A stretch of 64,000 bases of DNA, taken from a virus. Lineage: Duplodnaviria; Caudoviricetes. This document shows, in pieces, positions 1-64,000 of this stretch (position 1 is its first letter; each line of letters begins with the position of its first letter). The notes under the pieces are model-generated. The model saw only the letters and a list, made by a program, of their open reading frames with translations, did not search any database and had not been told where the DNA came from. A program made the translations under genes and the position numbers. The DNA lies in the IMG/VR virus record IMGVR_UViG_3300036861_000232, positions 188-64,187 of that record. The stretch is one strand, 5' to 3'.

Positions 1-1
1 C

Positions 2-265
2 TGGAAAGTACCGCTGCAGTTCTTGAGCGAGGACGCTACAGACTTCATCATCACATTCCCCTCGGTTAAAGACTTGCCGGGCAATGCCGCTAACTTTGTC
101 GATACCAGCCCCGGCGGCTCAGGTTTGCATCTGCAATTCAAATTTCCCAAGTCGCAAGCCATGCCGACGCCGCACATTGATGTCGATGATCCGGATGACA
201 GCGGCTTCCATGCCTGCATCTGGGGCGGCAAGCCACGGTGCTTTTTCTATCCCACAAACGCATGA
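2..265 (+). CDS. 5'-truncated Cys-containing phage protein
   Basis: Frame is open from base 2. C-terminus PDDSGFHACIW...RCFFYP resembles small secreted alphaproteobacterial phage proteins. Confidence 0.55.
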   Translation, partial: WKVPLQFLSEDATDFIITFPSVKDLPGNAANFVDTSPGGSGLHLQFKFPKSQAMPTPHIDVDDPDDSGFHACIWGGKPRCFFYPTNA

Positions 266-272
266 GATGCCG

Positions 273-425
273 ATGAGCTTGTTCTGGTACCGCATATTTC
301 CACATTATAAATCCCATAATCAATGGTTTTGGCAACACTATAGGGGTGCGCAAGATTTTGAGCGTCATGCGCCATTCTCTTATTTCCGCAAGTGGCTGCA
401 TGAAAAATCTTGTGATGGATGTTGA
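273..425 (+). CDS. 50-aa aromatic-rich peptide, copy A
   Basis: MSLFWYRIFPHYKSHNQWFWQHY...CDGC; 38/50 identical to 3268..3420. Confidence 0.75.
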   Translation: MSLFWYRIFPHYKSHNQWFWQHYRGAQDFERHAPFSYFRKWLHEKSCDGC

Positions 426-878
426 GCAATGAATTGTCTCAGATGGATTAGATGTCTCTGGCGTGGGCATAGATGGCAAGCGCTTGAGCCGCCATTAGAT
501 GTTGATTGGGACCTTTATCCCTATACGCCGATGAGCATTTGTCTAGATTGTGGAGCAATATCGCAATGAGTGAGTACGACGAATATTTCAAGATCGCCGG
601 TGGAATAATCGGCATTATCAATATTGTTGTTGCCGCCGCTGTCGTGCTGTTGTTCATCGGCTGGTTGGCTGGCGTTTCATTCCTGCAATGACATGACCGC
701 CAAAATCCACATCTTCCCCGGCGATTATAATCTCATTCGTTGCACGGGGAAGAACGGCGAGACTTGGTTCCGCCGGATTCCGCGTCATCCAAAACCGCCA
801 GAACCGTGTCAGCGCAACAAGCCGACATCACGCGCCAAGATCATCAGCAATCAGTTCAGTCCAGACAAGAGGCCTTAA

Positions 879-1436
879 GTGAAATCAAATTATGAAGCTG
901 TAGCCGACCTGATCTTTCTCAAGGAAGGCGGTTATGCCGAGCGCGATTCAGAGCCGGGTGGCGCCGTCAATATGGGTATCTCCTTTACCGCCTTCAAAGA
1001 CTGGTGGGCGAAGCACAAGAAAACCGGCGAGCCGACCTGGGCCGATCTCAAAGCCCTGACCCGCGAGCAGGCAGAAGAAATCTATCGTGATTGGTTCTTT
1101 ACTCCCATCCACTTCAATGTGCTGCCCTATGGCGTCGATTACGCATTGGTCGATCTGGTGGTCAATTCCGGCGTCGGTGGCGGTCTGCGTGCCCTGCAGA
1201 AGCATTTGGGCTTCGATGTCACTGGCAAGATCGACACCAACACAGCTCCCGGTGCTCAATTCCTGTGGGCGCTGAAAACCCGCAATCCCGATGACATGAT
1301 CGACAAGATTTGCGATGCGCGTCTGGAACTCATGCGCTCATCGCACAAATGGGAGCGATGGAAGCATAATTGGGAACCCCGCGTTGCTTGGGTGCGCGAG
1401 CGGGCGCACAAGATGGCGGAACGGGGTGGCACGTAA
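879..1436 (+). CDS. Endolysin, glycoside hydrolase family 108 (TtsA-like muramidase)
   Basis: N-terminal EGGY...GG.VNMGI motif and D..VNSG...LQ motif. Confidence 0.88.
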   Translation: MKSNYEAVADLIFLKEGGYAERDSEPGGAVNMGISFTAFKDWWAKHKKTGEPTWADLKALTREQAEEIYRDWFFTPIHFNVLPYGVDYALVDLVVNSGVGGGLRALQKHLGFDVTGKIDTNTAPGAQFLWALKTRNPDDMIDKICDARLELMRSSHKWERWKHNWEPRVAWVRERAHKMAERGGT

Positions 1437-1547
1437 TGGAGATATTATTCGTATTTTATTTGGCATTTCAGCTTGGTTTCTTTGTGGCCCTGATCTTCGT
1501 TGGAAAGGGCTGGATCACTGTAACCAAAAACAAGAAAGACGTGATAA

Positions 1548-2141
1548 GTGACAATTGCTCCGCTCAAGATCGGCTACACACCAGCTGAGTTTCAACACTA
1601 CTGCGAGACCGAACTGCCCAAGCGGATGAAAGCATGGCGGCCGCGCGGCTGTGTTCTGCATAACACGTTCAATCCGAACCTGAAGCAGGTCGAGCATTAC
1701 ATCGCCAGCGGCAAGTGGCGATTCGACCAGTTGATCGAGAACTGGTGGACGCGTTATCGCCAGCTCGGCTGGTATTCCGGCCCGCATCTGTTTGTCATGC
1801 CCGACCGGATATGGGTGGCAACGCCCTTATGGATACGCGGCACTCATTCGCCAAGCTACAATGCAACATTCTGGGGGGTCGAGCTCGTCGGCGATTACGA
1901 TACGGAACAGTTGCCAGAGCCTCTAAGGAGCAATGCCGTTCACGCCATGGCCTGTCTCTACGCCATGCTCGGCCATGAGCCGACACCAGAGAACTTCAAG
2001 TTTCATGGTGAAGACCCGCGCACCTTGCATAAGAATTGTCCCGGCCGCGCCGTTCATCCGAAAGTCTGGTGGGACGTAGCAATCGAGAAGCGCATGGCCG
2101 AACTGCATCCCGGTGAAGATCACGAAGCAATCGTGGCATGA
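1548..2141 (+). CDS. N-acetylmuramoyl-L-alanine amidase (Amidase_2/PGRP-like)
   Basis: VLHNT, GPHLFV, GVELVGDYD, H...KNCPG Zn-amidase motifs. Confidence 0.85.
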   Translation: MTIAPLKIGYTPAEFQHYCETELPKRMKAWRPRGCVLHNTFNPNLKQVEHYIASGKWRFDQLIENWWTRYRQLGWYSGPHLFVMPDRIWVATPLWIRGTHSPSYNATFWGVELVGDYDTEQLPEPLRSNAVHAMACLYAMLGHEPTPENFKFHGEDPRTLHKNCPGRAVHPKVWWDVAIEKRMAELHPGEDHEAIVA

Positions 2142-2615
2142 AGAATTGAGGAACGAATGATCATGATCAACGCAATCTACAACCGCTCAAGCCAGTGCAA
2201 CAAATGCGGTGAGCGCGATGCCACGACGCAATGGCTTGGGGCCGAGCCGGAGCTGATGCAGCGGCGATGCCGCAACTGCGATTATGTGTGGCTGGAGCGG
2301 CCGCGCGATAGTGAAGAGGGAAGCGATGTTGCGTAAACTTGTTTATGAACTCATTACCGCATGGGAAAAGGAATTCGATATAATTGATCACAAGGAGGAA
2401 GAAGAGGAATCCACGCTCGTCTATATGAACACCGAGAGTGAAGTTGTGGGATCAAGTTCCTCGCTGACTTATGGTCATTTTCGCAGGCTAAGGGAAGTTC
2501 TCAAAGAAAATTGCGATGCTCAATATGGTGAGCCTGTGTGGCCTGACCGCCAAGGGGCGGATGATGATTAACCCGCGCTCAGCGGCTCTGAGCAAATCCC
2601 AAATGGAGAATTGAA

Positions 2616-2849
2616 ATGACTTTGCGTAGTATGTTTAATCCCGCTTCAAAGACATTCTGGCTTGGTTTTGCTATGGTCATAGCCGGTTTCTTTAAGTTGC
2701 TCGGGCTTGATATCCCGGTTTTGGCTGATCTGATCAACAGCATCTACCCGAATATGGATGGTGGCAGTTTGATATCGGCTGGATTTGCGCTGCTCTTTGT
2801 GCGTGATGCTGTCGCTAAAGTTGCGACTGCGACTCCATCAAAAAACTAA
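2616..2849 (+). CDS. Putative holin
   Basis: 77 aa with two hydrophobic segments and an SKTFW N-terminal motif; GGAG RBS; lies in the lysis cluster. Confidence 0.7.
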   Translation: MTLRSMFNPASKTFWLGFAMVIAGFFKLLGLDIPVLADLINSIYPNMDGGSLISAGFALLFVRDAVAKVATATPSKN

Positions 2850-3040
2850 TGCCCGCCGACATCGCCGGTCTGCCAGTCAAGTGTAAGTATAAGGACGGCA
2901 GAGTGACCATTGTCGGTGTGGATCAGGCAGGCAATACCGTCACTGTCATTCTCAGTATTTCATCCGGCGAGCTATGGAAGATGTATCAAGGAGAAAAGGG
3001 CCAAGGGATGCTATCGCAGACGATTGAGAAAGGTTAAATC

Positions 3041-3271
3041 ATGACCTATCTTTATTATGCTGGCGGTCTCGCCGCTGTCGTTCTTCTTGTCTATCTCAGC
3101 TGGCGGTTCATGTGGCGCAAGGCCGAGGACTTGGGCGCAGCCGAACAACAGGCTGATTCTGCCGAAGATGCTCGTGAGGTCGAACGCAAAATGGCGCAGG
3201 CACAGGCGAATCGAAAGACCGCCAAGGAATATGTCGAATGGGCGCGCAAGCAGGGGGAGGGCAAGGAATGA
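3041..3271 (+). CDS. Putative i-spanin (Rz-like)
   Basis: N-terminal TM helix followed by an Ala/Gln/Glu-rich coiled coil; downstream of the holin. Confidence 0.6.
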   Translation: MTYLYYAGGLAAVVLLVYLSWRFMWRKAEDLGAAEQQADSAEDAREVERKMAQAQANRKTAKEYVEWARKQGEGKE

Positions 3272-3420
3272 GCCTATTCTGGTATCGGATATTCCCGCAT
3301 TATAAATCTCATAACCAATGGTTTTGGCAACACTATAGCGGGGCGCAAAACTACAACCGACGCTCACCATGGTCTGATATCGGAAAATGGTGGCACGAGA
3401 AATTCTGCGATGGATGCTAA
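3268..3420 (+). CDS. 50-aa aromatic-rich peptide, copy B
   Basis: ATGA-coupled to the upstream gene; paralog of 273..425. Confidence 0.75.
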   Translation: MSLFWYRIFPHYKSHNQWFWQHYSGAQNYNRRSPWSDIGKWWHEKFCDGC

Positions 3421-3424
3421 AAAA

Positions 3425-3682
3425 ATGAAACGATTTCTACTTTTCCCCGCCCTGTCCGTTGTGCTTATGGCCGGCATGTGCGACCGCCAAACAAGCCAAA
3501 TTACTTGCCCGTCCTCGCATGAGCATCCGGCGGAATTTTGGACTCAGGTAGCCGTCGAGGCCGAAAAGATCATGGATACATCACCAGCAATCATGATCCT
3601 ACTGGACGAAAACCGCGTGAATGAGGAAGCGATTAGAATCTGCATCCGCGCGCTGAAGAATAAAGGCAAGAAGAAATCCTGA
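3425..3682 (+). CDS. Putative o-spanin lipoprotein (Rz1-like)
   Basis: Signal peptide MKRFLLFPALSVVLMAGM-C with a lipobox-like Cys and further Cys residues. Confidence 0.55.
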   Translation: MKRFLLFPALSVVLMAGMCDRQTSQITCPSSHEHPAEFWTQVAVEAEKIMDTSPAIMILLDENRVNEEAIRICIRALKNKGKKKS

Positions 3683-3922
3683 TCACTCCCCCTTATCGGC
3701 TTGGAGGGCGGTCCTAGCAATTTCATTTGTTAGATCAAGCGCTCTCCGAACCCTGCATGGATTAATTTCTGCTGAGCTGTATTCTATATGCTCCAGTGCC
3801 TCACGCAGTCGCTTTATTTCAGCTTGCAGGAATTGAATAGCGTCAAAATCCTTGCCTTCCTGCTCTTTAGCAAGAGCTTCAGCCCAACCAACTGCGTAGC
3901 CCTTTTCATAATCTTCATTCAT
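3683..3922 (-). CDS. Hypothetical protein ending LQADKGE
   Basis: ATG preceded by GGGGGAG RBS; C-terminus shared with 3924..4181. Confidence 0.65.
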   Translation of the reverse strand: MNEDYEKGYAVGWAEALAKEQEGKDFDAIQFLQAEIKRLREALEHIEYSSAEINPCRVRRALDLTNEIARTALQADKGE

Positions 3923-3923
3923 T

Positions 3924-4181
3924 TTACTCCCCCTTGTCGGCTTGGAGGGAACGGAGGGTGGTGCGGGCCCGTTCGCCCCAATCTTCTGTGTGAGTATTTG
4001 GAAATGCATAAAACTCCAGCGCCTCTCTCGCTTGTGCGAGTTGGGAGCGGAGGGTGGTGATAGCGGCAATAGTTTCATTTAACAGCCGTTGCATTGCCCC
4101 GCCTTCAAACTCCAAGTCGCTCAGGACTTGTAATTCGAGCAAGATTTTGTTTGCCAACTCCTCTGCTGTTTCTTCAGTCAT
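3924..4181 (-). CDS. Hypothetical protein ending LQADKGE
   Basis: ATGA-coupled start with GGAGAGG RBS. Confidence 0.65.
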   Translation of the reverse strand: MTEETAEELANKILLELQVLSDLEFEGGAMQRLLNETIAAITTLRSQLAQAREALEFYAFPNTHTEDWGERARTTLRSLQADKGE

Positions 4182-4330
4182 ACAATCCTCTCCTTGCCGC
4201 AGCGCTCGCAGCGCTCAATTGTTAGCGAGGCCCATTGCCCCTTATAGTCGCTGTAGACACCTATGAGACGCTGACCGGTTTGTCCCACGGCTTGCCAGCG
4301 ATGACCGAACAAGCAAAGCAGCGCCCTCAT
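4178..4330 (-). CDS. 50-aa DUF1660-like Zn-ribbon peptide
   Basis: Manual translation MRALLCLFGHRW...CERCGKERIV; ATGA overlaps at both ends. Confidence 0.6.
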   Translation of the reverse strand: MRALLCLFGHRWQAVGQTGQRLIGVYSDYKGQWASLTIERCERCGKERIV

Positions 4331-4499
4331 CTAATCAATTCCCCTTTCGACTTGGCGCCTGACTTCCGCCGCTTAATTACGTAGCCGTAGTATTCAAGTG
4401 TTTCGATAAAGCCCTTCACGCCGTTGAAGTAAGCATCAACCATGGCAACCCCGATTGCATCTTCAATGCTCATTGGCCCCGGTTTTTGAGGAAGGCCGT

Positions 4500-4964
4500 T
4501 CATCCACATCTCCTTAAAAACTTCCCCGCATAATCCCCTCTCATCGTCATGAGCTTTCTGCTCAGCCCGCCCCTGTCCCTGATCCACCTTCTTACCCACT
4601 CCGGATAATGATTCATCATGTAGGCTGTCGCCCCTGGCTTGGTCGCCGCGTGAAACATAAAATACGCTCCCCTGCCGATGCAGATATTGTCGAGCGCCAG
4701 ATAGAGCGTACAGGCGGAAGCGCAGCGGCCCAGAATCTTCACCGGTTCTCCACTCGCCTTCAATTTGGCCGTCTGCAGGGCGTATTCGAGGACATAGCCA
4801 CCGTCACTGTTGCGGATGGTGTGATCGGTGGCGCAGGCAGTAAGGGCGAGGCAGCACAGGACCGCCCCGCCCAAGCTACGAAGGGTATTCACCCGGCTTA
4901 TCGATAAGTCCGCGTCTCGTCTGGCATCACCTTCCTTTCTGTTTCTGACGGGGAGGCGGGTCAT
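4500..4964 (-). CDS. Lipoprotein with ClpP/crotonase-like motif
   Basis: Lipobox LALTA-C; ILGRCASACTLYL...FMFH motif. The true start may be internal. Confidence 0.6.
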   Translation of the reverse strand: MTRLPVRNRKEGDARRDADLSISRVNTLRSLGGAVLCCLALTACATDHTIRNSDGGYVLEYALQTAKLKASGEPVKILGRCASACTLYLALDNICIGRGAYFMFHAATKPGATAYMMNHYPEWVRRWIRDRGGLSRKLMTMRGDYAGKFLRRCG

Positions 4965-5155
4965 GGGATGCGAAACACCTCTAGCCCCAAATCTTCTTCT
5001 TTCTCTGGTGGGTTGGCCTCGTGGTAGGCGTTCACGGCTGCAGTTTGAAGTTCATCCACGGCACGTTGCGCTTCTGGCGTGAGATAGGATTTTGCTGGCA
5101 TCAACAGAGCCAAAACCATGGCGCTCTCATACGAAATCTGAATAAGTTTGCTCAT
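4961..5155 (-). CDS. Hypothetical protein
   Basis: ATGA-coupled at both ends. Confidence 0.55.
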   Translation of the reverse strand: MSKLIQISYESAMVLALLMPAKSYLTPEAQRAVDELQTAAVNAYHEANPPEKEEDLGLEVFRIP

Positions 5156-5304
5156 CTTCCTGCCATCATGTCCTTGATGATAGAACGCAGGTCATGAATG
5201 ATCGTTGTTGTTTCGGGGAGGGCGTGAGCGGCCAAAATGCTGTCCAGATACGCAAGAAGTTTTTTGAGATTGCGACGCTCGGCGATGACGGGGAGGCGGG
5301 TCAT
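5152..5304 (-). CDS. 50-aa hypothetical protein (MTRLPVIAERRN...)
   Basis: Manual translation; stop overlaps the next ATG. Confidence 0.55.
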   Translation of the reverse strand: MTRLPVIAERRNLKKLLAYLDSILAAHALPETTTIIHDLRSIIKDMMAGR

Positions 5305-5305
5305 G

Positions 5306-5455
5306 CTAGTCTGGCCCCTTCACGACATAGCCGCATGTCGGGCACTTCCAGACAGAACCGCCCTCACCATATTTGATGTCTTCGGGCTTGCAGCACTTCC
5401 CCAATAGACAGCGCAGGCCGAACCAACTGGCTATGGCCACATAGAGGTGAGTCAT
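5306..5455 (-). CDS. Small Zn-ribbon protein
   Basis: MTHLYVAIASWFGLRC...WKCPTCG; ATGA-coupled start. Confidence 0.55.
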   Translation of the reverse strand: MTHLYVAIASWFGLRCLLGKCCKPEDIKYGEGGSVWKCPTCGYVVKGPD

Positions 5456-5637
5456 AGTTCGCCGTGCCATCGTTCCCACAGCCAATCGTTCCAACCGATG
5501 AACTGTGCTTTGCGTCCGTGCCCATCGCGCCATCCAGTCAGACGTTTCCATAGAAACGGAAAGACGCCCCAATAGTAAGGAAGCGGAATTGCAGGTTCCC
5601 ATCGGTCTGTTTCCGAATTGAACTGCTCTGCGCTCAT
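5452..5637 (-). CDS. Hypothetical Trp-rich protein
   Basis: GGAGGGGGGAG RBS; ATGA overlaps. Confidence 0.55.
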   Translation of the reverse strand: MSAEQFNSETDRWEPAIPLPYYWGVFPFLWKRLTGWRDGHGRKAQFIGWNDWLWERWHGEL

Positions 5638-5792
5638 CTCCCCCCTCCATACGCAGTAGCGCAGGTGGGGAGAGGGCGACCTAAAAGCTCACTGAGGCCA
5701 TCAAATCGCGGCCAATAAAACGGCTTGCCGTCAAGCCCGTAGCGCCAATGTTCCGGCAATGGTTCCGGTGTTTTGAGGGGGATGTCAGTCAT
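5634..5792 (-). CDS. 52-aa hypothetical protein (MTDIPLKTPE...)
   Basis: Manual translation; stop coupled to the 5637 start. Confidence 0.45.
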   Translation of the reverse strand: MTDIPLKTPEPLPEHWRYGLDGKPFYWPRFDGLSELLGRPLPTCATAYGGGR

Positions 5793-5825
5793 GTTGCTCA
5801 TACGCAGTGGTGCAGGCGGGGAGGG

Positions 5826-6014
5826 TCATGTGCGTGAGTTCCATTCAAACCAATCTTCAGTAAAATGCAGCCCGCGCAGTGGGCCGCGTGCCTCGCATCT
5901 CCGGCATTTCTGCCAAACAGATTCAGCGTCTCTACATGAAACGATGTCGGAGCTTCCGCAGAACGGACACGGCCTAAGTAGCGGGCCGTCGTAAACCTCG
6001 TTGCGCTCGCTCAT
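5826..6014 (-). CDS. Lar-family restriction alleviation protein
   Basis: LRPCPFCGS...CRRCEARGP...WNSR, the Lar family signature. Confidence 0.75.
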   Translation of the reverse strand: MSERNEVYDGPLLRPCPFCGSSDIVSCRDAESVWQKCRRCEARGPLRGLHFTEDWFEWNSRT

Positions 6015-6269
6015 TGCCTTGGCCCAAGGTTGGCCCAAGATCGGCGTGAACCGATCAAGTCCGTAACGCGAACGGATGGAGCGATTATCGTTGATTTTGT
6101 TGGAGAAAAGGCGGTTGCTCTACCCCTGATGGGCAGTCGCAACACACTTACAACCTGACGCCATAGCCTATTTAACTCCTTGAAAAATTGACTGATTCTG
6201 TTAATTTCTGATCTGGGTACATTTCCCTGAGCCGCTAATTGGTCGTAGGTTGTCCAGAGTTGAGAGGTT
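6015..6269. other. Candidate attP region
   Basis: AT-richer intergenic gap near int; tandem TTGGCCCAAG repeats at 6019-6028 and 6030-6039; IHF-like site near 6172-6185. Confidence 0.4.
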
Positions 6270-6785
6270 GTGTTGAACCCTAAGAAACCACCTAGGATAT
6301 ATTGTCGCCGCCGCAAGGGTCGAGAACCTGTACTGTGCATCATCGATGGTAGCAAGGAAATCTCTCTCAAGACAATGGACATGGACGCGGCTAAGAAACT
6401 TCTGGAGGCATACGCCACACCCCACAAGAGGCAGTTCGCCAAGTTCCGTCCATACCGCCATAGAACAAAGCTCCAGCGCGGCAATGGATATTGCAAGCTA
6501 TATATTATCGAAATGCTTGCCGAGGATCGGCCTGTCAAAGTCGGCATTGCCACTGATGTCCGTGGACGGCTCTGGAATATGCAGTGCAACACCCCCTTTG
6601 AAGTTCGGATAATAGCAACTGCCGATGCCCACCACACCTTGGAGGAAACACTACATAAGTTTTTGGCAGAGGATCGGATCAGGGGCGAATGGTTCCGCCG
6701 TTCGCCTAGAGTCAATGGACTCATCGAAGCTATCAATTCCGATCGCATCGTTGCCTATCTTTCTGATCAGTTTTTAGCGGCCTGA
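6270..6785 (+). CDS. Integrase-N-terminal-domain / GIY-YIG (T5orf172/MUG113-like) fusion
   Basis: First 32 aa are 21/32 identical to the Int N-terminus; C-terminal LYII...VKVG...RL..MQ...E..LH...GEWF. Confidence 0.82.
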   Translation: MLNPKKPPRIYCRRRKGREPVLCIIDGSKEISLKTMDMDAAKKLLEAYATPHKRQFAKFRPYRHRTKLQRGNGYCKLYIIEMLAEDRPVKVGIATDVRGRLWNMQCNTPFEVRIIATADAHHTLEETLHKFLAEDRIRGEWFRRSPRVNGLIEAINSDRIVAYLSDQFLAA

Positions 6786-6847
6786 AGCTCACGCCCTTCT
6801 CCTATTTGTCATCTGGGTTGGTCTCTGTGCCCGATGAACAACCCTAT

Positions 6848-7078
6848 TCATGCCTTTCTCCTACCCCACAGATTGCGAACAGCGCAAACAAGCGGAACAA
6901 AAATGCGAGAGGCAGGGTTGTCTGGGATAGTTGCCATAAGCTCACCATTATATGTCGCCCAAGCGAGGGCCTTTAATCGTTCTTTTGCATCTTCCGGCGA
7001 CTCCGCCTTGAGATCAAAACCCCATATCGCATTTTTGTAGCGATAGGAGAACAGGTAGGTTTTGAACTGATCGCTCAC
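6848..7078 (-). CDS. Hypothetical protein
   Basis: GTGA-coupled start with AGGAG RBS; ends RRKA like the integrase. Confidence 0.7.
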   Translation of the reverse strand: MSDQFKTYLFSYRYKNAIWGFDLKAESPEDAKERLKALAWATYNGELMATIPDNPASRIFVPLVCAVRNLWGRRKA

Positions 7079-7242
7079 GCCCTTCTCCTATTCAGTTCTT
7101 CTTCAAGCCGCTCTGTCAGATCGTGGACCTCGGCTTGCGCCCTGCGCAACCGTCGGCGTAACGTCTCGATCTCGCAATATCGGCAATAGGCTTCTGAGTG
7201 AAGTGGGACACTGTGTTCGCAATAATAATCGTTGTAACTCAT
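7075..7242 (-). CDS. 55-aa Cys/His and coiled-coil protein
   Basis: Manual translation MSYNDYYCEHSV...CRYC...NRRRA; coupled to the int stop. Confidence 0.65.
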   Translation of the reverse strand: MSYNDYYCEHSVPLHSEAYCRYCEIETLRRRLRRAQAEVHDLTERLEEELNRRRA

Positions 7243-8297
7243 GCCTTTCTCCTTACTTCCAGCTCGATACGGTGATGCGCATAAGTCTTTTCCACTTCAT
7301 GCGTCGTTGCACCGATCAGTTTTGCCACGTCCCACAGAGATTTCCCGGCCCACAAATTCCAACTTGCGCAGGTGTGCCGCAAAACGTGAGGCGTATACTC
7401 CGGTGACAGCCCAGCATCCCTGACCACTTTGGCAAAATCTCTGGCTAGGGTTTGAAATTTGATGGGGTGGCCTTGATGGTGGATAACGCAGTATGGTCCT
7501 CGACCAGCATCATTTCGTTGCCATCGTAAAAGGTGAGAAAGTAGCCTTTGGCTTGGGCGTATAGGAGGACGGCGTTTAGAAGTCTCCCGCTCGGCACTCC
7601 CTTTCCGGTAGATGACGCCTCTCTCAAGATCGACATAACCTCCTGTAAGAGCAGCTGTCCACTGTAGTCCAAGGATGGCCCCCCTACGGGTCCCCGTGTA
7701 GAGCCCGATGAGGATGAATCTTGCGACATAGTCCAGTCTCCTTTTCCTGCAAGCCCTAAGCATCTTGGCAATATCCGACCGCTCGAAACATAACAGCCGT
7801 GGCGGCCCTTCCGGCGGCAGTGTCACCTTGGGCATGGCCAGGCCTGTCGGGCATTCACGACCCCAGTAGTTAATAGCAGCGGCCAACGTCTTCAGCTCTC
7901 GTCTGGCGGTGGCAGGCTTGCAGCCATCTTCAACACGCGCTGCCGCATATCCTCTAGAGTATCGGCCAGTGACATCAGCGAGCGTTTTATCTCTCCAATA
8001 TCGGGATAGCGCCGAAATATGGTACCCAATTGTTCCTGCACTAGGCCGTGCAGGTGCGACATCTGTTCCATAGAGTTGTAATACCTCCATTATCGAGACT
8101 TCATTGAGACTACGTTTTGATGTGTCCGGCCTTTGGTTGTGGGCAAGCCATTCCGAGAAGGCTTTTTCAGCTCCTGCGTAATCGTGCTCAAGGCAAGCTG
8201 TGCTGATTTCCTTCGCTCCGCTAAGGATAACCCATGTGGGCTCTCTGCCTTTGCGTTTCCTGAGATAGAGCCTTGCGGGTTTCTTTGGATTCGACAT
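7239..8297 (-). CDS. int: Tyrosine integrase
   Basis: YTGTR (catalytic R), HVLRH (H-x-x-R) and C-terminal KTY catalytic Tyr. Confidence 0.95.
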   Translation of the reverse strand: MSNPKKPARLYLRKRKGREPTWVILSGAKEISTACLEHDYAGAEKAFSEWLAHNQRPDTSKRSLNEVSIMEVLQLYGTDVAPARPSAGTIGYHISALSRYWRDKTLADVTGRYSRGYAAARVEDGCKPATARRELKTLAAAINYWGRECPTGLAMPKVTLPPEGPPRLLCFERSDIAKMLRACRKRRLDYVARFILIGLYTGTRRGAILGLQWTAALTGGYVDLERGVIYRKGSAERETSKRRPPIRPSQRLLSHLLRWQRNDAGRGPYCVIHHQGHPIKFQTLARDFAKVVRDAGLSPEYTPHVLRHTCASWNLWAGKSLWDVAKLIGATTHEVEKTYAHHRIELEVRRKA

Positions 8298-8467
8298 TTT
8301 TTCACCATTGCGCTGATTGCTGCCGCAGTAATGTAATCCTTACCTGCAATGCGAATGAGTTCAAGGTTGCCCTTTTTGGCCTCGGTTCTGAGAGCAGAAA
8401 CGCTAGGGCCGTCATCACCAAAGAATTCCGCGCAGGCTTCGCGCAGGGAGTAGAGGGAGCGGGTCAT
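8090..8467 (-). CDS. xis: Excisionase-like HTH protein
   Basis: SLREAC...SALRTEAKKGNL..IRIAGKDY; C-terminus overlaps the int 5' end in another frame. Confidence 0.75.
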   Translation of the reverse strand: MTRSLYSLREACAEFFGDDGPSVSALRTEAKKGNLELIRIAGKDYITAAAISAMVKKCRIQRNPQGSISGNAKAESPHGLSLAERRKSAQLALSTITQELKKPSRNGLPTTKGRTHQNVVSMKSR

Positions 8468-8691
8468 GAAGAACTCTTTGGCGGCTTTGGAATTGGCATC
8501 CAGTGAGTTACCTGCCATTCGTCACCTAAATTTCCGTGCATGACATCACCGTTTCCGTTTATGAAGGCATCCGTCATCCGCTTATAGACGTAACCGCCTT
8601 CTCCCCTGCTCCACTTGCGAGCCAGAATGTCAAAGAACTTGTCTTTCTTTTCGCTCTTCATAAGAGAGTTGATCTGCTTCCACTCGCTCAT
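8464..8691 (-). CDS. DUF551-like protein
   Basis: MSEW...VTHWMPIPKPP. Confidence 0.75.
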   Translation of the reverse strand: MSEWKQINSLMKSEKKDKFFDILARKWSRGEGGYVYKRMTDAFINGNGDVMHGNLGDEWQVTHWMPIPKPPKSSS

Positions 8692-8900
8692 CTCACCGTT
8701 TCCTTAGCTTTCAGAACAGCCATAATCTTGCCCATGGTGCGGGCCACTACTGCGTTCGTGGTCCAGCTGGCCCAGTTTTCGTTAGCAATGCCCAGGCCAT
8801 CGCGCAGAGCCGCTTCGATCTTCTCCCGCAATTCCGGATCATCGGCCTCATGCCATTCGCCGGGGCCGTGTCCGTCCAGTGGATGACGGGGCCTGGTCAT
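8688..8900 (-). CDS. Hypothetical protein
   Basis: ATGA-coupled at both ends. Confidence 0.55.
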   Translation of the reverse strand: MTRPRHPLDGHGPGEWHEADDPELREKIEAALRDGLGIANENWASWTTNAVVARTMGKIMAVLKAKETVR

Positions 8901-9265
8901 CGTCCGTGCTTCGCTTTCATAATTGCAACGTGACTTTCATGCTTGGCTTTGGCCCGCCGGTTGTGATGCAGGCGGCCAATATCTCCGTCTCTTGTCGTTA
9001 TCCGCTGCGTTCCGCCGGAGCCGAAGGTTTTGTTTCTGTCATGTCCACGCAGATAGATATCCAAGTACGCCGGATCAGCCTGCGCCGGAATGTAATCGGT
9101 CCGATCTTCATTGACTTCGCGCTCGATGAGCGGCGGGTTGTGGTCGATGGTAACATCGGCAGCGCCTAATCCGCCTTCACATCCGCACTTGCACACAAAT
9201 TTCTGTCGGATACAGGCGATCCGCACATTACGCATGGGGACTTTCTGGCGAGCGGGGCGGTTCAT
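8897..9265 (-). CDS. HNH-like nuclease
   Basis: CKCGC...IDHNPPL...H..KT...D..R pattern. Confidence 0.55.
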   Translation of the reverse strand: MNRPARQKVPMRNVRIACIRQKFVCKCGCEGGLGAADVTIDHNPPLIEREVNEDRTDYIPAQADPAYLDIYLRGHDRNKTFGSGGTQRITTRDGDIGRLHHNRRAKAKHESHVAIMKAKHGR

Positions 9266-9693
9266 GCGACCAGCTTCCATGCTTCGAATTCACGCATCAG
9301 ATTCCTGAACTTGGCGGCAGCCTGGACGTTGTGATCGAGTTCGGCGCGGGAGCTAACGCCGCAATAGGTTCGCAAGAACACTACAGGGTCACTAACCGCC
9401 ATCGGATCAGTGCGCCAATACTTCTCTGCCAGGAACTCTCCAAACGATCCTTCCACACATACAATCCCCGCCCACTGCGCTAATTTTCCTCCGCGAGGCT
9501 TCTCTGCCTTGGCATTGGGATCAAGTCGAGCGATAGCAACGGGAACGCTCTTGTCAGTACGCGGACAACCGAATGCAGCAATGAAGGAATCAGCCTGCTC
9601 AATTGGAATTTCAAGAATGATTTTGGCGACCTTTCTCGTCGGTACAAAATCAAGGTGAGTATACTGAGCCTGCATTGCCGCATCGCCTTTCAT
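9262..9693 (-). CDS. Conserved phage protein of the recombination cluster
   Basis: LAQWAGIVC...F..FL...CGVSSRAELD motif. Confidence 0.55.
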   Translation of the reverse strand: MKGDAAMQAQYTHLDFVPTRKVAKIILEIPIEQADSFIAAFGCPRTDKSVPVAIARLDPNAKAEKPRGGKLAQWAGIVCVEGSFGEFLAEKYWRTDPMAVSDPVVFLRTYCGVSSRAELDHNVQAAAKFRNLMREFEAWKLVA

Positions 9694-9694
9694 A

Positions 9695-10108
9695 TTAAAA
9701 TGGAACCTCATCGTCGAGTTCAACCGGCGCATTGGGATGACGTGAAGGCGCGGAAGGTTGAGCTTGAGCCGTTCTGACTGCAGCGGGCGGACCACCTGGG
9801 ACAGAACGCACTCTCAATGCAGGAACGCTGCGGCCTTGAAAGTCCACCATGGATTCAGTGAGCATGATCTGTCGGCCGGACCAATGATCGGTTTCCGGCC
9901 CGTACATGGCGGCAATGTTGTTGGCATTGGTCTTGTTGAGAATCATGCCCTTTTCTTTGCCTTGAAAATAAACACACATCTTTTGCTCGGTATCCCGGCC
10001 CTGACCCATCGTTACCCATTCAACCCGGTCCATGGTGACGACGACGTTGCGGCCCTGTAGATCAGAGGCCTTGAGATAATTTGAGGGGAAAGCATCGTTG
10101 ATGTTCAT
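9695..10108 (-). CDS. Putative ssDNA-binding protein
   Basis: FPSNYLKASDL...LNKTN motif and acidic tail DDEVPF. Confidence 0.65.
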   Translation of the reverse strand: MNINDAFPSNYLKASDLQGRNVVVTMDRVEWVTMGQGRDTEQKMCVYFQGKEKGMILNKTNANNIAAMYGPETDHWSGRQIMLTESMVDFQGRSVPALRVRSVPGGPPAAVRTAQAQPSAPSRHPNAPVELDDEVPF

Positions 10109-10132
10109 GTGCGGTTCCTTTGCGGTTCGGTT

Positions 10133-10627
10133 TCATTTGCAACGTATCGTAAGACCGACGCCTCCGTTGCTGAGTGTGGCGCCTGGAATCTCCTGACCAT
10201 GCAAAAGGAATTCCTTGATTCTGGCCTTGTCGGGTTCCTTCTTAATGCGGAAAAGATTTGATGGAATTTGTGTCTCATCAAGAATCATGACGAAGGCAGG
10301 CTTCTGGCTGAGAGACAAGGTAGCCTCCGGTAAAACCACTTTCTTCTCCTGTGCATACTCCATCAACTTCTGGATCAAGTCGCGCATGGCGTCAGACTTG
10401 CGTTCTAGGCGGCCCATGCGCGCATCAAGATTTTTGCGCCGCCAAGCAATGCCCTCAATCATGCTGTCAGCTTCGTTCATTTCATTGAGACAGGCGGTGA
10501 CAGCCTTGAGAAAATCGGTCCCCTGATAGACAACCCGCTGGCGCAGTTCTGCATCCTCGGCAAGCTCCGGCCAGCACAGAAACAGGCCGTCGAGAAACTG
10601 GGTTAGGATTTGCGGATTGAAATTCAT
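10133..10627 (-). CDS. Siphovirus Gp157-family protein
   Basis: Coiled coil followed by I.DE..IP...K.EPDK..IK..L..G.EIPGA.L. Confidence 0.8.
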   Translation of the reverse strand: MNFNPQILTQFLDGLFLCWPELAEDAELRQRVVYQGTDFLKAVTACLNEMNEADSMIEGIAWRRKNLDARMGRLERKSDAMRDLIQKLMEYAQEKKVVLPEATLSLSQKPAFVMILDETQIPSNLFRIKKEPDKARIKEFLLHGQEIPGATLSNGGVGLTIRCK

Positions 10628-10824
10628 GCTCCAACCTCCCCGTTCATCACATGATCAATTGCCGCGATAGCATCTTGCAGGTGTATGCGGGCAACGCGGA
10701 TGCTGGTGCGGGCGTGAGGATGAAGATTCTGATAATCGACGCCCCATATTGCATCCGCCTTGACCATGCAATCAGATGCAATGGCTTCAAGAGCGGATAT
10801 TTGCAAAGCTTCACGGGTATTCAT
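10624..10824 (-). CDS. Hypothetical protein
   Basis: ATGA-coupled ORF in the leftward operon. Confidence 0.55.
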   Translation of the reverse strand: MNTREALQISALEAIASDCMVKADAIWGVDYQNLHPHARTSIRVARIHLQDAIAAIDHVMNGEVGA

Positions 10825-11012
10825 TCGTCAGCGCACTCCTCACACAGGTTCACCCAATAACCCTCTCCATCTCTGAACGAGCACCAGCCGTTGTCTCTGG
10901 CATCCGCCATCATGATTTTGAAATCATCCGGATCATAGGTCTTGCCGTCGCCCATGCTGCAGCCGCAGCCGTCGCAGAGCAGCTCGATTAAGGTGCTGTG
11001 ACGCTCAATCAT
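10821..11012 (-). CDS. Zn-binding protein (CDGC...CEEC)
   Basis: Two CxxC pairs; coupled start. Confidence 0.6.
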   Translation of the reverse strand: MIERHSTLIELLCDGCGCSMGDGKTYDPDDFKIMMADARDNGWCSFRDGEGYWVNLCEECADE

Positions 11013-11242
11013 GGTTTCCCCGCCAATCCGCAGAAGCCGGTGTTTTCGTATTCGGTAGGATACCCAGCGCGTTGAGGCTTCGCCTTCTCTTTGCCAATCC
11101 GCCAGGCCATGCACTGAGAGGCGATGCAGCGATTTATGTTGTCGCTCCATTTGCCGCGATTGTTGACAATCGAGCCAGTGCCTGCCCTTGTCAGCCGCAC
11201 AAACGGGCACCACTTCGTCTTTGCTTCTTCTTCAGTCAGCAT
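11009..11242 (-). CDS. Cys-rich hypothetical protein
   Basis: WCPF...CIASQCMAWR...GFCGLAG. Confidence 0.65.
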   Translation of the reverse strand: MLTEEEAKTKWCPFVRLTRAGTGSIVNNRGKWSDNINRCIASQCMAWRIGKEKAKPQRAGYPTEYENTGFCGLAGKP

Positions 11243-11567
11243 CTTCAGCCTCTATCTCTCTTACACCTCTGCCGGCACAATCTTCACATGTCACCGGTCG
11301 CTCCAGCCCCGGACAGACAGTCATCATCTGATTGCCAGTGCCAAGGCAGGATGGGCATTTGATAGGGCGGGTGAGGCCGGACGCTACCCCGGCTGTCCGT
11401 TGCCAGCTACGCAGGGCATCATGACCGGACATTACCTGCGATTTTTGCGGCTTGCGTGTCTGCTTTCCACGCCGCTCACCCATAGATTCAAATTCGTTCA
11501 TCATGGCTCTCAATGTGCCGTCGAGCAGAGTGCGCAGGGCGAAATCTATGAGGGGCTTGTCAGTCAT
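11232..11567 (-). CDS. Protein with DnaJ-type CxxCxGxG Zn finger
   Basis: CPSCLGTG...CEDCAGRG. Confidence 0.6.
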   Translation of the reverse strand: MTDKPLIDFALRTLLDGTLRAMMNEFESMGERRGKQTRKPQKSQVMSGHDALRSWQRTAGVASGLTRPIKCPSCLGTGNQMMTVCPGLERPVTCEDCAGRGVREIEAEDAD

Positions 11568-11779
11568 GGTTGCTCATATGGATCGTCCTCACATGGAAGA
11601 AGATCATCGTCGTTATATTCTTGGCCTTCGTCCCATGGAGCGCATCCATGCGCAAAGAACAGCCCGCATTTCTTACAGCGGTGCCCGTAATAGTCTTCCT
11701 CAAAGTCATGGACGAGACCGCAGGTGTCTTTGGCATCACTTTCCTTGTGAGGCTCACCGACGTAATCACGATCAGTCAT
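11564..11779 (-). CDS. Acidic Cys/His-rich protein
   Basis: C..H...CKKCG; ATGA-coupled to the next gene. Confidence 0.55.
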   Translation of the reverse strand: MTDRDYVGEPHKESDAKDTCGLVHDFEEDYYGHRCKKCGLFFAHGCAPWDEGQEYNDDDLLPCEDDPYEQP

Positions 11780-11918
11780 GGTCGCCCTCATCGGTTAGGT
11801 TACAGATGGCAAAGACGAGGGAGGCGATAACCCCGCCGAGAATCAGGCCAATGATAAAGGCGAGAGTGATCATGGGGTTTTGCCTCGGGCTTTCTTGAGA
11901 GTATTTCGCTGCTCATGG

Positions 11919-12371
11919 CTACGGCCTCTCAATCGTGAAGCCGTAATGAGAAGAAGGAGCGGCCCGGTCTTCCGCCTCTGGCGCCTCAGATTGCGCCGCA
12001 CCTGGATTGGGCGAATTGGGCGAAATTTTTCCGCCCAACAATGCGCGAGCCCTGTTAATCCGGTCATCTTCCTCGATAAAAAATCGCAGTCCCACAGTGA
12101 TGCACGGGTGCTCCTTGATCATGCCGATCACCTCAAGCAATTCAACGACTGATTGCGCCCCCGCCTCTGGCGCCTCAGGTTTAGACGCCGCATTTTCGGA
12201 AACTGTGAACCCCAGCTCTTTAGCCGCCTGCCTGAAATTGTAGACCACGCATTCGTCAAAGCGTGCGGCGGCAATCATGTTGTAGAACCCGACATGGGCT
12301 GCCAGCAGCGCGCATTCGGCTGCTTTTTTCAGGTAGAACTCGGCAGCAGCAATCTGCTTGTGATTGGCCAT
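11919..12371 (-). CDS. Hypothetical protein with internal EAPEA repeat
   Basis: ORF starting MANHKQ; contains an 18-bp repeat. Confidence 0.5.
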   Translation of the reverse strand: MANHKQIAAAEFYLKKAAECALLAAHVGFYNMIAAARFDECVVYNFRQAAKELGFTVSENAASKPEAPEAGAQSVVELLEVIGMIKEHPCITVGLRFFIEEDDRINRARALLGGKISPNSPNPGAAQSEAPEAEDRAAPSSHYGFTIERP

Positions 12372-12382
12372 CGGATGTCTCA

Positions 12383-12532
12383 TTAAACTTCGATGCATAG
12401 AGATTTCTGCTGGATGGAATTGGGAATGATCAGGTCCTGCTTTGCGACCGTCGGGATTGCTGTCCACACGACAACCGCAATCGCCAGCATTAGGGTGACT
12501 GCCATTCCTGATAAGAGTCGTACCGGGGTCAT
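12383..12532 (-). CDS. Small single-TM protein
   Basis: Manual translation MTPVRLLSGMAVTLMLAIAVVVW...; coupled start. Confidence 0.5.
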   Translation of the reverse strand: MTPVRLLSGMAVTLMLAIAVVVWTAIPTVAKQDLIIPNSIQQKSLCIEV

Positions 12533-12912
12533 TGGCTGCCCTCCGGGACTTCACCCTCGCCGCCACAATCATCACAGGTCACGGCAAGAGTTCCCCTGCC
12601 ATCACAACGAGTGCATTTGACCATCTTGGGAGGAACAGGACGGGTTAGGTCGTTATCATCCTGATCGTAGCTGTGCTCGTCGTCGTTGGTTGGATACTTT
12701 TTTCTAGACGCCGCATTGGTAAGCGCCGCAATTAATTCATTGCTGTGCTGCTCACGTTTCAGAATTGTCATAATTTCATTTGGCAATGTTTTATCCTGGC
12801 TAAGAAGGGATAGGGCAGCATGACAGCGTCGGAGCAAATCCATAATTTGTTCCTGTTCTCCATTGCTGTGCAGTTTGCGTGGCTTGCCGCTCTTATATCC
12901 GCCCTTGGTCAT
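12529..12912 (-). CDS. First gene of the leftward operon, with CxxCxGxG Zn finger
   Basis: CTRCDGRG...CDDCGGEG. Confidence 0.6.
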   Translation of the reverse strand: MTKGGYKSGKPRKLHSNGEQEQIMDLLRRCHAALSLLSQDKTLPNEIMTILKREQHSNELIAALTNAASRKKYPTNDDEHSYDQDDNDLTRPVPPKMVKCTRCDGRGTLAVTCDDCGGEGEVPEGSQ

Positions 12913-12941
12913 TGGCTGCCTCATTGATTGGCTGAGAGGCA

Positions 12942-12992
12942 TTTATAGTACCGCTAAAATAATACGGCAAGGAATATTTTAGTACAGCTTCA
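12942..12992 (-). promoter_or_regulatory. PL-like promoter with two operators
   Basis: Minus strand TTGCCG-17 nt-TATAAA; operators TATAGTACCGCTAAA (12944-12958) and TTTAGTACAGCTTCA (12978-12992). Confidence 0.75.
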
Positions 12993-13112
12993 AAATCTGA
13001 TAATGAAGGGTTTTATGAGGTGTCCGATAAAATCGGACAACTGCCGCTACCCGGCGTTGACGGTAAAATGTCGCTAGGATCGTATTAGAAGCCCAAGGAA
13101 GGCGGGAAGGGC

Positions 13113-13439
13113 TTAGGTGCCCGTTTGCTTGAGCGCTGTGAGAATTACCGCTGCCAGCTTCCGCTGGGTCGGCGTAAGGGTTTCCCAGATGGTCCAGGGA
13201 TTGTCAGGCTCAAGCGGATTGCGAATGAGCAAATCGACCGGTTGGCAGCCCAGCGCATCGGCTAAAGCCTCGAGCATTGGCTGCGTATAAGCCATCTTTC
13301 CCTTCTCGAGTTGAGAAATTGCACCGGCAGTCACCTCGATTCTCTCAGCCAATTGCTCTTGGGTGAGATGACGGTAGAGACGCCATTCCTTGATGTAAGT
13401 CCTTCGTTTTGTTTTGAGATTTGATTTCACTTTTGCCAT
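13113..13439 (-). CDS. CI-like XRE repressor without a peptidase domain
   Basis: HTH LTQEQLAERIEVTAGAISQLEKG; divergent from the cro-like gene. Confidence 0.88.
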   Translation of the reverse strand: MAKVKSNLKTKRRTYIKEWRLYRHLTQEQLAERIEVTAGAISQLEKGKMAYTQPMLEALADALGCQPVDLLIRNPLEPDNPWTIWETLTPTQRKLAAVILTALKQTGT

Positions 13440-13447
13440 GCCAGGTT

Positions 13448-13526
13448 TTTAGTCCCGCTAAATAGATAATTGAAGCAAGCACAGCTTAAAAATTGTAGTT
13501 GAACTAAAATTAAGCTGTGCTATAAA
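13448..13526 (+). promoter_or_regulatory. OR-like operator array and PR promoter
   Basis: Four 15-bp AG-N5-CT semi-palindromes at 13448, 13475, 13494 and 13510; TTGAAC-16 nt-TATAAA. Confidence 0.78.
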
Positions 13527-13532
13527 ACGGCC

Positions 13533-13730
13533 ATGAATGCCCTTGAGAAATTCCTGGCCGATAGCGGGATGTCGAAGTCAGAATTTGCGAAGCGAGTTGG
13601 CGTCACACCTGGCCGTGTGAGCCAGCTCGTGAACAATCCGCATGAGCGCCCAGGCCGTGACTTAATCGCGAGAATTGAACAGGTAACAGATGGCAGAGTC
13701 GCGTTCCGAGATTGGATAGACGCGGCCTGA
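13533..13730 (+). CDS. Cro-like HTH protein
   Basis: SKSEFAKRVGVTPGRVSQL...RP.....RIE.VT.G.V. Confidence 0.85.
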   Translation: MNALEKFLADSGMSKSEFAKRVGVTPGRVSQLVNNPHERPGRDLIARIEQVTDGRVAFRDWIDAA

Positions 13731-13938
13731 ACGGCGGAATGTTTTGATTAGCGCGGCATAGGGTCGTTCCCTCGACCTCATCGCCGCGATCTATTGAGGC
13801 CAAGATAATGTGCTTGAATTCACTTCAGGACAAGAGTTTTCGCTGCTTATTGCTCATGCCGGCAGCAAGAAGCGGCCCGGCTCTGAGCGCTAACTCAGCC
13901 GGGCCATTGTTTGTTGCGACGACTGATGCGTAGGCACC

Positions 13939-13975
13939 TCGGGCCGCTTTAAACGGCGGTTCGGGGTTTTTTCTT
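13939..13975 (+). terminator. Rho-independent terminator (tR-like)
   Basis: Hairpin CTCGGGCCGC-tttaaacg-GCGGTTCGGG followed by a T run. Confidence 0.6.
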
Positions 13976-14237
13976 AGAGGCTAGAGGCTAAGAGGGAAGA
14001 AATGCGGCGGGCACTGACGATTCTTCAGTACGGAATTTACGTCTTTCCGATCGGCCCATCCGGCTTCGATATCAGCAGTAATTCTTATGTCTACCCAGAC
14101 TCGGGGAATGCTGCCGCATCGATCCCCGACAGGTCGCGGGGGAACTCAACAGCCCCGAAGATTTCTCCGCGACCGCTTCTTCACTGCCTGCGCAATTGGT
14201 TATTCAAATTTGTCGAGAGATACGGGGGAGCGCTGGA

Positions 14238-14480
14238 ATGACTTGGCAGCCGATAGAAACAGCGCCGAAGGATGGGACGCGGATACTTATTTGGGACGAC
14301 GACGAAGGTGGTTATGAAATCGGGTTCTGGTCGAGCAACCATGAATCGTGGCTCGATAACGACATCTGCGACGGCGACCCTGGAAAGTATTGGCCAGGGG
14401 ACTTGCTAGGAAACACAATTTTTGAGCCCACCCACTGGATGCCTTTGCCTGAGCCTCCCGCTGCAAAGAAAAGCGCATGA
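14238..14480 (+). CDS. DUF551-like protein
   Basis: WQPIETAPKDG...PTHWMPLPEPP. Confidence 0.85.
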   Translation: MTWQPIETAPKDGTRILIWDDDEGGYEIGFWSSNHESWLDNDICDGDPGKYWPGDLLGNTIFEPTHWMPLPEPPAAKKSA

Positions 14481-14523
14481 CCCACGATCTCTTCAGCCAT
14501 GCCTTAGCCTGCGAGACGGGAAA

Positions 14524-14859
14524 ATGACAAAACCAAGCATCACAGGTGGCGCTTTTATAGATTCTGATCTTTTTGAGCGGGCCTTAGCCCGCCGCAGTGA
14601 TCCGCAAACCAGCCATGATGCTGCCGATACGGTGACGCCTAGCCTAACGCATCTGGAACAGATGGTTTACGCCGCTCTCAAGAATGCCTGGTTTCATGGC
14701 CTGACGATTGATGAACTGGTTACCGTCACGCATCTGGAAAAAGTAACCGTCTCGCCGCGCTTAAGGCCTCTGTGTGAGAAGGGCTTGGTGCGAGAGGCGC
14801 ATTTCACACGGGCGGGAAAATCCGGCCGGCAGCAGACGGTGTGGCTGGCAAGGCAATGA
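14524..14859 (+). CDS. Winged-HTH phage protein
   Basis: ARRSDPQTSHDAA...LT..EL...VSPRL..L...GLV. Confidence 0.7.
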   Translation: MTKPSITGGAFIDSDLFERALARRSDPQTSHDAADTVTPSLTHLEQMVYAALKNAWFHGLTIDELVTVTHLEKVTVSPRLRPLCEKGLVREAHFTRAGKSGRQQTVWLARQ

Positions 14860-16964
14860 GCGTGAAGATTCTCATTGGCGATGTCAGGGAGAAGCTGAAA
14901 GAATTAGCTGACGAGAGCGTGCATTGCGTGGTGACAAGTCCACCCTATTGGGGCCTAAGGGATTATGGAGTCGGCGGGCAGATTGGTATGGAGCTGACTT
15001 GGCAAGATCACGTTGAAAATATTGCTCAAGTTTTCGATATGGTTAAACGCGTTCTGCGCAAGGATGGCACGCTGTGGCTCAATTATGGGGATAGTTATGC
15101 GGCTGGTGGACGAGGTGGCGGCGCAGACGGCAGCAAGCAACAAACCAATATCGGCGCTCTGCTCGGGCCAAAGAAAGCGCCGTCTGATCTCAAGCCCAAA
15201 GACCTCTGCGGCATCCCCTGGCGTGTCGCCTTCGCCCTGCAGGAGCGGGGCTGGTATCTCAGGCAGGATATCATATGGTGTCTTTCGGGCGGCGCATGGT
15301 TGTATGCGTCGACATCGGCGGGCTATGGCCCCGTCATGCTCAAAGATTTGGTTCGCTTAAACCCAGAAACCGTTGAGCTATGGAACGGTCTGGGGTGGAC
15401 TAAGGTAACGCAATGGACGAAACGACCGGGGCGGGCCGAGGCAACAGAACTGGTTTTGCGGTCAGGCGAGCGCGTGAGCTGCACAGCCAACCATGTGTGG
15501 CCCACACAGCGTGGCAATCTTCGAACGGACGAACTCAAGGCAGGCGATGTTCTCCAGACCACGAAGTTGCCCGATATGGGCGGGCCGGGAGGGTGGATCA
15601 CTGATAATGCCTTCTGGTTTGCGGGATTATATTTGGCGGAAGGTAGCAGGTCCGGTGAGACTATTCAGATCGCGGGCCATATCAAAGAAGTCACCCGAGC
15701 TGAACGCATTAAGCGTCTTGTCGAGCATTACGGCGGCTCGGCGCGGGTTTATAACCATAAGGGCAATTCCCAAAGTATCCATGTTGATAGCGTTGGCCTA
15801 GCTGCTATCGTCAAAACGCTTGTTGCGGGGCGAACGGCAAAGGACAAACATCTCGCCCCAGCCGCTTGGCAATATAGCGACTGGTGTTTGCAGCAATTTG
15901 TGTTCGGATACCTCGAGGGCGATGGCCATCACGATTTAGCGAACGAGAGAGTTCGCCTCGGCTTCTGTCGGAATTATGCGCTTGAGCGAGACCTGCGCTG
16001 TTTGGCGGCTCGGCTCGGCGCAACGCTCACCCTCAATCTGAGTACAGCAAAGAATCAGACTGGCAGCTTTCCGTCTTTCAAGGGTGAATGGCGTTGGGAA
16101 CGTTCCGGCCACCACAATGAAAAGGATAGAGGCGAGATCATCGCCATCCGCCGCTCAAGGGCGCGGCAGTTTTGGGACGTGACGGTTGCCGATGATCCGC
16201 ACCTATTTGCTCTTTCATCCGGCGTTCTAACACACAATTCAAAGCCGAATCCCATGCCCGAGTCAGTCAAGGACCGATGCACCAAGGCGCACGAATATGT
16301 GTTCCTGCTGACGAAGAGCCCAAGATATTATTTCGATGCAGAGGCGATTGCTGAACCATCAATCAAAGAAGACGCGCAGAAGTCATACCATCGTGCGGAC
16401 AACGCCAAATACGATGGCGTCCCGCACGAAAGATGGAAAGATCAATTCGACGGACGAACGTGGGGTGATGCAGGCACCCGCAACAAGCGTTCTGTCTGGG
16501 AAATCGCCACATCACCTTTTCCCGAAGCGCATTTCGCAACTTTCCCCCCAGAGCTGCCAGAGATTTGCATAAAGGCGGGAACGAGCGAGAAGGGGTGTTG
16601 CGCGAAGTGTGGGAAGCCGTGGGTAAGAATTACTGAGCCTGCTGAAAGCACAAGGCGCGGGCCTGTTGCAAGCGGATGGCGCGAGAACTCATTGCGAGCA
16701 GAACTCGGCGCATCGGTTACATGTGGAACAACCAAGACACACACCATTGGATGGCTCCCATCCTGTGAATGCAACATTGATCCGAGAGAGTTTATCCCCT
16801 GCACCGTTCTTGATCCCTTCGCCGGCGCTGGCACAACCGGCCTAGTTGCCGACCGCCTGCAGCGCAATGCCGTCCTCATAGAACTCAATCCCGAATATGC
16901 CGCCATGGCGGAGAAGAGAATTTCCAACGACGCGCCAATGTTCACGGAGGTAGCCGCCGAATGA
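14856..16964 (+). CDS. Amino (m4C/m6A) DNA methyltransferase, beta class, intein-containing
   Basis: N-terminal TSPPY, HFATFP and C-terminal VLDPFAGAGTTG. Confidence 0.92.
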   Translation: MSVKILIGDVREKLKELADESVHCVVTSPPYWGLRDYGVGGQIGMELTWQDHVENIAQVFDMVKRVLRKDGTLWLNYGDSYAAGGRGGGADGSKQQTNIGALLGPKKAPSDLKPKDLCGIPWRVAFALQERGWYLRQDIIWCLSGGAWLYASTSAGYGPVMLKDLVRLNPETVELWNGLGWTKVTQWTKRPGRAEATELVLRSGERVSCTANHVWPTQRGNLRTDELKAGDVLQTTKLPDMGGPGGWITDNAFWFAGLYLAEGSRSGETIQIAGHIKEVTRAERIKRLVEHYGGSARVYNHKGNSQSIHVDSVGLAAIVKTLVAGRTAKDKHLAPAAWQYSDWCLQQFVFGYLEGDGHHDLANERVRLGFCRNYALERDLRCLAARLGATLTLNLSTAKNQTGSFPSFKGEWRWERSGHHNEKDRGEIIAIRRSRARQFWDVTVADDPHLFALSSGVLTHNSKPNPMPESVKDRCTKAHEYVFLLTKSPRYYFDAEAIAEPSIKEDAQKSYHRADNAKYDGVPHERWKDQFDGRTWGDAGTRNKRSVWEIATSPFPEAHFATFPPELPEICIKAGTSEKGCCAKCGKPWVRITEPAESTRRGPVASGWRENSLRAELGASVTCGTTKTHTIGWLPSCECNIDPREFIPCTVLDPFAGAGTTGLVADRLQRNAVLIELNPEYAAMAEKRISNDAPMFTEVAAE
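15279..16238 (+). mobile_element. Intein with LAGLIDADG homing endonuclease (320 aa)
   Basis: Splits DIIW|SKPNPMPES; begins CLSG, ends LTHN before Ser; contains GLYLAEGS and GYLEGDG motifs. Confidence 0.93.
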
Positions 16965-17040
16965 CCTCAGTTCACCAAACCCTGTGGACGAAAGACCTCG
17001 ATGCCAAGCTGATCCGCTTGCGCAAACAGGTGGTGCTCAC

Positions 17041-17505
17041 ATGAGCGCGCCCGCCCTCGCCCAATGTCCTACATGTGCCAGGCTCGAGGAAGAAAACGAA
17101 GAGCTGCGCTTCGAGCTCGACCAGCTGCGCGGACATGACGCCATTCTCCCCTACGTCCAGCATTTCCGCCTCACCCGCACCCAAGCGCGGCTTCTGCACT
17201 ATCTCTGTCAACAGCACAAGGCCGCGCGAATGCAGATCTTGGATGCCGTCTACGGCCACCTGCCTGATGCCGACCAGCCGCAGATTAAAATTCTTGATGT
17301 TCACCTGTGCCATATCAGGAAGAAGCTCACGCCATTCGGCATCACCATCGAAAACATCTGGGGTTACGGCTATCGCCTCAGCCCCGAAAACCGTCAGCGC
17401 ATAACGGCAATCATTCAAGAGGAGAAAACCAATGTCGAGACGAGCCAAGAAGCAGGAAGCCGAGGAAACGGTCGTCCATCTAACCAACGGCCCGCAGCCC
17501 GCTGA
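17041..17505 (+). CDS. Receiver-less OmpR/CtrA-type winged-helix protein
   Basis: PQIKILDVHLCHIRKKL...IENIWGYGYRL resembles the CtrA C-terminal domain. Confidence 0.8.
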   Translation: MSAPALAQCPTCARLEEENEELRFELDQLRGHDAILPYVQHFRLTRTQARLLHYLCQQHKAARMQILDAVYGHLPDADQPQIKILDVHLCHIRKKLTPFGITIENIWGYGYRLSPENRQRITAIIQEEKTNVETSQEAGSRGNGRPSNQRPAAR

Positions 17506-17818
17506 CTATCAACGCTACGTTGAGCGCATCGAGAATGTCCAAGCCGACATCGATGCCATTGACGAGAAGAAGAAGCGCGACAAGGAGCCGTTCCAGCATG
17601 ACATCAAGGCCCTCTACGACGAAGCCGAGGCCGTCGGCATCAACAAGAAGGCCCTGAAGCATGTCGTTGCCAAGCGGCGCAAGCTCTTAAAAGCGAAGCA
17701 AGCTTTCGAGAATCTCGATCTCGTTGACCGCAGCGATGCCGTGTCGATCGAGGCGGCGTTGGGGCCGTTCGCTGAAACTGAACTTGGCCAGGCAGCAGTA
17801 ACCGCTGCAACTCAATAA
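17432..17818 (+). CDS. GapR/DUF2312-like DNA-binding protein
   Basis: YVERIE...DIKALYDEA...G.NKKAL..VV..R. Confidence 0.72.
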   Translation: MSRRAKKQEAEETVVHLTNGPQPADYQRYVERIENVQADIDAIDEKKKRDKEPFQHDIKALYDEAEAVGINKKALKHVVAKRRKLLKAKQAFENLDLVDRSDAVSIEAALGPFAETELGQAAVTAATQ

Positions 17819-17819
17819 C

Positions 17820-19463
17820 ATGACCACGCCAAACCTTCGCCGCTTCACCGATCTGCCCGAGCCGGTGCCGGCAGCGGTAAAGGCATTGGCGGCTGATCAT
17901 CCGGCTGTGGTGGAGGGGCGCACAATCTTCCCTTCGACCGTTGCCGACCCGACTGATGCGCCGCGCTTGCTTGTATCGGGACACAACAATCGAAAGATCG
18001 GGCGTATCGTGGCCAAGGGTCCGTGGGAGGGAATGCCGATCTTCACCCTCACGCTTGAGGAGCGCGCCACCTGCCCAAGCGAGTGTCATATGTATCGCGC
18101 CTGCTATGGCAATGCGATGCCCTTCGCGCGTCGACACCGGCACGGTCCCGAGCTGGAAAAACGGTTGGAGTTGGAAGTCGAGACCCTTTCAATCGAATAC
18201 CCGAAGGGTTTCGTTGTCCGTCTGCATGTGCTCGGCGATTTCTATTCGGTCGAATATGCGGCGCTGTGGTGGCAGCTTCTCGAAAAGCACGCGGCCTTGC
18301 ACATCTACGGCTATACCGCCCGTTCGGTGAGCCAAGGCGAGATCGGCGCGGACATCACCGAAACCATCCACGACATGAATAGTAAGTTCCCGACGCGCTG
18401 CTTTATCCGCTATTCGCGGCCGAAACCGCAGCCGTTCGGCGCCATCGTTCTGGACCGTTCGGACTATGTAAAGCAGGGCGACGACATCATCATCTGTCCC
18501 GCCGAGATCTCTGCCACCGAATGCTGCGCCACCTGTGGCTTGTGCTGGTCGGAGGCGATGCGGAAAAAGACTATCGGCTTCCTCAAGCACGGACTCGGGT
18601 CGAATGAAACCGCCGCCAAGGTCGAGCAGGTCAATGCCCCGGAAGCAAAACCGAAGGCGGGAGACAAATATCGCAAGATCAAAACGCTGATCTTCTCGAA
18701 CGGCAAGCAGGCCCAGCGCGGCGCCGATCCGCCGCAGGTTATGAATATAAACCCGCGCGAATTGTGGGTCGACGAGCGGTATCAGCGGTCAATCTCCCGC
18801 AAGGGAGTCCGGCTCATCAGGAGCATCGTCGAGGGATGGGACTGGCGCAGGTTCAAGCCGCCGATTGTCACCGAGGATGAAAACGGTCGGCTGACGGTGA
18901 TCGACGGCCAGCATACGGCCATTGCCGCTGCTTCGATTGACTGGCTTAAAGAAATTCCAGTGTTGAAAGTGCGATCAGGTGGCGTGGAGCAGAGTGCGGC
19001 GGCCTTCGTCAGCCACAACCGCAATCGCGTCAATCTGACACCGATGCAGATTTACTACGCCGAGATCGCCGCCGGCGATCCTCTGACGCTGAAGGTTAAA
19101 TCCGCCTGTGATAAGGCCGACATCATTGTTCTCAAGCTGCCGCCGCAAAATAGCGATTACGGTCCCGGTGAAACCGTCGCTGTCGGCACGCTGAAATGGC
19201 TGGTGAAAAAACATGGCGATGTCTTTGCGCATCGTGTGTTGGGGATCGTGTCTGAGCTTTGTCTGGCGCCGATCAAGGAATTGCATCTGCGGGCGACCGC
19301 CTATGTTTGTTCGACATCGAAGCTGCCGGACCAGGAGATCATCCGTCGCTGGCGCACGATCAAGGACCCCATCCTTGCCGCTACCGAGGCAAGCGAGGAA
19401 GCCGAACCGCTTTGGCTGGCCTTGGGGCGGTCTCTGGCCAAGGACGAGGCGATGGTCGCATGA
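17820..19463 (+). CDS. GP88-like Cys-rich domain fused to ParB-like (DUF6551-like) domain
   Basis: TCPSEC...ACY, RLHVLGDF, YGYT, CP...CATCGLCW; then VDERYQR...VIDGQH. Confidence 0.72.
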   Translation: MTTPNLRRFTDLPEPVPAAVKALAADHPAVVEGRTIFPSTVADPTDAPRLLVSGHNNRKIGRIVAKGPWEGMPIFTLTLEERATCPSECHMYRACYGNAMPFARRHRHGPELEKRLELEVETLSIEYPKGFVVRLHVLGDFYSVEYAALWWQLLEKHAALHIYGYTARSVSQGEIGADITETIHDMNSKFPTRCFIRYSRPKPQPFGAIVLDRSDYVKQGDDIIICPAEISATECCATCGLCWSEAMRKKTIGFLKHGLGSNETAAKVEQVNAPEAKPKAGDKYRKIKTLIFSNGKQAQRGADPPQVMNINPRELWVDERYQRSISRKGVRLIRSIVEGWDWRRFKPPIVTEDENGRLTVIDGQHTAIAAASIDWLKEIPVLKVRSGGVEQSAAAFVSHNRNRVNLTPMQIYYAEIAAGDPLTLKVKSACDKADIIVLKLPPQNSDYGPGETVAVGTLKWLVKKHGDVFAHRVLGIVSELCLAPIKELHLRATAYVCSTSKLPDQEIIRRWRTIKDPILAATEASEEAEPLWLALGRSLAKDEAMVA

Positions 19464-20185
19464 CGCTTAAGTGCAAAATATGCGGCAAGCCTTACGAGCG
19501 CGGCCTTAAGAGCAAACGCCAGTGCTGCTCGCGATCATGCTGGATTGCCCTGTCCTGGCGCAATGAAGAGACCGCCGCAAAACGCCGAGCAACAATGAGC
19601 ATTGTGCAAAAGGCACGACGCTGCGGCGCCAACCTCAACCGCATGCGGTGGTCCAGGCCGGGCGAGCGGGAAAGGTTGTCGGAATGGAACCGCAAGACAT
19701 GGGCCGATCCTGAGATTCGCAAGAAGCGCAGCGCAGGAATCCGCAGGCAGGCACGGCGTCCTGAATTCCGAAAGAAGATGTCGGATATTCGCAAGCGCGA
19801 CTGGCAGAACCCGGAATACCGCGAAAAGATGATAACCGGCAATCGCCGGGGCCACGGGCGTCCGGAATATCGCAAGCTCTTTTCCGACAATCTTCGCCGC
19901 CGATGGGCCGAGCCGAAGTCGCGTGCCAAATTATTGAAGGCAGTGCGGGAAACTGCGGCGAAGATCAATCGCGGGCGAGGGCTTACTCAGGAACAAGTGG
20001 CGCTTTATTGGGCACTGCAGCAGCTGGCGGCGGGCGGAGTTGTCGACATGCCGTCTCGGCAGCTTTGTCGTGAGGCCGGCATAGGCATGGCGCGCATTGA
20101 GACAGTGATTGCGCGTCTCAAGGCCAAGCGGCTCATCAAGATCGATGGTCCCGACCGTTATCGCATGAAAGAGGAGACGCCATGA
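19460..20185 (+). CDS. Basic protein with Zn finger, NUMOD-like repeats and C-terminal HTH
   Basis: CKICGK...CSRSC followed by repeated W..PE.R.K.S units. Confidence 0.6.
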   Translation: MTLKCKICGKPYERGLKSKRQCCSRSCWIALSWRNEETAAKRRATMSIVQKARRCGANLNRMRWSRPGERERLSEWNRKTWADPEIRKKRSAGIRRQARRPEFRKKMSDIRKRDWQNPEYREKMITGNRRGHGRPEYRKLFSDNLRRRWAEPKSRAKLLKAVRETAAKINRGRGLTQEQVALYWALQQLAAGGVVDMPSRQLCREAGIGMARIETVIARLKAKRLIKIDGPDRYRMKEETP

Positions 20186-20757
20186 AATACGACCGCGAAT
20201 GGGCAATGTATGAAACGCGCTGCAAGCAGCAGGATGGCGAGTTTCAGATAGCCGCCAAGGCGCAACGGCTGTGGTACATGCCCCCTTATATCGCGCCTGT
20301 GGATAATGCGCCTCTCCGTCCTGTGGACAAGCCTGTGGACAACCTTGTGGATAACGTCTCCGAACAGATCATTGAGGAGCCGCCACCAGCCCCGCCACCC
20401 AAGCCGAAGCCCGTCCTGTTCGACAAGAACCGCATTCCGCTTTCGCGCGGACAGATCGTCGTCAAGACCGTCTCGATGGTGAGCGGGATACCGGTCAAGT
20501 TCATCACCGGCCCGCATCGTCAACGCCATCTCATGCCGGCGCGGCGCGCCGCTGTCTGGCTTCTGGTGAAGGAAGTCCGCTTGAGCTATCCCGCCACCGG
20601 TCGGGTCCTCGGCAACCGTGATCACTCGACCATCATCCATGCCGTCAGAAAATGCGGCGAGGCCGAGCATGCACTTATCGCCCAGGCCAAGGCGCTGCTT
20701 GAAGAAGCGGGCCATCTTGCCAAATGGGCGGCATGGGACGCAGTGGTGGAGGGATAG
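20182..20757 (+). CDS. DnaA domain IV (C-terminal HTH)-like protein
   Basis: R......R...WL......SYP..GR.LG.RDHSTIIHAVRK, the DnaA signature. Confidence 0.85.
   Translation: MKYDREWAMYETRCKQQDGEFQIAAKAQRLWYMPPYIAPVDNAPLRPVDKPVDNLVDNVSEQIIEEPPPAPPPKPKPVLFDKNRIPLSRGQIVVKTVSMVSGIPVKFITGPHRQRHLMPARRAAVWLLVKEVRLSYPATGRVLGNRDHSTIIHAVRKCGEAEHALIAQAKALLEEAGHLAKWAAWDAVVEG
20298..20354. promoter_or_regulatory. Array of four co-oriented DnaA boxes
   Basis: TGTGGATAA at 20298 and 20346; TGTGGACAA at 20322 and 20334. Confidence 0.75.
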
Positions 20758-20783
20758 CGGGACATCGAATGAGGCTTGAGGCT

Positions 20784-21671
20784 ATGAGCAAATTCTATCG
20801 CATGGACCCATGGGCTTGGGACGATGGCACCACTGGCCTCTCTCTGGAGCAGGAAGCCGCATATTTGAGAATAGTTAATGCTACCAACAAAAGTGACGAG
20901 CCAATTATGGCTAATCGCTTCGCCCTTGCCGGCATGTTTCGCTGCAACACTGAAAAGGCCATGCGGCTGTTGCGAGACCTAGAGGCTGCTGGAAAAGTGC
21001 AACTCGTCGAAGGCCGCATCCATAACAAACGAGCCGACCAAGAGATCGAATATCGGCGTACCCTATCGGCCACTCGCGCCCAAGCGGCGAGCAACCGGAA
21101 ACCAACCGACACCGAACCCGCACCGAACCCATCAGCAACCGGTGAGCAACCGACCGCCAACCCACCAGCAACCGACGACGCTAAGCCATTGCAATCACTC
21201 AATGGGCAGGCAGCAATTCCTCGTTTAATAGAAGAGAATAGAATAGAAGAAGAAAAGAAGAAAAACAAAAAAGGCAACACGGCGCGTGGAACGCGCCTGC
21301 CTGATGATTGGTGGCCTCAAGACACCGATTGGCAATGGGCAAAAGACACGTTTCGTCTCGATGACAACCAGCTTCGCGAATTGACAGCCGACTTTAAGGA
21401 TTACTGGCCGACAGTGCCGGGGGCACGCGGTCGCAAACTTGATTGGTTTCGCACATGGCGTTGCCGCGTGCGTGACCGATTCGGAATAAACGGAAGGAGT
21501 AACCGCAATGGACAAGCTAGGCGACAACCTCCCCAAAATACCATCGCCGAGGGATTCGCAGAGATCAACGCTGCCCTCGATCAGCGGCTCGCCGACGAGC
21601 AAGGTCAGACAGGCGACAGCCCTGGCGGAGAAATTGCTGAGCTCGTACCCCGACTACGGCAAGGCTCCTAA
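20784..21671 (+). CDS. Replication initiator / replisome organiser (DUF1376/YdaU-like)
   Basis: T.GLSLEQ.AAY N-terminus; C-terminal GTRLPDDW...F.DYW...DW..TW. Confidence 0.8.
   Translation: MSKFYRMDPWAWDDGTTGLSLEQEAAYLRIVNATNKSDEPIMANRFALAGMFRCNTEKAMRLLRDLEAAGKVQLVEGRIHNKRADQEIEYRRTLSATRAQAASNRKPTDTEPAPNPSATGEQPTANPPATDDAKPLQSLNGQAAIPRLIEENRIEEEKKKNKKGNTARGTRLPDDWWPQDTDWQWAKDTFRLDDNQLRELTADFKDYWPTVPGARGRKLDWFRTWRCRVRDRFGINGRSNRNGQARRQPPQNTIAEGFAEINAALDQRLADEQGQTGDSPGGEIAELVPRLRQGS
21090..21177 (+). repeat. Eight tandem degenerate 11-bp iterons (candidate phage origin)
   Basis: agcaaccggaa/accaaccgaca/ccgaacccgca/ccgaacccatc/agcaaccggtg/agcaaccgacc/gccaacccacc/agcaaccgacg, followed by an A-rich tract. 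Confidence 0.7.
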
Positions 21672-22089
21672 GCCCTATCTCCTATCGATTGCCGAGATTT
21701 TAGGCCAGCTTTCTGAGGATGTTGTGGTCGCCGTGCTTGACCTTAAAACCGGAGTGCGAGCGCGATGTTCCTATCTCCCGACGGTAGCCGATATCGTCAA
21801 ATGCGCTGAGGAATATATCGTCCATCGTGATCGATTCAGGTCCGCTCCACGCGGAGGCATCCACAAGCTGCTTCCGCGCGCCACCGACCGTGAGCCAACG
21901 GAAGCGGAAAAGCAGCGGGCACGCGAAAATTGGGCCAAGGTCATGGCCGAATGGGCCAAACTCAAAGCCAATTGGGCGATGCACGACAGCAAAAAACCAT
22001 CGCCCATGATGGTCCCGGAAGGGCTAAGCAATGAAGAGGCGGCTAAATCAACGCCACGGTCCGGTGAAACCAAGCTAGGAACTGATTGA
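21508..22089 (+). CDS. Putative helicase loader / replication partner
   Basis: Overlaps the initiator 3' end; LLSSYP...CSYLPTVADI motif. Confidence 0.55.
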   Translation: MDKLGDNLPKIPSPRDSQRSTLPSISGSPTSKVRQATALAEKLLSSYPDYGKAPKPYLLSIAEILGQLSEDVVVAVLDLKTGVRARCSYLPTVADIVKCAEEYIVHRDRFRSAPRGGIHKLLPRATDREPTEAEKQRARENWAKVMAEWAKLKANWAMHDSKKPSPMMVPEGLSNEEAAKSTPRSGETKLGTD

Positions 22090-22262
22090 CGTGGTCCGCG
22101 AGGCGCGATGAAAGAGCTACCGCGGCGTCTCGCAGGACCAAGCGGTTTCAATGACGGAGAGAGCCTATGTGTCAGCGCAAAACATCGCCGGTCAACCTCC
22201 GAACACTGGATGATGATGGCTGGATACCACACGTTTCGAGACAAGCCGAAAGGAGCAGAAAG

Positions 22263-22541
22263 ATGAGTAATTTCAAGGTGGGGCAGAAGGTTGTGTGCGT
22301 GAAAAAGGCTTTGTGGAGTGGAAGGCGTAGCGGAGTTCCTTGCAAAGGCCCGACACTGCGGGAGGTCTGTACGGTTACCGGAGTCAAAGTATTTACAATA
22401 TTGCTGGCCGAGTATCCGGTCGATAGCGAGAGGTTCGCCGGTTATGACAAGCGCTCTTTCCGACCAATCGTTAACCAAGAGTGTGGCATGGAAATGCTGC
22501 GGGAGCTTTTGCAGCCGAAAGAAGAAAAGGTTTTGAGCTGA
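22263..22541 (+). CDS. Hypothetical protein
   Basis: FKVGQKVVCV...FRP; AAGGAG RBS. Confidence 0.65.
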   Translation: MSNFKVGQKVVCVKKALWSGRRSGVPCKGPTLREVCTVTGVKVFTILLAEYPVDSERFAGYDKRSFRPIVNQECGMEMLRELLQPKEEKVLS

Positions 22542-22543
22542 GG

Positions 22544-23131
22544 GTGACGAAGGGGCCGCGAGACATATCGGCTCGCCAGCAGAGGGTTCGACATGAAGGA
22601 CCGACGGTTTTTCTGCTTGTCAAACGCCGCGATTTGCTCGGTGGCGAGATCAAGATCGGCACCGGCGGCGTGCTCAGGCTTACCGTGTCGGAGGCCGTGG
22701 CCGCGGATGCACTTACCTATTACCACCATCTGGGCCTGCTTTCGGATTCACAGTTCTGTGCCGGGTCGGAATACGGTGATCTGCACTGGAAGCTCTTCGG
22801 CAAGGACTTTGCCCAGCGCGGCGTGTTTGCCAAGATCGTCCATGATGAGGCCACTGAGGATGAGGCTCCTGTGCATACGCGCGAAGCACCGATCCCGGTC
22901 AAGTGCCAGACCTATTGCGGTCAGTATTGCGACTGCCCGGCAAAGAACTGGATGGACGGCTTTGCCAGGTTCGGTGAGGCCGACCGGCATCTGCAGCGGT
23001 TTGCCCGTAACAAGGACAGGATCGTCATGCGCAAGGTGACGATCGACAAGGCATGGCCGGAGACCCAAGGCGAAGTCGCCCGCCTGATCTCCGCGCTCGA
23101 GGTTTTGAGGCGATATTGGAAGATGGGGTAA
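22544..23131 (+). CDS. Possible late-gene regulator (Q position)
   Basis: D.L..Y...G.L...Q..AG..Y...W pattern; lies after the replication genes. Confidence 0.4.
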   Translation: MTKGPRDISARQQRVRHEGPTVFLLVKRRDLLGGEIKIGTGGVLRLTVSEAVAADALTYYHHLGLLSDSQFCAGSEYGDLHWKLFGKDFAQRGVFAKIVHDEATEDEAPVHTREAPIPVKCQTYCGQYCDCPAKNWMDGFARFGEADRHLQRFARNKDRIVMRKVTIDKAWPETQGEVARLISALEVLRRYWKMG

Positions 23132-23134
23132 CTG

Positions 23135-23410
23135 ATGAAATGCCAGCACTGCGAGAAGCTCGGCCTCAGAAGCCGCCTCTACATCCGCGGCTCCGTTACC
23201 CTGCATGTCGACCAGCCGGAGGTTTACTACGACGAGGATGGCGTTTTTCATGTTCATGACCCGAATTGGCAGGTGCAGAGCTACCGCTGCAGCAACGACC
23301 ATCAGTTCAGCGCCAGACGGCGGCAGGGCTGCGCCGCTGATGGCTGCCAATTCAAGCCGCTGTTCGAGGTTCTCGAAGAACCGGCGCCGGCAGGGGAGGT
23401 GGTGAATTGA
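23135..23410 (+). CDS. Cys/His-rich hypothetical protein
   Basis: CQHC...YYDEDG.FH.HDPN...CSNDH. Confidence 0.6.
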   Translation: MKCQHCEKLGLRSRLYIRGSVTLHVDQPEVYYDEDGVFHVHDPNWQVQSYRCSNDHQFSARRRQGCAADGCQFKPLFEVLEEPAPAGEVVN

Positions 23411-23763
23411 GCAAGCGCAAAATGGTTCCTATTCCGGTCTGCGTTCAGGAGCAGTATGACGAAGGTCTGTTCGACTTCGGAAATACGTTTGAGGATGGGA
23501 CGCTGGACAGGGTCATCAGAAGCCTTGAGGCCATTCGCGAGTCGATTCCTGAGGAATATCGCGCAGCGGCCACTTGCGGGATCATGTCTGAAAGTGGCTA
23601 TGAAGGTAGTCATTACGCGCGCATTGAAGTGAGTTACGACCGCCCCGAAACCGACGAGGAAATGCAGCGACGGGAGAAGCGCGATCGCGATCATGAGGCG
23701 GCTATTCGCCGAGAGGAGCGCGCGTTGCTAAAGCGGTTGCAGAACAAGTACCGTGATGACTGA
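23407..23763 (+). CDS. Hypothetical protein
   Basis: GGAGGTG RBS; RPETDEE coiled-coil tail. Confidence 0.6.
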   Translation: MSKRKMVPIPVCVQEQYDEGLFDFGNTFEDGTLDRVIRSLEAIRESIPEEYRAAATCGIMSESGYEGSHYARIEVSYDRPETDEEMQRREKRDRDHEAAIRREERALLKRLQNKYRDD

Positions 23764-25067
23764 TCCAAAAATCCTCCCCGGTCTCCCCGGCGGCATGCCG
23801 ATGTCCCGCCAGCACCCGGTGAGCGTGCGGATCATCCCCAACACCCACCACGGCACCTTCGACATCCACTTGGGGATAGGGAATTTCGAGACCGCACTTG
23901 ATGCCCAGAGATTCGCCAGCAATTTGCAGCCGAAGATCGTTGAGGTTTTTGGAATGAGGGAAACCAAGCAGTGAGCATTATCACAGACAAGATGGTGGAG
24001 AGGGTCATCGCTGTCTTGATGGAGAGATTTGGCTATGGCGCCTATGAGGGGGAATCGGTACTCACGGAAAGCGAGGCAGAGTTTATAGCCCGTAAAATTG
24101 TACACGTCTTGGAGGACCTTGCCGAGAAGGAAGCCTCCCAATGAGCATCCTTGCCGCAGCTGGCCAGCTGTTCTTTGGCTGCAAGCCGCCCAAGCCGACA
24201 TCGGCGCTCTTTGTCGTCGAGACGCCCTACGCAAAGTTGTGGAATGTCGGGACCGATGGTCTGATCGCCTTCCACCAAATGCCCAAATCAACCGTCGTGC
24301 CGATGACCATCCGGCCGATGATTTCTGATGAAATAAAGGAGCATGCAGAGTAATGGTCGGTAGCATCTGGATGAGGCAGCAGCAGGCGAAAAAGCGCCGG
24401 AAGGGCGATGCCGAACGGCCCGCATTCGATTCCCGAACCACCCCCGATTTTCTCAAGGCAATAAAGCCTAAGCCCAAGAAGAAGGGGAAACGGAAATGAC
24501 CGCAGAACTTGTGCTAAGCTTGAAGGGCATCAATCTGGAGGAAGAGGACGCGAAGGTTTACCAAGCCGCGCTGGATGCCCTGAAACTGCTCACTGACGCT
24601 CAGATCGACAAGCTGTTTGATGAGGTCCAGAACAGGCGCGCCCGCAAGATCGCGGATCAGTGGCGCAAGCACGGGTTCGCGGAAACATGACTTGTCCACA
24701 GGGCATGTTGTTTATTTGGCGATTTTGCGCTAAAAGCCAAATCCTTAGGTTCGGAAGCTTTATGTTTGAAGTCAGGCGGGCGCCACCGGTAAGCGTCCGC
24801 CTTGTGTTTGGGGGGCATCGTGCTCACTGAATCTGAGAAGGAAAAGGCGCACGACATCGTGCGGGCCATGGCGGCATCTGCCGGTATCTATTGCCCGGCC
24901 CCGGCGCATGTGTTCATCACCGCCGCCCGCATATTCCTCGCCGCGCAGATCGCCACCCTGCCTGAGGATCAGCGCGAGGAATGCCTTGAGCAGATGTTCG
25001 ATACTTTCCCCGGCCAAGTCGACTATTTCGTCAAGAACCCGGTCGGCATCAAGGCGATGAGAACGCA

Positions 25068-25697
25068 GTGAACCCCTACCAAACCCTCGGCGTGCCGAAC
25101 GATGCCCCGCCCGCAGCGATCAAGCAGGCCTACCGCAAGGCGGCCAAGCAGGCCCATCCCGACAAGGGCGGCTCGGATGACGCCATGCACGCAGTTAATC
25201 GCGCCTGGCTGGTTTTAAGCGATCCGAAGCGTCGCGAGCGATACGACAAGACCGGCAAGATCGAGGAGAAGGACCTCAGCAACCCCGATACGCGGTCATG
25301 GGAGGTGATCACCTTCGCCCTCGACAAGCTGATCGAGGATGATGTCGCACTGAGCGTCAACATCAAGACCAAGGTGACTGAGATGCTCAGCGAAATTCTC
25401 GCCAAGATCGACCAGGGCCTCGACAAGGCCAAGCGCAAGAAGGCCAAGGCCGAGAACATCGCCGCCCGCTTTAAGCGCAAAAAGAAGGCCGAGGGCCTCG
25501 ACATGATGCTGCAGGTCTTGTCCTTCAAGCAGCGCAAGGAGCAGGAAGTCATCGACAAGCTGGAAGTCGAGAAGGCGACGATGACACGGGCTATCGAACT
25601 CCTGAAGGACTACGACTTCACGGCGGATAAGGTTTCATCGCAAGTCGCCAGGTCCCAGCAAGTTTGGTTCGGCAACACAACGACAGGAAATTACTGA
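25068..25697 (+). CDS. J-domain (DnaJ-like) protein
   Basis: PYQTLGV...IKQAYRK.A...HPDKGG...L.DP..R..YD. Confidence 0.92.
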   Translation: MNPYQTLGVPNDAPPAAIKQAYRKAAKQAHPDKGGSDDAMHAVNRAWLVLSDPKRRERYDKTGKIEEKDLSNPDTRSWEVITFALDKLIEDDVALSVNIKTKVTEMLSEILAKIDQGLDKAKRKKAKAENIAARFKRKKKAEGLDMMLQVLSFKQRKEQEVIDKLEVEKATMTRAIELLKDYDFTADKVSSQVARSQQVWFGNTTTGNY

Positions 25698-25701
25698 CAC
25701 A

Positions 25702-25884
25702 ATGCCAAGTAAGTCGAAGAAACAGCACCGGTTCATGCAAGCCGCTGCCCACAACCCCAAGTTCGCCAAGAAGGCCGGGATCAAGCCGTCGGTTGCCAAG
25801 GAGTTTGTCGCAGCCGATGCTGGCATTCATGTCGCGAGCCACCGTGACTGCTACGACGCCAAACGTAAACGAGTTAAATACTAG
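25702..25884 (+). CDS. Small basic phage protein
   Basis: MPSKSKKQHRFMQAAAH...VAKEFVAAD. Confidence 0.65.
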   Translation: MPSKSKKQHRFMQAAAHNPKFAKKAGIKPSVAKEFVAADAGIHVASHRDCYDAKRKRVKY

Positions 25885-25893
25885 GAAATATTC

Positions 25894-26184
25894 ATGCCTG
25901 GAGGGCGCCCCAAGGGCTCTAAAAACAAGCGCACCGTCGAACTTCTGAAGAAGGCGGCGGCCGTGCCTAGCTATGTGGACCCCGTCGATTTCCTGCTGAA
26001 TGTCGTTGCCGACGTTGGCGCCGACATGGGCATACGCATTGAGGCCGCGAAGGCCTCCGCGCCCTATGTGCGCGCCAAGCTGACGCCCATTGCCCCGCCC
26101 GAGGCTCAGGCTGGCAACCCCGGTCCATCCTCGTGGGATGACGACGATCCGCCCCTGGGCGAATATCCGGGACGGGCGAATTGA
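25894..26184 (+). CDS. Putative terminase small subunit
   Basis: GRPKGSKNK N-terminus and AAKASAPY..AKL; upstream of TerL. Confidence 0.6.
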   Translation: MPGGRPKGSKNKRTVELLKKAAAVPSYVDPVDFLLNVVADVGADMGIRIEAAKASAPYVRAKLTPIAPPEAQAGNPGPSSWDDDDPPLGEYPGRAN

Positions 26185-26191
26185 TGTGCTG

Positions 26192-26473
26192 ATGCTTAGC
26201 CGCCGCAAGTTCATCACCGCTGCTATCGGCATCATTGCCGCCCCTGCCATTGTGCGGGTTGCTTCACTCATGCCGGTGAAGGCGTGGGACGATCCGCGCA
26301 TTGCTGAAATGGGCAAGCTACAGGTTGTGGAATGGGGGGAGGCAATTCCATATACGGGCAGGCTTATTGAGCCTGACCATGAGGAGATTCATCGCATCCT
26401 GAACAAGATGAGATCGGTCATGCTGGAGGAAATACGCCTGTTCACCAAATTCAGACAGTTTGCCGATGCCTAA
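26192..26473 (+). CDS. Protein with twin-arginine-like N-terminus
   Basis: MLSRRKFITAAIGIIAAPAIVR. Confidence 0.55.
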   Translation: MLSRRKFITAAIGIIAAPAIVRVASLMPVKAWDDPRIAEMGKLQVVEWGEAIPYTGRLIEPDHEEIHRILNKMRSVMLEEIRLFTKFRQFADA

Positions 26474-26581
26474 AGACTTAACCAGCGAGCAATTTCGCCG
26501 TATCTGGGAACAGATGAGCAAGCGGTCTGAGCCGACCGAGGCCGAAGCACGTGAATGGTTGCTAGGTGCTGCGGGCATCAA

Positions 26582-28360
26582 ATGTCCCGAACCCTCCGAG
26601 CCTCAAGATACCTGAGGCAAGGCAATGCCTCGCTCGCCCGCTTCATTACCGACAACTTATGGGATCTGGACCTCGACGAAACCTTAGACTATTACAAGTG
26701 GCTGGGGGCGAACCGAAACACGAGGGATGCCGACCGCGCGCTCCTCGCCTGTAACGACCGCTTCTACCTACTCACTCAGTTATGCGGGCGCAAGGACGCC
26801 ATCCATCCTTGGGTATTCGCCCGCTGCCGTGAGGTGGAGACCGAACCTGATGGCTTCCTAGACCTCTGGGCTCGTGGTCATTACAAGTCCAGCCTGATTA
26901 CCTTTGCTGGCGTCCTGCAGGAAGCCCTCGTCGACCCTGAGATCACGGTCGGCATCTTTAGCTTCAACAAGGATTCCGCGACAAAGTTCCTGCGGCAACT
27001 CAAGGATGAGATTGAGCAGAATGAGACGCTCCGGCGCATCTTCAAGGATGTGCTGTGGGAGCGCCCCAAAGTCGACAGCCCGAAATGGTCGGAAGCCGAC
27101 GGCCTGACCTTTCGGCGCAAGGGCAACCCCAAGGAGTCGACCATCTCCGCTTGGGGCCTGATCGACGCCATGCCGACGGGCTCCCACTTCCGCCTGATGG
27201 TCTATGACGATGTCATCGAGCAGAAGCACGTCACCAATGAGGAGATGGTCAAGAAGGCCACCGACCGCTGGGAATTGTCCAACAACCTCGGGGTCGGCGA
27301 GAAGACGCGGCGCTGGCACATCGGCACCCGCTACACCTTCGCCGACACCTATGGCGTGTTGCTCGAGCGCAAGATACTCAAGGCCCGCGTCTATCCGGCA
27401 ACCAGCAACGGGCTGTTGACCGGCAAGCCGGTGCTCTTCTCGGAAGATCATTGGGCGCATGTGAAGATCAATCAGCGGTCAACCTGTCCGGCGCAGATGC
27501 TGCAGAACCCGGTGGCCGGCTCGGAAGCCACTTTCAACGTCGCGTGGTTCCGGCCGTATGAGCTGATCCCGTCGGCAATGAACGTCTACATCATGGGCGA
27601 TCCGGCCGCCGGTCCCTCGGCCAAGCATGACCGCACCGCGATCGCCGTCATCGGCATCGATCCGCAGAACAACAAGTATCTCCTGGATGGCGTCCGTCAC
27701 CGGATGAAGCAGTCGGAACGGTGGAAATGGCTGCGAAGGCTCTACGTCAAATGGCGTGAGTTCCCCGGCGTGCAAACCTTACGCGTTGGCTGGGAGCGCT
27801 ACGGCCTGCAATCCGACCTCGAATATTTCGAGGAGAAGATGCGCGAGGAGAAGGACGAAAAGCGCCGCTTCGTCATCGACGAGATCGCCTGGCCGAGAGA
27901 AGGCGAGCATTCCAAGAACGCACGCATCGGCCGGCTGCAGCCCGATATGGAGGGCTCGAAGTTCTATCTCTCCTGGTATGTGTTTCACGAGACCCACGGT
28001 GAATGCTCGTGGAAGATCGAGCCGCAGTCTAACGTCCCTATCGTGTTCAACCCGGCTCGTGTCGAGAACGCACCCAAGCGCGAGAACGCACCCGTCGACG
28101 GCATGTGGCTGACCAAGAAGCAGCGCGCTGCGATTACCGTCGGCAAGCCGTGGCAGGTGCCGGAAGCGATCAAGCGGGTGGATGAGCAGGGGGCGATCTA
28201 CGATGTGACCCGCTGCGCTTTTGAGGAAATGCGGTTTCATCCTTTTGGAACGAAGGATGACTTCATTGATGCAATGTCGCGGCTCTACGACATGGAGCCC
28301 AGCCCCGCAGTGCAACTCGACCAAGTTAATCCAGAGTTTCCAAGTTACCCCGATGCGTGA
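26582..28360 (+). CDS. terL: Terminase large subunit
   Basis: Walker A-like ARGHYKSS, Walker B MVYDD, IGTRY coupling motif, nuclease GDPA...D and KDDFIDA. Start position uncertain. Confidence 0.9.
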   Translation: MSRTLRASRYLRQGNASLARFITDNLWDLDLDETLDYYKWLGANRNTRDADRALLACNDRFYLLTQLCGRKDAIHPWVFARCREVETEPDGFLDLWARGHYKSSLITFAGVLQEALVDPEITVGIFSFNKDSATKFLRQLKDEIEQNETLRRIFKDVLWERPKVDSPKWSEADGLTFRRKGNPKESTISAWGLIDAMPTGSHFRLMVYDDVIEQKHVTNEEMVKKATDRWELSNNLGVGEKTRRWHIGTRYTFADTYGVLLERKILKARVYPATSNGLLTGKPVLFSEDHWAHVKINQRSTCPAQMLQNPVAGSEATFNVAWFRPYELIPSAMNVYIMGDPAAGPSAKHDRTAIAVIGIDPQNNKYLLDGVRHRMKQSERWKWLRRLYVKWREFPGVQTLRVGWERYGLQSDLEYFEEKMREEKDEKRRFVIDEIAWPREGEHSKNARIGRLQPDMEGSKFYLSWYVFHETHGECSWKIEPQSNVPIVFNPARVENAPKRENAPVDGMWLTKKQRAAITVGKPWQVPEAIKRVDEQGAIYDVTRCAFEEMRFHPFGTKDDFIDAMSRLYDMEPSPAVQLDQVNPEFPSYPDA

Positions 28361-28612
28361 AGTAGTTTTCTGCGAGCAATCCGGTCGAATAACCGACAAC
28401 CGAGGTATGTCCCTCTAGGCCAATCAGTGCGGTCGGGATCGGTGCGCTCGCATCAGTTTCATGGGGCCGATGAGATCAGGCTTCCCCTCCCTGAGCTTTG
28501 CGTTCCGCTGTCGCCCCGAGCAGCACCGCGCACTCGTCGGTCCCACCCGTTTTTTGAAACGCTAAGCCGCCCGGCGGAAATGGGCGCATCCCCTGACAAA
28601 GGAAGTGTAATC

Positions 28613-29518
28613 ATGCCCATTCGTGTCTCTGAAAAAATCGTCTTTGATCCCGACACCGCCGACGAACGTACTATGTCAGCGGCCGAACTCGGCGTCCTCG
28701 ACGGCGTCACCGCTGGCACCGTCACCGCCAGCCGCGCCGTGGTGGTCGATGCCAACAAGCGCATCGATACTCTGGTCATTGCCGATAGTGGGCTGAAGCT
28801 TGGCGCGGCTGGCGGCACCGCCGTCACGTCTACCGCCGCCGAACTTAATTTGCTTGATGGTTCCGTGGCTGGCACTGCGGTTGCCAGCAAGGCGGCAGTG
28901 CTCGGCACGAACAAGAATCTTGATGTGCTTGCGATCGCCGATGGCGGGCTTGCTCTCGGTGCCGGTGCCGGCACTGCGGTGACCGCGACTGCGGCGGAGT
29001 TGAATAGGCTTGATGACAGCCTTGCTACGAATCTTTTGACTCGTGGTGCAGGTGTGGACACGGCTGAGTCTTACGCTGTTGGTGTCAGGCGTAGCGGAAC
29101 TTTGATTGTGACTGAGATCATTGTTGATATCAGCACCCTCGTTGGTTCGACGACTGATCTAGATATCATCGGTGAGTCAGCAGCAGCTGATTGTCATTGG
29201 GGTCAAATAACTATCGCTAAAAATGGAACTTTGATTGGAGGTAGCGTGACTTGCTTGGAAGTTCCCGCAGGCGGTGTGACCGACATCGACTTCTACTCGG
29301 CTACGGTTAGCACGGGTACTGAGAACGTTGATGTGACGACCTTGACCGAGACGGCCCTCGTCACCTCAGGCGGTGTTTGGACGAGTGGTGCGGTCAAGGG
29401 CATGACGACTGTCCCGCCCGCGAATGATTACCTCTACATCGTCAATGGTGCCGCCGGCGTACCCGGCACATTCTCTGCCGGCAAGTTCCTGATCACGCTG
29501 TACGGATTGGGCGCTTAA
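28613..29518 (+). CDS. Ala/Thr/Gly-rich virion decoration or fibre-like protein
   Basis: Repeated (S/T)AAEL..LD units and beta-rich composition. Confidence 0.6.
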   Translation: MPIRVSEKIVFDPDTADERTMSAAELGVLDGVTAGTVTASRAVVVDANKRIDTLVIADSGLKLGAAGGTAVTSTAAELNLLDGSVAGTAVASKAAVLGTNKNLDVLAIADGGLALGAGAGTAVTATAAELNRLDDSLATNLLTRGAGVDTAESYAVGVRRSGTLIVTEIIVDISTLVGSTTDLDIIGESAAADCHWGQITIAKNGTLIGGSVTCLEVPAGGVTDIDFYSATVSTGTENVDVTTLTETALVTSGGVWTSGAVKGMTTVPPANDYLYIVNGAAGVPGTFSAGKFLITLYGLGA

Positions 29519-29946
29519 GCGGTCCCGCCATGACCTATCAGAAGCCGCGGACCCGCGAAACGACCCTGCGCCACGAGGTACTTAAGGCCGACGATGAATT
29601 CATCAAGGAAAGCCTCAATCCGGTCGAGTACGAATTCTCTTCCAAGCACGGCAAGCGGCTGTTCCGCGGCTTCTATCGCAATCGCGGAAATTACGCGGAT
29701 GACTAATGTTGTCGGCCTGCGCGGAAGGGAAGTTGTCGACCCGCGTAAGCCACACCCTGATGTCATCGGCATAGCCAAGGAGTTCCTCGAATTTGCAACC
29801 AGCGGCGAGATAACTAGCGTCGCCATTATCTTTGAATTCCACGATGGCTCGACGGGTGCCCGCCGCGGCGGCACACCATCCTACTTACTGCTCGGTCGCC
29901 TCGCTGGTGAGTTGGAATATCTGGCTAAACACTTAAGGGAAAACCC

Positions 29947-30405
29947 ATGAACGCACCGCTCATCGGCACGCGGCTGAACTTTGCTACGCCTGCGATCAGA
30001 AAGCAGAGAGGGCCGCAGACGACCATGCGCCGCGCCTATACCGCGCAAGGGATCGGCGGTCATGACGACCAGCGGTTCTACAAGGCCGACCAAGTGCTTG
30101 CCGACGCCATCTACGCGGGGCTGAATTTCCATTATCCCGACCAGCTGTGGCGGGTCGAAGTTTCCCACAAGCAGGGCGTGGCGCTGATCCGGTTAATGGG
30201 GCTGTCCGATATGCCCTATGTGCTGAAGATCGAGGATTTGAAAGTTCTGTCCAGGGGCAAGCAGGAAGTCATGCGCGCCGGCGGCACGCTCTTGGAGCGG
30301 TTTGGCATGCCGCGTTCCGGCTTCAAGATGGCCGAGTTCAATAACGCGGTGAGGAAATTCAAGCCCTACCTCAACCGCCGCCGCAACATTCTCACTTATA
30401 CCTGA
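29947..30405 (+). CDS. Conserved phage protein
   Basis: L..HYP...W.V...VMRAGG.LLERFG..R. Confidence 0.6.
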   Translation: MNAPLIGTRLNFATPAIRKQRGPQTTMRRAYTAQGIGGHDDQRFYKADQVLADAIYAGLNFHYPDQLWRVEVSHKQGVALIRLMGLSDMPYVLKIEDLKVLSRGKQEVMRAGGTLLERFGMPRSGFKMAEFNNAVRKFKPYLNRRRNILTYT

Positions 30406-30838
30406 GAGGACACCATGCCGAAGGGCTCCATATACGGCGTTAAGAAGAAGGATCGGAAGACTTACACAGGTCCTGCGTCTAACACCCGGAACATGACGCA
30501 CTCCACAGTCATCAGCGATCCTGACGATTACAAAGAGCCGCGCAAGACCAAGAGTGGCTATCGCTTTGACCGCAAGTCGAGCCCGCAAGCCATCTCCGTC
30601 GCCTCTCGTCGGAAGTGGGATGACGATTAGCGATGAGCAATAAGATCGAGAACATGATCGATGATCTAGCGGCCCGTTTCATTGAGGCGACTGGCGACGA
30701 TGCGCCTCCGCCGGAATTTGCCAAGATCAAAGAGGCCTACCGCAAACTCAAGGGCGAATCGCAGGCGCGTCATTGTGGAGGCGTGGGCTAGTGGGCGCTC
30801 CGGTCGACGAGTTCGACACCTCCAGCAACAAGCGGACG

Positions 30839-33460
30839 ATGGGCGACAGCAAGCGCCCGAAGAACCGCGGCATCGAGGTTGAGGCGGAGCAGAAGTTCGC
30901 CCCGCATGAGCCTGGAACGACCGAGCGCCTGCCCAAGGACGGTGAGCCGACGCCGCCCGACAATATCGCCATGCTGGTTAAATCCGCCTACACGCAGGGC
31001 ATCAATTACCAGCAGAACGTCCTGCAGCCGAAATGGCGAGCCTCGGCTGCCTCCTACAACAACCAGCACTTTACGGGGTCCAAGTATCTCTCCCCGCGCT
31101 ATCGCGGCCGCACCCATCTGTTCCGCCCCAAGACCCGCTCGGCGATTAGACGCAAGTCGGCGGAAGCGGCGATGAGCCTGTTCCAGACCAATGACGTGGT
31201 CATCGTTTCGCCCGGCAACGAGGCCGATGAGGCGCAGCGGGCTTCCGCCGCGATCAACAAGGAACTGTTGAACTACCGGCTGACCGTGGCGTCGGAGAAT
31301 GTCGGCATCCCGTGGTTTCTCGTTTCCATGGGCGCGCATCAGACGGCGCAAATCTACGGTGTCGTCACCTCCAAGCAACGGTGGGAGTACAAGGAAAAAA
31401 TCCTCCACTACGAGGAGGTCACCTATTCCGACGGCTCAACCGAGATGCAGCCGGTCACCCAGATCGTGCGCGACCGGCCGTGGGTCGATCTTTATGCCCC
31501 TGAAGATGTCATCCGCGATCCCGGCGCCAACTGGCTCAACCAAGCGCAGGACAGTGCCTACTTCATCCTGAAGAATTCAATGACCCTGTCGGATGCGCGG
31601 GTGTTCCTGCAGCAGATCGACAAAGACGGCCAGCCGATGTTCGATGAGGTTAGCGAGGAGGAACTCGCTGCTGCCGCCGGCGTGCGTTCTGGCCAGGCTG
31701 ACTCCACAGACGGCGTCAGGCGGGCGCGCGAGACGACCGGCTACGACCGTTTGCACGACGCCAATGCCGACCGCGAGTTTATGACCGTGTGGCTGCATGA
31801 GAATTTCATGCGCATCGACGGCGAGGACTGGAACTTCTGGACCTTGGGTGTCGACAAGGTGATCTCGCCCATCAGGCTCGTTGCCAAGGTCTATCCGGAA
31901 CAGGGCGGGGCACGACCGATCACGGTTGGCGTCGGCGCGCTCGATGCCTTCAAGATCGATCCGATGTCGGCGGTCGAGGCATGGTCGCCGGTACAGCAGG
32001 AAATCAACGATGTCGTGAACCTGCGGCTTGAGGTGATGAAGCAGACGGTTAGCCCCGTGACCAAGGTCAGGCGCGGTCGGCAGATCAGCCTCAAGGAGGT
32101 GCAGAACCGCTCGCCGGATTCGGTCATTTACGTCGACGACATGAAGGATGTCGAGTTTGACCGCCCTGGTTCGGTCGGCCAGGAAGCCTTCATCGAGATG
32201 GAGCGGCTCAACACCGACTTCGATGAGCTCGCCGGCACTTTCTCCGTCGGCTCAGTGCAGTCGAACGGGCTGATCCACAAGACCGCGACCGGAATACAGG
32301 CTGTCTCCGGCTCAGCCAATGCCATGGGCGAGTTCGATCTGAGAGTATGGGTCGAGACCTGGGCCGAGGATTGTCTCCGCCAGGTGATGAAGCTGGAGCA
32401 GTATTACGAGGCCGACGAACGGGTGCTGGCGATTGCCGGCGACAAGGCCAAGCTGCGGCAGAAGTTCAACACCGACAAGATCACCGATGCGCTGTTAACG
32501 CAACAGGTCACGTTACGGATCAACATCGGCATCGGCGCTTCCGACCCGATGGTCAGGCTGCAGAAGCTCGGCGGCGCCCTGGAGATGCTGACCAAGGTCG
32601 CGCCGACGGCGCTGCAAAGACTCAGGCAAGACCCGCTGATCGAAGAGATATTCGGCGTGGCGGGGTACAAGGATGCGGTCGATCGCTTTTTTTATCCCGG
32701 TGACGACCACGATCCCAGAATTCAGGACATGGGCCAGCAGCTGCAGCAGCTTGAGGGCCAGCTTCAGGATAAGCAGGCCGACCGCGACAACAAGGTGCAG
32801 ATCGCCCAGATTGGTGCGGTCAAGGATGTGGTTAACACGCATCTGCAGCACCGGCAGAACTTGGTCGAGAAGCGCGCCGACTTCGCGATGGGCGAGGCGG
32901 GTGCCATGCGCGAGCACGCGCAAGAGCAGGAAAATACCGAGGGCGAGCGCAATTTCCAGCGTGAGCAGGGCGAGACCGAGCATGCCCGCCAAGTCGATAT
33001 GAAGGGCAAGGACGCCCAGGTGCAGGATTATATGGCCAAGAGCCAAGGCGAGCGGCGGGAGGCTTCAGAGCAGCGCCAATTGGTCGCCAAGACGGCAGGC
33101 GGTGTGCCCGCCAAGAGCAACAGCAAGCCGCCAGGCGGCGATGTTGCCGATCTCCGGCAACTCCTCGGACTTGGCGGCGGCAATGATGATCAGCTTGTGC
33201 AAACCATCATGCAGGGCTTCCAGCAGCTCGCCGAGATGCAGATGCGCAACGACCGGATGATGATGCAGGCGATGGCGAAGATCGCCGAGGGCATTGGGTC
33301 AACGGCGGAAGCGGTCGACGCATCGAACCGCGAGATTACTGGGGCCGTCAATCGCATGGGCCGCGAGGTCGTGCAGGCGGTCAAGAACAAGCCAAAAGCC
33401 GTGTTCGACTTCGAGCGCGGGGCGGACGGCTTTACCAAGCGCGTCAGGCAGGTGAATTAG
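30839..33460 (+). CDS. Portal protein with long C-terminal coiled-coil extension
   Basis: Position after TerL; FRPKTRS, Q.EIN...N.R and KTATG motifs; Gln-rich tail. Confidence 0.85.
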   Translation: MGDSKRPKNRGIEVEAEQKFAPHEPGTTERLPKDGEPTPPDNIAMLVKSAYTQGINYQQNVLQPKWRASAASYNNQHFTGSKYLSPRYRGRTHLFRPKTRSAIRRKSAEAAMSLFQTNDVVIVSPGNEADEAQRASAAINKELLNYRLTVASENVGIPWFLVSMGAHQTAQIYGVVTSKQRWEYKEKILHYEEVTYSDGSTEMQPVTQIVRDRPWVDLYAPEDVIRDPGANWLNQAQDSAYFILKNSMTLSDARVFLQQIDKDGQPMFDEVSEEELAAAAGVRSGQADSTDGVRRARETTGYDRLHDANADREFMTVWLHENFMRIDGEDWNFWTLGVDKVISPIRLVAKVYPEQGGARPITVGVGALDAFKIDPMSAVEAWSPVQQEINDVVNLRLEVMKQTVSPVTKVRRGRQISLKEVQNRSPDSVIYVDDMKDVEFDRPGSVGQEAFIEMERLNTDFDELAGTFSVGSVQSNGLIHKTATGIQAVSGSANAMGEFDLRVWVETWAEDCLRQVMKLEQYYEADERVLAIAGDKAKLRQKFNTDKITDALLTQQVTLRINIGIGASDPMVRLQKLGGALEMLTKVAPTALQRLRQDPLIEEIFGVAGYKDAVDRFFYPGDDHDPRIQDMGQQLQQLEGQLQDKQADRDNKVQIAQIGAVKDVVNTHLQHRQNLVEKRADFAMGEAGAMREHAQEQENTEGERNFQREQGETEHARQVDMKGKDAQVQDYMAKSQGERREASEQRQLVAKTAGGVPAKSNSKPPGGDVADLRQLLGLGGGNDDQLVQTIMQGFQQLAEMQMRNDRMMMQAMAKIAEGIGSTAEAVDASNREITGAVNRMGREVVQAVKNKPKAVFDFERGADGFTKRVRQVN

Positions 33461-33541
33461 CCGCGTATCGCGCCGTCTCGTTGTCCGGCCTCCGCAACCG
33501 GATAGTACGTCAACCTTGCGGATCAACTTGGAGAGAACTAA

Positions 33542-34015
33542 ATGTCTAAATATGCAATCAGCAACGGCAATGCCGGTACGCAGCAGGCGCTTACCACCAC
33601 TTACAAGACCCTGCTCGACATAACTGCGGCGACCGGCGCAACCACACTTCGTCGTGCGTGGATTTATGACATGATGTTCGGCGCCGATGGTACGGCGGCC
33701 GATAACGTGGTCGTCTACAAGGCGGATCGGCAGACGAGCACCGGCACGCGAACCGCCGCGACGCCGCCGCCGCTCGATTCCGGCGATGCTGCTGCGCTGA
33801 TCACCGTTGGCGTCAATACGACGATCGAGGGGATTATTACCGCCGCAACACAGCTTGTCGAAATCGCGGTCAACCAGCGCGCTTCCTATCGCTGGGTGGC
33901 AGCGCCCGGCGGCGAACTCGTGGTTCCTGCGACCAACGTTGCTGGTATCGGCCTGCGCGCCAAGTCACCGGCCTACACCGGCACGGCAGTCGCCACAGCG
34001 CATCTGATCGAGTAG
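33542..34015 (+). CDS. Probable virion structural protein
   Basis: Ala/Thr-rich beta protein with GGAG RBS. Confidence 0.5.
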   Translation: MSKYAISNGNAGTQQALTTTYKTLLDITAATGATTLRRAWIYDMMFGADGTAADNVVVYKADRQTSTGTRTAATPPPLDSGDAAALITVGVNTTIEGIITAATQLVEIAVNQRASYRWVAAPGGELVVPATNVAGIGLRAKSPAYTGTAVATAHLIE

Positions 34016-34048
34016 TCGTCGATCGAGCGTTATCGCGGCACCCTGGAG

Positions 34049-34492
34049 TTGTTGGCTGCGGTCGATGTCGCCGCCATGGCAGCGTGGATCGCGGCAATCC
34101 CGCTCGAGGTATGGCCGCAGCAAAGCCTGCGTCGGTTGAAGCCGGCGATGGTCACGGACAGATCATGGTTTGGCTTTGGCTCTCAAGCGGCGCCCGTTGT
34201 CGCCGAAGTCATGAGCTATTTCCCCGGCTGTCGTGACGATCAGTGGACGCTGTCGGCAGTCCTGCCGGGTGACGCAATCGAGCCGCATGTCGATCATCAG
34301 GGGCCGCACTGGCTCTGCCGCATTCACGTGCCGCTGATGACCAATCCGCAGTCGCGGTTCATCGTCGGCGGCAAGGCGCATTGCATGGAGGTCAGTCAAG
34401 CCTATCGGGTCAATACAGAAGCCACTCATTCCGTCGAGAACGATGGCGAGGGAGCGCGGGTGCATTTCATGGTGGACGTGCTGTGGCCATGA
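34049..34492 (+). CDS. Asp/Asn beta-hydroxylase-like 2OG-Fe(II) oxygenase 1
   Basis: PG..I.PHVD...RIHVPL.TN...HSV.N.G...RVH...D. Confidence 0.85.
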   Translation: MLAAVDVAAMAAWIAAIPLEVWPQQSLRRLKPAMVTDRSWFGFGSQAAPVVAEVMSYFPGCRDDQWTLSAVLPGDAIEPHVDHQGPHWLCRIHVPLMTNPQSRFIVGGKAHCMEVSQAYRVNTEATHSVENDGEGARVHFMVDVLWP

Positions 34493-34917
34493 AGGCGATC
34501 AGCAAATTTGCCCGCGTTGATGTATCAGCCCTTGCCGCTCAGATTGAGGCTATCCCGATCTCCGAATGGCCCAAGATGGTCGATCCGGATAGTCTCGGCC
34601 TTGGGGATGCCGTGCGTGCTGTGGCCGTTGTGCTCAAGAGCCACTTTCCCGGCTGTATTTACTCCGGCATCGGCCTGTTCCTGTTGGTACCCGGCCAGGC
34701 GCATCCGGCCCATACCGATGTGCAACCGCCGGAATGGGTAACGCGGGTGCATGTGCCGGTGATCACCAATGACAAGGCAACGGCCACGACCGATGACGGC
34801 ACGATTCACATGCGCGCTGGTGTTGCCTATCGCTTCGACACCCGCCGGATGCATGCCGTTCGCAATGACGGTGATGCGCCGCGAGTCCATCTGGTCTTTG
34901 ATATGAGGAAAGCATGA
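34489..34917 (+). CDS. Asp/Asn beta-hydroxylase-like 2OG-Fe(II) oxygenase 2
   Basis: PG....AHTD...RVHVPV.TN...HAV.N.G...RVHLVFD. Confidence 0.85.
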   Translation: MKAISKFARVDVSALAAQIEAIPISEWPKMVDPDSLGLGDAVRAVAVVLKSHFPGCIYSGIGLFLLVPGQAHPAHTDVQPPEWVTRVHVPVITNDKATATTDDGTIHMRAGVAYRFDTRRMHAVRNDGDAPRVHLVFDMRKA

Positions 34918-35342
34918 CCGATCCCAAAGAGGTGCGCGCATGGCGCGATGCCCATCATAACCTTGAGGTGCCCGATACGGCATTGGCAACGATGGCGCCG
35001 TTCGCCTCGCTCTATGCGGTCGATTTCATCACTTATCTGGAAAGCAAGGCGGTCGATCCGGCCGCTGCCGACTTCCTGCGCTCGCTCTTGCGCGAGTTAG
35101 TGTGGGCTTACGACAATTGGGCCAAGGCGCAACATGACGGCGATGCGCCGCGTCTGCTTCAGGACATGCTGAACAGCGCCGCTGGCCCCGGCGAGGCCGA
35201 TAGCCATTATGGTCCGATCAAGCGATTCATCACCGATTACGCCGCAGCGAACGGTATCGTTCTCAAAGCGCCCGGCGCCGCGCAACCCGTATGGGCCGAT
35301 GCGCTGCTCGATGGAAAGGCTTACGATGCTCCTCAAGCGTGA
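34914..35342 (+). CDS. Hypothetical protein
   Basis: ATGA-coupled ORF. Confidence 0.6.
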   Translation: MTDPKEVRAWRDAHHNLEVPDTALATMAPFASLYAVDFITYLESKAVDPAAADFLRSLLRELVWAYDNWAKAQHDGDAPRLLQDMLNSAAGPGEADSHYGPIKRFITDYAAANGIVLKAPGAAQPVWADALLDGKAYDAPQA

Positions 35343-35613
35343 TCGCCCTAGGGCGCAGGGCTACGCCTACCTGACCGAGATCGCGACCGGCAGAATCGTC
35401 GCCCAGACCGACACTTATACATGCGCGCATGAGTGCGGCGGGATCATCCATGCGCCGGTCAATCGCAAGTTCGAAGAGGTGGCTGACTTCTGTCGCTGCT
35501 GTATGCAGGTCATTTGCGCGCGCTGCGCCGATAAGCGAGTCTGTTCACCACTGATGAAGAAGATTGAGGCGATGGAAGAGGCTTATCACGCCCGGCGGTC
35601 TTACGGTGTTTGA
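35326..35613 (+). CDS. Cys-rich Zn-finger protein
   Basis: CAHEC...CRCC...CARC...C. Confidence 0.65.
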   Translation: MLLKRDRPRAQGYAYLTEIATGRIVAQTDTYTCAHECGGIIHAPVNRKFEEVADFCRCCMQVICARCADKRVCSPLMKKIEAMEEAYHARRSYGV

Positions 35614-35668
35614 CTGACATGGCGCTCGTTGATGATATTGCCGTTGCGCGCGCGGCTTGGGAAATCCG

Positions 35669-35845
35669 ATGAATTGGCAGCCGATCAAGAATTTGCCTCT
35701 TGATGGATCAAGGGTGCTGTTTTGGTCTAAGGGCTTTTTCTGGGCCGGTGTGGCAACCGAGGAAATGGTTATGCGTGGCACACGCTGGAATTATCAATTC
35801 TGGCAGCCAACGCATTGGATGGTGCCTGACCCGCCGCAGGGCTGA
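35669..35845 (+). CDS. DUF551-like protein
   Basis: WQPI...P.DG...PTHWM.P.PP. Confidence 0.7.
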   Translation: MNWQPIKNLPLDGSRVLFWSKGFFWAGVATEEMVMRGTRWNYQFWQPTHWMVPDPPQG

Positions 35846-35848
35846 TCC

Positions 35849-38002
35849 ATGGCCCTGACCATTGTCCAGGCTGGCAGCAATGTCAGCACCACTGACACAC
35901 TTACGCTCAGCGTCAGCGTCACTGCCGCCGTCGGCACCATGCTGGTGGTCTGCGTTGCGGCGAGCAACGATGCCTCGGGCGGCGGCCCCTCGCTGATTGA
36001 TGTTACCGACGCGGCGGGTAATACCTACACCTCGCGCGGCATCATCAACTACGATCCGGGCGCGACCTCGGCCGGCTCGACTCTAGGCATCTTTACCGCA
36101 CCGATCACTAGCGCCCTATCGGCGGCCAACGTCACGGCGAATTTTAACCCGCTGACGATACAGACGGCGATGGTCATCCACAAGGTGACGCCGGCGGCGG
36201 GCCAGACGGTGACCTTCCGGGCGCAGGGAGCGGGCGCCACCGGCAACGCCACCTCTTATTCGATCACCGCTTCGGCGGTGGCCTCGGGCGATACGATCTT
36301 CGGCGCGGCGGCGATCGAGACTGACGACACTGTCACTGCCGATAGCGATACGACCAATGGCAGCTGGTCGGCGCAGTATCTGGCTCTTGCCGATGGCGGC
36401 GCCGATGCCTCGACCGAGACCATCGTTGCCCAGTACAAGACGACGACCGGGGCCGGCGATCAGACTTATGATCCGACCACGGTAACGGGCCGTGATGCGG
36501 CGTGGAACTGGATCACCATTTATGAGGCGGCGTCGGAAACGATTACCGTCGACAAATGGTATCCGCCGCTTGTTGATCCGGTCCGCATCAAGCCGCGACT
36601 GGCGACGGCGGCGCAACAGGCGGCGTGGTTCGTTCAGGCCGCGCCCTTCGCCGAAGCGACGACGGTCGATCGCTGGTTTTCGCCGTTTGCGCTGCCCGTC
36701 CGCACGAAGGCCAGGGCGGCCGAATATCGCCAGCCGGATTACTACCCGTTCCCGATATTCGTTGCGGAAGAAGTCACCGTTGACAAATGGTATCAGCGGC
36801 TTCAGCAACCGCATCCGGCCAAGCGGCCATTGCGCGCCGGTGCGCAACAGTTTCTCGTGTTCTATAGCGAGCCCGTCATTTCCATTTCGTGGTTCAAGGG
36901 GCTTGAGGAACCCGTAAGAACCAAGCCACGCCTGAGAGAGGCGCTGCAGCAGCATTCGGCCTTCGTCAAAACCGATCCGTTTCCGGAAGCTGTCTCGATC
37001 GATCGATGGCAGCAGCCGTTCTCTGAACCTGTTCGCGTCAAGCGCCGAACGGCGGATTTCCCATATCTGGCGTTCGTCAAGGCCGATCCCTTCCCGGAAT
37101 CGGTCACGGTCGATCGCTGGCTGCTGGGTTTAAGCGAGCCTGTTCGGTGCGTTAGGCGCACCGCCGACTATCCGGCGCTGACGTTCTACCCGCTGCCATT
37201 CGTTCCGTGGGACTGGCGTGTCCCGCTCAGCGAGCCAACGCGGCGCCAACCGCGCACGACAGACTTCCCGGCGCTGTGGTTGGTCAAAGCGGCGCCCTTT
37301 GAAGAGACGACAACGGTCGATCGCTATTGGCAACCGTTGTCGGAGCCGCGCGGTCGGCGCTTCCCGGCTTCGCAGCAACAGGCGCTCGCTTGGTCGGACT
37401 TCACGCCGGCATCTACCGAGAACGTTACGCTCGACAAATGGTTCGCGCCGCTGGCGGAGCCGATCCGCGTCAGGGCACGGCTTGCGACCGCCTCGCAGCA
37501 AGCGGCGTGGTTCGTCAAGGCGGACCCGTTTGCCGAGACCGTCAGCATTGATCGCTGGCTGCGGCCGCTCTCGGAGCCAGTGCGAAGACGTCCAGGGCTC
37601 AGCGAAGGACTACAGCAGTTCTTCACGCTGCATCCGGCGCCGATCATCGTCCCACCTGAGCCGGAAATCGTTCCCGGCGGTGACGATAGGTACGAGGGCC
37701 GCAGGAAGCGCTTGCTGTGGTGGCAGTCCGACCCGATGCGCAAGCGCCGCCGCCGCAAAGTACTCGAAGCCAAAGTCGCCGAGGCGATCGAGACCGCCAG
37801 GAATATCGATCCCGACAAGGCGGAGCGCCTAGCCAAACTCACTGCCAAGCAGCATGCCGACCGCATGCTCGCCGAGCGCACTTTCGAGCAGATCGCCCGC
37901 GACATCGAAACCGTCGGCGATCTTCTCGACACCCTGTGGCGGCAGACGATCGAGCGCGACGACGAGCGCATCATTCTTGAGGTTCTGCAGAGCCTCGACT
38001 GA
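35849..38002 (+). CDS. Protein with beta-rich N-domain and ~10 Trp/Pro/Arg repeats
   Basis: Repeats of E.(V/T)(T/S)(V/I/L)D(K/R)W..PLSEPVR. Confidence 0.75.
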   Translation: MALTIVQAGSNVSTTDTLTLSVSVTAAVGTMLVVCVAASNDASGGGPSLIDVTDAAGNTYTSRGIINYDPGATSAGSTLGIFTAPITSALSAANVTANFNPLTIQTAMVIHKVTPAAGQTVTFRAQGAGATGNATSYSITASAVASGDTIFGAAAIETDDTVTADSDTTNGSWSAQYLALADGGADASTETIVAQYKTTTGAGDQTYDPTTVTGRDAAWNWITIYEAASETITVDKWYPPLVDPVRIKPRLATAAQQAAWFVQAAPFAEATTVDRWFSPFALPVRTKARAAEYRQPDYYPFPIFVAEEVTVDKWYQRLQQPHPAKRPLRAGAQQFLVFYSEPVISISWFKGLEEPVRTKPRLREALQQHSAFVKTDPFPEAVSIDRWQQPFSEPVRVKRRTADFPYLAFVKADPFPESVTVDRWLLGLSEPVRCVRRTADYPALTFYPLPFVPWDWRVPLSEPTRRQPRTTDFPALWLVKAAPFEETTTVDRYWQPLSEPRGRRFPASQQQALAWSDFTPASTENVTLDKWFAPLAEPIRVRARLATASQQAAWFVKADPFAETVSIDRWLRPLSEPVRRRPGLSEGLQQFFTLHPAPIIVPPEPEIVPGGDDRYEGRRKRLLWWQSDPMRKRRRRKVLEAKVAEAIETARNIDPDKAERLAKLTAKQHADRMLAERTFEQIARDIETVGDLLDTLWRQTIERDDERIILEVLQSLD

Positions 38003-38010
38003 GGGGAAAT

Positions 38011-38352
38011 ATGCAAAGGGACAGTGATTTCTACTTGTCGCCCGAAGGGGTCGACGAGGACGACGCCCGTGCGCTCGCCAATGGGCAGATCGTCACCGAG
38101 GCGATTAACACCACAAATTCTGCCATCAACGTGATGCTGGACTGCGCGCGCCGCGACTATCTCGCCGCACTGCGTGGCCTCATCGATGTCGACCTGAAAA
38201 CCACAGACGGCATCGCAACCGCGCTAAAGCTGCAAGCCGAAGCGCAACGCTATCTCGACCTTATCCAATGGATACGAAACATCGCCACTCAGCATGACGT
38301 GGCGCTCGCGAAATCTCGGGGCGAGACGCTAGAAGAAGGAAATCCTTACTGA
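38011..38352 (+). CDS. Hypothetical protein preceding the scaffold gene
   Basis: GAGGGG RBS; helical ORF. Confidence 0.6.
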   Translation: MQRDSDFYLSPEGVDEDDARALANGQIVTEAINTTNSAINVMLDCARRDYLAALRGLIDVDLKTTDGIATALKLQAEAQRYLDLIQWIRNIATQHDVALAKSRGETLEEGNPY

Positions 38353-39623
38353 TGACCAAGGAGAAAACCACTCCGAAGCCAGCCGACGAGGCGCAGGACG
38401 CCATCGTCGAGAACGACCCCGGCGAAGCCGAACGCACCCTTGCCGCCGACCAGCAGCAGGACGAAGGCGGCAAGAAGCCGGAGAGTGATGAGGGCGAGTC
38501 AAAAGCGCCTGAGTATTTCAAGGACGAAGCGCGCGAAGCCATTTTTGCCAATGCCAAGAAGACATCGACGCGCCGTTCGGTCGGCACCTATCAGGGCACC
38601 GACCAGCCTGCGCGGGCCTTTCCCAAACAGGATGATGATCAGGCTGCGGTCGAGGCAGCCGAAACCTTAGCCGACGCCCCGGAGCGGAAAACCACCGCAG
38701 AACCGACGCGCGTCAGTGACGAGGACCTCGACAAGCTCGTGCCGGTCACTGTCTTTGGCAAAACAGTGTGGAAACCGCTGCGCGAGCTACAAGCCAATGC
38801 TCAGATGTACGATGCCGCCGATGTCCGACTCAACCAGGTCAAGGAACTGGCGGATCGTGTCGAGCGCGTGCGTGATGACCTCACAGCGAAGACATCGACG
38901 CCCGCAACAGAATCTGGACAGTCGAAAGAGCGCCAAGACGATCAAGACCAGATCGATCTCCGCGATGTCGTCGACAAGATCCAGACCGGGACACCCGAGG
39001 AAGGTGCGAAAGCACTGGAGGGATTGCTCGCCCGCACCAAGGGAGCCGAGCAATTGAGCCCGCAGCAGATCGCGCAGATCGCGAGGGCGACCGTCGAGGA
39101 AGCCGAGACCAACAAGGGCCTCGTGCAATTCTCTGAATCGGTCAGCCACGATTTCATCGAGGACGAAAACCTGCAGCACATGATGCAGGGTGTCGCCCGC
39201 CGTGAAATGCTGAAAGACCTCGAAGCCATCCTGCCGAAGGAGCATTTGGACAAGCTCGAACAGATGGGCCGGTCCGATCCGAGGTTCGTGCGCACGGTTC
39301 ATGCACGCGCCAGGCAGATGTATCCGGGGAGACTGCGCGACGATGTGGCCCTGATGCAGGCATCGCATAGCGAAGCCTCGCAGATTCTCGGCCGCAAAAC
39401 GAATACCGGGACGACTGCAACGCGCACTCCTGCGCCGCCCGCTTCCAGTGTCAGACCAGCACCGGAATTGCGCGCTCGCCAGGAAGTGAAGCGGCAGATT
39501 GTCCAATCACCGGCCCGACGCACCGCGCCGGCCGCACAGACCGATGCAAGACCCGTCTCTCAGGAGGAACGACGTTCCCAACGAGTGGCGGAGATACGCA
39601 AGGCACGCGGCCAGCCCATGTAG
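38352..39623 (+). CDS. Capsid scaffolding protein
   Basis: Acidic, flexible and helical; immediately upstream of the capsid gene; basic C-terminal end. Confidence 0.7.
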   Translation: MTKEKTTPKPADEAQDAIVENDPGEAERTLAADQQQDEGGKKPESDEGESKAPEYFKDEAREAIFANAKKTSTRRSVGTYQGTDQPARAFPKQDDDQAAVEAAETLADAPERKTTAEPTRVSDEDLDKLVPVTVFGKTVWKPLRELQANAQMYDAADVRLNQVKELADRVERVRDDLTAKTSTPATESGQSKERQDDQDQIDLRDVVDKIQTGTPEEGAKALEGLLARTKGAEQLSPQQIAQIARATVEEAETNKGLVQFSESVSHDFIEDENLQHMMQGVARREMLKDLEAILPKEHLDKLEQMGRSDPRFVRTVHARARQMYPGRLRDDVALMQASHSEASQILGRKTNTGTTATRTPAPPASSVRPAPELRARQEVKRQIVQSPARRTAPAAQTDARPVSQEERRSQRVAEIRKARGQPM

Positions 39624-39670
39624 CTGAGGGCCATTCCCTCAACTTTTCTAAAATATCGGAGTAACGCTCC

Positions 39671-40663
39671 ATGAGCGCACTCAATTGGGAAATCCCCGCT
39701 GAGGGCGGCTATCTGTATGCGGACGAGCTTTCTGACATTCTCCGCATTCAGGTGCAGCCGCTTACAAAGTTTCGCCAATTTTGCGATGCCGAAGATGGGT
39801 CGCAAAAAGGCTTAGGCCGCGGCGAATTGTTCGTCTGGGACGTGGTCGGAGATGTCGCCCGTCAGGGCTGGCAGCTCGCCGAAGATCAGCCGATGCCGGA
39901 GACCAACTTCACGGTCGCCCAGCGTTCGCTGACCGTCACGGAATATGGGCAAAGTGTGCCCTATACCGGCAAGCTCGAGAACCTCGCCCGTCACAAAGTC
40001 GTGTCGATCATCGACAAGGCTTTGAAGCATGACGCACGCAAGGCTTTCGACAAGGCGGCGTTCCTGCAGTTCAAGAACTGCGTGACGCGCTTCAACGCCA
40101 CCTCCGGCACTTCGACCACCGCGATCACCGTGACCACCAACTCGGCTACCACCGTGACGAACGACGTTGCGATGGGCACCGGGCACGTCAAGGCGATCTC
40201 GGATTATATGAAGGAGGCAAATGTACCCCCATACGAGGGCGACTCGTACATGTGCATTTCGCACCCGACGACCTATCGCACCTTCAAAAATCAGCTCGAG
40301 TCTATTCACCAGTACACCCAGTCTGGGCTTGAGATGATCCGTTACGGCGAGATCGGTCGCTATGAGGATGTTCGCTTCATCGAGCAGAACCTCATCCCGA
40401 AGGGCGGGGCGAACGATTCCACCACCTACGACGCCATCAACGGTGTCGCCGATGCGTGGAACAATGCCGATTCCTCATGGGGATTTTTCTTTGGTGCCGA
40501 CACAGTCACCGAGGCGATCTGCATTCCTGAGGAAATCCGCGCCAAGGTGCCGGGCGACTATGGCCGCAGCCGCGGCATCGCCTGGTATTATTTGGGGGGG
40601 TTTGGACTTGTGCACACTGACGCCGTGAATTCCCGTGTTTACATGTGGGATTCAGCCGCGTAA
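39671..40663 (+). CDS. Major capsid protein
   Basis: 330 aa; L.E...MPET...TEYG..V, GEIG.Y..VRF.E and DYGR..GIAWY motifs. Confidence 0.88.
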   Translation: MSALNWEIPAEGGYLYADELSDILRIQVQPLTKFRQFCDAEDGSQKGLGRGELFVWDVVGDVARQGWQLAEDQPMPETNFTVAQRSLTVTEYGQSVPYTGKLENLARHKVVSIIDKALKHDARKAFDKAAFLQFKNCVTRFNATSGTSTTAITVTTNSATTVTNDVAMGTGHVKAISDYMKEANVPPYEGDSYMCISHPTTYRTFKNQLESIHQYTQSGLEMIRYGEIGRYEDVRFIEQNLIPKGGANDSTTYDAINGVADAWNNADSSWGFFFGADTVTEAICIPEEIRAKVPGDYGRSRGIAWYYLGGFGLVHTDAVNSRVYMWDSAA

Positions 40664-40712
40664 ACCACTGAGAGTGCTTGACTTTACTCTAGCCCAACTG
40701 TAGTAATGAGTT

Positions 40713-41191
40713 ATGCGGTTCGTTCTAGAGAATGAAGATTTGCAGCATAGGATTCGCGGTCGTTACGCCGTTGATCCTGTGACGGGCTGTTGGAATTGGC
40801 TGGCCTCCATCCAGGCTATGCCTTGTGCAAAGTAAGTGCCGTTGGTGAGCTCTATGCCCATCGTGTCTCCTACCGCGCATTCAAGGGCAACATCCCGACC
40901 GGCATGAAGGTCTGCCATGCCTGCGACAATCGCAGGTGCGTGAACCCAGAGCATCTCTTTCTGGGGACGACTTTGGACAACTCGCATGATGCGAGGTCAA
41001 AGGGCAGACACCAGCACGGTGAAAAGAGCGTGCGAGCCAAACTAACTGAGGCTGATGTCGTCGAAATTCTACGTCTGTACAAGATGGAGGGTTGGACGGC
41101 GAAGGCCTTGGCGGCACGGTTCGGCGTCACCGACAGCACGGTGCAGCATATCTACTATGGCACTCGCTGGGCGCACATGAGGCGCAGGTAA
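40713..41191 (+). pseudogene. Frameshifted HNH homing endonuclease
   Basis: GCWNW lies in the frame starting at 40713; GY...AHRVSY...HACDNRRCVNPEHL lies in a different frame. Confidence 0.7.
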
Positions 41192-41219
41192 AGTCAACAT
41201 CCTTGGCTTTTCATCCATC

Positions 41220-41248
41220 GCCCCAGCCTAACCCGCTGGGGCTTTTCA
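41220..41248 (+). terminator. Rho-independent terminator
   Basis: GCCCCAGC-loop-GCTGGGGC followed by TTTT. Confidence 0.6.
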
Positions 41249-41269
41249 TTCAGAAAAGGAGTTTTGGTC

Positions 41270-41710
41270 ATGTCTTACGACAAGCCAAATCGCATTAAAT
41301 ACACCTCAGGCGACGTCCTCGACTTTGGCACTGCCGGTGAGGTCTATACCTTCAAAGGCCCGAAGGGCAAGAAAGGCCGCATCTGGGATTACGGGGTCGA
41401 GGCAATCCTCGAGACCTTCAACAGCGTTACCACGGCGGCCCTTGTCTCAGTTGGTTCGGTGGCCGACCCTGATCTCTATGGCGATGAATTCGATGTGGAG
41501 GATGCGGCGGTCGATACCGGCACCGTGTCACTGCGCACCCGGTTCACCGCAGCGGAGATCGAGGCTGGCGCCACCGCCAATACGGCGGGCATGCTGCTGG
41601 ACCCCAATTTGCCAGCGGATACCATCTTTGCTCTGCATTGCGTGGCGCCTACCGGCGGCACGCCGACCGGCATGGCGGTGGCCTTCGTCATCGTCGATTG
41701 GGACGACTAA
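41270..41710 (+). CDS. Probable capsid decoration / minor head protein
   Basis: Beta-rich ORF after the capsid gene; AAGGAG RBS. Confidence 0.55.
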   Translation: MSYDKPNRIKYTSGDVLDFGTAGEVYTFKGPKGKKGRIWDYGVEAILETFNSVTTAALVSVGSVADPDLYGDEFDVEDAAVDTGTVSLRTRFTAAEIEAGATANTAGMLLDPNLPADTIFALHCVAPTGGTPTGMAVAFVIVDWDD

Positions 41711-42299
41711 CAGAGAGAGCGGCGGACAATCGCCGCTTTCCATTTCAACGCAAAGGAGACCCGCATGGGCCGCAATATCCCAAACTGCGATCTGAAAATC
41801 CGCGCCGAGCAAGTTCAGCCGGAAGGTGATGGTCGCAAGATCAATCGAGGCAGCATGGCGCGTGAGGGCTACGAATGCCTCGACAGCAACGATCCCGAAT
41901 ACGATCTTGATCGGCGCGGGATCGCTGAGCCGGTGTCGGTGAGACCCCGCCGCTGGCCTCGGAACGAGTATTAACCCTTAAAATCGCAAAGGAGTACGCG
42001 ATGGAACCCAAAATGAAAGGCAACGGCTCGGGCCAGGTCGACAAGAAAGTCGGCAATGGCACGACCATCCGCGAGGCGTTTGGCCAGGATCATTCCGACG
42101 TGCATGTGAAAAACACGCGCGGCAAGGACATGGGCGGTAGCGTCACGGATTTGAGCCACTCCCTGACTGGCACATCCGCCAAGCAGGATCACGACTAGAA
42201 ACTCACGCTTGCGGCTTAGGCGCGTAAGCATTGAGCCGTGCATGAACCAACTTTCAGGGTTGGGCAGTTGCACGGCTCTTTCATTTCAAGAGGGAATTC

Positions 42300-42743
42300 A
42301 TGGTAAAAATGCTCAATCGGAAACGCACCGACATCGGCATCGTGTTTCCGCCGCACCAGAACCGCCACTTTGAGGTGGATGACCAGTTCTATGATGCCGA
42401 TGGCTATCCGATCGACGCCAAAAGCGGCAAGCGGCTGGAGGTCGAACAGGTCTCCGTGCCACAGGTGCAGGCTAAGGCCAAGAAGGGCAAGAAGGTTTTT
42501 GCCGAACCCGACGATGATCCCGACGCCATCCTTGATGCGCCGATCAATCTCAAAGCTTGGGCGAAGGGCGACGAGAAGCATCCGTGGCACGCCGTGCAGG
42601 CGCAGTTCCAGCGCGAATATGCTGTCGCGCCGGCGAACAAAACCGAAGCCTATGAAATCCTGAAGGTGAACAAGAAGGTCGGTCTCGCCGGCGTTCCGCA
42701 GGTGAAGAAGGGCGCAACAGAGACGGAGCAGGACGCCGTCTAA
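42300..42743 (+). CDS. Hypothetical head-region protein
   Basis: ORF abuts the adaptor gene start. Confidence 0.55.
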   Translation: MVKMLNRKRTDIGIVFPPHQNRHFEVDDQFYDADGYPIDAKSGKRLEVEQVSVPQVQAKAKKGKKVFAEPDDDPDAILDAPINLKAWAKGDEKHPWHAVQAQFQREYAVAPANKTEAYEILKVNKKVGLAGVPQVKKGATETEQDAV

Positions 42744-43391
42744 ATGGACTACACAACCCTCGTCGCGGCAAAGACTACCGAAGGCTCGATCAAGAACATG
42801 ATCAACTTCTCGGACCTACCTGTCGAGGTCATCCTCACCAACGCGCAATCGCTAATGTTCTCATTCCTGCGCGTGCGCGAGATGAAGGAGCGAACGACCG
42901 ACTCTTTCACGACAGGCGACACCACCGACACCCTGCCGACAGGTTTCCTTGAGCCGGTCGGCAACCAAATTGAGTTCACCGGCGAATGGCAGGGGAGCAG
43001 CATCGTGATTCTGCCCGAGGAGGAATACGAGCAGTCACGCATCTACGACCCGGATAACTTGACGCTTCTGTTGGAGACGACGCCCACGGCCTGTGCGCTT
43101 ACCGGCACGCAGATTCTGCTCAATGCCCGCTGTGACCAGACCTACAACTATGCTCTCTGGCACTACAAATCGCCGACGGTTCTCTCCAGCACCAACACGA
43201 CCAATTGGGTCACCAACCGCTATCCGCATGTGCTGACCAATTTCCTCAGGCATTTCGCCTTCAAGCACCGGCAGTCCGATCAGCGTGCGGTCGCCGAGCT
43301 CAAGGAGGGCATGGCCTACATTGAGCAGATCAACAGAGAGCACGATTATGTCAAAGCTTCGTACACCTATTCGCACCACTGGGAACGCTGA
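42744..43391 (+). CDS. Head-tail adaptor (tail tubular A-like)
   Basis: LRVREM, LP..FLE and TNW....P motifs. Confidence 0.7.
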   Translation: MDYTTLVAAKTTEGSIKNMINFSDLPVEVILTNAQSLMFSFLRVREMKERTTDSFTTGDTTDTLPTGFLEPVGNQIEFTGEWQGSSIVILPEEEYEQSRIYDPDNLTLLLETTPTACALTGTQILLNARCDQTYNYALWHYKSPTVLSSTNTTNWVTNRYPHVLTNFLRHFAFKHRQSDQRAVAELKEGMAYIEQINREHDYVKASYTYSHHWER

Positions 43392-43394
43392 GTC

Positions 43395-44585
43395 ATGACC
43401 GATACGACCCGTAATCTCTTCAACAAGATGACAACGGGAAGTAACAATAATACATGGGGCACGGAGGGGAACACTAATCTCGACGAGATCGACGCCTCGC
43501 TCGACGGACTTGAGGCCAGTGTCTCGGTCACCGCGGCCGATGTCACGCTCACCGACGACCAGCAGCGCAAGCGCATCATCACCACCACCGGCACGCTCAC
43601 CGGTAACCGCGCGATCATCGTCGCGGCGCGGGAAAAGAACTGGCGCATCTATAACGGCTGTGCTGGCGCTTTTACGCTGACGGTCAAAGTCTCCGGCCAG
43701 ACCGGCGTCGTCATCCCGCAAGGCACTTGGCAGAAAATCTACTGCAACGCCACCGATGTCTTCTTCGCCCAGAGCCAGGATGCCTCGACCACCAATGTCC
43801 TGACCGGCACCTCGATCGCCACCCGCGTCACCCCGGATGCCTTGGCGTCACTGTGGGAAAGAAACACCACCGACATCACCGACGGAGCGGCGATCACCAT
43901 CGGCGATGGGGGTTCGTTCAATCTCATCACCTCGACCACGGCAATTACTTCGTTTTCGATCACCACCGACAAGTCGGGGCGCAAGTTCCGGGTGCGCTTC
44001 GATACTGCCCGCACACTAACCCACAATGCGACATCACTGATCCTGCCCGGCGGGGCCAATATCACCACCGCGGCGGGCGACATCTGCGAAGTGGAGAGCC
44101 TCGGCTCCGGCAATGTGCGGGTGAACTGGTATACCAAGGCCGACGGTACGCCAGTTGTCGGCGGGGCGAATGCTTCTGCCACGGTGCGCGGCATTGTCGA
44201 GCTATCCACTGCGGCGGAATTCCGCAATGACACGGCGGATCGGGCACTCACCGGCGAGATTGTGTGGGATGCCGCTGCAGAAGTGACGCTTACCGATGGT
44301 GCGACCATCGCCGTCGACATGGCGACCTTCATCAATGCCATCGTCACGCTCGGCGGCAATCGAACATTGGGCCAGCCCTCCAATACCAAAGTCGGGCAAT
44401 CGGGGTGCATCCGCATCGTGCAGGACGGCACCGGCTCACGCACACTTGCCTATCATGCCGACTGGAAATTTGCCGGCGGCACCGATCCGGTTCTCACCAC
44501 GACGGCGTCCGCCATAGATCTGCTATTCTATCAAGTCATCGCAGCGAATGTGATTTACGCCAATCTGGTGAAGGCGATCGCCTAA
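43395..44585 (+). CDS. Tail fibre / appendage protein
   Basis: TG.N..TWG..TN.N N-terminus, LILPGGANITTAAGD and QDGTGSRTL modules. Confidence 0.75.
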   Translation: MTDTTRNLFNKMTTGSNNNTWGTEGNTNLDEIDASLDGLEASVSVTAADVTLTDDQQRKRIITTTGTLTGNRAIIVAAREKNWRIYNGCAGAFTLTVKVSGQTGVVIPQGTWQKIYCNATDVFFAQSQDASTTNVLTGTSIATRVTPDALASLWERNTTDITDGAAITIGDGGSFNLITSTTAITSFSITTDKSGRKFRVRFDTARTLTHNATSLILPGGANITTAAGDICEVESLGSGNVRVNWYTKADGTPVVGGANASATVRGIVELSTAAEFRNDTADRALTGEIVWDAAAEVTLTDGATIAVDMATFINAIVTLGGNRTLGQPSNTKVGQSGCIRIVQDGTGSRTLAYHADWKFAGGTDPVLTTTASAIDLLFYQVIAANVIYANLVKAIA

Positions 44586-45406
44586 TGCTGCCGGGGATCG
44601 GAGGCTGCATTGGCGGAGCGGCGCCAAACTATCTGCGCTATGACCTCATCACCATACTCGGCTCGCTTGGCTTAACCACCAACCTCAAACTTTGTCTCGA
44701 TGCCGGTGACGCTAACTCTTATACGAGCGGCCAATCATGGCTCGACACCTCAGGAAATGGGTATGATTTCTTTCGCGGTTCGTCCTCCTCTTCGCAATCG
44801 TCTGACCCGACTTTTAACGGCTCAGTAGGAGCGAAAACGGCATCCGAATATTGGTCCTTTGATGGTGGCGACTTCTTCACCTACGACACCACCAATGAAA
44901 CGTGGATGCAGAATCTGCATAAGGACAATGCTGTCTTCACCATTGTCGCTTGGGTGTATATTGCAAACTTCAACTCAGATCAGCCCATCTGGAGCACAGT
45001 GCGGCTTGCCAGCAATATAGGGTCTCGGCTCTATATTAACGATACAGGCAACCAGCCCACATGGTACGTCAGTAATGGCACTGACGATGTTGCCCTGTTC
45101 AGCGCTGGCACCAACACATTTACCGCTGGTAGATGGAATTTTGTCGGCCTTTCGCTCACTGAAGCGACAGGTGCTGACGGCGCTTTATGGAACGTCAATG
45201 GAACTGCCGCTACCGACACGTCAACCTATACCTCTCCATCAGCTTCCAGCGCTGGTAATACTGCTACGCTTGGACATAACAGTAGCGCTTTGTTTTTTGA
45301 GTCAGGTACTCGTCTCGCCCAGATCGCCATGTGGGAAGGAACGGCGCTGACGGCACAGAACCTTGCGGACATCTTCACCGTTACGCGCGGGCGGTTTGGT
45401 GTCTAG
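44585..45406 (+). CDS. LamG/ConA-like lectin virion protein
   Basis: L.L.LDA....SY....W.D.SGNG, FDG, FTI.AWV. Confidence 0.75.
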   Translation: MLPGIGGCIGGAAPNYLRYDLITILGSLGLTTNLKLCLDAGDANSYTSGQSWLDTSGNGYDFFRGSSSSSQSSDPTFNGSVGAKTASEYWSFDGGDFFTYDTTNETWMQNLHKDNAVFTIVAWVYIANFNSDQPIWSTVRLASNIGSRLYINDTGNQPTWYVSNGTDDVALFSAGTNTFTAGRWNFVGLSLTEATGADGALWNVNGTAATDTSTYTSPSASSAGNTATLGHNSSALFFESGTRLAQIAMWEGTALTAQNLADIFTVTRGRFGV

Positions 45407-45621
45407 TTGGGAATGAACATTAGCCCGTCGGTGATCTTGTAGGGCTCACCCTTCTTCATCTTGGTGGCCTTGCAGGTGGCCTTTTTGACTGGGCGGTTAT
45501 CCTCGATGACCATTTCGGCCATATGTAGCCGACAGCTCCGCAGCGACTCGTAAACCATGTGGGTCTTGTCCGGTTGCTGACCGTCGCCCCACAGGATCAG
45601 AAGAACGTAAATGGTGACCAC
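45403..45621 (-). CDS. Small counter-oriented exported protein (moron-like)
   Basis: Hydrophobic N-terminus, two Cys, GGAGAG RBS. Confidence 0.5.
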   Translation of the reverse strand: MVTIYVLLILWGDGQQPDKTHMVYESLRSCRLHMAEMVIEDNRPVKKATCKATKMKKGEPYKITDGLMFIPN

Positions 45622-46027
45622 GACATCTCTCCGTTAATTCCCCGGTCGCGATAGCCGATGAATGGTTCGCATGACCGCACAACATAGTCGCGACGAAGCA
45701 CATTTGCAAATCCGATGGAGCGTCGTCATCTTCTGTTTCGGCATCATTCTCTGCGGGCTGAAGTTTCCATTCAACTGGTTATTCGCCGATGCCAGATTCA
45801 GGGATATCCAGAGGATCGGCAGCTTCGGCCTTTATGATGGGCTCGAACTGCAGGATGCCTGGCGCCGCATTCGTGATCCTGGCCGCTCGCTGCACGACAT
45901 CACAAATCTTGTGGTGGAATTTAACAGGCGTTGGTTACCCGTCAGCACGAAATTCCTCTGTGCTCTGATCGTGTGGCCGAATCTTATCTATCTCGTTCTC
46001 ATTGTTATTTTCTGACGGAGACCAGCC

Positions 46028-46522
46028 ATGTTGTTTGATCAAGCCGGCATCCCTGTTACGGCAAAATTGCGGGAGGTGACGGTCACCCCGACCGTGCTCA
46101 ACAACGATGCTTATGATTCCGGCGACGTACTGTTTGACTCAACCCTCGTCGCCAATGCCTGCCGCGACAATGACGAGCCATGCTGGCTCGACAGCATGAC
46201 CATTCAGGACAAGGACGACCAAGCGGCGGCGGCATGGACTCTGTTCTTCCTCAGCGCCAACACCTCGCTCGGCACCAAGGATGCCGCCCCCTCGATCTCC
46301 GATCCCAATGCCGCGACTGCCAAGTTGATGATGTATCCGGTCGCCGTCGCCGATTGGTTCGATTACGGGGCGGGCAAACTCGCTCATCTCAGAAGCATCA
46401 ACCTCCCCATCATCCCCGTCTCCGGCACCCGCGACATCTATGTCGCCGCTACGGTTACCGGCACGCCAACGCAGACAACGGGCGGCATCGTCTGCCGCCT
46501 CATCTTCAAAGACCCGTCGTGA
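46028..46522 (+). CDS. Probable virion protein
   Basis: AY..GD motif, beta-rich, GGAG RBS. Confidence 0.55.
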   Translation: MLFDQAGIPVTAKLREVTVTPTVLNNDAYDSGDVLFDSTLVANACRDNDEPCWLDSMTIQDKDDQAAAAWTLFFLSANTSLGTKDAAPSISDPNAATAKLMMYPVAVADWFDYGAGKLAHLRSINLPIIPVSGTRDIYVAATVTGTPTQTTGGIVCRLIFKDPS

Positions 46523-47028
46523 TGCGCAAATACAGCGGACTTGTCATTCTTGTGCTCCTGAGCCTGCCAGCCGCGGCCTCGCCACCGGAATTTGCCAGTA
46601 GGACACAGCAGCCATCATATTATTATTCCATAACGCTCGAGCAGCTCTACGCGATGATTGTTGAGATGGACCGCCGCTATGAACAGCGGTTCAACGCTCA
46701 GGACAAAGCGGTGGCAGCAGCGCTCGATTCTGCCAAGGAGGCGGTGCTCAAGGCGGAAGTAGCAAGCGAGAAACGCTTTGAGAGCATAAACGAATTTCGC
46801 GGACAACTCAGGGATCAGCAACAGACATTCGTGACACGGGATGAAGTTGCGATCCGCTTCAGGGCAGTAGAAGACAGGGTGCAGCGGCTTGATGAGATGG
46901 CGTTGAAAAATCAGGCACGACTGGAAGGTTTTAATTGGCTGTGGGGGATAGCCGGCACGGCCTTTGGCATGCTAGTCGCCGGATTCACCGTTTACAGCGC
47001 CATTCGCAATGCCGGGACCGTAAAATGA
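46522..47028 (+). CDS. Membrane-anchored coiled-coil protein
   Basis: N-terminal signal peptide, KAE.A.EKRFES.NEFR.QL.DQ coil and C-terminal TM. Confidence 0.65.
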   Translation: MRKYSGLVILVLLSLPAAASPPEFASRTQQPSYYYSITLEQLYAMIVEMDRRYEQRFNAQDKAVAAALDSAKEAVLKAEVASEKRFESINEFRGQLRDQQQTFVTRDEVAIRFRAVEDRVQRLDEMALKNQARLEGFNWLWGIAGTAFGMLVAGFTVYSAIRNAGTVK

Positions 47029-47050
47029 TGGCCGGTGATGGGCGCTGATC

Positions 47051-48838
47051 ATGGCCGAACCGCGCAAGGTTCCGATCAAGATCGCCGCCTCGGGGTTCTG
47101 GAAAGACGCAACCCCGTATGAAGCCAAGGGCCGCTATATCGACGGCGACCATATCAGGTTTCACGACGGCCAGGCGCAGAAGATCGGCGGCAATGTTGCG
47201 CTGAATAATTCCTCTAATCTGTTCTTGGGCCGCTGCCGGTCGCTCTTGCCCTATCAGGACTTCAGCTACAACATCTGGGTCATCACCGGCACCCACATCC
47301 GCCTCTATCAGTTCGACATTGACTATGCACTGACCAACATCACGCCGCTTGCGGGGTCGGGGCAGCTTACCAATCCGTTCTCGACGACGAACCTGTCGAC
47401 GACGGTCAATGTCAACGACGTCAGCCATACCCGTGTCGTCGGCGATTATGTGAATTTCGCCAATGCCACGGCGGTCGGCGGCATTACCATCGATGGCGAG
47501 TACCAGGTCCAGAGCATCGTCGATAGCAACAATTACACCATCACTCATTCCTCTGCCGCAACTTCGACGGCGGGGCCTGGCGGCGGCACGGTCGATTATG
47601 AGTACGAACTTTCCGCCGGCAACATCACCGTGTCCTTGGGCGGCGGCTATGGCATCGGGCCTTATGGCGAGGGCACCTACGGCACCGAGCGGGCGAGCTT
47701 CACCTATCTGACCTTCCCGCGCGTCTGGCATCTCGACAAATACGGCGAGAACATTCTGGCCCTCCCCACCGGCGGCACCGTCTATCAGTGGGACCCTGAC
47801 ACGCCGACGACTAGGGCGGTGGCGGTCGCCAATGCCCCGACCGGCGAATCGATGTTCGTCACCTCCGAACGTGTGGTCACTGTTTTGGGCGCCGACGGCG
47901 ATCTCATGCTGGTGAAATGGTGCGATGACGACGACATCACCCTGTGGACCCCGGCCGATGACAATATCGCCAATTTCAGAAGACTGCAGGACGGCAACCG
48001 CCTGGTCGGCGGCGGGCGTCTGGCGCAGAAGGTCAACCTGATCTGGTCGGACACGGCCCTCTATCTGCATCAGTTCACCGGCCAGTCGAACGTCTACGAC
48101 ACCCGCCATATCGCGACGGGGTGCGGATTGATCGGCTCGAAGGCGTGGGTCGTGGTCGACGGTGTCGCCTACTGGTGGTCGTCCGGCGCATTCAAGATGT
48201 TTGCCGGCGGCCAGGTTCTCGACATCCCGCGCCAGGATGAGATCGACCAGGATGTATTCGACAATCTGACCGATAATCTCGGGCCGCTCGTTGCCTGCTG
48301 GTACAACAATGAATTCAACGAGGTCTGGTGGCTCTATCCACGCGATGGGGCCGAGGAGAACTCGCATTATGTTACCGTCAACCTCAATGACTTCGGCTGG
48401 GTCACCGGTACGATGGCGCGCACCGCCTTCGCGGTGAAGTTCTCGATCATGAATACCTATTACGCCACCGATATCGACGGCTATCTCTACCAGCACGAAA
48501 CCGGGGTGAACGACAATGGCGCCGAACTCAACTGGTCGCTGGAGACCGGGCTCACCGATGTCGACAAGGGCAATATGAGCATGAATGTCTGGGGCTATAT
48601 TCCCGACTTCAAGCGCCAGACCGGCGATGTCGCCATGACGCTCACCGCCTACGATGAGCCGCAGGCGAGCGGAGCCACCGAGACCAAGGAGATCACCGTC
48701 GAGGAAGGCTTGACAATCGAGGACTTCTGCATGGCGGGGCGCATGCTGAAACTCACTTTTGAAGGTTCGGGTGTCGATTGCGACATCAGGTTCGGCAACC
48801 CGTCGCTTGAAGTGTCGGACGCCGGCGAGCTGCGCTGA
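47051..48838 (+). CDS. Tail nozzle / DNA stabilisation protein (P22 gp10-like role)
   Basis: Beta-propeller-like sequence with FNEVWWLYP motif; position in the tail module. Confidence 0.7.
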   Translation: MAEPRKVPIKIAASGFWKDATPYEAKGRYIDGDHIRFHDGQAQKIGGNVALNNSSNLFLGRCRSLLPYQDFSYNIWVITGTHIRLYQFDIDYALTNITPLAGSGQLTNPFSTTNLSTTVNVNDVSHTRVVGDYVNFANATAVGGITIDGEYQVQSIVDSNNYTITHSSAATSTAGPGGGTVDYEYELSAGNITVSLGGGYGIGPYGEGTYGTERASFTYLTFPRVWHLDKYGENILALPTGGTVYQWDPDTPTTRAVAVANAPTGESMFVTSERVVTVLGADGDLMLVKWCDDDDITLWTPADDNIANFRRLQDGNRLVGGGRLAQKVNLIWSDTALYLHQFTGQSNVYDTRHIATGCGLIGSKAWVVVDGVAYWWSSGAFKMFAGGQVLDIPRQDEIDQDVFDNLTDNLGPLVACWYNNEFNEVWWLYPRDGAEENSHYVTVNLNDFGWVTGTMARTAFAVKFSIMNTYYATDIDGYLYQHETGVNDNGAELNWSLETGLTDVDKGNMSMNVWGYIPDFKRQTGDVAMTLTAYDEPQASGATETKEITVEEGLTIEDFCMAGRMLKLTFEGSGVDCDIRFGNPSLEVSDAGELR

Positions 48839-50250
48839 TGCCGTTCAAGCGCCCGCTGTTCCTCGGCAAGCCGGCGCCGGGACAGGACAAGCACGCGTTC
48901 GCCCAGGATGCGCTGGAGAAGATCGCCGAATGGTCGCATGAGCAGGAGGAGTTCGAGGTCACCGCCAATATCGACATGGCGGGGTTCTTCCTCCTATTCC
49001 CTGATTCTACCGGCATCAAGGATGAAAACGGCAACGAGCAACTGATCTTCCAGACCACCGCGACGGCGGTGAACTACTGGGAGATGACCAATTCCGCCGC
49101 CAATGGCGTGCAGCGCCTGGCGGCTCAGGGCGATGATGCCAATATCGCCGTGACGATCGCGTCCAAGGGAACCGACCCAATCAATTTAGAGGTCAACGGC
49201 AACATCGAGGCTTCGCTCGATGCGGCGAATTTCAAGCCCGGGGCCAATGACGGCAACGCGCTCGGCGTCTCGGGCACGGCCTGGGCCGATCTGTTCCTCG
49301 CTTCCGGCGGGGTCATCAACTGGAATGCCGGCAATGCCACGCTTACCCACTCGGCGGGCCTGCTGACATCGAATGTCGACATCGCGGTGCCGGACGAAGC
49401 CTATGACGCGACGAACTGGAACGGCTCGCTCGAAGTTCCGACCAAGAATGCGATCAGGGACAAGCTGGAAAGCCTGCCCGAGGCCGGCTATCCGCCCGGC
49501 CATATCTTCGGCCTGACGCTGTCCAACGCCGCCGATGCCAACAACGACATCACTATCGCTGCCGGATCGGCGCGCGATGAGGACGACACCGAGAACATGG
49601 CGCTCGCCGCTTCGATCACCAAGCAGCTCGACGCGGCATGGGCGGTGGGCACAAACGCTGGCGGCTTGAACACCGGCGCCGAGGCGATCTCGACGTGGTA
49701 CGAGGTCATTCTCATTAAGCGCACCGACACCGATGTCGTCGATGTGATGTTCTCGACCACCGCCAACCGCACCACGCTGCCGACCAGCTACGACAAGAAG
49801 CGGCGCATCGGCTGGATCAGGAATGACGATTCGTCCAACATTCTGGCGTTCACCCAGGTTGACGATCATTTCACCCTGACGACGCAGATCAACGATGCTT
49901 CTGTTGCGATGACCACTACGGCGGCGCAGATAACGCTGACTGTGCCGCCCAATACGATTGCCCGATTTAGAGCGACCGGTCAGGGCGATACTGCCGGGAC
50001 GGCGACCAACGAATATATAGTTTTGAGCGAGGTGGTCGAAGGCAATGTGACGCCTTCCTTGACGACCGGCATCGCATCATTAGGCGCTTTTGAAATCGCC
50101 GCTGGTGTCGCGACCGGCTCAGCTGGGCATTTTGAATTGCGCGTCAATGGCAGTTCACAAATCGAGCATGACAGCACCGCCGCCGAAGGCACATTCGACA
50201 TCTCGACCTATGGCTGGATTGATCTTCGCAGAAGGCTATCGGCGACATGA
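48838..50250 (+). CDS. Tail fibre / spike protein
   Basis: IKDENGNEQL.F, GLTLSN...I.IAAG.A.D and RRIG modules. Confidence 0.7.
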   Translation: MPFKRPLFLGKPAPGQDKHAFAQDALEKIAEWSHEQEEFEVTANIDMAGFFLLFPDSTGIKDENGNEQLIFQTTATAVNYWEMTNSAANGVQRLAAQGDDANIAVTIASKGTDPINLEVNGNIEASLDAANFKPGANDGNALGVSGTAWADLFLASGGVINWNAGNATLTHSAGLLTSNVDIAVPDEAYDATNWNGSLEVPTKNAIRDKLESLPEAGYPPGHIFGLTLSNAADANNDITIAAGSARDEDDTENMALAASITKQLDAAWAVGTNAGGLNTGAEAISTWYEVILIKRTDTDVVDVMFSTTANRTTLPTSYDKKRRIGWIRNDDSSNILAFTQVDDHFTLTTQINDASVAMTTTAAQITLTVPPNTIARFRATGQGDTAGTATNEYIVLSEVVEGNVTPSLTTGIASLGAFEIAAGVATGSAGHFELRVNGSSQIEHDSTAAEGTFDISTYGWIDLRRRLSAT

Positions 50251-50525
50251 GATTTGTCCAGCGCGATCCGGCTTCCAACAAGATCATCGGGCATTTCGCC
50301 AATCCGCAGCCTTACGCGCAGGAAGAACTGGCCGACGATCACCCGGATATTCTGGCTTACAAAGCAGAGAGAGAAGCAGCCAAGATTCTCACTCCCGCGC
50401 AATTGATCGATAAAAACTTTGTTCGCAACCCCATGTTTCGCGGCCTGATCCGCGTCTTGGCGCAGCGTTTCAACATCACACCGCAGCAACTCATCGACGC
50501 CATCAAGGCGCAGGCGGATTCTTAG
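50247..50525 (+). CDS. Probable tail fibre chaperone
   Basis: Coupled to the fibre gene; PQP...E.LADDHP. Confidence 0.55.
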   Translation: MRFVQRDPASNKIIGHFANPQPYAQEELADDHPDILAYKAEREAAKILTPAQLIDKNFVRNPMFRGLIRVLAQRFNITPQQLIDAIKAQADS

Positions 50526-50535
50526 GAGCAGAACA

Positions 50536-51030
50536 ATGAACCCAAACCTCCTTGCCATCATCCAGCGCATCCTCGGCCAAGCGCCGCAGCAGGCGCAGAA
50601 CCCGTTGCAGGCCATCCTCGCTCGCTTTCAAAACCGTATGCCGGGCGCCGGGATGCCGTCTGGCATGGGCGGTGGTTGGGGACAATCACCGGAAATGCAG
50701 ACGTGGCGGCAGACTCGACCCATGCGTCCAGATGCGGGCTTCGCCACACCGCAAGACCGCATGGCGTTTCGCGATGCCCGCCAAGACTGGCGTGAGGCGC
50801 GCCCGCTGCGCCCAGCCACCGCGACCACACCGCCCGCAACTACGCCCCCTGCCATGACGCCTCCTGTGACCCCGCCCGAAGGCGGGGTTCCTGTTTCGCA
50901 GCCCAACCCGCAGGGCAATGCCTACGGCCAGCGCTTCTTCCAGCAATACGGCATCCACCCCGGCGGCAATCAGGAACAGTTTCAGGCGTTCAAGGCGGCC
51001 AATCCGGTGAAGGGGCCGACAAATGTATGA
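50536..51030 (+). CDS. Low-complexity Gln/Pro-rich protein (possibly ejected)
   Basis: AGGAG RBS; composition typical of internal virion proteins. Confidence 0.55.
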   Translation: MNPNLLAIIQRILGQAPQQAQNPLQAILARFQNRMPGAGMPSGMGGGWGQSPEMQTWRQTRPMRPDAGFATPQDRMAFRDARQDWREARPLRPATATTPPATTPPAMTPPVTPPEGGVPVSQPNPQGNAYGQRFFQQYGIHPGGNQEQFQAFKAANPVKGPTNV

Positions 51031-51493
51031 CGGTGGTGATGGGTGGAGCGGTACGCACACGGGCGAGACGCCGCGCCCGTCGCTCATCGAACTCATCAAT
51101 CAGATCCTCGGCGGCTCGGGCGGCATCATGCCGCCGTCGAAGACCAAGGGCAGCGACTTCTACAAGTGGCTGCAGAATTTGTTCAAGACCGGCACCACCG
51201 GCGGCGCGACTATACCGCCGTCGACCACGCCGCCGACCGATCTGCAGGGCATTCTCTCGCAACTCATGAAAAACTCCGGCAAGGCCGGAGCGCCGATCTC
51301 ATCGATGGGCGCCGTGGTCTCGCCGATGCTGACCTCGCCGGGCTTCGATCCCTACACCTACGGCCAGACCTCGGGCGAGGCGACTTTCTATCACCAGACG
51401 CCGCAGAATACGATCGCGCCGATCGCGGCGTTGCCCGGTCTCGGCGCGCCGCCTCCGGCGAGTACCGTGACCGACAAAAAGAAGAAGGATTGA
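51023..51493 (+). CDS. Low-complexity protein (possibly ejected)
   Basis: Overlapping start; Gly/Thr/Pro-rich. Confidence 0.55.
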   Translation: MYDGGDGWSGTHTGETPRPSLIELINQILGGSGGIMPPSKTKGSDFYKWLQNLFKTGTTGGATIPPSTTPPTDLQGILSQLMKNSGKAGAPISSMGAVVSPMLTSPGFDPYTYGQTSGEATFYHQTPQNTIAPIAALPGLGAPPPASTVTDKKKKD

Positions 51494-51497
51494 AGCC

Positions 51498-52343
51498 ATG
51501 GCGAACCTGTTCGACTGGCTGTTCGAGCCGACGAAGTCGACATCGTCCTCGACGACCTCGCTGCCGGAATGGGTCACCAATGCCGGCAAGAGCAATTACG
51601 CGCTCGCCACCGGCATCGCCCAGCGACCCTATCAGGCCTATGGCGCGCCGCGCGTTGCCGGCTTCTCGCCCGACCAGACCTCCGCCATGGGCGCACTCAG
51701 AACGGCAACGCCGCGCGCCCTGACGCTGCCTGCAGGGGGCTATCGCCCGCCCAGACTTATCGACAACATCCCCGGCGGCGAAGGCCCAGGCGGCATATCG
51801 GATTACGAGAACCCCTACACCGAGAACGTCATCAACCGCGGTATCGCCAAGATGCGCGAGGCGGCGAACATCGGCCAGCAGAACATCAACAATCGCCAGC
51901 ATATGTCGGAGAGCTTCGGCGATGCCCGGCATGGGCTCGAAGCCGAGGAATTGGAGCGCGATCTGATCAAGGAGATCGGCGACTTCTCCGGTCAGCAATA
52001 CGCACAAGGCTACGACACCGCCCAGCAGCTCCGAGAATCCGATATCGAGCGGCTGATGCGCTCGCAGGACCTCGCCCGCGCCGACCAGTCCGATCTTTTG
52101 ACCTGGATCGACGCCATGTTCCGCTCCGGCTCCAACCAGCAGGAGTTGACGCAGAAATCTCTCTCCACCGCCTATGCGGATTTCCTCAGGCAGCAGAACT
52201 ACCCAAAGGAAATGCTCGATGTCCTGACTGCGGCGCTCACCGGCACGCCGTCGAACGTCACCAAGACGACGGAGGAACCCGGCCCGTCGAACGCCGCGAG
52301 CATTCTGTCGACCATCGGTTCTGTTCTCGGCGCGATCATCTAA
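51498..52343 (+). CDS. DNA ejection / pilot protein
   Basis: T.LPEW, Y...RVAGFS..Q, Y.NPY...V and FG..R motifs. Confidence 0.7.
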   Translation: MANLFDWLFEPTKSTSSSTTSLPEWVTNAGKSNYALATGIAQRPYQAYGAPRVAGFSPDQTSAMGALRTATPRALTLPAGGYRPPRLIDNIPGGEGPGGISDYENPYTENVINRGIAKMREAANIGQQNINNRQHMSESFGDARHGLEAEELERDLIKEIGDFSGQQYAQGYDTAQQLRESDIERLMRSQDLARADQSDLLTWIDAMFRSGSNQQELTQKSLSTAYADFLRQQNYPKEMLDVLTAALTGTPSNVTKTTEEPGPSNAASILSTIGSVLGAII

Positions 52344-52353
52344 AGGCAAGGCG

Positions 52354-55300
52354 ATGCCGACCGGCACACAGAAAACTAACGTCGGCACGACGGGACAAAC
52401 GGGGATTCACTCGACCACGGTTTCCAACGTCTCCAGTCAGTATAGCGGCACTAAAAGCACGCCTGCCTCGCCTGGACTGGCGACACCGGCCGGCTCGGGT
52501 GGCGGTAAGACTTCCGGTCCGGCGCCGTCGGCCTCGACCGGCAAGGGCGAGAGCGGCCGCGAAGCGGGACCGGCAGGCCCCGGCGCTGGACCGGGTTCGG
52601 AAAAGGCAGGCAGTAAAGCCCCCGATACCGCCAAGGCATCGCCATCGCCGTCAAAAGCTGCGGGCGGCGGCAATAGTCTCAAATCCGAAACTGCGGTTTC
52701 CAAAGAGGTCTCCGACAAGGCAGCGCAGGCCCGCGCCGCCGCCGATCATGTGCTGGCGATCTCGCGCGGTCCCGGCATCCTCGGCCAGACAACGCCCGGC
52801 ATACAGGCCCCTAGCGCCGAAACCATCGCCAATCTGAAGCGCGAGCAGACAGGAACTCCGCCGCAGACCTTCGCGCAGCCGCGCGGTATCTTGGGTACCG
52901 GCGTCTCACTGAAAGAGGTCCCCAGAAATCCGCTGCGCGATGCAACGCTTTTTAAGATGGACCCTGATGTTAAGGCAGGATTCGAGGCGGGTAAGATCAA
53001 TGTGCCGAGCATCAGTTCACTGGTCAATCTGGCAAAGGCGTGGAAGGCGGAAACCGGTTTGCCGCTGCACCTCACCGAGGGCTACGCCCCTGAGGGCCAT
53101 GTTTCGAAGTCGCAACATAAGCTAGGCACGGCTTTTGATCTTGCGGTTGGGACAGATGATCCCACAAAAGTCGACCGGTTCATGGAACTGGCGGCTGAGA
53201 ACGGGTTTCGCGGGCGCGGTGTCTACAGTGCGCCCGAAAAAGGCATAATGAACCCACGAGGCCTTGGCTGGGTGCATATCGACACGCGCGCCGAACCAAC
53301 GGCTTGGGGGCCGGACCTCACCAGCAAATCAATTCCAGATTTCTTTAAGAGTTCTGCTTACCGTCCCGGTGTCACGCAGCCCATGGATCGCACGGGGTTG
53401 GCGTCTGTACAGCCTGCTTCCGGTCCGGCTACCGTCGCCTCAAATGTCGGTTCGCCAGTTGATCGCGCCATCAAGTCGATCTTGGGCGATGTCATCGGAC
53501 CGAGCGAACCCAGCCTGCATCAGGATTTCGCCAGCAACGACATGCGTTCGCTGCTCAGCCCTGCGCCATCGGCGCCCGCGCCGCCGTCCGCAGCGAAGAT
53601 CGCCGCCGATGAAGCCGCTGCCGCCCGGCGCGGTCTTGAACCCGCCGCCGGACCAATCGGCGGCATGCTGACTGCCTCTGCTGAACCACCGGCACCCACT
53701 CCGCGCTCAGAGATTGTCGGCTGGAATCCGCGCACAGTCAGTTCTTCTATCGGGGATGTCATCACCGAATTGCAGCGTAAGCAGGGGACTTTTGTTCCAC
53801 GTGGAACAGAGCCGCAAACTACGCCGACCCCCTCGCCGGAAGATCAGATCGCCGCCAGTCAAGAGCGGCAATTGGCGATGCAGCAGCAGGCGCACTTGCT
53901 GCAGGAGCGCATGGACCGAATGCGGGCACTCATCGGCAATGCACCGCAGCTTCCTCCTGATCGCGCCATTGAACTCGCCTCCCGTCGTTCGACACCACAG
54001 CCGCTCGTCAACACCGCCTCGGCGACCGCCGTCGATGAAGCGGTCCGCCGCGTGGCCAATGAGGTTCTCGGCCGCAATCTCGTCGCCGAGCGCACTGAGG
54101 ACATGGGTTATGGCGATCCTCTGCTGCCGATAGAACGGCAGGCGGCCGACATGCAGTCGCGCCTCGCTGATCTGATGAATGAGAAGCACATTAACCGCCC
54201 GCCGCGCGACTTTGCGGCGAGAACCGAGGACATGGGCTACGGTGCGCCGCCAGCACAGACTGCCAGGACCAGCACCGGCGATCCGGTTCTCGATGCCATC
54301 CGCGATGTGCTGTTCCCCGACCATATGGTGCAGCAGCCGGAAGTGACGCAGGTGACACGCGAACTGAAACGGTCGCTCGACCCCTATAACGACGACCCGG
54401 ACTTCCTGCCCGAGGCTGGGATCAGCCCGCCAAACTCAGCTGCAAGGCCAGTGCCGTCCGCCCCGTCGCAAACCTTAGCCGCTGCCGAGCCGCATCCGCC
54501 AGGCGTGGATACCGGCATCACCCCGCCGAACGCAGGCCCGATGCCGGTGCCCAGTGTGGCTGGCATTCCGGGTGGGCCGCCCCTCCCTGAGCGCTCGCCT
54601 TACAAGCGCGGCGACCCGATCTACTGGAGCAATCAGGATGTGGCAAAGAACATCACGCCGGAAGACCTGCCAGAAAATCCGAATATCGCGGAACAGCCGC
54701 CGCAGGCCTACACCCCATCGCTCGAAACGCTAAGGGCGCAGAAAGCCCAGGAGATCGCCAACGCTGTTCTTGGCCGCGACATCATGGCCGAACCGAACGA
54801 GGGCGACACCATGGCGGCATTGAACGAGACGCCGACTGCCGGTCTCGGCCCCGCGACGATCCAGCCCGGACTGTCGAGCGCGCCATGGGCGCAGCCTGCC
54901 ATCGACACGCCGACCGCCACGCTCAAACCCGGCGTCACCGAGCAGATGATCGCCAGCAAGGTCTCGCCGGAACTCGCGGCACAACTGCGCAACGTGAAGA
55001 CCGAAGCCGATCTGCGCGCTGTCATCACCGCCGAGGTCGCCAAGCACCCGATTATGTTTTCGACCGCGGAGGCGCAAAAGAAGGCAGTCGATCAATATAT
55101 GGCCAAGGCCAAGCGCGACTATGTCACCTTCGGCGTCGAGAGGCAGAAACAGGCCGCCGCCGAACCGCACCCGCCGTCGACGCTCTCCAGCCGCCCCCTT
55201 GTCGCCGACAACACGCAGCCCGCTACGACGGCGACACCGCCGGGCGAGAAGCCGAAGGCTGTTGCCCCGCCCGCGAGTCTTCTCCCGGTGAAACCGGCCC

Positions 55301-55653
55301 CGCCGGACAAGCCGATCGAGGTGCCGCAGCCGGGGCAGGTTCCCGGCCGACCGAGTCAGATCGTCACGAACGAAGAGAAGGGTCCGACGCCGCTGCTTGA
55401 ACCACAGGTCATCAGCGATCTCAGGCGCGAGCCGGAAGCCCAAGCCTCGACAACGAGACTGACTGATCGCCTCGGCCCCGGCAATGATCAGATCGACCGC
55501 ATTCAGCTTCTTGCCGACCGTATTCGCAATGGCAGTGATACCGCTGCAGCGCCGCCACCGACACCGTCGGAGGAGCCCAACGCTTCCGGCCTCACCGATG
55601 CGCAGATTGCCGCCCTCGTTCAAACCATATTGGGGTCAGGAGCAGTAGCATGA
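52354..55653 (+). CDS. Large internal virion protein with peptidase M15-like domain
   Basis: SQHKLGTAFDL...GWVHIDTR (~53010-53300) within a Pro/Ala-rich sequence. Confidence 0.75.
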   Translation: MPTGTQKTNVGTTGQTGIHSTTVSNVSSQYSGTKSTPASPGLATPAGSGGGKTSGPAPSASTGKGESGREAGPAGPGAGPGSEKAGSKAPDTAKASPSPSKAAGGGNSLKSETAVSKEVSDKAAQARAAADHVLAISRGPGILGQTTPGIQAPSAETIANLKREQTGTPPQTFAQPRGILGTGVSLKEVPRNPLRDATLFKMDPDVKAGFEAGKINVPSISSLVNLAKAWKAETGLPLHLTEGYAPEGHVSKSQHKLGTAFDLAVGTDDPTKVDRFMELAAENGFRGRGVYSAPEKGIMNPRGLGWVHIDTRAEPTAWGPDLTSKSIPDFFKSSAYRPGVTQPMDRTGLASVQPASGPATVASNVGSPVDRAIKSILGDVIGPSEPSLHQDFASNDMRSLLSPAPSAPAPPSAAKIAADEAAAARRGLEPAAGPIGGMLTASAEPPAPTPRSEIVGWNPRTVSSSIGDVITELQRKQGTFVPRGTEPQTTPTPSPEDQIAASQERQLAMQQQAHLLQERMDRMRALIGNAPQLPPDRAIELASRRSTPQPLVNTASATAVDEAVRRVANEVLGRNLVAERTEDMGYGDPLLPIERQAADMQSRLADLMNEKHINRPPRDFAARTEDMGYGAPPAQTARTSTGDPVLDAIRDVLFPDHMVQQPEVTQVTRELKRSLDPYNDDPDFLPEAGISPPNSAARPVPSAPSQTLAAAEPHPPGVDTGITPPNAGPMPVPSVAGIPGGPPLPERSPYKRGDPIYWSNQDVAKNITPEDLPENPNIAEQPPQAYTPSLETLRAQKAQEIANAVLGRDIMAEPNEGDTMAALNETPTAGLGPATIQPGLSSAPWAQPAIDTPTATLKPGVTEQMIASKVSPELAAQLRNVKTEADLRAVITAEVAKHPIMFSTAEAQKKAVDQYMAKAKRDYVTFGVERQKQAAAEPHPPSTLSSRPLVADNTQPATTATPPGEKPKAVAPPASLLPVKPAPPDKPIEVPQPGQVPGRPSQIVTNEEKGPTPLLEPQVISDLRREPEAQASTTRLTDRLGPGNDQIDRIQLLADRIRNGSDTAAAPPPTPSEEPNASGLTDAQIAALVQTILGSGAVA

Positions 55654-56447
55654 CCGCCTTCGACTTCTCGCCGATCAAGGACGCCATCAATACCATCCTC
55701 GGCAAGCCGGATTCCCTCGTCAACCAGCAGCCAGCGATGAATCCCGACTTCGAGCAGGAACTGATGGCTGGCATCGATCCGGCCGCGATGAAACGCAAGG
55801 CCATCGGCAATGCGCTGATCGCCGCTTCGAAAACCCTTGGCTCGGCTCCCGGCTCTTTTCTCACTGGCTTAGGCCAAGCGGCTCCATCTGGCGCGGAAGC
55901 CTACACCACCACCAGAGACGCCAATGATCTGCGCCGGCAGAAGACACTCGGCTACATCTCTGACACCAAGCGCAAGGCGGGGGATGACACGCTCGACCGG
56001 CTGAAGCAGCTCATCGACATGGGCGGCGACATCAACCGCGAGGAGCGGGCGCAGCAGAAGCAGACCAACGAACAGGCGGAAGCGGAGCGCGCCATCGAGA
56101 AGCATCAGATCGACCTCGCTACCGATGAGGCCGATCTGCAGATGAAATTCAACGAGGCGGTGAACGAACGCGCCAAGGCGCTCGGCCTCGATGATCCCGA
56201 CTTTATGGGGCCGGAACGCGATGCGGCATTGAAGCGGCTCAATGATTTTAGTGTCAAGCTGCAGGCGGAACTCGACCGTCTGGTTAAGAAGCATGGCATC
56301 AACAAGAAAAATGCTCCCGCTGGGGGCGGCTCCATTCTCCCCGGTGATGCCGAGAAAGGCATCACAAACCGGCTGGTCAAGGACGGTGTGCGGTACATGA
56401 AGGTCAACGGAAGATGGGCGATTGATCAAGGCCCAGCCGGACGCTGA
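55650..56447 (+). CDS. Coiled-coil ejected protein
   Basis: Helical, Gly/Ala amphipathic segment; coupled to both neighbours. Confidence 0.6.
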   Translation: MTAFDFSPIKDAINTILGKPDSLVNQQPAMNPDFEQELMAGIDPAAMKRKAIGNALIAASKTLGSAPGSFLTGLGQAAPSGAEAYTTTRDANDLRRQKTLGYISDTKRKAGDDTLDRLKQLIDMGGDINREERAQQKQTNEQAEAERAIEKHQIDLATDEADLQMKFNEAVNERAKALGLDDPDFMGPERDAALKRLNDFSVKLQAELDRLVKKHGINKKNAPAGGGSILPGDAEKGITNRLVKDGVRYMKVNGRWAIDQGPAGR

Positions 56448-59400
56448 TGGATTTTCAGTACGTCACCGATCCTGAATTGCTGAAAGAGCTTGATGGCAGC
56501 GTTGGCATCACTGCGCCTACGGCTGAGCCCAACTACGTCACCGATCCAGACCTTATCCGTGAGCTTGATGAGACAAGCGGAAGCGCCAAGCCCAAAGCCA
56601 AGCGCATCATCGACAACGGCATCCAGCGCCCGCCACGGCTCGAGCAGCAACCCGCCGATGAGAATTTCCTGGAGAGCCTCGGCAAGCTTGAGCGCAGTCC
56701 TGTGCAGCCGACAACGAGCGGCAGCACCTTTCTGGACGATCTCCAAAAACTTGAGCAGTCGCAGCCCGCGCCAGACCAGCCCGAGCCCGTCGAGCAGCGG
56801 GCGGAGGAATTCATCAGGGTGCGCAAAACCGTCAACGGCAAGGAATACATCCAGCACAAGAACGGCGGCATTTACGACGCCGAAAACTTCGAGCAGGTTG
56901 ATGACCCGGCGGTGCTGGAAGCCTTCGGGCGCAGAGAGCCGACCAAGGTTTCACAGAAGGTCATCGACAGCCAGCGCGGCGAGCAGCCCCTCGACTTGGG
57001 CGATCTCGGCAATGAATTCCTGCGTTCCGCCGGCGAGCAGAACCTTCAGATGATGGCGCAGTTCGCGCTCATCAATCATGATCTCACCGGCAACGAACTC
57101 TCCAAGACCTTCGCCGACAGCCTCGCCAAGGCGGCCGAGCAGGCCAAGGGCAAGATCAAACCGCGCACCGCGCCGCAGTTCACCGGCATCAAGTCAAGAC
57201 AGGATTTCATTGACTGGGCGCAGGCCGCGACAGGCCAGGGCTTGGGTTCCTATCTCGCCCCGATCATTGGCGGCACCCTTGGCGCACTCGGGGGCAAGCG
57301 GGCGGGCGGCAGATGGGGGGGCAGAATTGGTGGTGCCTTTGGCGTTTTCGGCGGCTCCGCCCTGCTCAACATGGGCGAAATGCGCCAGGAACTCGTCGAC
57401 CTCGGCGTCACGGACCCGCAGCTTCGCGGCAAGGTGGCGATCGAGGCAGGCGGGATCATGGCTGCGCTCGACACCGCAACCCCCGAGGCGGCTCTGACCC
57501 GGATGCTCGGCACCGGCGCTAGACAGAAGGTGAAGCGGGCGCTCGCCCGTCGCATCCTTCAAGAGACGCTGAAAGGCGCGACGGTCGAAGGCTCGACCGA
57601 GGGGGTGCAGGAAGCCGTCGAATATGTCAGCGGGCGCAAGGCTGCAGGCAAAGAAATCAAGCCGGAAGAACTCGTTGACCGGATGGTCAATGCCTTCACC
57701 GCCGCCGCTCTGCCGGGTGGCACCTTGCGCGGCGCCTCCGGTATGGCGCCGGATCAGGTCATCGGTCCGCAACAACCAGCACCAGCGGCACCACAACCCG
57801 GACTAGGCCAAGTGCCGGGGGAATTAAAAACAGACAAAATCACGCCGGAACAGGCGCTTAGTCCACAAACTACCCAGAATAATTCCGTAAATAACGCCCC
57901 TCAAACTGAGGCGCAAAAAGTAACGGGACCCACTCTTGAGCAGCAAATCTCCATCCTGCAGGAGATGGGCTACGACGATGATGCCATCGCCGAAATGGGT
58001 GATGACGAACGCGCCGCTGCAGCCCGCGAGGGAATGGATGCGGGTATCACGCCCATAGAGGGTCTACCGCAGGAAGCCACTCAGGAGGCTCAAGGACGGC
58101 CTGAACCTGTCCCCGCACCAACGACCCCGCCGGTCGCAGAAATGCCGCAGACGGTCCAGCCTGAGTCAGTTCCGGCGGTGTCCGAGGGAACAGAACCGGA
58201 ACTCATTGCGCCAGCCCCGGCTGATATGCCGACCGAGGTCACGTTTGAGACCGAGACCACGGGACCGACAAAGGGCTGGGTCAAGGCCAAGCTCGGCAAG
58301 TTCATCGGCGGCGGCTGGAGCCAGGAGGACGCCGAAGCCGATCTCGACCGCAAACTCACCAAAGCCGGGACGCCGCAAGGCGAGGGCACCCGCAACCGGC
58401 CGGTTAGGCCGGAAACGCCGCAGGATATAGAAACCGCCATCGCTCCTGTACCGCCGAAGTCGGACGCACAGGCCGAAGTCGGAAACTACCAGCATCAGCA
58501 CCTGAAGTTGCATGGCCTCGACATTGCTATCGAGACGCGCAAGGGCGAGGAGAGGGTCGGCAAGGGCGGCAAGTGGCGGCAAATCATGCCGGCGCACTAT
58601 GGCTATCTGAAGCGGTCTAAACCCGGCCGCGACGGCAAGACCGATGTGTTCGTCGGCGATGATCTTCAATCCACCAAGGCCTTCGTCATCGACCAGCACC
58701 GGCCGAAAGACGGCTCGTTCGACGAGCCGAAAGTGGTGGTTGCAGTGCCGGATCGCGACACGGCGATTGCACTTTACGATCAGAGTTTCTCCGATGGTTC
58801 CGGCCCGACAAGGCGGCGCGGGGTCACTGAAACCACCATCGACAAACTCCATTCCTTCATCGAGGACGGCAACAACCGGCAGCCGTTCGTCCGGCAGAAA
58901 AGGTTTCACACTGCCCCTACGACACGTGGGCCAGTGGTTGAAACACCCCTAACAGAACAAGGGGTTACCGCGCCGCAGGTCGTGACGCCCGCTCCTGTTG
59001 ACATAAAAGTCAACAAGCCGAAGCCCCCGCAGGACTTCATCTCCTGGATCATTTCTCAGGGCGGCATTCGTGACGATACCGGCGAACTCAAAGCGATGGA
59101 TGCACAGCGCCGCCCCGGTCTTGTTCGCAAAACCGGGAAATCCGCCGATGCGATCAGGGAATTAGCTGTTGAAAGTGGCTATCTGCAGGAGCTTGGTTTT
59201 GCTACCGGCAGACAGGCGGAAACGACAGGCAATGACGTTTATGATCTCATTGCCGAGGGACTTGGCGGGCGCAAATCCTATCCAGTTCGAGACTTACCGC
59301 AGGCGCTTGAGGCTGAGACCAAAAGACATGCCGCCGTAGCGCCGGAAGCCCCGCCGGAATTCCATGAATATGGACCGCAACTCTACGGTTTATTCCAGAA

Positions 59401-62400
59401 GGTCGCCATGCGGCCGTCGCAGTTCAATCGCGAGGATCTGGAGATCGCCAAGGTGCGGTTGGAGCAAGACCCCACTCTCGATGTCGGGGAACTGCTCGAG
59501 CGCATCGCCATGCAGATGGAAGTCGCCGACAACATGGCGGTCTTGGACGAGGATTTGCCCTTTGCCCCAGAACCGCTTATAGAAGGACATGCCAATGAAG
59601 CCCTGGCAAGACCATCAGAAGCGCAGCCGGTTGTACCGGAAGGCAGCGTCGAAGGCGAAGCACCCGCAGAGCCGGAGAGCGTTCGCGAAGAACGCCAAGA
59701 GATTCGCGGCCCTGGCGCAAGTGAGCAAGAGTCTCAGCAACCAGAGCCCACAGTAGAGCGCACCGAAGCCGGACAGCAGACCGTCCTCCCCGGTGCCGAG
59801 CGCATAGGGCAGGGCGAGCAGGCACAGCGCCAAGCCGACAAGCCGCTCAAGCCCAAGACGGCGCAGAAGCCTGCCGATGAAGGGCTGTTTTCTGACGAGA
59901 AGGATCAAACCTCCCTTTTCCGCCGCGAAGGCAAGGCGCCGACTGCCAATGCCTATCGCTTCGCCATCACGGAGAAGCAGCGCGAGCACTTAAAGAAGCG
60001 GGTCAATGTGATCGCTCGGCGCATCCTGGGCCGAACGTTCCCCGACATAGAATTCCACGACACGCTGCCCAACGGGTTCCAGGCGGTGTTCTCGCCTCAA
60101 GAGTGGATGATCTACATGGCGCTGCGGATGGACACCGATCCGCGCCTCATCATCCGCCACGAGGCCATCCATGTTCTGCGCAAATCGGGGCTGTTCACCG
60201 ACGGCGAGTGGCGCACGCTGTCGCGGCTGGCAAAACAGAAATGGATGGACGAATTCCAGATCGCCAAACGCTATGAGCATTATGCCGAACGTGACAACTT
60301 CGATGAACTACTCATTGAGGAAGCCATCGCTGAGGCGTTCCTCGATTACTCGGCCAACGGTGCGCAGAAAACCGCCGGCGACCGTATCTTCGAAAGGGTC
60401 AAGACCTTCATCGAAGCCGTCCGCAGCATGCTGAAAGGCGAAGGCTTCACCTCGGTTGAGGGAATATTCCAGAAGATCGAGAGTGGCAAGGTGGCGGAAC
60501 GGGCAGAAGCCAAAGCACGGGCGCCGCGACCGATTGGTGATGAAGTTCTTACCGCCGCGCCGCCAGTTGAGAGCGAGGCGTTCAAGCGATGGTTTGGCAA
60601 GTCGAAGGTTATCGATGGGCAGGGCGATCCTCTTGTGGTCTACCATGGGACGCCGGAAAAGTTCTCGGCCTTCGATACCAGCAAAGAGGGATCGCACTTC
60701 GGAACGCTAGAACAGGCCAGCAACATCCGAGGGAAAGGCAAACTGAAGGTCGGTGCTTATTATTTATCGATCAAAAACCCCCTCAGAGTTGCCGACATCG
60801 GCACATGGTCTTTCAATGGCGTCCATTACCACCTCAGCATCAATGACATCGTTACGGACGCAGAAGCCGACGCTATGTGGGATGCGTGGCAGAAGTCGGA
60901 TGAAGCTGGATGGGGCGTTCTAAAATCAACGCTGGCTAAGCACGGATATGACGGGTTTGTCTACGAAAACGAACAGGAGGGGCAGGGCGATTCCTATGTT
61001 GCTTTCTATCCAGAGCAGATCAAGTCTGTAAATAATCGCGGCACCTTCGATCCTAACAACCCCAACATCCTCACCGCCGCACCACCGCCGGAAGGCAATT
61101 GGGCGCCGGGCGAGAAGCAGCAGGAACCCATTCAAGGCCCGAAGCCAGAAGACTTCGACAGCAATATCAATCTCGATTACATCGCCGCACCTGAGGATGT
61201 GAAGAGCGTCATCACCGAGGTCGGCAAGCGGGCCGGGGAGTTCGTGACCGAGCGCCGCGGCGTCGTCTCCAATGAGCAGACCGCACAGCTCGCCAAGGAG
61301 CTGGGGCTGAAGGCGGGCGATCTGTTCAAGCGCCAGACCGGCGAGGCCTTCAATGCCCATGAAATCTACGCCGCCCGCGTGCTGATGGTGCAGTCGGCGA
61401 CCACCGTGAAGAACCTCGCGGCTAAGGCGGCAAAGTCCAAGACTTTGCATGATCTGGCGCAGTTCCAGAAAGCGTTCACCCGCCATGTCGCCATTCAGGA
61501 ACAAATCGCTGGAATGACGGCGGAAGCCGGCAGGGCGCTACAACAATTCAGGATTATGACGGGGCCGAACTATCTTCCCATCGCCAAGGCCATGGCGGAG
61601 GAGGCACGGGCGAAAGACAAGAATGCACCGCTTGGTGAGAAACAGAAGTTCGGCACTGATGCGCTCGTCAATTTGGCCGAGATGATCCAGGCGATCGACG
61701 ATCCGGCGATCCTCAACAAGTTCACCCGCGATGCCTACAAGGTCACGCTGTGGGACAAGATCAGGGAGCTGTGGATCAATTCGCTGCTCTCTGGCCCGCG
61801 CACTCATGCGACCAACATTCTCTCCAACCTTATCACCGCCGTCTGGCAGGTGCCGGAGACCGCCGTCGCCTCGACCATCGGTTCATTCCATGGTGGCGAC
61901 AAGGTGAGGGCACGCGAAGCCACTGCCCGCCTCATCGGCGTCATCGAGGGGGCGAAGGAGGGCATGGGCAAGGCCATCGTCGCCTTCAAGACCGGCGAGC
62001 CGACGGATGCTGCATCGAAGATCGAGCAGATCAGGCGCAAGGCGATCGGCGGTATGACGGGCGAGATCGTGCGCATTCCGACCCGGGCGCTTCTCGCCGA
62101 AGATGAATTCTTCAAGACCCTCAACTACCGTTCCGAGATCAATGCGCAAGCCGTGCGCATCGCCATCAACCAAGGCAAGAGTGGACAGGATTTGGCGGAA
62201 CGCATCGCCGAGCTCCGCGCCAAGCCGCCGCCGTCGATGCAGCAGCGAGCACATGAATTCGCGCTCTACCAGACCTTCCAGAACCAGCTCGGCCCCATCG
62301 GTCGGACGACGATGCGAATGCGGGATTCTATCCCCGGCATATATCTGATCCTGCCGTTCATCAGGACGCCGGCCAATCTGATCAAATATGCCGCCGAGCG

Positions 62401-63367
62401 GACCCCTTTCGGCCTCCTGATGCGCCCGGTACGCGAGAACCTCTCCGGCAAGCATGGCAATATCGCCAGAGACACGCAGATCGCCCGCCTCGCCCTAGGC
62501 TCCGGCATTGCCATGGTTGTCGCCTCATGGGCGCTGCAGGGCATCCTGACTGGCTCCGGCCCCGATGACCCGGATGAGAAAAAGACCTGGCTCGTCAACA
62601 ACCAGCCCTATTCGATCAAGATTGGCGACACTTGGTATTCCTATCAGCGCCTCGATCCCTTCGGCATGATCATCGGCGTCACTGCCGATCTTGTCAGTCT
62701 AGGCGAGGCGGTGGCCCGCGCCGATGCCGAGAAGGTCGGCACAATGGTTGTCGGCTCGATCTCCGAGAATCTGCTCGACAAGACCTGGCTCTCCGGTCTT
62801 TCCGATCTCATCGAGGCCATTCAGGACCCCGACCGTTACGGGGAATATTATCTGCGGCGCATGGCCGGGACGATTATCCCGAACCTCTCGGCACAGGTGG
62901 CACAGATGGTTGACCCGGTTATGCGCGAAGCCCGATCAGTAGTCGATAACATTAAGACCCGCATCCCCGGCGCTGGCCGCAGCTTGCCGCCGCGGCGCGA
63001 CATCTTCGGCGAGCCGATTAGGCGCGAGGGATCCTTCGGCCCTGATCTGTTGTCGCCGATCTATATCAAGACCGACAGCAAGGACCCGGTCGCGAAAGCG
63101 ATGACCGAGGTTGGCTATACGCCGGGCATGCCGTCGCGGCGCATCAACCGTCATGAACTGACACCGCAGCAATATAGTGAGTATTCCGAACTGGCCGGCA
63201 AGGAAGCACATCGGCGCCTCTTGCCCATCATCAATAATCGCGGATGGCAGTCGATCAAGCCTGACGACAAGATCGACTGGATCAAGAAGGCGTTCGACGA
63301 GTCGCGTGATCGGGCGCGGCGGATCATGAAAGGGAAATATCCCGCGTTAAGAAAACCGCCTCAGTAA
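56447..63367 (+). CDS. Giant polyvalent ejected protein (iPPase-like, zincin metallopeptidase, ART-like and LPD38-like regions)
   Basis: MPAHYGY...D...DVFVG...FDEPK; HEAIH...EEAIAE; FKRWFG.SKV....PLVVYHGT; SYQRLDPFG. Confidence 0.82.
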   Translation: MDFQYVTDPELLKELDGSVGITAPTAEPNYVTDPDLIRELDETSGSAKPKAKRIIDNGIQRPPRLEQQPADENFLESLGKLERSPVQPTTSGSTFLDDLQKLEQSQPAPDQPEPVEQRAEEFIRVRKTVNGKEYIQHKNGGIYDAENFEQVDDPAVLEAFGRREPTKVSQKVIDSQRGEQPLDLGDLGNEFLRSAGEQNLQMMAQFALINHDLTGNELSKTFADSLAKAAEQAKGKIKPRTAPQFTGIKSRQDFIDWAQAATGQGLGSYLAPIIGGTLGALGGKRAGGRWGGRIGGAFGVFGGSALLNMGEMRQELVDLGVTDPQLRGKVAIEAGGIMAALDTATPEAALTRMLGTGARQKVKRALARRILQETLKGATVEGSTEGVQEAVEYVSGRKAAGKEIKPEELVDRMVNAFTAAALPGGTLRGASGMAPDQVIGPQQPAPAAPQPGLGQVPGELKTDKITPEQALSPQTTQNNSVNNAPQTEAQKVTGPTLEQQISILQEMGYDDDAIAEMGDDERAAAAREGMDAGITPIEGLPQEATQEAQGRPEPVPAPTTPPVAEMPQTVQPESVPAVSEGTEPELIAPAPADMPTEVTFETETTGPTKGWVKAKLGKFIGGGWSQEDAEADLDRKLTKAGTPQGEGTRNRPVRPETPQDIETAIAPVPPKSDAQAEVGNYQHQHLKLHGLDIAIETRKGEERVGKGGKWRQIMPAHYGYLKRSKPGRDGKTDVFVGDDLQSTKAFVIDQHRPKDGSFDEPKVVVAVPDRDTAIALYDQSFSDGSGPTRRRGVTETTIDKLHSFIEDGNNRQPFVRQKRFHTAPTTRGPVVETPLTEQGVTAPQVVTPAPVDIKVNKPKPPQDFISWIISQGGIRDDTGELKAMDAQRRPGLVRKTGKSADAIRELAVESGYLQELGFATGRQAETTGNDVYDLIAEGLGGRKSYPVRDLPQALEAETKRHAAVAPEAPPEFHEYGPQLYGLFQKVAMRPSQFNREDLEIAKVRLEQDPTLDVGELLERIAMQMEVADNMAVLDEDLPFAPEPLIEGHANEALARPSEAQPVVPEGSVEGEAPAEPESVREERQEIRGPGASEQESQQPEPTVERTEAGQQTVLPGAERIGQGEQAQRQADKPLKPKTAQKPADEGLFSDEKDQTSLFRREGKAPTANAYRFAITEKQREHLKKRVNVIARRILGRTFPDIEFHDTLPNGFQAVFSPQEWMIYMALRMDTDPRLIIRHEAIHVLRKSGLFTDGEWRTLSRLAKQKWMDEFQIAKRYEHYAERDNFDELLIEEAIAEAFLDYSANGAQKTAGDRIFERVKTFIEAVRSMLKGEGFTSVEGIFQKIESGKVAERAEAKARAPRPIGDEVLTAAPPVESEAFKRWFGKSKVIDGQGDPLVVYHGTPEKFSAFDTSKEGSHFGTLEQASNIRGKGKLKVGAYYLSIKNPLRVADIGTWSFNGVHYHLSINDIVTDAEADAMWDAWQKSDEAGWGVLKSTLAKHGYDGFVYENEQEGQGDSYVAFYPEQIKSVNNRGTFDPNNPNILTAAPPPEGNWAPGEKQQEPIQGPKPEDFDSNINLDYIAAPEDVKSVITEVGKRAGEFVTERRGVVSNEQTAQLAKELGLKAGDLFKRQTGEAFNAHEIYAARVLMVQSATTVKNLAAKAAKSKTLHDLAQFQKAFTRHVAIQEQIAGMTAEAGRALQQFRIMTGPNYLPIAKAMAEEARAKDKNAPLGEKQKFGTDALVNLAEMIQAIDDPAILNKFTRDAYKVTLWDKIRELWINSLLSGPRTHATNILSNLITAVWQVPETAVASTIGSFHGGDKVRAREATARLIGVIEGAKEGMGKAIVAFKTGEPTDAASKIEQIRRKAIGGMTGEIVRIPTRALLAEDEFFKTLNYRSEINAQAVRIAINQGKSGQDLAERIAELRAKPPPSMQQRAHEFALYQTFQNQLGPIGRTTMRMRDSIPGIYLILPFIRTPANLIKYAAERTPFGLLMRPVRENLSGKHGNIARDTQIARLALGSGIAMVVASWALQGILTGSGPDDPDEKKTWLVNNQPYSIKIGDTWYSYQRLDPFGMIIGVTADLVSLGEAVARADAEKVGTMVVGSISENLLDKTWLSGLSDLIEAIQDPDRYGEYYLRRMAGTIIPNLSAQVAQMVDPVMREARSVVDNIKTRIPGAGRSLPPRRDIFGEPIRREGSFGPDLLSPIYIKTDSKDPVAKAMTEVGYTPGMPSRRINRHELTPQQYSEYSELAGKEAHRRLLPIINNRGWQSIKPDDKIDWIKKAFDESRDRARRIMKGKYPALRKPPQ

Positions 63368-63606
63368 TCTGGCCAACGGCTTGGAAAAAAGCAGTTTGGG
63401 CAAAGCCAATTGGCAAGCCAGATCAGAATAATAATTGCCAGAATAAGCATCAGGCATTTTTCCAAGTCGCTATATCGACGGGGCATAGAAGAAGAGTCAT
63501 AAGCGGAAAATTCAATTTTCGCAAATTTGGCACCAACGACGACCAAGAAAAGAACAGAAGAGAAAGAATAATTTCCTAGGATAATGGCCCTTAGAAAGGA
63601 GGCCGT

Positions 63607-63903
63607 ATGATCAAGTTTTTCATTGCGCTGGGTCTCATGGCGACGCCGGCGCTGGCGCAAGTCATGGCCCCCGGCACCGAACGTGTCTGCGATCTGCGCG
63701 CCGATGTCATCAAGGCGCTGACCGAGCGATACGGAGAAATACCTTATTTTTCCGGGGTCGAGGGACGCAGTAAAACGCCATTCACCTGGTACGTCAATTT
63801 CAAGACCAAGACCTCCAGCTATGTGACCTTTCCGAGCCCGGGAATCGCCTGTTTTGTCGGTGGTATCGAAGTTGGCTTGGCTGAGCGGAAGAGTGACACG
63901 TGA
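63607..63903 (+). CDS. Small secreted protein
   Basis: Signal peptide ...PALA-Q; C......L.ERYGE; AGGAGG RBS. Confidence 0.65.
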   Translation: MIKFFIALGLMATPALAQVMAPGTERVCDLRADVIKALTERYGEIPYFSGVEGRSKTPFTWYVNFKTKTSSYVTFPSPGIACFVGGIEVGLAERKSDT

Positions 63904-64000
63904 AGAAACCCACAGAGGTCTCGCTCTATATCTGGGTGCTGATCGGTCTTCTCTCGTGCCTGGTTCTGTGGATATGGGCATCATCGGCGAAGGCGCATGA
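63900..64000 (+). CDS. 3'-truncated secreted protein
   Basis: GTGA-coupled MKKPTEVSLYIWVLIGLLSCLVLWIWASSAKAH(D/E). Confidence 0.55.
   Translation, partial: MKKPTEVSLYIWVLIGLLSCLVLWIWASSAKAH

Follow-up and report, generated by a model that had tools for sequence, protein, structure and literature searches.

Analysis of 64,000 nucleotides of phage DNA (the window) has revealed two adjacent genes, one for a small protein related to the C-terminal part of DnaA (mini-DnaA) and one for a DUF1376 protein, which carry between them an array of DnaA boxes, a set of candidate iterons and an AT-rich region (Table 1). These elements are co-linear and are spread over about 975 bp (20298-21271). The mini-DnaA gene is part of a long early operon, all of it on one strand, and its start ATG overlaps the stop codon of the upstream ORF (ATGA, 20182-20185). 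The phage is a soil phage; no tRNA genes were found.

Table 1. Features of the mini-DnaA and DUF1376 genes, with positions in the window
Feature	Positions	Strand	Basis
Mini-DnaA gene (DnaA domain IV only)	20182..20757	+	ORF list, 191 aa; Pfam; AlphaFold2; Foldseek
Four co-oriented DnaA boxes (TGTGGATAA on +, equal to TTATCCACA on -)	20298..20354	+	motif scan, TRF, codons
Box 1	20298-20306	+	TGTGGATAA, perfect
Box 2	20322-20330	+	TGTGGACAA, one mismatch
Box 3	20334-20342	+	TGTGGACAA, one mismatch
Box 4	20346-20354	+	TGTGGATAA, perfect
Bac_DnaA_C coding part, including the RDHSTIIHA signature	20458..20652	+	Pfam, residues 93-157
DUF1376 (YdaU-like) gene	20784..21671	+	Pfam E 1.7e-12; PHROG 'primosomal protein'; homologues
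Four exact AGCAACCG repeats, candidate iterons	21090..21174	+	starts 21090, 21134, 21145, 21167
AT-rich stretch, candidate unwinding element	21212..21271	+	GC 26.7%, joint lowest 60-nt segment of the phage

The mini-DnaA protein, whose sequence includes GNRDHSTIIHAVRK and the linker APVDNAPLRPVDKPVDNLVDNV, consists of a helix (residues 5-27), an unstructured linker (28-81), domain IV (89-156) and two C-terminal helices (160-190), and has been modelled by AlphaFold2 with a mean pLDDT of 88.4. Its sole Pfam family is Bac_DnaA_C (PF08299; E 7.8e-14; residues 93-157, profile positions 4-68 of 69), matched at 51.9 bits and thus above the curated cut-off of 31.5 bits. Neither a Bac_DnaA nor an AAA domain was found by Pfam, and the PHROG search gave no family match for the protein. 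The match to the NCBIfam DnaA models is confined to their C-terminal 68-70 positions and lies far under the cut-offs; for the chromosomal initiator DnaA (TIGR00362) it reaches 46.1 bits (cut-off 343.9) at positions 351-418 of 437, which falls short of membership. Since this match is restricted to the C-terminal end, the protein has no AAA+ module. The sequence-only reading had described a DnaA domain IV gene with the RDHSTIIHA signature and no AAA+ domain, and Pfam, NCBIfam and the predicted fold all agree with it.

A Foldseek search with the model returned 1j1v_A (TMt 0.84) and 3pvp_A (TMt 0.82) at an rmsd of about 2 A, and the basic loop and the helix-turn-helix fold are both present. In the alignment to 1J1V the box-contact residues are kept: R113 (R399), P137 (P423), D147 (D433), H148 (H434), S149 (T435, a conservative change), H153 (H439) and R156/K157 (R442/K443). 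Fujikawa 2003 is said to have assigned box-contact roles to P423, D433, H434 and H439. For R399, the minor-groove arginine, and for T435, R442 and K443, such roles in DnaA domain IV are described in an extract of PMC9638019. By sequence and model, mini-DnaA is a true DnaA domain IV with a predicted DnaA-box-reading fold. It resembles domain IV of the E. coli (1J1V) and M. tuberculosis (3PVP) proteins in fold, Pfam match, basic-loop arginine and recognition-helix residues, and the array carries the canonical 9-mer. In contrast to DnaA, the phage protein stands alone at 191 aa, without domain I, the AAA+ domain III and the ATP switch, has serine in place of T435, and adds a short N-terminal helix and the two C-terminal helices.

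The four boxes are direct repeats in the linker-coding part of the gene (residues 39-58), a feature of the lambda O type; they start 24, 12 and 12 bp apart and are read in frame as P-V-D-N, P-V-D-K, P-V-D-N and L-V-D-N. Scored against the canonical 9-mer, from which the DnaA consensus of the host may differ, perfect boxes number two in the whole window, 48 bp apart and both in the mini-DnaA gene, against 0.17 expected; two perfect boxes were reached in 2 of 100 shuffles. With up to one mismatch allowed there are 14 boxes where 7.17 are expected, and four of them fall within the 57 bp of the array. TRF counts boxes 2-4 as 3.0 tandem copies of a 12-bp unit, with box 1 outside the repeat. The motif scan has thereby confirmed the two perfect and two one-mismatch boxes, and their spacing in the linker, noted from the sequence alone; the pairing of a cis site with a potential trans factor, proposed at the same time, holds as far as sequence can show, given the array and the predicted box-reading fold with its contact residues.

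The array maps to the coil of residues 28-81 (block pLDDT 62-86), the part of the model in which constraint on the peptide should be lowest. Its flanks have 55-65% GC, with no AT-rich unwinding element beside the boxes, and for this reason the array is not regarded as a self-contained origin. Scanning 13-26 kb for sigma-70 promoters and terminators gave counts at the shuffle level and none near the array. No variants over the boxes were found in the contigs of one soil-metagenome DNA run containing the stretch and possibly the source of it, a result uninformative on conservation.

All four box units use xxT followed by GTG (CCT or CTT, then GTG); in 48 other ORFs of the phage CCT makes up 12.8% of the proline, CTT 15.9% of the leucine and GTG 28.2% of the valine codons, and minority codons occupy all eight deciding synonymous sites of the array. 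The chance product of the box codons is 2.1e-6 if the units are independent and 1.3e-3 if they are counted as two events. Outside residues 34-51, none of the 13 proline codons of the mini-DnaA gene is CCT, and at the other x-V-D-[NK] sites of the phage GTG is used in 0 of 7 cases, with 1 of 7 coming within one mismatch of a box. Among 100000 synonymous recodings, at least four boxes arose in 508 (p only about 0.005) and at least two perfect boxes in 204; at least one box with at most one mismatch appeared in 64%, for which the peptide alone suffices. This codon choice suggests a constraint at the DNA level. The evidence is moderate, because all four units are in the same frame and three of them repeat in tandem every 12 bp, an arrangement in which slippage could have copied the codons.

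In the protein of the next gene, the DUF1376 domain covers residues 4-89 and is followed by a C-terminal domain common to HTH_36-type proteins; the protein is probably a phage replication initiator or organiser. The gene holds four of the seven AGCAACCG copies of the window. Their spacings of 44, 11 and 22 bp are multiples of 11 bp, three reading frames are represented among them, and they sit in a linker insert absent from the homologues, so that here too repeats lie in linker-coding sequence. The block of 26.7% GC starts 38 bp past the last repeat and gives the repeats an AT-rich neighbour; it uses the rare codons TTA, ATA (twice) and AGA and encodes the conserved peptide IEENRIEE. The gene thus contains a candidate intragenic origin of the kind known from phage lambda. 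A phage origin about 750 bp downstream of the boxes had been suggested by the sequence-only reading, and the four repeats, followed by the joint lowest-GC 60 nt in rare codons, support it. The distance from the array is about 740 bp to the iterons and about 860 bp to the AT-rich block. No helicase, primase, polymerase or loader families were found in the 36 ORFs scanned. A complex prediction for the DUF1376 protein with mini-DnaA (score 0.00, mark 0.32) speaks neither for nor against binding. DUF1376 as a general partner of DnaA-IV genes was considered and rejected, at 4 of 32 records (one above the cut-off) and, by phmmer, 2 of 70 loci.

The closest homologue of mini-DnaA, P0002 (41-42% identity), is a singleton protein from a public-run assembly. 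Compared at the protein level, it reads P-V-E-N, T-V-D-N and T-V-D-N at the positions aligned with boxes 1, 2 and 4, and the residues between them differ; its contig was not found by protein query in viral_contigs or metagenome_contigs, nor by two-sequence alignment in the latter. Among other, more distant DnaA-IV-only loci of phages or prophages, none of 68 has a perfect box inside the gene or up to 300 bp away from it, three boxes within 120 bp occur at 0 of 67 viral loci, and in five complete genomes of DnaA-IV-only phages boxes were not commoner than a reversed control word. Because none of the 68 loci carries such boxes, the pairing of array and mini-DnaA is taken to be a rare variant. 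In 401 alphaproteobacterial genomes drawn around G001, a Bradyrhizobium genome, 17 gave a match with E no higher than 1e-7. Fifteen of these matches are in open frames as long as full-length DnaA (365-596 aa) and two in short frames of 139 and 185 aa; none of the 17 was a close relative. The phage collection gave two weak domain-IV matches only by tblastn, none by blastn of 19000-23000 and distant matches only with a terminase query. Two weak matches came from the plasmid collection, in which no link to Rhodobacterales DnaA-like replicases was found at E up to 1e-3.

Pairs of boxes 12 bp apart have been located at 119 viral loci, and in 22 of them the pair lies within an open frame of 110 aa or more and in the same V-D-[NK] register. 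A Pfam scan of 20 of these 22 gave three initiators above the cut-off (Phage_rep_O in L167; HTH_36 in L196 and L259) and two weak initiator matches (L174 and L158), and in all five the boxes come directly past the N-terminal DNA-binding domain. Chance in-frame pairs also occur, since 2 of the 22 fall in the genes of a glycosyltransferase and of a tail protein, both of them unrelated. With the queries used, a DnaA-IV or DUF1376 protein was detectable at none of the 119 loci. In-frame arrays in initiator genes without a DnaA-like reader point to host DnaA and to replication. The phage resembles ori-lambda in gene O and similar phage origins in having cis repeats in linker-coding sequence, here in two adjacent genes. 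In contrast to ori-lambda and the Rep_O and HTH_36 cases, the host-type boxes lie in the gene of a predicted DnaA-box reader, and the AT-rich element is in the neighbouring gene, about 860 bp off. The locus adds evidence that phages place cis-acting replication signals in linker-coding sequence, which is relevant to gene-by-gene annotation and to synonymous recoding of phage genomes.

An array of boxes, its position in linker-coding sequence, a fold with the matching contact residues and a neighbouring origin-like element meet at this locus. We infer the binder of the array and its effect: the best explanation, given a probability of about 0.4, is that the array is the DnaA-box pad of an origin region, to which host DnaA binds in competition with the phage protein. 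A high-affinity array would be preserved as a DNA element within the linker codons of mini-DnaA, and would be part of a phage replication-control region together with the iterons and the AT-rich unwinding element in the next gene. Host DnaA would bind the array and help to bring host helicase to the candidate origin, as in iteron plasmids; the reason for proposing such recruitment is that the phage has no recognised helicase, loader or primase of its own. The phage domain-IV protein would read the same box and, being presumably unable to oligomerise or load helicase, would compete for the array and, probably, for the boxes of the host as well. Such competition would build a feedback into initiation and into transcription across the mini-DnaA gene.

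The origins of the iteron plasmids P1, F, RK2, pSC101, R6K and Paracoccus pMOS7 likewise need host DnaA. According to an extract of PMC5043065, iteron plasmids use host DnaA sites beside the Rep iterons, and the DnaA sites of P1 tolerate relocation; in the alphaproteobacterial Paracoccus plasmid, TTATCCACA lies 2 bp from the iterons (an extract of PMC3832669). The phage has the same combination of DnaA boxes, iterons specific to the element and an AT-rich region, spread here over two genes. It differs from these origins in that its boxes lie in coding sequence, about 740 bp away from the iterons, and in that it encodes its own truncated DnaA. The array is farther from the iterons than are the DnaA sites of the named plasmid origins, and this counts against the origin-pad explanation.

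The main rival, possible though unlikely, is that the array is purely autoregulatory: mini-DnaA, with or without host DnaA, would block RNA polymerase in its own gene and limit itself and DUF1376, with no role in origin firing. A site and its matching predicted reader do lie in one gene, the array has no AT-rich flank, and, as the gene belongs to a long early operon lying on one strand, a roadblock there would affect everything downstream. An extract of PMC5835720 describes cellular dnaA as itself controlled via DnaA boxes and derepressed by extra boxes. In E. coli dnaA autoregulation and datA, as covered there, a box cluster is likewise linked to the gene of the box binder, and the box make-up of the phage is datA-like; unlike those sites, the phage boxes are in coding sequence rather than in a promoter or between genes, and the protein lacks the ATP/ADP switch on which both systems depend. 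Self-binding is, however, not a family trait, given the 68 other DnaA-IV-only loci without perfect boxes in the gene or within 300 bp. The in-frame arrays of other phages lie in initiator genes encoding no DnaA-like reader, and four tandem boxes exceed the need of a simple operator.

A broader claim seems rather doubtful, namely that stand-alone DnaA domain-IV proteins are phage tools occupying DnaA boxes instead of host DnaA, here wired to a private array in their own gene beside an origin. The boxes would then switch between host DnaA (origin on) and an ATPase-less decoy (origin off, host oriC blocked). If true, this would be a minimal self-contained initiation switch, with a DnaA fragment and its binding sites in one gene.

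It is improbable that mini-DnaA is itself the origin-binding initiator, with the four boxes as its iterons in an O-like gene and host DnaA not required there. The layout, four direct repeats of the predicted site in the gene's own linker-coding part, is that of lambda O as outlined in an extract of PMC5043065; the gene lies in the replication module, and standalone Bac_DnaA_C proteins of 145-187 aa belong to mostly viral clusters. Against this, the boxes have no adjacent AT-rich element, the next gene is a better origin candidate with iterons of its own, the relatives are without boxes, and the 191-aa protein contains no domain known to open DNA or recruit helicase.

A GafA/GafY-like transcription activator, for which the array would be an upstream activating site for downstream phage genes, has likewise a low probability. 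Extracts of PMC9638019 and PMC11150451 describe small DnaA-like proteins that activate gene transfer agent genes in alphaproteobacteria, and the GafA N-terminus and GafY resemble mini-DnaA as small DnaA-like DNA-binding modules used in a phage-like context for something other than chromosome initiation. Two traits of the phage are alphaproteobacterial: it has a GapR-like gene, and a Pararhizobium protein is the only organism-named DUF1376-family homologue. GafA nevertheless differs as described: its primary sequence is poorly similar to that of DnaA (the extract of PMC9638019), and it acts together with a sigma-like partner and the omega subunit of RNA polymerase. Mini-DnaA, by contrast, scores above the Pfam cut-off and carries the full signature. 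Pfam and NCBIfam detected no GafZ-like, sigma-like or DUF6456 partner in the neighbouring ORFs, and a sigma-70-type scan found no promoter-like site downstream of the array on the + strand.

It is hardly probable, too, that the boxes have no function at the DNA level and that a slippage-born P-V-D-N peptide repeat spells them by chance. The single frame of all units, the 12-bp tandem repeat formed by three of them, the recodings in which the peptide yields a box and the two in-frame pairs in unrelated genes are consistent with it. It is opposed by several features: (i) the only two perfect boxes of the genome lie in the gene whose product is their predicted reader; (ii) minority codons fill eight of eight deciding sites; (iii) box 1 is outside the tandem repeat; (iv) V-D-N is kept at three aligned P0002 positions, once as V-E-N, in an otherwise diverged linker. 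Three roles had first been proposed, a loading site for host DnaA, a datA-like sink and an autoregulated competitor, and the sink is the weakest of them because four boxes are few. Very improbable, then, is a datA-like sink on replicating phage DNA that titrates or inactivates host DnaA and stops host initiation. In datA itself, the box cluster is accompanied by an IHF site and promotes DnaA-ATP hydrolysis. In box make-up the array, with two consensus and two one-mismatch boxes, resembles datA, with two consensus and four 1-misfit boxes (an extract of PMC5835720), and its copy number rises with phage replication, but each genome has only four sites and a phage already making a competitor protein would gain little.

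Stand-alone DnaA domain-IV proteins form a large, mostly viral, uncharacterised family that is common in phages; no study of what they do was found in the literature searched. With a predicted site in its own gene, beside a candidate origin, the phage offers a ready handle on this family, and a single 2.7-kb fragment would serve to study how the protein binds, whether it competes with host DnaA and what it does to replication. Relatives of mini-DnaA number 4013 at an E-value limit of 0.001, a figure that includes full-length cellular DnaA proteins; the viral share of the nearest Atlas clusters is 77-80%.

The open reading frame directly upstream of the DUF1376 gene encodes a protein of 191 aa (ORF list), called here mini-DnaA, and contains an array of four DnaA boxes, the 9-mers bound by DnaA domain IV. 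Both elements had been proposed in the sequence-only reading, namely a DnaA-domain-IV gene devoid of an AAA+ domain, and two perfect and two one-mismatch boxes, spaced 24, 12 and 12 bp, inside its own coding sequence. Bac_DnaA_C is indeed the sole Pfam family in mini-DnaA (E 7.8e-14, residues 93-157), models of full-length DnaA match it only with their last 68-70 positions and at scores far under the cut-off, and the box positions have been confirmed by a motif scan. The boxes are co-oriented and encode successively P-V-D-N, P-V-D-K, P-V-D-N and L-V-D-N (residues 39-58), within the coil of the AlphaFold2 model (mean pLDDT 88.4). The 64-kb window holds two perfect boxes, both within this gene, where 0.17 would be expected.

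Features of the mini-DnaA locus and of the surrounding phage DNA (window positions unless residues are stated)
Feature	Position	Strand	Remark
Integrase	7239-8297	-	
Cro/CI-type HTH gene	13113-13439	-	
DNA methylase, N6_N4_Mtase	14841-16964	+	Pfam E 9.7e-36, three stretches
OmpR-type winged helix	16984-17505	+	
GapR-like DNA-binding gene	17432-17818	+	E 5.2e-6
DUF7227/GP88 fused to ParB-like DUF6551 region	17820-19463	+	547 aa; directly after GapR-like gene
ORF without assigned family	19463-20185	+	stop overlaps mini-DnaA start (ATGA)
mini-DnaA	20182-20757	+	Bac_DnaA_C
mini-DnaA N-terminal helix	residues 5-27		AlphaFold2 model
mini-DnaA coil	residues 28-81		AlphaFold2 model
mini-DnaA domain IV	residues 89-156		AlphaFold2 model
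mini-DnaA, two further helices	residues 160-190		AlphaFold2 model
DnaA box 1	20298	+	perfect
DnaA box 2	20322	+	one mismatch
DnaA box 3	20334	+	one mismatch
DnaA box 4	20346	+	perfect
DUF1376 gene	20784-21671	+	Pfam E 1.7e-12; PHROG 'primosomal protein'
Four exact AGCAACCG repeats	21090, 21134, 21145, 21167		in DUF1376 gene

The top Foldseek matches of the mini-DnaA model, 3PVP (TMt 0.82) and 1J1V (TMt 0.84), are both DnaA DNA-binding domains solved with DNA. Alignment to 1J1V revealed that mini-DnaA keeps (i) the minor-groove arginine, R113 corresponding to R399; (ii) the recognition-helix residues D147, H148, S149, H153, R156 and K157, corresponding to D433, H434, T435, H439, R442 and K443, with a single conservative Thr-to-Ser change (T435 to S149). 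The roles of D433, H434 and H439 were reportedly covered by Fujikawa in 2003. Those of R399, T435, R442 and K443 in DnaA are described in PMC9638019 (in part).

An origin had also been proposed about 750 bp downstream of the boxes, and it holds as a well supported candidate inside the DUF1376 gene. Four of the seven AGCAACCG copies of the window lie in this gene, at spacings of 44, 11 and 22 bp, all multiples of 11. Because they occupy three reading frames and fall within a linker insert missing from homologues, these repeats belong to the DNA and do not stem from repetition in the peptide. Beginning 38 bp past them is a 60-nt stretch with the joint lowest GC content of the phage (26.7%), and the region ends at 21271. 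This AT-rich block uses rare codons (TTA, 4.3% of Leu; ATA, 9.5% of Ile; AGA, 8.7% of Arg) and encodes IEENRIEE, a peptide recurring in DUF1376 homologues. The candidate is well supported since the layout is that of ori-lambda inside gene O (PMC5043065, in part).

The array is tentatively predicted, with a probability of about 0.4, to be the DnaA pad of this origin region. Host DnaA would bind the array alongside the phage's own initiator at the origin region, and the ATPase-less phage domain-IV protein would contest it. The iteron plasmids P1, F, RK2, pSC101 and R6K likewise require host DnaA next to their own initiator (PMC5043065, in part), and in a Paracoccus plasmid TTATCCACA lies 2 bp from the iterons (PMC3832669, in part). 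However, the array is 740-860 bp away from the iterons and the AT block, and its flanks are GC-rich. Somewhat unlikely, though the foremost alternative, is that the array serves solely as an operator or roadblock for autoregulation, which would parallel cellular dnaA, itself controlled by way of DnaA boxes of its own (PMC5835720, in part).

In the V-D register, a box arises only if the codon before Val ends in T and Val itself is GTG; Asp written as GAT then gives a perfect box, and written as GAC a box with one mismatch. The T-ending codon and GTG occur in all four units, while in 48 other phage ORFs CCT accounts for 12.8% of the Pro codons, CTT for 15.9% of the Leu codons and GTG for 28.2% of the Val codons. 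For the eight deciding codon choices, p = 2.1e-6 if they are independent and 1.3e-3 if box 1 and the tandem block are each taken as a single event. Outside residues 34-51 the gene has 13 Pro codons, none of them CCT. Elsewhere in the phage, x-V-D-[NK] occurs at seven sites; GTG is used at none of these, and only one comes within a single mismatch of a box. Of 100000 synonymous recodings of the mini-DnaA gene, four or more boxes at one mismatch or fewer appeared in 508, and two or more perfect boxes in 204. Codon choice in the box units is thus moderate evidence of a constraint at the DNA level; it is not decisive, because units 2-4 form a 12-bp tandem repeat, in which slippage may copy codons, and because all four boxes share one reading frame. 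This shared frame is, however, nearly forced, since one alternative frame has a TAA stop and another would bring Trp-Ile into the linker. In P0002, the closest homologue (190 aa, full-length identity 41-42%), P-V-E-N, T-V-D-N and T-V-D-N are retained opposite boxes 1, 2 and 4, with different intervening residues. The residue ahead of Val changes from P or L to T, each encodable with a T-ending codon; compared as protein, this pattern is what a DNA constraint would predict. That the boxes are incidental to a peptide repeat is improbable. There is also little likelihood that they are mini-DnaA's own iterons, and mini-DnaA is hardly to be expected to be a GafY-like activator. A datA-like sink is very improbable.

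The search for relatives of mini-DnaA returned 4013 proteins at E <= 0.001, full-length cellular DnaA included; the Atlas clusters closest to it have a viral share of 77-80%. Three boxes within 120 bp were found at none of 67 viral loci with a stand-alone domain IV. The ORF was located in 68 of 70 DnaA-IV-only loci examined; in all 68, perfect boxes are missing from the gene and its 300-bp flanks, and each locus has at most two one-mismatch boxes, at least 327 bp apart. Five complete genomes of such phages gave no box excess over the reversed control word. Phages with a stand-alone domain IV thus do not generally carry boxes. In one complete 115-kb phage, a small cluster of three boxes, one of them perfect, spans 78 bp (G406:C1:90375-90452), about 11 kb from its DnaA-IV-only gene.

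The survey of box pairs points the opposite way. Two boxes exactly 12 bp apart occur in at least 119 viral loci (L149-L267), and no domain-IV or DUF1376 protein was detected at the 119 listed with the queries used. The pairs lie mostly in short open frames, i.e. intergenic, and further neighbouring boxes around them most commonly lie at distances of 11 bp (56 neighbour pairs) or 12 bp (151, a count that takes in the seeded pairs). At 22 of the 119 listed loci, an open frame of 110 aa or more contains the pair, in the V-D-[NK] register found here. Pfam analysis of 20 of these (without L157 and L216) identified Phage_rep_O in L167 and HTH_36 in L196 and L259, all above cut-off, and helix-turn-helix families below cut-off in L174 and L158; the others comprise an unrelated glycosyltransferase, an unrelated tail protein and 13 ORFs without a family. 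In these five initiator-like ORFs the boxes directly follow the N-terminal DNA-binding domain. Host-type DnaA boxes in linker-coding parts of phage replication genes are thus a recurring device. Boxes inside the gene for a DnaA-box reader are, within the data covered, unique to this phage and perhaps the source of P0002.

Taken singly, the components are already known: DnaA domain IV with its box, replication origins located within initiator genes, DnaA sites as parts of mobile-element origins, and control of dnaA by DnaA boxes. The main texts searched, with few subscription journals, neither describe boxes within the gene of a phage domain-IV-only protein nor report a functional study of the viral stand-alone domain-IV family.

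The mini-DnaA gene sits within a long same-strand early block. Its upstream neighbour, without Pfam or NCBIfam match, has a Cys-rich N-terminus, at least five W..PE[YFI]R.K-like repeats and a C-terminal region resembling a winged helix by eye. The methylase carries an intein-like interruption, where Intein_splicing and LAGLIDADG_3 match residues ~188-466 below or near cut-off. The DUF1376 ORF overlaps the next one (21508-22089, no family) by 164 nt, and its homologues stop earlier. The C-terminal domain of its product (RLPDDW...DW..TFRNR) is also found following HTH_36 N-termini in other proteins (P0177, P0179 and P0184), and this sharing suggests modular initiators with exchangeable origin-binding heads. 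Helicase, primase, polymerase and loader families were not detected in the 36 ORFs scanned, so the phage probably relies on host replication proteins.

The phage is temperate, as indicated by its integrase and Cro/CI-type HTH genes. Phage-collection searches with protein, DNA and terminase returned no close cultured relative. The GapR-like gene and a Pararhizobium protein, the only DUF1376-family homologue with an organism name, hint at an alphaproteobacterial host. The 64,187-bp virus record, of which the window omits the first 187 bases, is classed in IMG/VR as having direct terminal repeats and rated 100% complete by CheckV. A 64,089-base contig from one soil-metagenome run covers the stretch compared and closes on itself, its ends overlapping at 21215-21243, so the terminal repeat may be a mere overlap of a circular assembly.
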